From positions 68,200,001 through 68,264,000 of the forward strand of contig OZ024741.1 in NCBI GenBank assembly GCA_964016885.1: DNA of 64,000 nt. Reading direction: 5' to 3'. The notes below the pieces were generated by a model. That model was not told where the DNA came from. It searched no databases and saw only the letters and a list, made by a program, of their open reading frames with translations. Positions 1 through 64,000 of the stretch are shown one piece after another. Each line of letters starts with the position of its first letter. The first letter of the stretch is position 1. Source of the DNA: Eledone cirrhosa. Its lineage: Eukaryota. Position numbers and translations under genes: made by a program.

Positions 1-49
1 GTTAATCCACAATGTTCTGTTTATATAAGTATATATAATGCAAAGTAGC

Positions 50-240
50 TTTCTATAACATTTCATTTGAAGAGTTATATTTTCTTACTGTTTCACATTG
101 TGTCATGCTGAATCTCTGAGAATTTCATTAATATTACATATATCTGCGGAGTATTCGATCACTTTCATGTTACTTTTATGATCAGGATATTCAATTAATC
201 AAGCAATTGGAACACTCATCCTCACAACCGATGAAGATCC
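50..240 (+). mobile_element. Degraded copy of an interspersed repeat (related to 24110-24245)
   Basis: ctgagaatttcattaatattacatatatctgcggagtattcgatcactttcatgttac...ggaacactcatcctcacaaccgatgaag aligns by eye with ttgcgaattattttaaggtacacgaatctgttgaatgctaagccacttacaagttaat...gacacttatcgtcgagaccgacggag at 24120-24240. Confidence 0.45.
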
Positions 241-764
241 ATTCCAGTGAGTCCATATGACAATTTATGAATGTGTGAGCGCGCGTATATATGTGTTTAT
301 GTTAGACAGTTTGTGCCTGTGTGTATCAATGTGTATGTACTCCCATGTGACTGACTGTTTATGTATGTTTTCTAGGGATGTACAAAAATACGTATGTATC
401 AGTCTGTGTGTGTGTGTGTGTTTGTCTGTGATTGTCAGTATGTGGGTGTTAGAGGGTATGCTAGTAATACATGCATCAATGTGGTTATATATTATTGTGT
501 GTCAGTACTAATATGTCAGTCAGTCTGTACGTGTATGTCAGTACAGTATTAAATGTGTATGTGTATGTGTATGTATATATGTGTATTTGGTTTCTAAGAC
601 GAAACAATTTTAATTTCTTTCTCTGTAAGACAGAAATTCTGTTTTGACTGAACTCGTAAAACTAACTTGGAAGACGGACGACGGATCGGCAGCGTGTAAC
701 ACACACAGACACACATGACATGTACATTCATGTGTTCAGTGGAGTGTATGCTTTTATGTTAATA

Positions 765-924
765 CCGTGAAATTCCGTTATAACGAAATTTATGCGGTAT
801 AAAAAAATTCGTTGTTATGAAAAATTCTTTATAACGAGATCGACAGTGTGGAAAGGGGTTGAAAAAATTTCGTTATACTGAAAAATTCATTATAATGGTA
901 TTCGTTATAACGGTATTTTACCTG
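765..924. mobile_element. Tc1/mariner (pogo/Tigger-like) MITE
   Basis: Imperfect TIRs ccgtgaaattccgttataacgaa / ttcgttataacggtattttacctg, TA on both flanks, internal repeats of aaaaatt(c)gttata. Confidence 0.75.
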
Positions 925-1000
925 TATATAAATGTATATATAAGCAGTAGTATATTTGTGTGTGCGTAAGTGTGTGTGAAGGTATATTAAAAACCATATA

Positions 1001-1210
1001 CAGGGTGGGTCAAAAGTTACTTCTTATTTATTTTTCCTATTGATAAAACATTACAAATTAACTCAAAACTAATTTTTATATCTTTAAATTAAATTTTATA
1101 ATTGAATCTTGTTTTGATTTAACTTTAATCTGAAAGAAAAAATATATATTTTTTCATAATAAAAATAATTATGATTTTTTTAAATAGGAAGTGACTTTTA
1201 GCCAACCCTG
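1001..1210. mobile_element. Tc1/mariner-type MITE
   Basis: About 30-bp TIRs cagggtgggtcaaaagttacttcttattta / taaataggaagtgacttttagccaaccctg, flanked by TA. Confidence 0.8.
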
Positions 1211-1523
1211 TATTAAAAGATTTAAAAGGAAATTTAATGTCGATGTAATTACTTTTGTTGTTAATTAGAAGACTTCGTTGGCCGGACGTAAGTTGTTTTT
1301 CTCCTGATGGGGGCATCTCCATACTTTTTTATATATTTGTTATCTATCCTTGTTTTGCTTCCACAATCGATTCGGCATAACCGCCACTCCTCGCCACACA
1401 CACAGACACACACACACACCCACACCGACACACACACACACACTCACAGTATGTAATGTCTTTCTCACCCTTCTAGCAAATGAAATAGCCTACGTTAGAA
1501 ATTATTATTATTTGTGTTTTTCA

Positions 1524-1690
1524 GGGTGGTGGATTGGCATTATCGGTAGAGGATCGGACGCCATGCTTTGCAGCATAGGGTTACGTCCCTTTACAGACTG
1601 AGTTCAAATCCCGCCGAGGTTAACTTCGATAAAATAAAGTACCAGTAATACACTGGGGTAATTGCTGATCTTGTGCCAAAAGTAGAAACA
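1524..1690 (+). mobile_element. tRNA-derived SINE (dominant family), with 14-bp TSD
   Basis: Head ggtggattggcattatcggtagag (A-box-like), gagttcaaatcc (B-box), body cgataaaataaagtaccagt, tail gtgccaaaagtagaaaca; attatttgtgtttt duplicated at 1507-1520 and 1691-1704. Confidence 0.9.
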
Positions 1691-3650
1691 ATTATTTGTG
1701 TTTTCCTCATCCTTCAGTTTTGTCTCCTCTTCTAGCTGAGTGTCTCACCGAGACCTAAGCAAAAACAATTCACTGCATACAAAATAAAATAAGCGACAAA
1801 AATAAACACACCAGATTGTTCACGTCATGTACTTTACAACGTTACCAGTATGTCATTTGCTTTATACATGAGCACATTATCTGTTTAAAATCATATTTAC
1901 ACCAGAATGATAAACAATTATAAAAGAGTGCACGAGTTTCGACTACATCACTTGGTGCACTTCCATATTCCTGAGATGTGCAGCCTTGTGTGTGTTTATT
2001 TTTATATAGGTGAGAGGAATATTGACTACTCCTGATAGTGAACTTCATTAGTTTTATTTTGTTTGTTACGCAGGTCAGCTTGTTTCTTGTGCTATTTTAG
2101 TGTTTGTATCTGTAATGTCAGTTGTGTTATTTTATTGGGTATTAATTATGTAGAGTATACGTTATGTAAGATGTCTTGTTATATTTTATTAGATGCACGT
2201 TATATAGATTGTGCTCTGTGAGGAGATTGTTCTTTTTGGTTTGCGCTATTTAATGGATATAGTGTCTTATACAGGATGTTGGCTGTTGCCAGCAGAGCTA
2301 TTTTTTTACATCGTGTAGCATTGTAATGGCTTCTATGTTTTTGTTCATATTTATTTAGTTTTGTTTGTTTATTTTTTTTGTCAAATTCTAGTGCTCAACT
2401 TATTATTGGCATCGTTTTTCCCTTCATGTCCCACATCTTGTATATTTCGATTTGAAGGTCCTTGTATTTCGACAGTTTTTCCACTTCTTTTCGTGAAATA
2501 TTATGGTGAAGTGAGATTGCAATGTCTATCAGTGCGCATGTATGTTTTCCAAGCCATAATTATCATGTCTGAACAGTTTGCTTTCATTTCCTTGTAGTTT
2601 ATACAGACATATCCCACATGATTTTGGCAAGTCGTTTGGTATATGTGAAGATAACACTTTTTGTACATTTTTACATTGAAATTGTGATATATAGCAGACT
2701 ACTCAATCATGTGTATATATTCAGATTGGGTAGCCGAATATGATGTGATCGCTCTCTCATAGTGCTGCTTGCACAGTTTCCATTTGGTATTGGGATCCTT
2801 TTTCGTTGTTTTTGTGCTTATAATTGTTTATAATGGTTTTGTGCAGCGAGAATCAGTTCCATGTTAGCTTTTAGTCAGGCGCTTTTGAGCCATTGGTGAC
2901 CTGCACTTTGGCTCTCTCAGGAGTATATTTTGTTTTTTGTCTCGTTAACTCCTTTTTGGTGTTGCTATTTAGTTTTATTGTTTCAGCGTAGTTTGCTTCT
3001 ATTTCGTAATTTACCGTTTCCTTGTCTATACAGAAAATTTTCTTTTTAGTGTTTCTTTATTACAATCACCAGTCTTCCTCTATTTGCTGCTAAGTGTTTT
3101 TCAGTCCCATTCTTGTTATTTTGTAGTAGTTTCCTGTTTGTGTCAGATCCCACCCTCCTTGTGTGCAGGGTAAGCATAATCTGTTGATGTCTGCTTTTGA
3201 GTGGTGACCTTCGTACGTTTATCATTGTGTTGAACAGATTTGCTCCAAATGTTATTCCAAAACGACAATGCTTTCTTCTGTATATGGCCTTACATCATTG
3301 TTCCTTTCCAGTTTCTCTAACAAACTTTTTTGGTTAATTTGAAAGAATCTATTCAGCATGTATTGGTTACTTCTCTTTCGTATTTCTTTAGCTTTGCTGT
3401 CTTTGATTCTATTTCGTTGTTTCACCTCCTCCGCCACTATATTTATTCACTTATTCTTCACATGATATTGTATTTACAGTGCTCCTATTTTCCATTCGTT
3501 CATTCTTCTATTCTTCCTATTTGCGTAGATCCATCTTCAATTTTGTAACACTGTCCTGGATCCTTTTCTTCCACCATGGCTGCCTGTTAGTCCCTTTTTA
3601 TCTTTTAATTCCCAACAAGTCAACTGCAACATTTTCCCCAGTATGTACTA
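1691..3650 (-). mobile_element. Decayed R4/Dong-like non-LTR retrotransposon (restriction-enzyme-like endonuclease), RT core deleted
   Basis: Minus-strand translation shows PWWKKRIQ..LKMDL (~3560), LNRFFQINQKS (~3340), HHSKADINRLCLPCTQGG (~3170), LILAAQ (~2850), CCHC remnant (~2750), LIDIAISLHHNISRKEVEKLSKYKDLQIEIYKMW (~2430-2530) and VKKIALLATANILYKTL (~2270-2310); stops and frameshifts throughout. Confidence 0.85.
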
Positions 3651-4029
3651 AGAGGTTAGTATGGCCGTTGGCTCTTATGAGTTCTTCCGACCTTTATACA
3701 TATTCATACATAAACATATACACACACATATACTAATTCACAAAATTATATTATACATATACATACACAAACACAAAGTTACATTCACTCATATATATTC
3801 ACATAGCAACATATACATACACATACACATATTTACATATACAAAAATACGTACGTACCTTTATCTATATATGTATCTGCTATTTCGCACTGTATACAAG
3901 TCTATAGTTACAGAATCGAACGGTATGTTCAGTACTGAAATATTGTTTGTTCAGTAGTTTTTCAACAACGATACATCCAGTGTTGAAATAACGTTTGTTC
4001 ATTAACTTCATTGTTTTCAAAATGACAGA

Positions 4030-4385
4030 TGCTTAGAATGGAGTGGTTGGATACAAGCCTGGGCGATGTGGTTTGGAGGACAGGATGTTGCCTATGCAGC
4101 ATGCCCCCCCCCCCCCACCCTCTCCCCAACGCTGCTGGATCCAAAGGAAAAGCGAGGCTGCTACAGTTTGGCATCAGCGCTGTCGCAGGAGCTGCCAGAA
4201 CAATGTTTTAACCATCGACAAACTGCCGTAGGCCCTACGACACCGGATTTTTCCACAAAGTTTATTCCTGAAGCCTTCCCATGACTGGGTATCACCACAA
4301 GGCAGCGGAGGTTTGGATTCAGAGTTTCCTTCTCATAGATGGACTACCTGCCAAATTTAACGAGCTCCATCTGGTCCAATGTGGC
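4030..4385 (+). mobile_element. Non-coding fragment resembling an RTE-associated 5' UTR or SINE sequence
   Basis: GC-richer block (ctacagtttggcatcagcgctgtcgcagg...ttctcatagatggactacctgcc...gagctccatctg) resembles recalled RTE-associated repeats; no ORF. Confidence 0.35.
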
Positions 4386-4525
4386 AGGTAGTATAGCGTT
4401 ACATGGTAGCCAATAGCAGGAAAATCCAGAGAAACCAGAAAAACCTGACCTGACGTCTGCGTTAGAAACAACTGCAAGAAAACTATTGAATTGGGGCAAT
4501 AAGTAGAGTGTTGTAATGTTTAATC

Positions 4526-4561
4526 CACTTCGCTTCACTTCACTTCACTTCACTTCACTTC
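4526..4561 (+). repeat. (CACTT)n pentanucleotide microsatellite
   Basis: cacttcgcttcacttcacttcacttcacttcactt. Confidence 0.9.
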
Positions 4562-4949
4562 TGAATAAATGTTATATTTTTCGGTTCGAGAAAATAAAGT
4601 AAACAATAACCTACTTGCTTCCACTGTTTCCCAGAAAATATGTAGCCTTTTATGAATGTTTGAAGCCATAGATATTGTACTGCTGACATATATTATTATG
4701 CATGATGTGAAAACCAACATGTGGGGAGCTCTCACTTCGTTTAACCAATGGGTTTATATTACTGGGTATCTGGCTAACTCTAAATGTTTTTCAGGCTTTA
4801 TAGTGCATATTGTGTTTATTAGCGTGTCTTATACACTTCGTCAAATATTTAAACGTCTATTGCACAATGTTCTTGCTTTTAACCTCGTTTGTTTATATAA
4901 TTTGTTCATTCTACTCCACATGTATTGTAAACCACGGTCAGGGTCAAGG

Positions 4950-5795
4950 AAAATTCCACTCAAGTTTTCTATAGAGGACTCGTGATGGGCAAGTGCGACG
5001 ACATTTTCGGAGAGGCTCTGGACATCGACGAAATCTAACTGACCTGACTGGTCCGGAGAACTTTCGATCCCGGGGCAATAGATAACTACTAGAAATCTCT
5101 AACTTGAGGTGCTAACGGTGGAGGGAGCACTGCCGGGTCGAGACAAACTCTTCAGGCACGGTAATGCTGTCAGGCGGACCTGTCTGAGATGTACGCACTC
5201 GTCCAGTCTCCGTGCATTACTTACTTGTGGAGTTTTGTCGAAGAGTTACTATCGTGCGTAGGACGGATCCAGCTATCGACCGAGTCCATTGCAAAAATCG
5301 CCCTACCGCTTTCTTTTGGTTGAGAAGGGCAGGCAGTTTTCTTCTGTCAAGAGGCTGTAGCGAAAGAGGTTGTGTGGTGGACGCGACTGAAAGGACCGAA
5401 CAGACACTTTCCTCTTCGGTGGAGCTCTCATCAACTTTATCAAGTTCCACTTAGAAACGAAAGTAAAGGTGGAGAGGGTTAAAAGGTGAGTGAATGTAGC
5501 GAGTGAATGTAGCGAGGATGGAGTAAATGCGCCTACGCTGGTTAAGCGCCTGTTGGCTAGAAACTTTAGAGAGGAGCGCCCTCCTAGGGTGTTCTTGGAG
5601 AATATGGTGGTTAAGGATCAGTATGTTCCCTAAGTTACTCTGTGTGGTGCTGTACCTGTTTGGAGAATTTTTTGTTACAATTGTAATTTTTGTTATCTGT
5701 TATCTTCCTTTTACACGTTTTCTGTAAATCATCACAGAATCCCAGTTTTTCGTATTGTTCTCTATGTTTCGGCCCTAGGAGCCAATAAAGAAATT
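4950..5795 (+). mobile_element. 3' fragment of an L1/Tx1-clade LINE (zf-RVT region plus 3' UTR)
   Basis: Frameshifted translation RGALP.RDKLFRHGNAVRRTCLRC (~5120-5195) typical of zf-RVT; T-rich 3' UTR ending at aataaa (5784-5789). Confidence 0.65.
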
Positions 5796-5818
5796 ATAAT
5801 AATTATTGTTATTATTAT

Positions 5819-6103
5819 AATTCAAATCTCGCCAAGGTTAACTTTGCCTTTCATCCTTACGGGGTCGATAAAATAAAGTACCATTCACGCACTGGGGTCG
5901 ATTTAATCAACTATCCCTTCCCACAAAATTGCTGGCCTTGTGCCTATATAAGAAACCATTATATTTCAAATCCCGCCAAGGTTAGCTTTGCCTGTCATCC
6001 TTACGGCATCGATAAAATAAAGTACCAGTCGTGCACTAGTCGATTTAATCGACTTTACCGATCCCTTCAAATTGCTGACCTTGTGCCTAAAGTAGAAACA
6101 ATT
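5819..6103 (+). mobile_element. Two tandem 5'-truncated SINE copies (dominant family)
   Basis: ttcaaatc.cgccaaggtta.ctttgcct.tcatccttacgg..tcgataaaataaagtacca at ~5821 and ~5966. Confidence 0.9.
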
Positions 6104-6270
6104 ATCTCCTTATAATATATAACCAGCAATTTCTCTGTCTGTCTGTCCGAGGCGTAGAGAGAGAGTGGGAGTGAAAGAAAGATACAGACTACAAGAGGGG
6201 GATAGCGGGAGGGAGAGAGAGAGACGCTGGAAGAGGGGAAGGAAAGCTATGTCTTGCTGTCTGCATTACG

Positions 6271-6959
6271 ATACATATATATATACACACACACACACTG
6301 AGCGCGTCATAATGACGTAATGCAGACAGCTAGACATACAGACAGATATTATAAGGGCGCAACGTTATATCTATGTATCTAACTAAAAAGAAAGACTAAG
6401 AATTATATAGAGAGAACGCTAAATCGCCTAATGCGGTCCCTAGGGCATTGAAAATTTGAAATAATCTTTGCTCAAAAGACTCACAGGACCATAAGTATTA
6501 CATGTCTAAAGTTTGAAAACAATCGGTTGGATGGTTCTCAAGTTTTAGTGAGCTGACAGACAGACAGACATTCTCTGTTTTAGATATATAGACTAGCAGA
6601 AAACCGCCCCCCCCCCCAGGGTGGTTTTCTGCTATCTATATTACTAAAACAGAGAATGTCTGTTTGTCTCTCTGTCTAACCAATCACTAAAACTCGAGAA
6701 CCACCCAACCGATTGTTTTCAAACTTTACACATGTAATACTTATGGTCCTATTGAGTGTTCTGAGCAAAAAAAATCAAATTGTCAATGCCCTAGGGACCG
6801 TATTAGGCGATTTAGTGATCTCTTTTTCTCTCTCTTAGTCTTTCTCTTTTTAGATAGATACATAGATAATACGTCGCTCCCTTATAATATCTGTCTGTGT
6901 GCCTGACTGTTTGCATTACGTCATTATGACGCGATCAGTGTGTGTGTGTATATATGTAT
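6271..6959. mobile_element. About 690-bp imperfect palindrome made of two Helitron-like 5' segments
   Basis: Arms 6271-6605 and 6623-6959 are reverse complements (e.g. aatgcggtccctagggcattga / tcaatgccctagggaccgtatt); each begins tctatat..ctaaaacagagaatgtctg with caaccgattgttttcaaacttt, similar to the Helitron at 7410. Confidence 0.75.
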
Positions 6960-7100
6960 ATATATATAGGGTGTGTATATATATATATATATATTTATGC
7001 CAGGGAACGTCTTCGCGAACCAAAGTATCGTCTTCCTGTTTTCCTTCGGTTGCAACGTTTTTCGAAATATTTACATCTGCGTTCACAGATTGATTTTTTT

Positions 7101-7151
7101 AGTTTCAGAAGATCCCGTTAAGGTTGAAAGCAGCGATTCTTTACTTAAACT
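7101..7151 (+). ncRNA. Type I hammerhead-like fold, variant core CAGAAGA (copy 1, slightly decayed)
   Basis: agttt-CAGAAGA-t ccc gttaa ggt t-GAAA-gca gcgattctt tac-TT-aaact. Confidence 0.55.
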
Positions 7152-7339
7152 TTAATATGTTATTTTAATATAGATATTCGTGTACAGATATTTTTGCATA
7201 CACAAAAACAAAATATAAACAAACAAGGCCAAAGATTACATCAGTTAGTCTCAGTGTACTTCATACTGCTTTTAGGTAGAAGATCCCGTTAAGGGTGGAA
7301 GCAGCAATTCATTTTCTGCGTTCACAGATTGATTTTTTC

Positions 7340-7390
7340 AGTTTCAGAATATCCCGTTAAGGGTGAAAGCAGCGATTCTTTGCTTAAACT
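7340..7390 (+). ncRNA. Type I hammerhead-like fold, variant core (copy 2; core reads CAGAATA)
   Basis: agttt-CAGAATA-t ccc gttaa ggg t-GAAA-gca gcgattctt tgc-TT-aaact; 239 nt downstream of copy 1. Confidence 0.5.
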
Positions 7391-7409
7391 TTAATCTGTT
7401 ATTTTAATA

Positions 7410-8249
7410 TCTGTATATATATAAAATTAAGTATGTGTGTGTTTGTCTGTGTGTCTGTGTATTACCTATAGGGATCTTACGACCGATTTTCATGAAACTT
7501 TACAGGCTCATAGATTAGTCATCGGGGAGTGTTTTCTATACATCAGCGTATCATTTTTTTTTATTCCGGGGTCATTCTCCAGATAAAAATCGATAGGGGA
7601 GGTCACCTTTTTTTAGGTATCGAAAATAAGATTTTTGGCTCTAGCTCCCACATTTTGCCGGCGATTTCGTTCAAATTTTAAAGCAAAATAGAATTTATCA
7701 TTGCACATCCTATAATGGCTTTAGATTTTGGATTTTTTGTTCAGGAATGGCGTGGCAGCCGCTTAGATATTCGAAAATACCATCTTTTCGCTCAAATTTC
7801 AGCCTTTTCGGCTCTAGCTCCCTCATTTTTCAACCGATTTCGCTCAAATTCGAAACTTCGGCTTCACCTCACACATAAATCAATTTATTTGGTTCAACTT
7901 TTATACTTCGATAGAACTTATCATTACACATCTTATAGATGGTCAAAGGCAAAACGATGGCCACTGACGTCGTCTGAGCTTTTAGTTGTATATTTGAGAA
8001 TTCATCGGTTTCCAATCAAGTTGCGTGAGGAAATTTGGCTTAGTGTTAGAGGTCATTACCTGCCTCCCCCAGCATGCCCCCTCGTCAGTCACCCGCCTTT
8101 CTCAGTGATAAAGGTAATCACCACTCTCCCCCGCATGGCCTGTGTGTGGCCATAGATGAGTCATCGAGAAGCAGTCGCTAAGATCAACACCTTTTCATCA
8201 AAGCAGATATTATTTTACCTACCCAGGCAACGCTAGGTACTGCTGCTAG
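7410..8249 (+). mobile_element. Non-autonomous Helitron
   Basis: 5' TC (tctgtatatatataaaattaagtatgtgtgtgtttgtctg), subterminal hairpin acccaggcaacgctaggt, 3' CTAG, inserted between A7409 and T8250 with no TSD. Confidence 0.8.
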
Positions 8250-8414
8250 TATATATATATAATTATATATTCGTGTACAGATATTTTTGCATTCACAATA
8301 ACAAAATGTAAACAAACGTATTTATTTCACGAGGCTCGATAAGGATAAATATATATCAAATATATAAGAACCCTAGAGCAAATCCCGAGCAACGCCGAGC
8401 CATTCTGCTAATCA

Positions 8415-8600
8415 TTGGATTGGCAGTATCGGTAGAGGGTCGGACGCCGTGCTTTCAAGCATAGTTACGTCCTTTAACGATCTGAGTTCAAATCCGGCCG
8501 AGGTTGACTTTGCCTTTCATCCTTACGGGGTCGATAAAATAAAGTACCTGTAATGCACTGGTTAATTGCTGGCCTTGTTCCAAAAGTAGAAACAATTATT
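8415..8600 (+). mobile_element. tRNA-derived SINE (dominant family)
   Basis: ggattggcagtatcggtagagggtcggacg...gagttcaaatcc...ccttgttccaaaagtagaaacaattatt. Confidence 0.9.
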
Positions 8601-9067
8601 ACTATTTAAAGACTAGTGATATGCTTTTCATCATTCCGAAGTTGGTAAGATAAAGCACCAATCAAGAATCGACTTTCCCCTCTTCATAAATTGTAGGCTT
8701 TGCGCTGAGAATAGAAACCCATCTGAAAAAGGAGTCCCACGAAGTGGGATGAGTGTTGCAGCGGATGTCGTTGGCCATTGTCCGCGGTAATGCCTTTTCC
8801 ATTTTATCCGCGGGTTGCAACGGAAAGACCACACCCCTGCCTCCTTTCTTTTGTTGCTTAATAATGCTTGACCGTTCCCGCCTTTCCTCTCATTTATAGT
8901 CTTTTACAATGCTACATTTTTTTTCATTTTACATTTGACTAAATATTAAATTCTTTATTATTTTTATGTAATTGTATCCTAAAAGTAAAAATATATTTTT
9001 CCTATGTTATTTCTAAAAAACGAAAAAATGCTTTTAATTTGCGCGGCATTTAGTTACAACTTTTAAT

Positions 9068-9197
9068 GTTCTGGGTTCAAAACCGAGCAAGATCAACTTT
9101 GCTTTTCATCGGTAAAAAGAAGTACAAGTCAAGCAGCGAGGTCGATGAAATCGACTTTTCTCCGTCAAAATATTGCTGGCCTTGTACTTAAATTAAA
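9068..9197 (+). mobile_element. Diverged SINE fragment
   Basis: gttctgggttcaaaa...caactttgcttttcatc...gctggccttgtac. Confidence 0.65.
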
Positions 9198-9519
9198 TAT
9201 TTGAACGTCCACCACACAATTTTTACTCCACGCCCCCGATCCATTAAAGAAAAAGAAACAAACGCTATTTACGCAAACTACCCATTTACCGCACCCATAT
9301 CTTTCCACGTTCAACTAATACAACCACCACCTCATTCATTACCACTCCCCTTACTTCACTGACAACTTGAGATTTATATTTGTTAGTGTCGAAGCCAATA
9401 GATCACATAATAACTGTCATACGTTGGGATGAGATGTGCTATACAACCTTATTAAGACTTAACGATGCCAGGTAACGTAAAAGATTGAATTGGTTTACAT
9501 TTACACACATATGCACATG

Positions 9520-9590
<71 letters not shown>

Positions 9591-9787
9591 CGATATGAAT
9601 CGAAGTTGTAGCCGCCCGCAATATATATATATATATATATATTGTATAGAATACATTGTATACATAAACATATATACAGAATACATATTCATATATATAC
9701 ACTCACATTATATGTACAATATATATATATATATATAGATATAGATAGGTAAATATACACGGGTGTGTATGATAGTGTATAGAAGAT

Positions 9788-10119
9788 TATATTAATAAGA
9801 GGAATTCCAACTTTGTCTGATTTATTCGTTTTATTTACAATCCTTTAAAATATATAATGGTATTATAATGAAATAGTATGATAGAATATTAAATTCTAAG
9901 TGTTAATTGAACAAGTACTTTCATTGTTGAAAATTGCAAACTCGACTGTCACCACGTATCATGAACCTGAAGATTGCGAAAGCATGAAAGTACTTGTTCA
10001 ATTAACACTTAGAATTTAATATTCTATCATACTATTTCATTATAATACCATATTATATATATTTTAAAGGATTGTAAATAAAACGAGTAAATCAGACAAA
10101 GTTGGAATTCCTCTTATTA

Positions 10120-10124
<5 letters not shown>
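9788..10124. repeat. Fold-back inverted repeat (about 137-bp arms, about 60-bp spacer) carrying a hammerhead
   Basis: 9788-9924 is the reverse complement of 9984-10124 with few differences. Confidence 0.95.
9962..10000 (+). ncRNA. Minimal type I hammerhead ribozyme
   Basis: Stem I tgaac/gttca; CTGAAGA; stem II tgc-gaaa-gca; GAAA; palindromic stem III agtact; predicted cleavage 3' of T9995. Confidence 0.75.
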
Positions 10125-10170
<46 letters not shown>

Positions 10171-10180
10171 TATATATATA

Positions 10181-10221
<41 letters not shown>

Positions 10222-10295
10222 ATATTCGATTTTGAATCGAAGTTGTAGCCGCAATATATATATACATATACATATATGTATATATATGTATATAG

Positions 10296-10328
<33 letters not shown>

Positions 10329-10331
<3 letters not shown>

Positions 10332-10505
10332 TGTTTCTACTTTTGGCACAAGGCCAGCAATTACTGGTACTTTATTTTATCGACCCCGTAAGGATGATAG
10401 GCAAAGTTGACCTCGGCGGGATTTGAACTCAGAATGGAAAGGGCCGTAACTCTATGCGTCAAAGCATGGCGTCCGACCCTCTACTGATACTGCCACTCCA
10501 CCGCC

Positions 10506-10507
<2 letters not shown>
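10329..10507 (-). mobile_element. tRNA-derived SINE (dominant family)
   Basis: Reverse complement of the consensus seen at 22794 and 38039. Confidence 0.9.
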
Positions 10508-12282
<1,775 letters not shown>

Positions 12283-12314
12283 ATAGTTATGTAATAAACA
12301 ACATAAGATAATTA

Positions 12315-12375
12315 TTTCATTTACCAGTGGTTTCTTGAAAGCAAACGAAATTTGCTTTCAGTCATCAGAATGAAA
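12315..12375 (-). ncRNA. Type I hammerhead ribozyme (left arm, minus strand)
   Basis: Reverse complement of the hammerhead at 12457-12517. Confidence 0.8.
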
Positions 12376-12456
12376 AAATACTCGTGTATTTATTGACAGA
12401 GGATTTTAAAAACCATTGGTTTTAAAAATCCACTGTCAATAAATACACCAGGATTT

Positions 12457-12517
12457 TTTCATTCTGATGACTGAAAGCAAATTTCGTTTGCTTTCAAGAA
12501 ACCACTGGTAAATGAAA
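12457..12517 (+). ncRNA. Type I hammerhead ribozyme (right arm)
   Basis: Stem I tttcatt/aatgaaa; CTGATGA; stem II tgaaagcaaa-tttcg-tttgctttca; GAAA; stem III acca-c-tggt; predicted cleavage 3' of A12510 (GUA). Confidence 0.85.
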
Positions 12518-12614
12518 TAATTATCTTATCTTGTTTATTACATAACTATTAAGCTCAGTAACCTACATAGAGCACTCTTTTTTCTTGGACTTTTCCGACG
12601 GAATTACTTCCTTT

Positions 12615-13704
<1,090 letters not shown>

Positions 13705-13705
<1 letters not shown>

Positions 13706-14581
13706 ATACCTTCTCGTACGTATATTTGACTGTTATAGCGTATAATTTTTACATATTCTGGTATTTAGGGTTTGGCTATGTGTATACGGGAGTTTTGCGT
13801 CCGCGTGAGTGTGCAGGTTCGTACGTATGGTGGGTGTGTGTATATGTGTACTTCTTGTTTTAGTTGACTTACGTCTCCGAACATTCGTGTATTTATATGT
13901 AGGTATGCGTGTGCGCTTGTTATATACGTATTTATTTACTTATATACGTTTATATAATTATTTATTTATTTGTACACAAGCATACGCACACACACATATT
14001 TATATGTGCGTGGTTTTGTATACCCATGGTAAGGTTTTGCGTATGCTTGTGTATGTACGTATCTGTTTGCGCGTATGTATTTATTTGTTTCTATTACTTC
14101 TGTATTGTATTTATTTACTTTGTTCTTAACTCTGTAGCGGAGATTCATTTGGTCTCCTAGTTAGAATTTTAGTCTTCGATTTCTGCTATACCATTTACGT
14201 GGTTTTGTCTTTGCGTGTTATTTTTCTCCACGCTCCACATATGACTTATTATCTTCGTTTTTTCGTTCATTGCCAGAGAACGTCTCTATGCACCACCTAA
14301 GAGAACATTAGTCTACGACCTCTTTTATACCATAAACGTGGTTTTGTCTTTGCGCGTAATTGTTTTTCACCGCTCCTATTAATGACGTATTATTCGTTTT
14401 TTCCCGTTCTTTGCCAGCGAACGTTTCCACGAACCAAAGTATCGTCTTCCTGTCTTCCTCCGGTTGCAACGTTTTTTGAAACATCCAGTTCTGCGTTTAC
14501 AGATTGACTTTGTTAGTTTCAGAAGATCCCGTTAAGGGTGAAAGCAGCGATTCTTTGCTTAAACTTTAATCTGTTATTTTA

Positions 14582-14585
<4 letters not shown>
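13705..14585 (+). mobile_element. T/G-rich repeat terminus ending in the variant hammerhead (Penelope pLTR-like)
   Basis: 14413-14585 matches 6998-7170; internal ~140-bp direct repeat (cgtggttttgtctttgcg at 14198 and 14337); ends at a (TA)n tract. Confidence 0.5.
14515..14565 (+). ncRNA. Type I hammerhead-like fold with variant core CAGAAGA (best-preserved copy)
   Basis: Stem I agttt/aaact, extended by acagattga/ttaatctgt; CAGAAGA; stem II ccc-gttaa-ggg; GAAA; stem III agca/tgct; H = T14560. Confidence 0.65.
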
Positions 14586-14633
<48 letters not shown>

Positions 14634-14654
14634 ACATATGTGGGTGTGTATATA

Positions 14655-14830
14655 TGCTTTGCAGCATACAGTGATGGTTCTTCACGTTCTGAGTTCAAAT
14701 CCCGTCGAGGTTAGCTTTGCCTTTCATCCTTAAAGGGTCGATAAAATAAATCACCAGTAATGCGCTGGGGTCGATTTAATCGACTTTCCTCTTCCCCAAA
14801 ATTGCTGGCCTTGTGCCTGATGTCGATACA
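14655..14830 (+). mobile_element. SINE (dominant family, long variant, 5' truncated)
   Basis: gttctgagttcaaatcccgtcgaggttagctttgcc...gtcgatttaatcgactttcc...ccttgtgcc. Confidence 0.9.
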
Positions 14831-15369
14831 ATATATGCTGTATTGGATCGTGCTTCATATAGTTTTAGCATTATATAGGTGCTTATAAGCACAAATCAAT
14901 GGGTGGCAGTAGTTCCAGCTGCACGCATCGAAAGACTGGTGTAGTGGTTCTGAGAACAATGCAGCTTGGCATGGATGATCAATGCAAATTGACAATGGAA
15001 CGGCGCTCCCGCTCGAGTTAGAAGAGAACTATTGACCTTCAGGAGAAGCAACGACCCCTGATTGTATTCAGCAACCGAAACAAATATGAAGTACGCCAAA
15101 TCCAATGCTCCTAGGGGCGGCCCTGGTTCTTCTTATTTGTGAGTGTAAACTCGGCCTAATTAGATTAGATATAGGTGATATATGTTCAATTTTTCCTAAT
15201 ACTCCTAATGCACTAAATATAGTTTTATATTTATGTTTACAAAATAATTAGTCTGACATTTAGCGCAGTGAAGCAGGTTAAACTACTTATAAAAATATGC
15301 CAAACCAAGCAAAGTTCGATTCGATGAAATAACCGTTACTGTATTTAATCTCGGTTATAGTTTATATTA

Positions 15370-15447
15370 TTGGGTCGTCAAGTATGAAATTTGTACAAAT
15401 TTTGTGAACAAAAACAATTTCTACAAATTTCATACTTGACGACCTAA
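15370..15447. mobile_element. Minimal (78-bp) mariner-type MITE
   Basis: TIRs ttgggtcgtcaagtatgaaatttgta / tacaaatttcatacttgacgacctaa, TA on both flanks. Confidence 0.8.
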
Positions 15448-15909
15448 TACATAACCCTGTCCGTAACGAAAAACTACCTGGAATCTGTTTCCCTTATCTC
15501 TCCTATGCTGTTCTTATAATACCTAATATTTCTTTATGTGATATTTTTCATATCTAATAGTGTTTTCTAATTTAGACACAAGTATTAACAAAAGTAGTAG
15601 CTATATACCACAAATCATTTTTATCCGATGCTCAATCTATCAACTTTTTCGTATCTAATATTAAAAGGCATTCTCTGTGAAAGTAACAGTACGATGATTT
15701 CTGAAATGCTTTTGCAAGTGTTTATTTAATATCTTAAACGTACACTGTGTTGGCAAAATTGTTAGAACGTCAGATAGAATGTTTTGCTGTATTCTTTCGG
15801 CTCATATCTCGCTGAGGTTAATTTTGCCTTTTGAGATCGAAGAAAGTTCCAGTCCCGTGAGTAGGGACAATTCTTCTTCTATATCGCTATCTTACTTCCT
15901 CTCTTTTCT

Positions 15910-15916
<7 letters not shown>

Positions 15917-15997
<81 letters not shown>
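15917..15997. repeat. (CT)n(TA)n compound microsatellite
   Basis: Direct inspection. Confidence 0.95.
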
Positions 15998-16000
<3 letters not shown>

Positions 16001-16160
16001 ATATATCTCATATGAAATGATGCAGCCAACTTTCCACACAATACAATTAGTTAGCACCCCGAACGTTTAATTAGGAATATACTCATATACTCAGGTATTT
16101 CCTGATGTTTGTTGAGTGAGTTGGAATTTGGCCGGAGTATCGCTATTAGCTTTCTCCGAT

Positions 16161-16219
<59 letters not shown>

Positions 16220-16382
16220 AGAGTCAGGAACTCGACGGCTGAGCTCCGACCGTTTCGACAGCTAGATCCGAACTGTCGGGGTCCTCACTCTTTCCCTATT
16301 ACCCACTCTACTACCCCAAGTATCGAGTACTCTAGTGCGTTATGGTCCACCGGTATCTTACCACACCCTCTTTGTTTTATAC

Positions 16383-16440
<58 letters not shown>

Positions 16441-16441
16441 G

Positions 16442-16526
<85 letters not shown>

Positions 16527-16620
16527 GTATATAGCTCTCTCTTCTTCTCTAGAAGAAATCGGCTGTGTTCAGACCTGTGTCCAAGACACCGCTTGTATGA
16601 CTCCATCAGGAGTTAGGAGT

Positions 16621-16752
16621 ACATAAATACATACATACATGCATGCATGCATACATACATACATACATACATACATACATACATACATACATACATACAT
16701 ACATACATACATACATACATACATACATACATACATACATACATACATACAT
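16621..16752 (+). repeat. (CATA)n tetranucleotide microsatellite
   Basis: About 30 copies of cata. Confidence 0.95.
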
Positions 16753-16889
16753 AGTGTTAATGAAATAAATGAAATAATTTGAACGATATTATTGTGAAGA
16801 TACGTCACTCTTTGTGTGGAAATCAGAAATCTCTGGGTAAATATGTAAATATATATATTTACATTAATTACTCTAATAGATATTGATTG

Positions 16890-17005
16890 CTAGTTCAGGG
16901 ACAATGCCGGTAAATTTGAATGAAGGGACAGCGTTAATTAAATCAACCCCGGTACTTGACTGGTATGTTATTTTATGAAAGGCAAAGTTGACATCGGCGG
17001 GGTTT
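16890..17005 (-). mobile_element. Diverged SINE fragment
   Basis: aaccccggtacttgactggtatgttattttatgaaaggcaaagttgacatcggcggggtttg. Confidence 0.7.
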
Positions 17006-17509
17006 GGAGGTTTTTTTTTTTAAACGGACATAGAAATAAGAGAATGAATTTAAGTTGTTAACCTCGGTCTTTTATCATATGGAACATTAATGCTCTGCAA
17101 CATGAACTGTCCTCAACAAGAACTTTAACTGTCGATGGCTTATTCGGCTGTTTTAAACTCCAGATGAACCGAGGATTTTACTGCGCATACAGCTTCTTCC
17201 ACCTTACTAAAGATATTATTGAAGTATTCCTCACACACACATATACATATATATATATATATATATATATGGATCTATATATATATACGTATGGATCTAT
17301 ATACACATATATATATGTGTGTATGTATATATATATATGTATATATATATATGTGTGTGTATTATATATATATATATATTATATTCACACATGTATATAT
17401 ATATGTGTGTGTGTGCGTGCGCGTGTTTGAGATTATCCTGTGTGTGTGGGGGTGGGGTGGATCGATGGATATAAAGTGAACGCTGCATAACCGAATAATT
17501 AAGAAGTTC

Positions 17510-17905
17510 AGAATTTGAGAGGTATAGAGTTCAAGCCTTCTTAGCAGCTGCTGACCACTTTTTCTCTGTCTATAGAGTATTTTACCCGATTTTCTCACCT
17601 ATTATATAAAGCAATCGACTGTGGTTACAGTTATTTACTGCATTTCAAAGTTCTACATTTTCCAAGAATACCAATCTATTCAACGTTCCGATAATTTATT
17701 TTCCAAATGTTGTTTATTTCAATAACTAGAGCTGTCAGTCGGTATCTGACAGATACAAAGTTCAAATCATCGTTGTGGCCACTGGCCAATTCTTCTTTTT
17801 TTCCCGTCCATAAGAGTATTTTACCCGATTTTCTAAGTTATTTTTAGCAATCGACTGTATTTACATTATTTCTGCGTCGGAGTATATTACATTTTCTAAG
17901 AATAT
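17510..17905 (+). repeat. Diverged ~240-bp tandem duplication
   Basis: agagtatttttacccgattttct...agcaatcgactgt...tacattttc.aagaata occurs at ~17574 and ~17812. Confidence 0.8.
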
Positions 17906-19669
17906 ATATATGTTATCGAAGCTTGAGCCATGTTACTCTGGACTAGGAAGATATACTGTTTTGTGTCAAAGTTCATGACTTGAAAAGCCTAATCTACCCG
18001 AACCTTGATAAGTGAGAAGGATCCACCTGTAGCTTCAGACACACTCAGACACTAGTATATGTACTCAGACACTAGTATATGTACTTTATATGTATGTCTC
18101 TAAAGTCATTAACTAGATAATTGACGCGAATTATTTAATGACTGCCGAGCGTGTGTTTCTCCGTGAAAGCGAGACGAGAATAAAATCAGGTTAGTGTGAT
18201 CCGATTGTAAGCCAGTCAGTGGTCGTGTTGTATGTTAGAGACGTAGCTACCCATTCTCTTTGTGTAGAGCTTCAATCTCTGCTAGGAGACAGTTATGGAA
18301 TTTTTCTAATCCGAACCTCTACATTCTCGATCAAAAATATTCATCAAGATTCGAACCTGCATTGTAGATACGATTTTCTGTAAGCCTACCAATATACTAA
18401 GTCACGGGATACGTCATAATTATAAGACCATAAAACATTCTAATAATCTTTCCTTTGTAAAATTTGTTGAAACTTATAAAGGACGTTAGCTCAGTTTTCA
18501 ATGTCATACGGCCATCTACTGTATAACAGGTGCACATACGTGGTTATTGTTGTGTGTATGTATGATTGAGTGTGTATACTGCATTTGTTTATCTTTGTTG
18601 TGGAATTTTTATGCAGTTTTGTTTCATTCTAATTTTGTGAGAGTATTTGAGCCACGTAATGATTGGTTTATGGGCTGGGATTTGCTATATTGTGTCGGCT
18701 GATAATGGTGCATTTTATGTGGTGTGTAAATTGTGTAATATTTTTTCTGAACAATTATGTAGAATATATGCTGTGTGAGTTGTGGAATTATTATAACTAG
18801 TTTTAACTAGTTATAATAGAGTGACATTGCATTTAGGAAACAGAACGTCAGAATGTAAATAGATACTATTTGGAGGTATTAATAATGATGTACCCTTTGC
18901 GAAACAATTTCATTCTCGCATCATTTAATACGGACTGATGTTGCCATTATTAAGTGTGTTCTGCAAAGATTGAACACTGAGGAGAAATTCTGATAAATTT
19001 TAAACAAAGGGATGCGAAATTTTCCTGTACAGAATAGGAGTTGGGGTTGAATTAACGAATGCTAATTAGGTTGATTACTATCAGATACGTGGAAACATTA
19101 ATCAAGAATATATTTGTAGACTGCGTCGAGGCTGCAGGACAGGTAAACTATACCAACTTTTATTTGTCGTTGGATTATTGTTTTTCTGGGCCCGAGTTGG
19201 TCTGAACTCACAGATATAGATAACTAGATAGCGTATTGCTATCTGCACTCACTGGGCAGGGATTTCCTCGTGCTTTCTATTAGGATACGTACTAATTTAA
19301 ACAACTGGATCTACAGTATTTCCTCGAAGGAAAACCAGTAATAATATTTCGTTAAAATGGCTTTACTCATATCATTGGTAGTACTAAAGTATTTGATTCA
19401 ATCGACACCTAAGTAACTGAAAAGTTTCAAACTTTTCAAAAATGGGTGCGATATATTATATAGATTCTATATAATCTAACATCATTGAAGAACTTTATGA
19501 ACCGTTTATAGTAAATATCTATGTATGTATCCATAAACTCCTGGTGGAGTCGTAGGGGTGCCATGATGACATACAGTGAGGCTTAGGCACTTTTAAACCT
19601 GGCGGAGCCCATCCACCTCCAGATCTTAACTCAACCGATTTCTGCAAAAAAAGAAGAGAGATAGGGAAT

Positions 19670-19868
19670 GATAGAGGTGAAGTGAAGTTAGACAGAGATA
19701 AAGAGGAAGAATCTATCCCCAGTACTGAACTGGTACTTTTTATATCGACCTCGAAAGTCTGGAAGACAAAGTTGATCTCAGTTGATTTTGAACTCAGAGC
19801 ATAGGGAGCCGGAACGAATACCGCAAAGCATTCTATCAGATGTTCTAATGATTCTGCCAATTCGCCAC
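19670..19868 (-). mobile_element. Diverged SINE (dominant family)
   Basis: ctggtactttttatatcgacc...caaagttgatctcagttgattttgaactcaga...gattctgccaattcgcc. Confidence 0.8.
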
Positions 19869-20445
19869 GTATCATCTCTAACAATGGTTCTCAACCTTTG
19901 GTGAACCGCTAGTGCCAACTAAAGTCCCCTAGAAAATAAACTGGAGACAATATTTTGTGTGCGTGTGTGTGTGTGTGTGTGAATATATTTCCACTTCATC
20001 ATCACTAATTCTGGTTGTTGGTGGTTTTGTTTTCATCCCGTATCATTTCTTTTGATTTATATTAATTCCCCAGGGAAGTTAGTGACCAACAGCTTTGATT
20101 CATTGTTGTATTTGATTTTAATTTGTGTTATTTTTCTAAGATATTTTCTGAGAGCAAAGTTTTTTCGTGGATACTCAATTTACTATTTTCCTTTGTGTGG
20201 AAGCTCGAAATTCTTATATAGAGCCCCTGGGACCATATGGACCCAGAGGTCGTCGGGTCAAAGGCGCAGTATGTTATTTGTTTTTAATTAGCGTTGGAAG
20301 AAATCTAACAAGTTCCGATGTGGAGAGGAATTGTCGCTACTAGGTTTAAATCACCCTAGACATGCCGTCTAACAGAACACGCCCCTCCCCTCTCACTTCA
20401 TAAAAATTAGCTTTGTATCTTATAAATTAATTAATGTAAAATTAC

Positions 20446-21249
20446 CAGACTTGTCAACTGGGGAGATCTCCCATACGGGGAGATCTCTCACCCACTTTGG
20501 GGTGGGTGAGGGATGACTCATCTTGTGAAAATGGGTGTAGCTTTCATTATGTAAAATCTTCCCATTTTGCCTCATTTCTCCTCGTTTGGGGGCACTTTTT
20601 TTCATGGTACTCCCCGTTTGGATTTTTAGATGTTGAAAGGTTTGAATTACTGAGAAGCGGGATACGCAAAAATACTTTCCTTTTGTGCGGGATATGTTAG
20701 AAACAGCAGAATCGTGTCCTTCTTTCAGTATAGTTTGGATAATTCTTATTCTTGTTGTTTATAAAATAAACTATCTTCCTTGAAGCTTTCTCTTTTTTTT
20801 TTGTACTGGCACCAATACTTCTCGTAATTTTATTCCTCTATAATCTTCAATGAAAAAAGAACTACTGCGAGACGAACTAAAGGAGGCCGCCATTCTCTTT
20901 CAGTGCGTGGTTGAATCCAATAATTACAGAACTTTGGTAGCTTTGGGAAAAAGTGTATATATTGCAAACATATATTTACCTCTAGCATGGAGACTGTGTA
21001 CTTGGACGAAAATAAGTCAATATTTATTTCTCTGCTTCTGCTATGTGGGTGTGTGTGGTTGTTATTTTTGTGTGTGTATTGATAGAAAATGTAAAAAGTC
21101 GGACAAAATGACATTCAATATTATATACAAATCCCGCCGAGGTTGACTTTGCCTTTCATCCTGACGGGATCGATAAAATAAAGTACCAGTAATGCACCGG
21201 GTAATTGCTGGCCTTGTGCCTAAAGTAGAGACAATATTATATATATATA

Positions 21250-21299
<50 letters not shown>

Positions 21300-22104
21300 A
21301 GTTTTGAGATCCAATACCGCAATCGTCAGCTTTGTCTCATCTTTCTGAGTCAGTAAAAAATTCATTTAACTAAATCTTCGTCTATATTTTACCTGTCCAA
21401 TAAATAAACTTCCATTTGCTCTCTTCACTTGCTAGAAATAGTGACCCAGGCTCCTTCAGATAATACCTTACTGTCATTCATTTAATGTACACATTGAAAT
21501 CAATAAACCTATTCACACTGTGATAGGAAACGAAATGCATTGTCATGGTTGAAATGCTTATGGTAATACATTCACTCAATCTGTGTTGTTTCGGTACTCA
21601 ACAACAAGCGAAACTTTGTCAACTTTTACGTAGGTTGTATGAATGGTTGTGAGTTGAACAACCTTGCTTCAATTCACAATTAAAATCATTTCACTTCGTT
21701 TAAGCTGCTAATATATCCCAGGAAAAGCATGAATCTATAAATTTCTATTTCTTTCTTTCTCACCCATACATATGTCTCTATCCATTGATATACAAAGCGA
21801 TATGTATTTAGTTCTTTGCACAGTTCTAGCATAGTTAAGTTTATTCTTCATTAAATCTACACTATGTATGTATACCTCACTTTAAATCTAGTCTACGAAA
21901 TAATGTGAGAATGCTTCTACGCAGGCCTACCAAGCTCTAAAAACCCAAACGGGAAGTACCATGAAAAAAAAGTGAGAAATGAGGCAAAATGGGGAGATTT
22001 TACATAATGAAAGCTATACCCATTTTCACAAGAGAAGACCTCATTCACCCACCCCAAACTGGGTGGGAGATCTCCCCGTCTGACGAGGAGGGTTGACGTG
22101 TCTG
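20446..22104. mobile_element. Inverted pair of ~170-bp hAT-like termini enclosing about 1.3 kb
   Basis: 20446-20630 is the reverse complement of 21937-22104; ends cagacttgtcaac / gttgacgtgtctg; no matching 8-bp TSD seen. Confidence 0.6.
21127..21238 (+). mobile_element. 5'-truncated SINE followed by (TA)/(GT)n
   Basis: caaatcccgccgaggttgactttgcc...gtgcctaaagtagagacaat. Confidence 0.9.
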
Positions 22105-22398
22105 ATGTAGTCTCAGATACTTTGAAACAAAACAGGATAATTATGGTGAGAAAACCTTCGTTAGTGAGTCTGCTCTATCTGGACTAACCTGAAGATAAAC
22201 AGCAAGAAAACATAGACACTGTTATCTACACTAAATACAGTAGAGAACCTAGTTTCAACTCACTCTACTATGTATTCTATTTAGGGTGCACTCTTTTTTT
22301 CTTCATTATCAGTTTTGTTGTTGTCAAATTACAGGTTAGCCCTATGGAATGAACATACGATCGAATGTTTTTCAGTAATGATTATCTTATATATATTA

Positions 22399-22618
22399 AG
22401 GCGGTGGATTGGCAGTATTGGTAGAGCGTCAGACGCCATGCTTTGCAGCATAGAGTTATGGCCCGTTATGTTCTGAGTTCAAATCCCACCGAGGTTAGCT
22501 TTGCCTTTCATCCTCACGAGGTTGATAAAATAAAGTACCGGTAACACACTGGGGTCCATTTCTTCGACTTTCCCCTCTCCCCAAATTGCTGGCCTTGTAC
22601 CTAAAGTAGAAACAATTA
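22399..22618 (+). mobile_element. Full-length SINE (long variant)
   Basis: ggcggtggattggcagtattggtagag...gtacctaaagtagaaacaatta. Confidence 0.92.
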
Positions 22619-22793
22619 TATATTTGCAATCATAGCCATGATGTATGTGCGCGTGTGTGGTGTTTGTGTCATGACTCGTACACTGTTCATTTTCCTGATT
22701 TTTGTACATTATTCTATGTACTATATATGCACTTTTGGCTACCTTTTATGAACTGATGTACACAATAATTTTCATTATTATTATTTTATTTAA

Positions 22794-22990
22794 TGGCGGT
22801 GGATTGGCAGTATCGGTAGAGGGTCGGACGCCATGCTTTGACGCATAGAGTTACGGCCCATGCCATTCTGAGTTCAAATCCCGCCGAGGTTAACTTTGCC
22901 TTTCATCCTTACGGGGTCGATAAAATAAAGTACCAGTAATGCACTGGGTTATTGCTGGCCTTGTGCCAAACGTAGAAACAATTATTATTA
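22794..22990 (+). mobile_element. Full-length SINE (short, young variant)
   Basis: Near-identical to 38039-38232; (ATT)n tail. Confidence 0.92.
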
Positions 22991-23194
22991 TTTTATGTAT
23001 TAAGGACTACCTTATCAGTAGCAAATAATTTTTGAAGATTTAGTTGCTATTTCTTGTAAGTCGAGCAATCATCTTGAGGTTGGCCTTGTCAACGATGGTG
23101 TTGCCTTAAGCTCAAAGTCTCAGCTCAGCTCTGATCGAACAGACTTCTAGGGAAGGGGGAGGAACGCAAATATTTCAATGATGGGAATTTTTTA

Positions 23195-23345
23195 ACTTGG
23201 TGGCGCGTTGTGTTCTTGAGCAAAACACTTCATTTTACAGCTTGGTATTAACTCTGCGACTAATTGGAATCCTGTCCGGGAGAGGAATTATACTCTCAGT
23301 CGCTTAACGCCAATGAAACCTGATTAACTTCCAGCTTGATGAGCT
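23195..23345 (+). mobile_element. Fragment of a second SINE family (MetaSINE/Nin-like central domain)
   Basis: gtgttcttgagcaaaacactt...ctgcgactaattggaatcctgtcc...actctcagtcgcttaacgcc..tgaaacc resembles recalled conserved invertebrate SINE domains. Confidence 0.5.
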
Positions 23346-23929
23346 TCTGAGCTTGAGACCGTCTGTAACGTTCCTAATATATTTATAGTGTGTTACGCCA
23401 TGCCGTGGGTCCTTTCGTTCTCGCTTCTGTTTTAAATGATATGGTGGGGATTGAGAGAGAGGCTGAGCTGCTGTTTCTAGCATGTGAAGCAACTATTCAG
23501 AAACTTCCTCATTTACAACAGAGGGAACGATAAAACAAGTACCAGGTATGAACCGAGACAGAATCCGCCACTCGCCTATGCTTACAACTATCCTTTAAAT
23601 GTAAGGATTATTATCAATATAAGATATTTTATTTGTCGCTGTGTGTTACTGTCTTACTGTCCGCATCATTGTTTTTGTACATTTTTAAAACTAAACCAGT
23701 ATGCATGTTTCATTAATTTAATTTCTTCTTTTTTAAGGTTTTGAGTTCCACATTAAATAAATAAGATGATATTTGAGGTAAGTCTACATTTTTTTTTTAC
23801 CTTTTTATATTGATATGCTACCTCGATATATGAAGGAGTTTAGATTTGACCTTTTGGTTGCGTATTGATGATGAAAAGAATTTTGAAGTTTGTTTCTTAG
23901 AGTTAAACATGTAGACGCATCCTGTCCGA

Positions 23930-24245
23930 ACGGATAGAAAGTTGACTTCTGAGCCATTACATCACGGATTCCACCATACTGCCTAGAATCTTGGGTGATT
24001 GTTATTTATTGTAGCTTCATGTCAGCTGGTGCTTTGTGAATGAAATTTAATAGAGGGAAATTATATGGAAGCCCGTTGAGGGGAAAGAGTCAGCTTTGTC
24101 ATACACTCTCATGCTAGATCTTGCGAATTATTTTAAGGTACACGAATCTGTTGAATGCTAAGCCACTTACAAGTTAATTTCATGGGCAGGTTGTTTCATT
24201 GATCTAACAACGAGGACACTTATCGTCGAGACCGACGGAGTTCAA
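23930..24245 (+). mobile_element. Degraded third SINE family plus associated repeat
   Basis: atcttgggtgattg...ctttgtgaatgaaatt...ggaagcccgt followed by a segment related to 110-240. Confidence 0.45.
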
Positions 24246-24476
24246 CTCCAGAAAGAATTAAGCAGGGTGAGGGATGCTAAATATTGACTGACATGGTACC
24301 AAAACACATTAGATAATATACACAGTGATTATGTTATTTATCATCGAAAGCTAGCTGAAGTAATTCAAATATAGTGGAATGCTGAACAAAATAATACCAT
24401 ACACCTATAATATAGGAGAAAAATGTTCTCTCTCTCACTCTCTGTGTATATCTCGGCACCTGTCCTTATGTATCAA

Positions 24477-24525
<49 letters not shown>

Positions 24526-25094
24526 GTAATGAGTATAATCGAAGCTGCAAGCAACAGATTCGCATCTGATCTTCGAAGACTGTCACAAAGCACTCGATGA
24601 TAGAGTAATTAATACATTTCTCTTCAGAGGGAAAACAAGAAGTTAGGTAATAGTGACACTATGAATAGTGAGACCAGAAGCATGTCGCCACATTAATACT
24701 ACAACATCGAAAAATACAGACAGGTTAAAGACGAACCTGTGGTAATATGCCTCTGGTCGCATTATTCATTGTACCACTATTACCTAACGGTGGTTTCACG
24801 TATGAGGTATGCATTATTTATATTAACTACACGGTGGAGGCCCATCTTGCAATTCTCCCAAGAGAGGGGGTTATCACGTTTGTTGCGAGAGTTCAAATGA
24901 AAAAGAAATGGTGTGGGTGACGATAGATAGAAAATGCCAATGAAAATAGTGTGTGATGTGAATTCCGGCGTATGAAGGAAAATGCGATGGAGGGCTGGTA
25001 GATGTAAGGTAAATGTCCTAATAAAATAATGGTTAAGTAAAATGAGAACGGATAGACAAAGGACACACTTTTATTATTACACGTGTCAATGTTG

Positions 25095-25722
25095 TAGGTT
25101 GAAAGTATCAGTAGAGCGTCGGGCAACATGCTTTGCGGCATATAGTTACGGCTCTTTGCGTTCTAATTTCAAATCCTGCCTTTCTTCCTTATGGGGTCGA
25201 TAACATAAAGTACCAGTAATGCACTGGTTTAATTTAATTGACTTTCCCCTCCCCCAAAATTGTTGGCTTTATGCTTAAACCAGAAACTATTATTACACGT
25301 GTCGGTGTTGTGGATTGGCAGTATTGATAGATCATCGGACATGCTTTGCGATATATAGTTATGACCCTTTACGTTCTAAGTTCAAATCACATCGATGTTA
25401 GCTTAGCCTTTCATTCTTACGGGTTGATAAAACAAAGTACCACTAATGCATTTGGGTCGATTTAATTAACTTTCCTCTTCGTTTCAAATTTCTAGCCTTG
25501 TGGCAAAAGTTTTTACGGGCCATTATTACGGGCGTCGGATTGGCAGTATCGGTAGAGAGTCGGACACTATGCTTTGAAGCATCGAGCTACGTCCCTTTAC
25601 GGTCTGAGTTCAAATCCCGCCGAGGTTAACTTTGCCTTTCATCCTTACGGGTTGGATAAAATAAAGTACCAATAATACACTGGGTAATTGCTGGCCTTGT
25701 GCCAAAAGTAGAAACAATTATT
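25095..25722 (+). mobile_element. Three head-to-tail SINE copies
   Basis: Copies at ~25095-25293, ~25303-25510 and ~25530-25722. Confidence 0.9.
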
Positions 25723-27759
25723 ACGGACGTCTTTGAGACGGGTGTTATGGAGTTCTCGGATGAAGGAAGAACCTCACAAAACGAGTAATTTAAGACGGTT
25801 TTGAAGGCCATATTTTCTTCAATAAACATCCAAAAATCTTTGCAAAAACAAAAATTCCACCTTCAATATTCTAACAAAACCTATCAAAAATGGATATACA
25901 TAAAAACAAAAAGGCAAACATCACTAAAGGTATAATAGAATGAGCTTATAGAGAATTGAGATCACAAACGAATGGTTGAGAGCCAGCAATAAAACTCTTC
26001 ACGTCAAAAGTTATATTTGTTGGTTTATTCGTCATATATGTGTGAGTAATTTGAATGTCTTTTGATTTGTTGACAGGATTAGACTTCCTGGTAGGGTAGT
26101 CGCCAAATCGGGTTATATTGAAATTAGGCTACAAATAATTTTAGTTCATTGTGGTATCTTTTATTTTATTAGTTTTGCTTCGTAGAATTTATATATAATT
26201 TCTTCTTATTTGCTTATTTTTTGCGATGGTTAGCAATGCTTAACAAAACTATGAGACAATTATTAACATCTTCCTTTTCTTTCTTTTTATGGTGGTCGTT
26301 AGTCACGGAAGACTTTTACATGACAAATCTTACCCAAACAATAAGCAAATCTCTCCGTCTCACTTTTTACGCGTTACTGCATCTTAATATTTTATGGTTT
26401 TATACAAAGACAATCCATTTTTTTTTTTATATATGCTAATATATACATACATTGTGACACGCGCACTTTGAGGTATGTCAAATTTTGATGAGGAAAATGG
26501 AATTTTATCATCACTAAGCTAAAGCTAGTGAACTTTTCGTTGGGATGTTTATAGACAGTAGGAGAAATAAAGATTATGGGGGTCTGCACATTTTCTACTG
26601 ACAAAGTAAGTGATGTTTCATATTATTAATTCTGCATTTTATGTTGTTATTCTGTTTACTCTATTTCTATTTGTTCCTACGGCTCATGTACGATATTTTC
26701 CTCACACTTTTCGACAAATGCTATAACGCAAACTATACATCTAAGAAAGCTACTGTGACAATATTCATTTATTTACACTCTATACAATGGATGAAATATG
26801 TTTTGTTTTGTTGTTTCTCAAGGAAATTGTGAATTTAGCTTCTATTAAACTTGGTGCCGAAGACAAGTTAGGTTGAAGTCACCATTAGATTATTTTTTTG
26901 TGCTTCGTTATCTTTTGTTTTACCTTCTTTGTCGTTTATGTCCGAGCCAATGGATTGAATGTTCGTATTTTAAGCGGCACAGTTTTACACCGTTACTAGA
27001 CATTTAGCACTTAACTGAAGTAGGTACCACAAGATGTGCGATTTCCCAGATTCAAATAACGGCAGCAATGTTAAACTGCAAAGTATCCATTAATGCACAT
27101 GGCTGGGATAAATTATTCATATGGCAAAAGTATGTACGAAATATTCGCATCCAGGACCGGCTGAAGATATCAGCTATTCGAGCAGCAACTCAAGATACAA
27201 GGAAATTGGATATTTGAAAATATATAAAATGTAATAAGAGCAAAATGTAAAAATTAAGTGGAGTCAGTTTAAAAAGCAATATTACGCAAAGAAATTGCAG
27301 GATGAAAGGAAATGGTGAATAGCGGGTGAATATTTAAAAATATCCTTAAATTTGTGTTATCAAAGGGTGTGGTCAAAGGAAATACTTCCTGGAGATGTAA
27401 AGCTTCTGGTAGGAGGAGGTCATTATTGCATCCAGTAATAACAATAAATTGAAAGATGTCATGATAAAACTATGAGTTGCGGTGATAATAATGCTTACGA
27501 TAGTTATAACAATGTTCACACAAGAAAACTGCTTTAACATAGTCCGATTTATAGTCAGATTAGATTATTTTAAAAATTCGTCAGTATAGAATAATTGTTA
27601 TCAATGTGGAAAGTGATATAAAAATATTCGCTGTCGACAATAAATGATTTAGTTATACGTATTGAAGCATTTTTTTTTTCTTATGCTTTAGTAATTAGGA
27701 GAAAAATTGTAACTAATCTGCACACTATATGGAATGAGATGTAAATATCTGTTTTGTGT

Positions 27760-28340
27760 GAAACTTGCTCAAGGAAGATGGAAACAGTGTAACTCAAAGA
27801 AAGGATTCAAGGATGCATTGAAGGAGAATTTGAAGAATGTAGGAATTGATTTAATAAAAACCTAGAAAGTATCGCAGGGGATCGCTCTACATGGCATTCA
27901 AAAGGATAGGATCGCAGAGAAAACTTCGAGCAAAACAGGCTAATATAAATAAATATTAAGATGAATATTAAAAAAACAGCCAGTAAGGAAATATGAATTC
28001 ATTGGAAATTTTTCTCCGTGTACAGTTTGTGGCAAAATCTGCCTGCCTGGGGCTGGAATTCAATCTCACATAAGAGTACATAATGGGGAAATTTCTGCTA
28101 CCTACAGAATATATCAACCAGTTTACTCTGATCACATATGCCACAAGATCAACAAATCTCAAGGAGGTTTAAAGAGACATGTCAAAGTTCATCAGGATCA
28201 GACAACACAGACAGTTCAAGCCACACCAAAGCAAATGTACAATTTATATGGATGGCTTTTTAAAAATATGTCTGGTCTAAAATTCTATATAACATCTCAT
28301 GTACACTGAGCAGGCCAAACTTTCTATTGAGAAGACAACC
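27760..28340 (+). mobile_element. 3' end of an RTE-like LINE with C2H2 zinc-finger remnants
   Basis: LAQGRWKQCNSKKGFKDALKENLKNVGID..LESIAGDRSTW, then CTVCGKICLPGAGIQSHIRVH, ICHKINKSQGGLKRHVKVH and a third decayed finger. Confidence 0.75.
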
Positions 28341-28789
28341 AGTATATATAGATATGTGTGTGTGTACATATATATATATATGTATGTATATGTGTGTGCG
28401 TGTTTGTGTGAGTGTCTACACATATAAGTATGTATTTATACAAATGTATATGTACGTATATATGTAACTTTGATTTGATAACTTTGATAGATTTCGGCCA
28501 GTATTAATCCATGTTATGTCTAACTTAATAACACCACCTAGCAAATTATGATTTGGACACCATGGTCCACTCAAGTGAGAGTTATTGTTTTCGGATACAT
28601 CTGGGTGTAAGAGGGTGATCCGGAATTTCTAAGAGGAGTTTGTCCACAGACGTTTTGAATTTTATGAGATGTATTTCTGTTTTTATGTGCTTTTGTGTAA
28701 TGTTGAAGAGATCGGGGTCAATTGATGTGAAATAATTGTGCCGCAATGTTGTTACGAGCCGCGAGTTTGTTTTTTGTTGTAGTCAAATA

Positions 28790-30375
28790 TTATATGCATA
28801 TTCCATCAGCATTACCCAAATGATACCAACATCATTTGGGTAATGCTGATGGAATAGTTTCCAAGCAGCCTGTTCTAAGGACAACACTGCTTGCTCCACA
28901 TGAAGAGGGCTCTAGAAAAGATGGCCTAAACAACGCTCGTTGGCAAATCACAGTCAACGGGCATCCTCTCATGTGGTCGAAAAACATCAAGGAAGACAAG
29001 GTACACTCCCACCAGCAAGGGTATGAATGAACTGAAAATCGCATGGTTGAATATCAGAACCATGCTAGTCACAGTCGACAGTAGCCATCCAGTATATGGA
29101 ACTGCTGTAATTTCATAGGAGCTGTCTAGACTGAATGTTGACATCGCCGCTCTCAGTGAAGTCCGCTTTCCAGAGGAAGGCAGCCTACAAGAGCATGGCG
29201 CTGGTCAGACAAACCAGCAGTAGAGAGATGGCTTTCAGGAGTGGGCTTCATGGTCAGGAGCTCTATCGATTCCAAGCTTGAAAACCTGCCAACAGGTCAT
29301 TCTGACTACATCATCTCTATGTGCCGCCCACTAAGTAACCAACAATATGCCACACTCTTCAGTTTCTACTCCCCTTACTCTTCAAGCAGATCTGTGGAAA
29401 AGAACAAGTTTTACTCTGATCTGCACAGTCTATTACAGGGCATCCCTGTGGACGACAATGTCATAATCCTTAGGGATTCTAACGCCAGAGTGAACCGAAA
29501 CTCTGTATCTTGTGAGGGAGTGCTTGGGAAACATGGCGTTGGTAACTACAAAGAGAATAGATGCTTGCTGTTGGAGTTTTGCGCAGAACATCGACCCGTT
29601 AGCACGAACAACATATTCTAGCAGAAAGACAGTTTGAAAACAACCTGGATGCATCCTCGTTCCAAACACTGGCACCTCATTATTTATCTCCTGGAGCGAC
29701 CTGAAAGATGTCATCATACTAGAGTGATACCTAGTGCGGTATATCACAACGACCATCGTCTCGTACGCTGCAAACGCAATCTCCACTTACTGAGGGATTA
29801 CTCTGCTTACTGTCACAGGAAGAATCCTCGCAAAACAGGTATCTGCCATCGCAGAAGAACACCTCCCAGAGAGTCAGTGTGGCTTCATAGAAAACATGAG
29901 CACCACAGACATGGAGTTTGTTCTTAGGCCGTTCTAAGAGAAGTACCGAGAGCAAAATAAAGGGCTGTAGATGGCATTCGTTGACTAGCCTAAACCATTC
30001 GATACAGTGAGAAGAATTGTGGAATGAAATGACTCCGTGTTCCCCAAAGTTCGTGAACATGGTCATCCAGCTACGCGAAGACCAGCGTAGCAAAGTCAAA
30101 TTCAGCAGGGACCTCTCAGTGCCCTTTCAACTCATCAACAGAGTGAAGCAGGGTTGCTCCTTGCACCGACTCTCTTCACCATATCCTTCAGCAGGATGCT
30201 AAAGCAATCCACAGAAGATCGTGACGACGATGATGGAATCTACATCAGATACCATCTTGATGGCACGTCTCTAGGATGATGGGTCATCGCCTGCCCCGGA
30301 TCACGCTGTACGGCAAACTTCCACTGGCTATCGTGACAAGGGGGCCACCAAAGAAATGATACAAGGACTGTTTGT
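28790..30375 (+). mobile_element. Decayed, internally deleted RTE-clade LINE (APE plus RT fragments)
   Basis: LSRLNVDIAALSEVRFPEEGSL, GVGFMVRSSI, GVLGKHGVGN..ENRCLLLEFCAEH and KTTWMHPRSKHWHLI (APE); PESQCGF, AFVD and VKQGC (RT); [17 protein letters not shown] (C-terminal). Confidence 0.9.
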
Positions 30376-30393
30376 AAAAATCCTGTGTGTGTA

Positions 30394-30442
<49 letters not shown>

Positions 30443-30562
30443 GTGCGTGTGTATATTTATATATATATATATATATATTTATATGTGCGTATGTATATAT
30501 ATGAATATATATATATGTATGTATATAGATGTATATATATATATGTGTGTATATAGATTATA

Positions 30563-30611
<49 letters not shown>

Positions 30612-30949
30612 AAATATGTCTATATGTGTGTAAATATGTGTCTATATATGTGTGTAAATATGTCTATATATGTGTGTACGTATATATTTCTGTGTCTGTG
30701 TACGTATATATACATTTTACTCTCATTTTAAAGGAATAGTACATAAACCCCTCCCATGTAAAATCTCCGTGATTTATAGTATCGGTTGAATAAGGCTTTA
30801 TCTGTCATTTCTTACCTAGATTATATTCTGACTTTAGAAAAGATACTGCTTTTCTAGGGCATTTTTAAATGGCCAATACTCTACAGGTCTGATTACAGCA
30901 GATTTCTTCCAGAAATGGATGGAGATAGTGAGAGAATTGAAGTAAGAAA

Positions 30950-31122
30950 AAGATATAGAGGAAGAATCGACCCAATTTTTGACTGGTACTTTTTTTATTT
31001 ACCTTGAATGGAGGAAAGGCAAATTTGACCTCGGTGGGATTTGAACTAAGAGAGCAGAGAACCGAAATGACTACTAGAAAACATTCTATCTGACGTTCTA
31101 ACGACTCTGCCGATTCGCCGCC
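30950..31122 (-). mobile_element. Diverged SINE (dominant family)
   Basis: gactggtacttt...gaaaggcaaatttgacctcggtgggatttgaact...ctctgccgattcgccgcc. Confidence 0.8.
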
Positions 31123-32104
31123 TACAAATCGATACTCAATTTCGTTCCCCTCTATCTGCGCTATATAGATTCATTTTTCTAAAATGATCAACACCACAAT
31201 GTAAATTCAATCAAAATATGTACAACTTTTTAAAAAGAATCTTATTACTCCAGCTATGTGCAACTAACCTGTGTCGGCTTAAAGTTTACTTTCCCCCTCT
31301 TCCTAAAGAGTCATAGAAGCGCTGTTTATACTGCGTATCTTGGGCAAATACAGCCCGCAGAACTCATACCTCTCCGGGTTTTAGATTTAGATAGATATCG
31401 TATTTAAAAGAGAGAATGGAACGTTTTAACTGAACTATTTCTTTATGAACCTAACTTGCCCGCACAAAGGTTTCTACAGCGCGAGCATGTTTTATCTTCG
31501 TAATATATAATATCTTCGTAATATAAAATATATAAAAAAACAGTTGTAATGTGCGCAATTAGTTGCCGTGTGTGACTCTCAGACAACACATATGTGACCC
31601 ATGTGGACTTCGAGGGGCCCTCAGTTTGACATGCCTGCTCTATAAGGTGTGATTAAAACTCATTACGAATCCAAGAATCGTAATTATTTTGGTGGACGTT
31701 TGAAAATACTCTTCAATAAGCGTTTACATGGCTCTGGTTATAACAGCTAACATCCATCTCATCAGCAATGAGAAGCGCCGGTATAAAATCTGGCGAGCTT
31801 TTTTCTCCTATTTTAACACTAGAACAAAATCTTTTGTTGGTGATACTTAATTAAAGAGGAGTTCTAATTGAGTATAAACAGCAGGAATGAGATATAGTAG
31901 ATTTTGAAATGCAGATGCAGTTAGGCTTTGTTCCGTAGTCCATAGAGGCCGGCATGAATAATAGAGTTAATTATAATTTTTAGTGGTGTTGTGCACGCAT
32001 GCTTGGAAATTATCTCTACAACCATAACTAATTTTAAAACAAGAGTTTAAATAATTTATTTATAATAATTACTATTTCTGCCAAGCTCTCACTCGACCAG
32101 TGTA

Positions 32105-32168
<64 letters not shown>

Positions 32169-32454
32169 TGCGTATGCGTGTGTGTGTGTAAATATAGTAA
32201 TTACATGTCTTAAATATTTTTTCTATGAGTCTAAAAATATTTCTTTTCAAAATAACTGCGATGAGTTACTGAAATAGCGTAACCATATTTTGAAATATCA
32301 CAATTTAAATCTATTATTAGATTATTATTTTAATAATATAACATTTTTTAACCCACTAACAAAATACATATATATATATATATATATATTCCGCTCTACG
32401 CACGACGATGTTTCGGGATCGCTGGCTTAGGATGACCCCGGCCTCGTTGAGCAA

Positions 32455-32502
<48 letters not shown>

Positions 32503-32505
<3 letters not shown>

Positions 32506-32930
32506 TGCTCCGATATACCGATATAAATATAAATGTACGTATTGTATACTGAATAATATACGGGATGTTTATGAAAAACATTTGAAGGCCTTTCGCAATG
32601 GATTTTTAAGGTTGTGACCATCATCACTCACCTAGCCTCAGCAAAAGCAGGAGGAAGTAAATGACGATGCAATCGTTTATCGCTTATTAACGTTTATCGA
32701 GACTACATATCTCCCCGGCTTTGTTGAGGCTATTGTAAGCTAGAATCTTATAGCTTTCAGATTATGTTTATGAGCTGATGAAACTCATTTGCATACAGAG
32801 CGATAGCCGGCTAGATTTACATTTTAAAAGTTGTATTGGTGCTCCAACATAGCAATATACATATAAATGTAAGTATTATATATTGAATAATATATAGGGG
32901 ATGTTTACGAAAACATCTGAAGGCTTTTCG
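32503..32930 (+). mobile_element. Partial tandem repeat (~335-bp unit) with a degenerate hammerhead, Penelope pLTR-like
   Basis: 32503-32596 repeated at 32838-32930; CTGATGA-aa-ctc..gag-c-GATA-gccggc-TA at 32775-32813. Confidence 0.45.
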
Positions 32931-32956
32931 ATATAAATATATATATATATTATTAT

Positions 32957-32998
<42 letters not shown>

Positions 32999-33154
32999 AT
33001 ATATTATATATATATATATATTATATATATATATATTATATATATATATATATTATATATATATATTATATATATATTATATATATATATTATATATATA
33101 TTATATATATATATTATATATATTATATATAATATATATATATATATATTATAT

Positions 33155-33186
<32 letters not shown>

Positions 33187-33405
33187 ATATATATATAATA
33201 TATATATAATATATATATATAGTATATATATATATAATATATATATAATATATATATAATATATATATATGTATATATATATAATATATATATATAATAT
33301 ATATATAATATATATATATAATATATATATATAATATATATATAATATATATATATAATATATATATAATATATATATAATATAATATAATATATATATA
33401 ATATA

Positions 33406-33436
<31 letters not shown>

Positions 33437-33650
33437 TATATATACATTATATATATATATTATATATATATTATATATATATTATATATATATTATATAT
33501 ATATATTATATATATATTTTATATATATATATTATATATATATTATATATATAATATATATATATACATATATATATATATATTATATATATATTATATA
33601 TATATATTATATATATATTATATATATATATACTATATATATATATTATA

Positions 33651-33688
<38 letters not shown>

Positions 33689-33829
33689 ATATATAATATA
33701 TATATAATATATATATATAATATATATATAATATATATATATAATATATATATAATATATATATATAATATATATATATATATAATATATATATATATAA
33801 TATATATATATATATAATATATATATATA

Positions 33830-33876
<47 letters not shown>

Positions 33877-34236
33877 TATATATAATATATATATAATAAT
33901 ATATATATAATATATATATATAATATATATATGATATATATATAATATATATATAATATATATATATAATATATATAATATATATATAATAATATATATA
34001 TATAATATATATATAATATATATATAATATATATATATAATATATATATATATAATATATATATAATATATATATAATATATATATATAATATATATATA
34101 ATATATATATAATATATATATATAATATATATATAATATATATATAATATATATATAATATATATATATAATTATATATAATATATATATAATATATATA
34201 TAATATATATATATAATATATATATAATATATATAT

Positions 34237-34267
<31 letters not shown>

Positions 34268-34486
34268 ATATATATATATATATAATATATATATAATATA
34301 TATATATATTATAATATATATATGATATATAATATATATATAATATATATATATAATATATATATATATATATAATATATATATAATATATATATATATA
34401 ATATATATATATATAATATATATATCTATAATATAATATAAATATATATAATATATATATCTATAATATAAATATATATAATATAA

Positions 34487-34558
<72 letters not shown>

Positions 34559-34595
34559 TATAATATATTATATATATATATTATATATATATTAT

Positions 34596-34626
<31 letters not shown>

Positions 34627-34655
34627 ATATATATATAATATATATAAATATATAT

Positions 34656-34747
<92 letters not shown>

Positions 34748-34923
34748 AAATTCCGAAACGAAATATAATATATATATATATATATGATATAAATATATAT
34801 AATATATATATATATATATTATATAAATATATATAATATATATATATAATATAAATATATATATAATATATATATATAATATATGATATATATAATATAT
34901 ATATATTATATAAATAATATAAT

Positions 34924-35005
<82 letters not shown>

Positions 35006-35008
35006 TAT

Positions 35009-35047
<39 letters not shown>

Positions 35048-35136
35048 TATATATATAATATATATAATATAAATATATATAATATATATATATATAATTA
35101 TATATATATATATAATATATATATAATATATATATA

Positions 35137-35193
<57 letters not shown>

Positions 35194-35239
35194 AATATAT
35201 ATAATATATATATATATAATATAAATATATATAATATAT

Positions 35240-35281
<42 letters not shown>

Positions 35282-35324
35282 AATATATATAATATATATA
35301 TATTAATATAAATATATATAATAT

Positions 35325-35379
<55 letters not shown>

Positions 35380-35390
35380 ATATATATAAT

Positions 35391-35422
<32 letters not shown>

Positions 35423-35439
35423 ATATATATATATATAAT

Positions 35440-35470
<31 letters not shown>

Positions 35471-35486
35471 TATATATATATATAAT

Positions 35487-35519
<33 letters not shown>

Positions 35520-36593
35520 TATATAAATATATATAATATATATATAATATATATATATATATTATATAAATATATATAATATATATATAATATATATATA
35601 TATAATATATATATATAAATATATATAATATATATATATAATATATATATATATAATATATATATATAATATATATATATATATAATATATATATATAAT
35701 ATATATATATAATAATATATAATATAATATAATATATTATATATATAATATATATATATATAATATATATATATATATAATATATAAATATATAATATAT
35801 ATATATATAATATATATATATATAATATATATATATAATATATATATATATAATATATATATATAATATATATATATTATATATAATATATATATAATAT
35901 ATATATATATAAATATATATATAATATATATATATTTATAATATATATATATATAATATATATATATAATATATATATATATATAATATATATATATAAT
36001 ATATATATATAATATATATATATAATATTTATACATATAATATATACATATATTATATATATATAGTATATATATATAGATATATATATATAATATATAT
36101 ATAAATAATATATATATAATATAATATATATATATATAATTTATATATATATATAATTTATATATATAATTTATATATATATAATATATATATATATAAT
36201 TTATATATATATAATTAAAATATATATAATTGATATATATATATAATTTTATATATATATATAATTTATATATATATATAATTTATATATATATATATAA
36301 TTTATTATATATAATTTATATATATATATATAATTTATATATTATATAATATATATAATATATATATATATATTATATATATATAATATATATATATAAT
36401 ATATATATAATATATATATTATATATAATATATATATATATAATATATATATATAATATATATATTATATATAATATATATATATATATATAATATATAT
36501 ATAATATATATATTATAATATATATATATAATATATATATAATATCATATATATAATATATATATAATATATATATATATATAATATATATAT

Positions 36594-36645
<52 letters not shown>

Positions 36646-36678
36646 TTATATATTATAATATATATATATATATATATA
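32931..36678. repeat. Very long (TA)n/(TATAA) low-complexity tract
   Basis: About 3.7 kb, almost entirely A/T. Confidence 0.95.
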
Positions 36679-37089
36679 TTTCGTTCTCAATTTGTTTAGC
36701 AAGATTCTTTATCTGAAAACGTGGGTTGAAACCGATATTGTTATACTTTGGGAGGTCCATGTTGCCAATAAGAAACACACGCACCAGTTGTTTTCACTTC
36801 AATTTATTATAATAAATTCATAAATTTAGGAATTTATAAATTTCGGTTGGTTGGTTCAACAACCAGATGATTGTTTATATATTGTCAAAGGTTTTTCCTC
36901 AGACATTCTGTGACCTTTTCAGTGACTGAGGATTCTTTTCTTTGTTTTTTGTGTGTTTGTTGTGTGCTTAGTTTGCGCATGTGTTACATCCGGGTGTCTG
37001 TGTGTGTTTATATTCGTTTATTTATTTGTTTATTTAAATGTTACTGGTTGGTTGTTTGTTCTATGTGCGTGTGTGGTTTTCAATGATAC

Positions 37090-37168
<79 letters not shown>

Positions 37169-37292
37169 ATTATATATATATATATTATATATATATATAT
37201 ATTATATATATATATATTATATATATATATATATTATATATATATATTATATATATATATATTATATATATATATCTATATTATATATATAT

Positions 37293-37324
<32 letters not shown>

Positions 37325-37726
37325 ATATATTATATATATATATATATATATTATATATATTATATATATATATTATATATATATATTATATATATATTAT
37401 ATATATTATATATATATATTATATATATATATATTATATATATATTATATATATATATATTATATATATAATTATATATATATATATTATATATATATTA
37501 TATATAATATATATATATATTATATATAATATATATATATATATTATATATATATATATATTATATATATATATATTATATATATATATATTATATATAT
37601 ATATATTATATATATATTATATATATATTATAAATATATATATATATATATTATATATATATATTATATATATATTATATATTATATATATATATTAATA
37701 TATATATATATATTATATATATATAT

Positions 37727-37758
<32 letters not shown>

Positions 37759-37766
37759 ATTATATA

Positions 37767-37842
<76 letters not shown>

Positions 37843-37922
37843 ATATATATAATATATATATATATTATATATATATATATTATATATATATTATATATAT
37901 ATATTATATATATATATATTAT

Positions 37923-37959
<37 letters not shown>

Positions 37960-38314
37960 TTATATATATTATATATATATATATATATTATATATGTAGT
38001 TATATATATATATTATATATATTTATATATATTTATAAGGGCGGTGGATTGGCAGTATCGGTAGAGTGTCGGAGGCCATGCTTTGACGCATAGAGTTACG
38101 GGCCCCTTGCCATTCTGAGTTCAAATCCCGCCGAGGTTGACTTTGCCTTTCATCCTTACGGGGTCGATAAAATAAAGTACCAGTAATACACTGGGTAATT
38201 GCTGGCCTTGTGCCAAAAAGTAGAAACAATTATATATATTATATATATATTTATATATATCTATATATATATTGTATATATATATTATATATATATATAT
38301 ATTATATATATATT

Positions 38315-38345
<31 letters not shown>

Positions 38346-38455
38346 ATATATATATAATATATATATATATATAATATATATATACAATATATATATATTA
38401 TATATATATATATATTATATATATATATATAATAAATAAATAATATATATATATA

Positions 38456-38508
<53 letters not shown>

Positions 38509-38546
38509 ATATATATATAATATATATATATATATAATATATATAT

Positions 38547-38641
<95 letters not shown>

Positions 38642-38885
38642 ATATATATATAAATATATATATATATAATATATATATAAATATATATATATATAATATA
38701 TATATAAATATATATATATATAATATATATATAAATATATATATATATAATATATATATAAATATATATATATATAATATATATATATAATATATATATA
38801 TAATATATATATAATATTATATATAATATATATATAATATATATATATAATATATATATAATATATATATAATATATTATATAAT

Positions 38886-38928
<43 letters not shown>

Positions 38929-39148
38929 ATATATATATATTATATATATATTATATATATATATATAATATATTATATATATAATATATATATATTATAT
39001 ATATATATATATATAATATATTATATATATATATATAAATATATATAATATATATATATATAATAATATCTATTAAATATATATATAATATAATATATAT
39101 ATATATAATATATATATATATAATATATATATATAATATATATAATAT

Positions 39149-39201
<53 letters not shown>

Positions 39202-39292
39202 ATATATAATATATATAAATATATATATATATATATAATATATATATATAATATATATAATATATATATAATATTATATATATATATATATA

Positions 39293-39335
<43 letters not shown>

Positions 39336-39465
39336 TAATATATATATATATAATATATATATATAATGTATATAAATATATATATAATATATATATATAA
39401 TGTATATAATATATATATATAATATATAATATATAATATATATAATATATATATATAATATATAT

Positions 39466-39498
<33 letters not shown>

Positions 39499-40986
39499 AT
39501 AATATATATAATATATATATATAATATATATAATATATATATATAATATATATAATATATATATATAATATATATAATATATATATATAATATATATATA
39601 TAATATATATAATATATATATAATATATATAATAATATATATATATAATATATATAATATATATATAATATATATATATAATATATATAATATATATATA
39701 TAATATATATATATAATATATATAATATATATATAATATATATATATAATATATATAATATATATATAATATATATATATAATATATATAATATATATAT
39801 ATAATATATATATATAATATATATAATATATATATAATATATATATATAATATATATAATATATATATAATATATATATATAATATATATATATAATATA
39901 TATAATATATATATATAATATATATAATATATATATATATAATATATATATATATATAATATATATATTATATATATATATATAATATATAACATATATA
40001 TATAATATATATATATAATATATATATAATATATATATAATATATAATATATATATATAATATATATATATAATATATATATAATATATAATATATATAT
40101 ATAATATATATATAATATATATATATAATATATATATAATATATAATATATATAATATATATATAATATATATATATAATATATATATAATATATATATA
40201 TAATATATATATAATATATAATATATATAATATATATATAATATATATATATAATATATATATATAATATATATATAATATATATATATATAATATATAT
40301 AATATATATATATAATATATATATAATATATATATATAATATATATATAATATATATATATAATATATATATAATATATATATATAATATATATATATAT
40401 AATATATATATAATATATATATATAATATATATATATAATATATATATATAATATATATATATAATATATATATAATATATATATATAATATATATATAT
40501 AATATATATATAATATATGTATAATATATATATAATATATATATATAATATATGTATAATATATATATAATATATATATATAATATATATATAATATATA
40601 TATATAATATATATATATAATATATGTATAATATATATATAATATATATATATAATATATATATAATATATGTATAATATATATATAAAATATATATATA
40701 TAATATATATATATATAATATATGTATATTATATATATAATATATATAGATATAATATATAATATATATAATATATATATATATATAATATATATAATAT
40801 ATATAGATATAATATATAATATATATAATATATATATATATATATAATATATATAGATATAATATATAATATATATAATATATATATATATATAATATAT
40901 ATATATAATATATATATATATAATATATATATATATAACATATATATAATATATATATAATATATATATATAATATATATATGTAT

Positions 40987-41017
<31 letters not shown>

Positions 41018-41052
41018 ATATATGTATAATATATATATAATATATATATATA

Positions 41053-41111
<59 letters not shown>

Positions 41112-41180
41112 TATATAATATATATAATATATAATATATATATATATAATATATATATATAATATATATATATAAATAAA
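37090..41180. repeat. Very long (TA)n low-complexity tract interrupted by one SINE
   Basis: About 4 kb, almost entirely A/T. Confidence 0.95.
38039..38232 (+). mobile_element. Full-length young SINE inserted in the TA tract
   Basis: ggcggtggattggcagtatcggtagag...gtgccaaaaagtagaaacaat. Confidence 0.93.
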
Positions 41181-41184
41181 ATAA

Positions 41185-42522
41185 AATATCAGGAGGCTGG
41201 ACTGGTGTAAATCCTTGAAAGGTTTATTATACTATGATCATTTCAATGACCGGGTTCCATATGAATCCGGTGATATCATCAGGTATTGGAATATAACAAA
41301 GGAATATGTAAAAAATCATGGGTCCGAAAAATCAGAGACAGAGACAAAGAGGACGACTGACCAACTAGCTGCCTTTACCTCGGCCAGTGGCCTCAAAGTG
41401 GTGGCAACTGAATCTATTATGACCATCCGGTGAGGGGGCGAAGGCTTATAATGCACTACCACGTCTCCGTCAAAGAAAAAGGGGAAGAAAGAAGAAAAAA
41501 AGGAGAAAGAAGTCAGCGTAATGGTCACACTACATTCATGCTAGAAAATGCCGCGAAAAAAATGCTACTCCGAAGAATCTATAATGGGTGTCTGTATGGT
41601 CTAATGTGTGAACCGAAGATTGGAACGTTAAACTTATGTTGCGAGTTATAGGATGAAATTAAATTAAATTAAAAATATTAAATTGCAAAATGATAAATTG
41701 AAAAATAAATTATTAGAAAATTAAAGGTTACGTTAGCGAGATTTATTTAGTGAACTTATATGAAAAAATTTATCTCGATAAGGTATTAGGATGGGATATA
41801 GAGTAAAGATTTCCATTGCGAGTCCCAACCAGCACCCCCCACCACCACCACTACCACCACCAGCATGAGTCAGCCAGTCTCGAGTGGTATCGTCCAGCGA
41901 AAGAAATGGAAATTAATTTTTCAGAATACTCTAGGAACGTAGCTACCTTAGGCCCCGGGAGCGCGAGCGGGAACTCCACCATTTCGACAGGCCATCGTCT
42001 ATAACAAACGAATATTACTAAATCACACATGAGGAGTTTATTTACGTGCCAGAAGAGGCATGATACAGCTGATAGTTATGCCTAAACCTGGAGTTTATAG
42101 GTATAAGTATAATATGGCGGCCAAAAACAGGCGGCGCGGTGGGACCGGGCAAAGCAACCCGCTCCGAGTAATTTCGTTTACCGAGAGAGGAGAAATTTAT
42201 TTTTCCGAGCACTCAAGGAAGGCTGAACTTTCCGAGTGCCCAGCGCGCTGCCGGGAAAAGCCACCACATAAGTCGAAGTTAGCAACCCAATGAAAAGTGC
42301 AAATAGACCATAATTATTTTAAAGTCCCAGTTAGTCCGGGTTATAAGTAGTGTGGTTCTTAGGTGGGTAGGGGGCTATGAAAAGTGCATAATAACCTGAG
42401 TAAGGAAAGTTACAAAAAAATAATAAAAGCAGGATACAAAGATAAAATACAAAGATAAGGATAGAATACATTGATAAAAATACATTAATAAAATAATAAC
42501 AAATTAATAAAGGTAAATAACT

Positions 42523-42530
<8 letters not shown>
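41185..42530 (-). mobile_element. Probable Penelope-like terminal region bounded by (TA)n tracts
   Basis: Hammerhead near the minus-strand 3' end, T-rich minus strand, CpG-rich core with an internal repeat (41900-41940 vs 42185-42225); no RT or GIY-YIG ORF recognised. Confidence 0.4.
41229..41286 (-). ncRNA. Type I hammerhead ribozyme
   Basis: Minus strand: atac-CTGATGA-tatc accgg attcatatggaac ccggt catt-GAAA-tgatca-TA-gtat; palindromic stem III atgatcat; 4-bp stem I. Confidence 0.7.
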
Positions 42531-42591
<61 letters not shown>

Positions 42592-43089
42592 AATCACAAT
42601 TGAATGTATGTGTGAATACAAGTACCAATGTATATAAACAAAAACAAGTCGCTCATGATTCCAATGTGTAGGTGCGGGGTATTGTGATTGGGTGTGTTTA
42701 TATATATCGAGGAGCAAACACTATTTGAGACAAATATTTACAAGAGTTGATTACATTTGGGTGGTTATCTCTATCTGAAATTTTGGCAACCTGTTCAGGT
42801 CACATATACAGGATCAAACCATATAACACAACACCACATCACACACACATGCACATACACCATGCTAATCAACACATCATACACACACCATACCGCGCAC
42901 ACACACATGAACCACACAGCATATGATCACACACGCACACACACACACACACACACTACACCACACCATACCACACAACACATCATCACACACCCAGCAT
43001 ACCATACACCACATTACGCACACACCTTACCATACAACAGATCATTACAGTCACACCCAATACCACATAACATCAAAACACTTCACACA

Positions 43090-46000
43090 CACACCATACT
43101 ACAGAACACAACACCACATCACCCACACCACACACCATACTACAGAACACAACACCACTTCACCCACACCACACACCATACTACAGAACACAACACCACA
43201 TCACCCACACCACACACCATACTACAGAACACAACACCACATCACCCACACCACACACCATACTACAGAACACGACACCACATCACCCACAACACACACC
43301 ATACTACAGAACACGACACCACGTCACCCACACCACACACCATACTACAGAACACAACACCACATAACCCACACCACACACCATACTACAGAACACAACA
43401 CCACGTCACCCACACCACACACCATACTACAGAACACAACACCACATCACCCACAACACACACCATACTACAGAACACAACACCACGTCACCCACACCAC
43501 ACACCATACTACAGAACACAACACCACATCACCCACAACACACACCATACTACAGAACACAACACCACGTCACCCACACCACACACCATACTACAGAACA
43601 CAACACCACATCACCCACAACACACACCATACTACAGAACACAACACCACACCACCCACACCACACACCATACTACAGAACACAACACCACATAACCCAC
43701 ACCACACACCATACTACAGAACACAACACCACGTCACCCACACCACACACCATACTACAGAACACAACACCACATAACCCACACCACACACCATACTACA
43801 GAACACAACACCACGTCACCCACACCACACACCATACTACAGAACACAACACCACATCACCCACACCACACACCATACTACAGAACACAACACCACATCA
43901 CCCACACCACACACCATACTACAGAACACAACACCACGTCACCCACACCACACACCATACTACAGAACACAACACCACATAACCCACACCACACACCATA
44001 CTACAGAACACAACACCACGTCACCCACACCACACACCATACTACAGAACACAGCACCACATAACCCACACCACACACCATACTACAGAACACAACACCA
44101 CGTCACCCACACCACACACCATACTACAGAACACAACACCACGTCACCCACACCACACACCATACTACAGAACACATCACCACATAACCCACACCACACA
44201 CCATACTACAGAACACAACACCACGTCACCCACACCACACACCATACTACAGAACACAACACCACATCACCCACACCACACACCATACTACAGAACACAA
44301 CACCACGTCACCCACACCACACACCATACTACAGAAGACAACACCACATCACCCACACCACACACCATACTACAGAACACAACACCACACCACCCACACC
44401 ACACACCATACTACAGAACACAACACCACATCACCCACAACACACACCATACTACAGAACACAACACCACATAACCCACACCACACACCATACTACAGAA
44501 CACAACACCACATCACCCACACCACACACCATACTACAGAACACAACACCACATCACCCACAACACACACCATACTACAGAACACAACACCACATAACCC
44601 ACACCACACACCATACTACAGAACACAACACCACATCACCCACACCACACACCATACTACAGAACACAACACCACATCACCCACAACACACACCATACTA
44701 CAGAACACAACACCACATAACCCACACCACACACCATACTACAGAACACAACACAACATCACCCACACCACACACCATACTACAGAACACAACACCACAT
44801 CACCCACAACACACACCATACTACAGAACACAACACCACATAACCCACACCACACACCATACTACAGAACACAACACCACATCACCCACAACACACACCA
44901 TACTACAGAACACAACACCACACCACCCACACCACACACCATACTACAGAACACAACACCACATCACCCACAACACACACCATACTACAGAACACAACAC
45001 CACATCACCCACACCACACACCATACTACAGAACACAACACCACATCACCCACACCACACACCATACTACAGAACACAACACCACATAACCCACACCACA
45101 CACCATACTACAGAACACAACACCACGTCACCCACACCACACACCATACTACAGAACACAACACCACATCACCCACACCACACACCATACTACAGAACAC
45201 ATCACCACATCACCCACACCACACACCATACTACAGAACACAACACCACATCTCACAACACACCACACACCATACTACAGAACACAACACCACGTCACCC
45301 ACACCACACACCATACTACAGAACACAACACCACATCTCACAACACACCACACACCATACTACAGAACACAACACCACATCACCCACACCACACACCATA
45401 CTACAGAACACAACACCACACCACCCACACCACACACCATACTACAGAACACAACACCACATCACCAACAACACACACCATACTACAGAACACAACACCA
45501 CACCACCCACACCACACACCATACTACAGAACACAACACCACATCACCCACACCACACACCATACTACAGAACACAACACCACATCTCACAACACACCAC
45601 ACACCATACTACAGAACACAACACCACACCACCCACAACACACACCATACTACAGAACACAACACCACATCTCACAACACACCACACACCATACTACAGA
45701 ACACAACACCACGTCACCCACACCACACACCATACTACAGAACACAACACCACTTCACCCACACCACACACCATACTACAGAACACAACACCACATCTCA
45801 CAACACAACACACACCATACTACAGAACACAACACCACATCTCACAACACACCACACACCATACTACAGAACACAACACCACTTCACCCACACCACACAC
45901 CATACTACAGAACACAACACCACATCTCACAACACAACACACACCATACTACAGAACACAACACCACATCTCACAACACACCACACACCATACTACAGAA

Positions 46001-49000
46001 CACAACACCACTTCACACACACCACACACCATACTACAGAACACAACACCACATCTCACAACACAACACACACCATACTACAGAACACAACACCACATCT
46101 CACAACACACCACACACCATACTACAGAACACAACACCACTTCACCCACACCACACACCATACTACAGAACACAACACCACATCTCACAACACAACACAC
46201 ACCATACTACAGAACACAACACCACATCTCACAACACACCACACACCATACTACAGAACACAACACCACATCACCCACACCACACACCATACTACAGAAC
46301 ACAACACCACACCACCCACACCACACACCATACTACAGAACACAACACCACATCACCCACACCACACACCATACTACAGAACACAACACCACATCACCCA
46401 CACTACACACCATACTACAGAACACAACACCACATAACCCACACCACACACCATACTACAGAACACAACACCACGTCACCCACACCACACACCATACTAC
46501 AGAACACAACACCACATCACCCACACCACACACCATACTACAGAACACATCACCACATCACCCACACCACACACCATACTACAGAACACAACACCACATC
46601 TCACAACACACCACACACCATACTACAGAACACAACACCACGTCACCCACACCACACACCATACTACAGAACACAACACCACATCTCACAACACACCACA
46701 CACCATACTACAGAACACAACACCACATCACCCACACCACACACCATACTACAGAACACAACACCACACCACCCACACCACACACCATACTACAGAACAC
46801 AACACCACATCACCCACACCACACACCATACTACAGAACACAACACCACACCACCCACAACACACACCATACTACAGAACACAACACCACATCTCACAAC
46901 ACACCACACACCATACTACAGAACACAACACCACGTCACCCACACCACACACCATACTACAGAACACAACACCACATCTCACAACACACCACACACCATA
47001 CTACAGAACACAACACCACATCACCCACACCACACACCATACTACAGAACACAACACCACACCACCCACACCACACACCATACTACAGAACACAACATCA
47101 CATCACCCACACCACACACCATACTACAGAACACAACACCACACCCACAACACACACCATACTACAGAACACATCACCACATCACCCACACCACACACCA
47201 TACTACAGAACACAACACCACATCTCACAACACACCACACACCATACTACAGAACACAACACCACATCACCCACACCACACACCATACTACAGAACACAA
47301 CACCACACCACCCACACCACACACCATACTACAGAACACAACACCACATCACCCACACCACACACCATACTACAGAACACAACACCACATCACCAACACC
47401 ACACACCATACTACAGAACACAACACCACACCACCCACACCACACACCATACTACAGAACACAACACCACATCACCCACACCACACACCATACTACAGAA
47501 CACAACACCACATCACCCACACCACACACCATACTACAGAACACAACACCACACCACCCACACCACACACCATACTACAGAACACAACACCACATCACCC
47601 ACACCACACACCATACTACAGAACACAACACCACATCACCCACAACACACACCATACTACAGAACACAACACCACATCACCCACAACACACACCATACTA
47701 CAGAACACAACACCACATCACCCACAACACACACCATACTACAGAACACAACACCACATCACCCACACCACACACCATACTACAGAACACAACACCACAT
47801 CACCCACACCACACACCATACTACAGAACACAACACCACATCACCCACAACACACACCATACTACAGAACACAACACCACATCACCCACAACACACACCA
47901 TACTACAGAACACAACACCACATCACCCACAACACACACCATACTACAGAACACAACACCACATCACCCACACCACACACCATACTACAGAACACAACAC
48001 CACATCTCACAACACACACCATACTACAGAACACAACACCACATCACCCACAACACACACCATACTACAGAACACAACACCACATCACCCACAACACACA
48101 CCATACTACAGAACACAAAACCACATCACCCACACCACACACCATACTACAGAACACAACACCACATCACCCACACCACACACCATACTACAGAACACAA
48201 CACCACATCACCCACACCACACACCATACTACAGAACACAACACCACATCACCACACAACACACCATACTACAGAACACAACACCACATCACCCACAACA
48301 CACACCATACTACAGAACACAACACCACATCACCCACAACACACACCATACTACAGAACACAACACCACATCACCCACACCACACACCATACTACAGAAC
48401 ACAACACCACATCACCCACACCACACACCATACTACAGAACACAACACCACATCACCCACAACACACACCATACTACAGAACACAACACCACATCACCCA
48501 CACCACACACCATACTACAGAACACAACACCACATCACCCACAACACACACCATACTACAGAACACAACACCACATCTCACAACACACCACACACCATAC
48601 TACAGAACACAACACCACTTCACCCACACCACACACCATACTACAGAACATAACACCACATCACCCACAACACACACCATACTACAGAACACAACACCAC
48701 ATCTCACAACACACCACACACCATACTACAGAACACAACACCACTTCACCCACACCACACACCATACTACAGAACATAACACCACACCACCCACACCACA
48801 CACCATACTACAGAACACAACACCACATCACCCACAACACACACCATACTACAGAACACAACACCACATCTCACAACACACCACACACCATACTACAGAA
48901 CACAACACCACATCACCCACACCACACACCATACTACAGAACACAACACCACATCACCCACACCACACACCATACTACAGAACACAACACCACATCACCC

Positions 49001-52000
49001 ACAACACACACCATACTACAGAACACAACACCACATCACCCACAACACACACCATACTACAGAACACAACACCACTTCACCCACACCACACACCATACTA
49101 CAGAACATAACACCACATCACCCACACCACACACCATACTACAGAACACAACACCACTTCACCCACAACACACACCATACTACAGAACACAACACCACAT
49201 CACCCACAACACACACCATACTACAGAAGACAACACCACATCATCCACACCACACACCATACTACAGAACACAACACCACATCACCCACACCACACACCA
49301 TACTACAGAAGACAACACCACACCACCCACACCACACACCATACTACAGAACACAACACCACATCACCCACACCACACACCATACTACAGAACACAACAC
49401 CACATCTCACAACACACCACACACCATACTACAGAACACAACACCACATCACCCACACCACACACCATACTACAGAAGACAACACCACACCACCCACACC
49501 ACACACCATACTACAGAACACAACACCACATCACCCACACCACACACCATACTACAGAACACAACACCACATCTCACAACACACCACACACCATACTACA
49601 GAACACAACACCACATCACCCACACCACACACCATACTACAGAAGACAACACCACATCACCCACACCACACACCATACTACAGAACACAACACCACATCA
49701 CCCACACCACACACCATACTACAGAACACAACACCACATCTCACAACACACCACACACCATACTACAGAACACAACACCACATCACCCACACCACACACC
49801 ATACTACAGAACACAACACCACATCACCCACACCACACACCATACTACAGAACACAACACCACATCTCACACACACACCACACACCATACTACAGAACAC
49901 AACACCACATCACCCACACCACACACCATACTACAGAACACAACACCACATCACCCACACCACACACCATACTACAGAACACAACACCACACCACCCACA
50001 CCACACACCATACTACAGAACACAACACCACATCACCCACACCACACACCATACTACAGAACACAACACCACATCACCCACAACACACACCATACTACAG
50101 AACACAACACCACATCACCCACAACACACACCATACTACAGAACACAACACCACATCACCCACAACACACACCATACTACAGAACACAACACCACATGCA
50201 CCCACACCACACACCATACTACAGAACACAACACCACACCACCCACACACACACCATACTACAGAACACAACACCACATCTCACAACACACCACACACCA
50301 TACTACAGAACACAACACCACATCACCCACACCACACACCATACTACAGAACACAACACCACATCCACACACACCACACACCATACTACAGAACACAACA
50401 CCACATCACCCACACCACACACCATACTACAGAACACAACACCACACCACCACACCACACACCATACTACAGAACACAACACCACATCACCCACACCACA
50501 CACCATACTACAGAACACAACACCACATCACCCACAACACACACCATACTACAGAACACAACACCACATCACCCACACCACACACCATACTACAGAACAC
50601 AACACCACATCACAACACACCACACACCATACTACAGAACACAACACCACATCACCCACACCACACACCATACTACAGAACACAACACCACACCACCCAC
50701 ACCACACACCATACTACAGAACACAACACCACATCACCCACACCACACACCATACTACAGAACACAACACCACATCACCCACACACACACCATACTACAG
50801 AACACAACACCACACCACCCACACCACACACCATACTACAGAACACAACACCACATAACCCACACACACACCATACTACAGAACACAACACCACATCACC
50901 CACACCACACACCATACTACAGAACACAACACCACATCACCCACACCACACACCATACTACAGAACACAACACCACATCACCCACACCACACACCATACT
51001 ACAGAACACAACACCACATCACCCACAACACACACCATACTACAGAACACAACACCACATCACCCACAACACACACCATACTACAGAACACAACACCACA
51101 TCACCCACAACACACACCATACTACAGAACACAACACCACATCACCCACACCACACACCATACTACAGAACACAACACCACATCACCCACACCACACACC
51201 ATACTACAGAACACAACACCACATCACCCACAACACACACCATACTACAGAACACAACACCACATCACCCACAACACACACCATACTACAGAACACAACA
51301 CCACATCACCCACAACACACACCATACTACAGAACACAACACCACATCACCCACACCACACACCATACTACAGAACACAACACCACATCACCACAACACA
51401 CACCATACTACAGAACACAACACCACATCACCCACAACACACACCATACTACAGAACACAACACCACATCACCACAACACACACCATACTACAGAACACA
51501 ACACCACATCACCCACACCACACACCATACTACAGAACACAACACCACATCACCCACACCACACACCATACTACAGAACACAACACCACATCACCCACAC
51601 CACACACCATACTACAGAACACAACACCACATCACCCACAACACACACCATACTACAGAACACAACACCACATCACCCACACCACACACCATACTACAGA
51701 ACACAACACCACATCACCCACAACACACACCATACTACAGAACACAACACCACATCACCCACACCACACACCATACTACAGAACACAACACCACATCACC
51801 CACACCACACACCATACTACAGAACACAACACCACATCACCCACAACACACACCATACTACAGAACACAACACCACATCACCCACACCACACACCATACT
51901 ACAGAACACAACACCACATCACCCACAACACACACCATACTACAGAACACAACACCACATCTCACAACACACCACACACCATACTACAGAACACAACACC

Positions 52001-55000
52001 ACTTCACCCACACCACACACCATACTACAGAACACAACACCACATCACCCACAACACACACCATACTACAGAACACAACACCACATCTCACAACACACCA
52101 CACACCATACTACAGAACACAACACCACATCACCCACACCACACACCATACTACAGAACACAACACCACATCACCCACACCACACACCATACTACAGAAC
52201 ACAACACCACATCACCCACAACACACACCATACTACAGAACACAACACCACATCACAACACACCACACACCATACTACAGAACACAACACCACATCACCC
52301 ACACCACACACCATACTACAGAACACAACACCACATCACCCACACCACACACCATACTACAGAACACAACACCACATCACCCACAACACACACCATACTA
52401 CAGAACACAACACCACATCACCCACACCACACACCATACTACAGAACACAACACCACATCACCCACACCACACACCATACTACAGAACACAACACCACAT
52501 CACCCACACCACACACCATACTACAGAACACAACACCACATCACCCACACCACACACCATACTACAGAACACAACACCACATCACCCACAACACACACCA
52601 TACTACAGAAGACAACACCACATCACCCACACCACACACCATACTACAGAACACAACACCACATCACCCACACCACACACCATACTACAGAAGACAACAC
52701 CACACCACCCACACCACACACCATACTACAGAACACAACACCACATCACCCACACCACACACCATACTACAGAACACAACACCACATCACACACACCACA
52801 CACCATACTACAGAACACAACACCACATCACCCACACCACACACCATACTACAGAAGACAACACCACACACCCACACCACACACCATACTACAGAACACA
52901 ACACCACATCACCCACACCACACACCATACTACAGAACACAACACCACATCTCACAACACACCACACACCATACTACAGAACACAACACCACATCACCCA
53001 CACCACACACCATACTACAGAAGACAACACCACATCACCCACACCACACACCATACTACAGAACACAACACCACATCACCCACACCACACACCATACTAC
53101 AGAACACAACACCACATCTCACACACACCACACACCATACTACAGAACACAACACCACATCACCCACACCACACACCATACTACAGAACACAACACCACA
53201 TCACCACAACACACACCATACTACAGAAACAACACCACATCACCCACACCACACACCATACTACAGAACACAACACCACATCACCCACACCACACACCAT
53301 ACTACAGAACACAACACCACATCACCCACACCACACACCATACTACAGAACACAACACCACATCACCCACACCACACACCATACTACAGAACACAACACC
53401 ACATCACCCACACCACACACCATACTACAGAACACAACACCACATCACCCACACCACACACCATACTACAGAACACAACACCACATCACCCACACCACAC
53501 ACCATACTACAGAACACAACACCACATCACCCACACCACACACCATACTACAGAACACAACACCACATCACCCACACCACACACCATACTACAGAACACA
53601 ACACCACATCACCCACACCACACACCATACTACAGAACACAACACCACATCACCCACACCACACACCATACTACAGAACACAACACCACATCACCCACAC
53701 CACACACCATACTACAGAACACAACACCACATCACCCACACCACACACCATACTACAGAACACAACACCACATCACCCACAACACACACCATACTACAGA
53801 ACACACCACATCACCCACACCACACACCATACTACAGAACACAACACCACATCACCCACACCACACACCATACTACAGAACACAACACCACATCACCCAC
53901 ACCACACACCATACTACAGAACACAACACCACATCACCCACACCACACACCATACTACAGAACACAACACCACATCACCCACAACACACACCATACTACA
54001 GAACACAACACCACATCACCCACACCACACACCATACTACAGAACACAACACCACATCACCCACACCACACACCATACTACAGAACACAACACCACATCA
54101 CCCACAACACACACCATACTACAGAACACAACACCACATCACCCACACCACACACCATACTACAGAAGACAACACCACATCACCCACACCACACACCATA
54201 CTACAGAACACAACACCACATCACCCACACCACACACCATACTACAGAACACAACACCACATCACCCACAACACACACCATACTACAGAAGACAACACCA
54301 CATCACCACACCACACACCATACTACAGAACACAACACCACATCACCCACACCACACACCATACTACAGAACACAACACCACATCACCCACACCACACAC
54401 CATACTACAGAACACAACACCACATCACCCACACCACACACCATACTACAGAAGACAACACCACATCACCCACACCACACACCATACTACAGAACACAAC
54501 ACCACATCACCCACAACACACACCATACTACAGAAACAACACCACATCACCCACACCACACACCATACTACAGAACACAACACCACATCACCCACACCAC
54601 ACACCATACTACAGAACACAACACCACATCACCCACAACACACACCATACTACAGAACACAACACCACATCACCACACCACACACCATACTACAGAACAC
54701 AACACCACATCCACCACACACACACACCATACTACAGAACACAACACCACATCACCCACAACACACACCATACTACAGAACACAACACCACATCACCCAC
54801 ACCACACACCATACTACAGAACACAACACCACATCACCCACACCACACACCATACTACAGAACACAACACCACATCTCACAACACACACCATACTACAGA
54901 ACACAACACCACTTCACCCACACCACACACCATACTACAGAACACAACACCACATCACCCACAACACACACCATACTACAGAACACAACACCACATCTCA

Positions 55001-58000
55001 CAACACAACACACACCATACTACAGAACACAACACCACATCACCCACACACACACCATACNNNNNNNNNNNNNNNNNNNNNNNNNNNNNNNNNNNNNNNN
55101 NNNNNNNNNNNNNNNNNNNNNNNNNNNNNNNNNNNNNNNNNNNNNNNNNNNNNNNNNNNNNNNNNNNNNNNNNNNNNNNNNNNNNNNNNNNNNNNNNNNN
55201 NNNNNNNNNNNNNNNNNNNNNNNNNNNNNNNNNNNNNNNNNNNNNNNNNNNNNNNNNNNNTTCAACACACCACACACCATACTACAGAACACAACACCAC
55301 TTCACCCACACCACACACCATACTACAGAACACAACACCACATCTCACAACACAACACACACCATACTACAGAACACAACACCACATCTCACAACACCAC
55401 ACCACCATACTACAGAACACAACACCACATCACCCACACCACACACCATACTACAGAACACAACACCACATCTCACAACACAACACACACCATACTACAG
55501 AACCACAACACCACATCTCACAACACACCACACACCATACTACAGAACACAACACCACATCACCCACACCACACACCATACTACAGAACACAACACCACC
55601 ACTCACCCACACCACACACCATACTACAGAACACAACACCACATCTCCCACACCACACACCATACTACAGAACACAACACCACATCACCCACCACTCACA
55701 CACCATACTACAGAACACAACACCACAACACCCACACCACACACCATACTACAGAACACAACACCACGTCACCCACACCACACACCATACTACAGAACAA
55801 CACCCCATCACCCACACCACACACCATACTACAGAACACAACACCACATCCACCCACACCACACACCATACTACAGAACACAACACCACAGTCACCCACA
55901 CCACACACCATACTACAGAACACAACACCACATCACCACACACCACACACCATACTACAGAACACAACACCACTTCACCCACACCACACAACCATACTAC
56001 AGAACACAACACCACATCTCACAACACACACCACACACCATACTACAGAACACAACACCACAGTCACCCACACCACACACCATACTACAGAAACACAACA
56101 CCACATGCTCACAACAGCACCACACACCATACTACAGAACACAACACCACATCACCCACACCACACACCATACTACAGAACACAACACCACACCACCCAC
56201 ACCACACACCATACTACAGAACACAACACCACATCACCCACACCACACACCATACTACAGAACACAACACCACCACCCACAACACACACCCATACTACAG
56301 AACACACACCACATCTCAACCAACACACCACACACCATACTACAGAACACAAACACCACATCACACACACCACACACCATACTACAGAACACAACACCAC
56401 ATCACAACACACACACACCATACTACAGAACACAACACCACATCACCCACACCACACACCATACTACAGAACACAACACCACATCCACCCACACCACACA
56501 CCATACTACAGAACACAACACCACATCACCCACACCACACACCATACTACAGAACACAACACCACATCACCACACCACACACCATACACAGAACACAACA
56601 CCACACCACCCACACCACACACCATACTACAGAACACAACACCACATCACACAACACACCACACACCATACTACAGAACACAACACCACATCACCCACAC
56701 CACACACCATACTACAGAACACAACACCACACCACCCACACCACACACCATACTACAGAACACAACACCACATCACCCACACCACACACCATACTACAGA
56801 ACACAACACCACATCACCCACAACACACACCATACTACAGAACACAACACCACATCACCCACACCACACACCATACTACAGAACACAACACCACATCACC
56901 CACACCACACACCATACTACAGAACACAACACCACATCACCCACACCACACACCATACTACAGAACACAACACCACATCACCCACACCACACACCATACT
57001 ACAGAACACAACACCACATCACCCACACCACACACCATACTACAGAACACAACACCACATCACCCACACCACACACCATACTACAGAACACAACACCACA
57101 TCACCCACACCACACACCATACTAACAGAACACAACACCACATCACCCACACCACACACCATACTACAGAACACAACACCACATCTCACACACCACACAC
57201 CATACTACAGAACACAACAACCACATCACCCACAACACACACCATACTACAGAACACAACACCACATCACCCAACACACACACACCATACTACAGAACAC
57301 AACACCACATCACCCACACCACACACCATACTACAGAACACAACACCACATCACCCACACCACACACCATACTACAGAACACAACACCACATCACCCACA
57401 CCACACACCATACTACAGAACACAACACCACATCACCCACACCACACACCATACTACAGAACACAACACCACATCACCCACACCACACACCATACTACAG
57501 AACACAACACCACATCACCCACAACACACACCATACTACAGAACACAACACCACATCACCCACACCACACACCATACTACAGAACACAACACCACATCAC
57601 CCACACCACACACCATACTACAGAACATCACACAACACAACACACATCACCACACCACACACCATACTACAGAACACAACACCACATCACCCACAACCAC
57701 ACCATACTACAGAACACAACACCACATCACACCACCACACACCATACTACAGACACAACACCACATCACCAACACCACACACCATACTACAGAACACAAC
57801 ACCACATCACCCACACCACACACCATACTACAGAACACAACACCACATCACCCACACCACACACCATACTACAGAACACAACACCACATCACCCACACCA
57901 CACACCATACTACAGAACACAACACCACACTCACCCACACCACACACCATACTACAGAACACAACACCACTTCACCCACACCACACACCATACTACAGAA

Positions 58001-61000
58001 CACAACACCACATCTCACAACACACCACACACCATACTACAGAACACAACACCACATCACCCACACCACACACCATACTACAGAACACAACACCACATCT
58101 CACCCACACCACACACCATACTACAGAACACAACACCACATCCACCCACACCACACACCATACTACAGAACACAACACCACATCACCCACACCACACACC
58201 ATACTACAGAACACAACACCACATCACCCACACCACACACCATACTACAGAACACAACACCACATCACCCACACCACACACCATACACAGAACACACACC
58301 ACATCACCCACACTACACACCATACTACAGAACACAACACCACATCACCCACAACACACACCATACTACAGAACCAACACCACATCACCACACCACACAC
58401 CATACTACAGAACACAACACCACTCACCCACACCACACACCATACTACAGAACACAACACCACATCACCCACACCACACACCATACTACAGAACACAACA
58501 CCACATCACCCACACCCACACACCATACTACAGAACACAACACCACATCTCCACACACACACACCATACTACAGAACACAACACCACATCACCCACACCA
58601 CACACCATACTACAGAACACAACACCACATCACCCACACCACACACCATACTACAGAACACAACACCACATCACCCACACCACACACCATACTACAGAAC
58701 ACAACACCACATCACCCACACCACACACCATACTACAGAACACAACACCACATCACCCACACCACACACCATACTACAGAACACAACACCACATCACCCA
58801 CAACACACACCATACTACAGAACACAACACCACATCACCCACACCACACACCATACTACAGAACACAACACCACATCACCCACAACCACACACCATACTA
58901 CAGAACAACACCACACTCACCCACACCACACACCATACTACAGAACACAACACCACATCACCCACACCACACACCATACTACAGAACACAACACCACATC
59001 TCACAACACACCACACACCATACTACAGAACACAACACCACATCACCCACACCACACACCATACTACAGAACACAACACCACATCACCCACACCACACAC
59101 CATACTACAGAACACAACACCACATCACCCACACCACACACCATACTACAGAACACAACACCACATCACCCACACACACACCATACTACAGAACACAACA
59201 CCACATCACCCACAACACACACCATACTACAGAACACAACACCACATCACCCACACACACACCATACTACAGAACACAACACCACATCACCCACACCACA
59301 CACCATACTACAGAACACAACACCACATCACCCACACCACACACCATACTACAGAACACAACACCACATCACCCACACACACACCATACTACAGAACACA
59401 ACACCACATCACACCCACACCAACACACACCATACTACAGAACACAACACCACATCACCCACAACACACACCATACTACAGAACACAACACCACATCACA
59501 ACACACCACACACCATACTACAGAACACAACACCACATCACCCACACACACACCATACTACAGAACACAACACCACATCACCCACACCACACACCATACT
59601 ACAGAACACAACACCACATCACCCACACCACACACCATACTACAGAACACAACACCACATCACCCACAACACACACCATACTACAGAACACAACACCACA
59701 TCACCCACACCACACACCATACTACAGAACACAACACCACAGTCACCCACACCACACACCATACTACAGAACACAACACCACATCTCACAACACACACAC
59801 ACCATACTACAGAACACAACACCACATCACCCACACCACACACCATACTACAGAACACAACACCACATCACCCACACCACACACCATACTACAGAACACA
59901 ACACCACATCACCACACACCACACACCATACTACAGAACACAACACCACATCACCCACAACCACACACCATACTACAGAACACAACACCACATCACCCAC
60001 ACCACACACCATACTACAGAACACAACACCACATTCACCCACACCACACACCATACTACAGAACACAACACCACATCACCCACACCACACACCATACTAC
60101 AGAACACAACACCACATCACCCACACCACACACCATACTACAGAACACAACACCACATCACCCACACCACACACCATACTACAGAACACAACACCACATC
60201 ACCCACACCACACACCATACTACAGAACACAACACCACATCACCCACACCACACACCATACTACAGAACACAACACCACTCACCCACACCACACACCATA
60301 CTACAGAACACAACACCACATCACCCACACCACACACCATACTACAGAACACAACACCACACCACACACACCACACACCATACTACAGAACACAACACCA
60401 CATCACCCACACCACACACCATACTACAGAACACAACACCACATCACCCACAACACACACCATACTACAGAACACAACACCACATCACCCACAACACACA
60501 CCATACTACAGAACACAACACCACATCACCCACAACACACACCATACTACAGAACACAACACCACATCACCCACACCACACACCATACTACAGAACACAA
60601 CACCACATCACCCACACCACACACCATACTACAGAACACAACACCACATCACCCACAACACACACCATACTACAGAACACAACACCACATCACCCACAAC
60701 ACACACCATACTACAGAACACAACACCACATCACCCACAACACACACCATACTACAGAACACAACACCACATCACCCACACCACACACCATACTACAGAA
60801 CACAACACCACATCTCACAACACACCACACACATACTACAGAACACAACACCACATCACCCACACCACACACCATACTACAGAACACAACACCACATCAC
60901 TCACAACACACACCATACTACAGAACACAAAACCACATCACCCACACCACACACCATACTACAGAACACAACACCACATCACCCACACCACACACCATAC

Positions 61001-64000
61001 TACAGAACACAACACCACATCACCCACACCACACACCATACTACAGAACACAACACCACATCACCCACAACACACACCATACTACAGAACACAACACCAC
61101 ATCACCACAACACACACCATACTACAGAACACAACACCACATCACCCACAACACACACCATACTACAGAACACAACACCACATCACCCACACCACACACC
61201 ATACTACAGAACACAACACCACATCACCCACACCACACACCATACTACAGAACACAACACCACATCACCCACAACACACACCATACTACAGAACACAACA
61301 CCACATCACCCACACCACACACCATACTACAGAACACAACACCACATCACCCACAACACACACCATACTACAGAACACAACACCACATCTCACAACACAC
61401 CACACACCATACTACAGAACACAACACCACTTCACCCACACCACACACCATACTACAGAACACAACACCACATCACCCACAACACACACCATACTACAGA
61501 ACACAACACCACATCTCACAACACACCACACACCATACTACAGAACACAACACCACTTCACCCACACCACACACCATACTACAGAACATAACACCACACC
61601 ACCCACACCACACACCATACTACAGAACACAACACCACATCACCCACAACACACACCATACTACAGAACACAACACCACATCTCACAACACACCACACAC
61701 CATACTACAGAACACAACACCACATCACCCACACCACACACCATACTACAGAACACAACACCACATCACCCACACCACACACCATACTACAGAACACAAC
61801 ACCACATCACCCACAACACACACCATACTACAGAACACAACACCACATCACCCACAACACACACCATACTACAGAACACAACACCACTTCACCCACACCA
61901 CACACCATACTACAGAACATAACACCACATCACCCACACCACACACCATACTACAGAACACAACACCACTTCACCCACAACACACACCATACTACAGAAC
62001 ACAACACCACATCACCCACAACACACACCATACTACAGAAGACAACACCACATCATCCACACCACACACCATACTACAGAACACAACACCACATCACCCA
62101 CACCACACACCATACTACAGAAGACAACACCACACCACCCACACCACACACCATACTACAGAACACAACACCACATCACCCACACCACACACCATACTAC
62201 AGAACACAACACCACATCTCACAACACACCACACACCATACTACAGAACACAACACCACATCACCCACACCACACACCATACTACAGAAGACAACACCAC
62301 ACCACCCACACCACACACCATACTACAGAACACAACACCACATCACCCACACCACACACCATACTACAGAACACAACACCACATCTCACAACACACCACA
62401 CACCATACTACAGAACACAACACCACATCACCCACACCACACACCATACTACAGAAGACAACACCACACCACCCACACCACACACCATACTACAGAACAC
62501 AACACCACATCACCCACACCACACACCATACTACAGAACACAACACCACATCTCACAACACACCACACACCATACTACAGAACACAACACCACACCACCC
62601 ACACCACACACCATACTACAGAACACAACACCACATCACCAACACCACACACCATACTACAGAACACAACACCACATCTCACAACACACCACACACCATA
62701 CTACAGAACACAACACCACATCACCCACACCACACACCATACTACAGAAGACAACACCACATCACCCACACCACACACCATACTACAGAACACAACACCA
62801 CACCACCCACACCACACACCATACTACAGAACACAACACCACATCACCCACACCACACACCATACTACAGAACACAACACCACATCACCCACAACACACA
62901 CCATACTACAGAACACAACACCACATCACCCACAACACACACCATACTACAGAACACAACACCACATCACCCACAACACACACCATACTACAGAAGACAA
63001 CACCACACCACCCACACCACACACCATACTACAGAACACAACACCACTTCACCCACACCACACACCATACTACAGAAGACAACACCACATCACCCACACC
63101 ACACACCATACTACAGAACACAACACCACACCACCCACACCACACACCATACTACAGAACACAACACCACATCACCCACACCACACACCATACTACAGAA
63201 CACAACACCACATCACCCACAACACACACCATACTACAGAACACAACACCACATCACCCACACCACACACCATACTACAGAACACAACACCACGTCACCC
63301 ACACCACACACCATACTACAGAACACAACACCACATCACCCACACCACACACCATACTACAGAACACAACACCACATCACCCACACCACACACCATACTA
63401 CAGAACACAACACCACATCACCCACAACACACACCATACTACAGAACACAACACCACATCACCCACACCACACACCATACTACAGAACACAACACCACAT
63501 CACCCACACCACACACCATACTACAGAACACAACACCACATCACCCACAACACACACCATACTACAGAACACAACACCACATCACCCACAACACACACCA
63601 TACTACAGAAGACAACACCACATCATCCACACCACACACCATACTACAGAACACAACACCACATCACCCACACCACACACCATACTACAGAACACAACAC
63701 CACATCACCCACAACACACACCATACTACAGAAGACAACACCACATCATCCACACCACACACCATACTACAGAACACAACACCACATCATCCACACCACA
63801 CACCATACTACAGAACACAACACCACATCACCCACACCACACACCATACTACAGAACACAACACCACGTCACCCACACCACACACCATACTACAGAAGAC
63901 AACACCACACCACCCACACCACACACCATACTACAGAACACAACACCACTTCACCCACACCACACACCATACTACAGAACACAACACCACACCACCCACA
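43090..64000 (+). repeat. 41-bp C/A-rich tandem satellite (about 500 units, runs off the window)
   Basis: Consensus ACCATACTACAGAACACAACACCACATCACCCACACCACAC, period 41 (catac at 43095 and 43136); a 44-bp variant carries CATCTCACAACAC. Confidence 0.98.
55061..55260. other. Assembly gap (200 N)
   Basis: Run of n. Confidence 1.

Follow-up and report, generated by a model that had tools for sequence, protein, structure and literature searches.

How does a near-perfect palindrome come to carry a hammerhead ribozyme on each of its strands, and does this arrangement do anything for the RNA made from it? The locus that raises the question lies in a 3.0-Gb assembly of Eledone cirrhosa, within the 64,000-nucleotide stretch of DNA analysed here (the window). 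The palindrome is centred on T12416 and has 133-bp arms (12283–12415 and 12417–12549) that differ at five pairs of positions: 12408/12424, 12400/12432, 12383/12449, 12380/12452, and 12302/12530. An earlier, sequence-only reading had described a 267-bp palindrome; the inverted arms are real, but the element is about 335 bp in length, with a 68-nt tail on the right arm that extends to ~12617 and is common to other copies of the family. Judged from its sequence, the locus is an ORF-less head-to-head pair of pLTRs of a Hydra-clade Penelope-like retrotransposon (PLE) in a TA microsatellite. The copy is young and dead, and its architecture is one already described in print for retrotransposons.

The descriptor scan bore out one hammerhead per strand, finding a type I minimal motif at 12457–12517 on the plus strand and its mirror copy at 12375–12315 on the minus strand; the same descriptor gave no match in 200 shuffles of window positions 1–42000. 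The plus-strand motif comprises a 7-bp stem I (12457–63/12511–17), CUGAUGA (12464–70), a 10-bp stem II (12472–81/12487–96), GAAA (12498–501), a quasi-palindromic stem III (ACCA-C-UGGU, 12501–09), and a GUA triplet with a predicted cut after A12510 (12510/12511). It has the CUGANGA, GAAA, and UH core and the stems I–III of a type I hammerhead, with 12 of 12 core nucleotides intact in both arms, and its layout is that of the Hydra-clade hammerheads (File S2 of PMC8557442). The motif had been called complete, which holds for the core and the stems but not for the first position of stem II (10.1–11.1), where a C.A mismatch (C12471.A12497) stands in place of the usual G-C pair. This is a trait of the family, with C.A in 141 and U-A in 21 of the 171 near-subfamily arms, whereas G10.1-C11.1 is highly conserved as a pair in the Schistosoma PLEs (Cervera and de la Pena, 2014; PMC4209133). 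Mismatches before stem II occur in published PLE hammerheads and are frequent in those of the Hydra clade (Craig et al., 2021; PMC8557442), and a U.U at 10.1–11.1 has been reported as tolerated in hammerheads (PMC3088659). The Rfam search that had been suggested as a check did not recover the motif: no hammerhead model matched the window at E ≤ 1 or the arm at E ≤ 10, and the scans gave only microsatellite-driven miRNA matches. Rfam misses hammerheads of this kind. A related family keeps the core, stem I, and stem III, and has stem II swapped for a longer branched helix; such retention of the core speaks for a real ribozyme in the source elements. Ribozyme cleavage was also considered as a source of the copies' 5′ ends; among the arms fetched, starts near the cut site were spread over family positions 85–98 (numbered so that window 12417 is position 1), with no peak. 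The hammerhead is probably the element's own dimer-type ribozyme, duplicated here as a passenger.

Each arm aligns with the pLTR of a repeat, and full copies of this repeat contain an RT/GIY-YIG ORF that bears the Hydra motifs. Searching with the right arm yielded 1,470 first-look candidates, 40 of which were scored; exact matches in the assembly number 347 for a 22-mer of the window's subfamily and 1,149 for a 28-mer lying immediately upstream of the pLTR. In non-palindromic copies, the pLTR runs upstream via a microsatellite-rich 3′ UTR into the end of the endonuclease ORF, as seen at three independent loci (L018/L031, L022/L033, and L005/L032). A protein search with the endonuclease fragment listed 150 matches, and among the 20 of these 150 that were examined and the other loci retrieved there are pLTR-ORF-3′ UTR-pLTR units whose frames reach 715 codons (L109, L100, and L087–L093), the pLTRs lying in the direct tandem or inverted arrangement that defines PLEs. 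At L087, the same palindrome lies directly ahead of an open 715-codon frame, while at L100 and L109 a pLTR of the window's subfamily is joined to a broken ORF that is 85–95% identical in pieces to the protein P0001. The family has more than 1,000 copies, and its full elements encode an RT/GIY-YIG protein; the sequence-only reading had proposed to look at copy number and a link to a PLE ORF. Its suggestions of a Penelope-like origin, inverted pLTRs, and a dimer-type hammerhead are all supported. The window itself, when scanned, contained no RT/GIY-YIG ORF.

Assignment to the Hydra clade is based on P0001, a protein of 711 aa with the RT motifs FDIVDFY and YRDD and a GIY-YIG-like VVY...YVG. Its RWK (R37) and DKT (D114) are present in 27 of 27 aligned proteins, and CxCx5C (C556), CxxC (C659), and CxH (C690) in 27, 26, and 26 of them, respectively; there is no Cys between V575 and Y595, and so no CCHH. 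Pfam and PDB searches did not recognise P0001, and with alignment A1 they gave one weak GIY-YIG match, in 1 of 27 relatives. The Atlas neighbours of P0001 carry RVT_1 and GIY-YIG, and its identity rests on these neighbours together with the motifs. RWK, DKT, CxCx5C, CxxC/CxH, the lack of CCHH, (TA)n targeting, and hammerheads are the traits given for the Hydra clade (PMC8557442); Neptune, our first label, was dropped because the motifs fit Hydra. The target preference is seen here as well, since 80 of 100 arms adjoin a purine-pyrimidine microsatellite and 41 of 53 tight pairs have one on both flanks. As in the Hydra-clade PLEs, there is a single ORF with a C-terminal GIY-YIG; the 1-nt-centred stem III of Hydra-1_oBim (acca-a-tggt) is close to the ACCA-C-TGGT found here, and Penelope-13_HM likewise has an inverted copy with a hammerhead on the opposite strand (Craig et al., 2021; PMC8557442). 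There are also differences from what is in print for the clade, namely a tail of 68 nt rather than 30–40 nt, a stem II of 10 bp, the absence of an ORF at this copy, and a repeat unit of about 3.4–4.7 kb (pLTR to pLTR, 3.4 kb in L109 and 4.2–4.7 kb in L087–L093) compared with a length generally below 3 kb, the greater length being due to the long, microsatellite-rich 3′ UTR; the limit of 3 kb describes a tendency of the clade, without being a defining motif (PMC8557442).

Some features of the full elements deserve mention in their own right. L087, L088, and L090 have open 715-codon ORFs of high mutual identity, which suggest that this subfamily was active recently and is suited to biochemistry. 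In L087–L094, a second, diverged pLTR fragment (family 27–135, 77–82% identity) lies in the 3′ UTR about 400 nt past the stop codon and could provide a same-strand partner for a dimeric hammerhead. A short GC-rich palindromic repeat of another kind is present whole in L033 and as a half copy inside the element's 3′ UTR; it was seen in the 3′ UTRs of L033, L017, L018, and L022, and a similar piece lies near window 16300–16400. Head-to-head palindromes were also found in a related family with the same core and stem III and a long branched stem II (L235–L241 and L032:8480–8800).

At the locus itself, the short pLTR arm occupies 12284–12413 on the minus strand (96–97% to the family) and runs from the putative RNA 5′ end to a first fixed 3′ end, a candidate for one RT start site. 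The portion of the long arm that it mirrors was placed by sequence comparison at 12419–12549 on the plus strand, and this is followed by the 68-nt tail (12550–12617, plus strand), which leads to a second fixed 3′ end, a candidate for a second RT start site, recognised from ends shared across the family. Between the arms is the joint (12414–12418), consisting of one extra G per arm (C12414 on the minus strand, G12418 on the plus strand) and a 3-nt spacer, ATT (12415–12417). The tail sequence continues into the 5′ UTR and ORF in full elements (L100, L109, and L087). TA-rich microsatellites flank the element on the left (11400–12283, reaching further left) and on the right (12618–13190). Given that the left arm stops at the first fixed site and the right arm at the second, the insertion corresponds to 12284–12617. 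About 400 kb away, L035 (G000:C2:68608000–68617999) holds an inverted segmental duplicate of window 11480–17223 with the same palindrome (5.2 kb at 94%, microsatellites included).

The two end sites, 68 nt apart, are a property of the family. Among the first 100 listed of the 347 matches to the 22-mer, 50 arms ended at family position 132–133, 35 at 189–203, 4 in the ORF, and 11 elsewhere. Arms are paired unequally. In a set of 66 tight head-to-head pairs, assembled in part on the basis of a long arm and with the window's duplicate among them, 52 were short+long, one was long+long, none was short+short, two ran into the ORF, and 11 had one end elsewhere. In 40 independent loci, taken from 50 listed of 126 and picked regardless of their ends, 29 pairs were short+long and 11 had one end elsewhere, with no short+short or long+long pair. 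When both ends lay at fixed sites, 81 of 82 pairs were therefore short+long (p = 2e-23 against 0.5); among wide pairs with kilobase arms, a noisier set, the rule held in 20 of 41. The one-sided tail has already been described for PLEs: in the Penelopes of Adineta vaga, as here, pLTRs are joined head to head and one inverted pLTR bears the tail, with a 15-bp overlap at one joint (Arkhipova et al., 2013; PMC3846280). Family positions 109–133 and 187–202 are predicted to pair with the cleavage strand of the hammerhead (-5.2 and -8.4 kcal/mol), and both stretches come just before the two end sites.

Head-to-head joints are abundant in this genome, which carries at least about 200 of them. Exact-pattern searches found 36 joint loci at the window's site and 126 immediately upstream of stem I, the latter drawn from several subfamilies plus a related family, with a further 37 close to the cut site; the reversed control patterns for the three sites gave no match. 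Patterns for joints in the adjacent 3′ UTR gave 0 and 8 matches, even though the 28-mer lying there has its 1,149 exact copies; these counts mix subfamilies, and per-copy rates drawn from them are rough. In 66 joints, the arms overlapped by at least 2 nt in 29, abutted in 5, and were separated by filler in 32. Centres favoured self-complementary words (TTTTAAAA, CC-W-GG, and the stem III palindrome), CC-W-GG being the centre in 7 of the first 50 listed of the 126 loci upstream of stem I. L081 and L183 have tandem arrays of a 45-nt pLTR piece (family 1–47, about 10 copies) beside the palindrome centre, suggesting repeated template jumps by the RT.

The joints also carry a mark at the 5′ end. 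The base before the G at family position 3 is G in 26 of 34 non-contiguous arms compared with 2 of 76 arms contiguous with upstream sequence, and in copies that continue upstream the family has T at this place. The extra G was still found in 16 of 19 arms after removal by eye of 9 that the partner could explain, 5 reaching the upstream T run, and the duplicate; both arms in the window have it. In LINE-1, the cap is copied as an extra G. Reading the extra G in the same way, we infer from the DNA joints that the RNA starts at G12419. Our earlier use of BLAST alignments starting at the third base of the query as full-length 5′ ends was dropped, as most such copies run on upstream, and the 5′ end is placed by the joints and the extra G. 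A literature search for twin priming or cap copying in PLEs, made largely within openly accessible papers, returned no such paper and does not establish absence from print. The two arms of a locus are close kin: in 29 pairs, divergence was 1.8% within a locus and 3.6% between loci, and rare variants were shared by the arms in 8 cases and private in 48. The low divergence within a locus and the shared rare variants indicate that both arms come from one source.

Taking these data together, we consider it likely, with some reserve, that this ORF-less Hydra-clade pLTR pair arose in one insertion, from two target-primed cDNAs that were copied from a capped sense RNA and whose 3′ ends were then joined. 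The endonuclease would nick both strands of (TA)n, and each nick would prime reverse transcription at one of the two sites. On an RNA starting at G12419, both cDNAs would terminate by run-off at the 5′ end, one after about 130 nt and the other after about 200 nt; the cap would be copied as an extra G at the cDNA ends; and these ends would anneal at short self-complementary words or be end-joined, giving the palindrome. Because both cDNAs cover the same 130 nt, this requires one RNA with strand displacement, or else two RNAs derived from the same source gene. The Poseidon element PAc offers a parallel: in vitro, both strands of its AT-rich target are nicked and extended, and reverse transcription begins at two internal positions that set the limits of the tail (Frangieh et al., 2024; PMC11167929). 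PAc belongs to another clade, and its hammerhead overlaps the start codon whereas the present one lies about 200 nt upstream; the PAc hammerhead is dispensable for insertion and inactive without protein, and the pairing of the two ends is left unaddressed in that report (PMC11167929). For the family as a whole, we propose more tentatively that the copies record coordinated twin priming, in which both RT start sites are used once, one per strand, on capped sense RNA, with the cDNAs annealed head to head, and in which the folds that present the RNA would keep the ribozyme off; this wider proposal is almost as easy to credit as to doubt.

The main rival reading is that a single priming event gave the palindrome. 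One cDNA primed from the tail end would run off the RNA 5′ end, prime itself as a hairpin, and be copied back to the first fixed site, where it would be cut or joined to the target; the hammerhead would be a passenger all the same. Such fold-back copying explains at once the shared rare variants and the short+long rule, and a self-priming origin, with an antisense template, has been put forward for PLE palindromes of the head-to-head kind (PMC3846280). The arm-shared variants fit fold-back copying, or later arm-to-arm conversion, as well as they fit two cDNAs. What makes us doubt the fold-back route, which we regard as unlikely without thinking it far-fetched, is the structure of particular pairs and centres. 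In L121 (family 4–133 with 142–195), L075 (5–132 with 111–195), and L152 (3–133 with 83–201), each arm holds sequence missing from the other, although central deletions could mimic this. The CC-W-GG and zero-loop TTTTAAAA centres are hard to form as hairpins; in the case of CC-W-GG, two ends can pair, whereas one strand cannot fold with a 1-nt loop, which favours two cDNAs. The in vitro finding of two RT start sites in Poseidon (PMC11167929) also speaks against it. In the Adineta vaga work (Arkhipova et al., 2013; PMC3846280), self-priming with an antisense template was the preferred route, a sense template still being allowed for; the extra G and the fixed 5′ end found here would point to a capped sense RNA.

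Could the palindrome instead be a functional RNA device, acting as a switch, or selected as a supplier of siRNA or edited dsRNA that keeps the family in check? The sequence-only reading had proposed a viroid-like switch between hairpin and ribozyme, and this idea did not survive folding. The 61-nt motif alone forms stem I with a predicted probability of 0.80, which falls to 0.08 in either arm context. When the full palindrome is folded, stems I, II, and III all have a predicted probability of 0.0 (at -193.5 kcal/mol), and the hairpin is predicted at -183 to -194 kcal/mol overall, leaving one predicted fold and no second state. In growing 5′ prefixes, the predicted probability of stem II is likewise 0.0, the ribozyme fold being excluded there because a read-through transcript makes the antisense arm first. 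The hairpin is predicted to keep the hammerhead locked in such a transcript. An internal promoter is described for Penelope (PMC2377424); if this family shares it, transcripts started at the centre would give single arms without the hairpin. Two copies of the motif co-fold as a dimer at a predicted -36.6 kcal/mol, compared with -13.8 per monomer, and the dimer form fits expectation, as PLE hammerheads are weak and need dimers or protein. Schistosoma PLEs resemble the present locus in having dual minimal hammerheads on opposite strands, about 100–700 bp apart, with a palindromic helix III, and theirs have low activity and need a dimer (PMC4209133). With the hammerheads on opposite strands, a single transcript carries only one, so a dimer in cis is impossible.

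Selection on the RNA would be the other sign of a device, and the distribution of mismatches at first seemed to show it. It had been noted that the mismatches between the arms fall outside the ribozyme, which is true of the locus (0 of 5 inside 12457–12517; the chance of all five missing a 61-nt stretch of 133 is 0.044) but does not hold as a pattern. In the first pair set, mismatches were fewer inside the hammerhead (21/1761) than outside (34/1303; p = 0.005), the excess sitting at family 31–40 (15/280; window-equivalent 12447–12456), upstream of stem I and adjoining the T run, with 18/1339 at family 54–101 and 14/670 at 102–125. The difference was not replicated in 24 independent pairs (the 40 independent loci minus 16 skipped for short or divergent arms), which had 35/1128 inside and 12/576 outside (p = 0.27), and selection on the hammerhead in both arms was therefore rejected. 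Core changes were also rarer in palindromic arms (4/907) than in single arms (19/1140), and rotifer PLE copies yield small RNAs (PMC3846280). The intact cores of the two arms would suit a device too, but the core is intact in 150 of the 171 near-subfamily arms, so that intactness reflects youth. As the locus is, in addition, one of hundreds of similar joints that differ in centre and arm length, we think a functional device improbable.

It is more improbable still that the palindrome is itself mobile, moving whole as a non-autonomous element of a MITE-like or retrozyme-like type. It is small, ORF-less, and multi-copy, and some joints recur letter for letter; the recurring joints, however, lie on self-complementary words, the position and filler of the joint vary, and the inequality of the arms follows a fixed rule. 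This layout also recurs with kilobase arms (L033, L102, L103, L106, and L165) and in other subfamilies and families. Non-LTR retrozymes share with the locus a type I hammerhead, PLE pLTR ancestry, and the lack of an ORF, but they are direct tandem repeats that release a monomer between two cuts (bioRxiv 10.64898/2026.07.22.740005); here there is an inverted pair with one ribozyme per strand, and no retrozyme-style tandem monomers were found. Fold-back reads do give palindromic artefacts, but an assembly chimera can hardly be entertained given that the arms differ at five sites, their ends match the two biological end sites of the family, and the duplicate 400 kb away shows the same joint and flanks without the C12383 change. 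In four DNA runs placed on 12283–12620, other family copies dominated, and the depth at the centre was about 2–3 in one run, with no spanning piece.

Other repeats in the window were noted in passing. A second head-to-head inverted repeat (9793–10119, 86%) lies between TA microsatellites and is probably another Penelope-like family; it contains a different minimal hammerhead (9962–10000, plus strand) with CUGAAGA, a U.U before stem II, and a palindromic stem III, and its left arm is cut inside the hammerhead core. A further inverted repeat of about 640 bp at 81% occupies 6299–6937, and 42900–64000 is a 41-bp C/A-rich tandem satellite of about 450 or more copies at 95–98% identity, with an extreme strand skew.

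PLEs are the closest mobile relatives of telomerase. How they form their inverted ends and tails was named as unresolved by Craig et al. (2021; PMC8557442), and the family described here, in which full-length ORFs are open and young joints number in the hundreds, has more to offer than the locus itself as a statistical and biochemical handle on this process. Genomes of this kind can be expected to hold further palindromes with paired hammerheads. The evidence that the copy statistics contribute on PLE insertion is modest; if coordinated twin priming is true, it would settle the question of sense versus antisense templates left from 2013 and would explain the one-sided tail.
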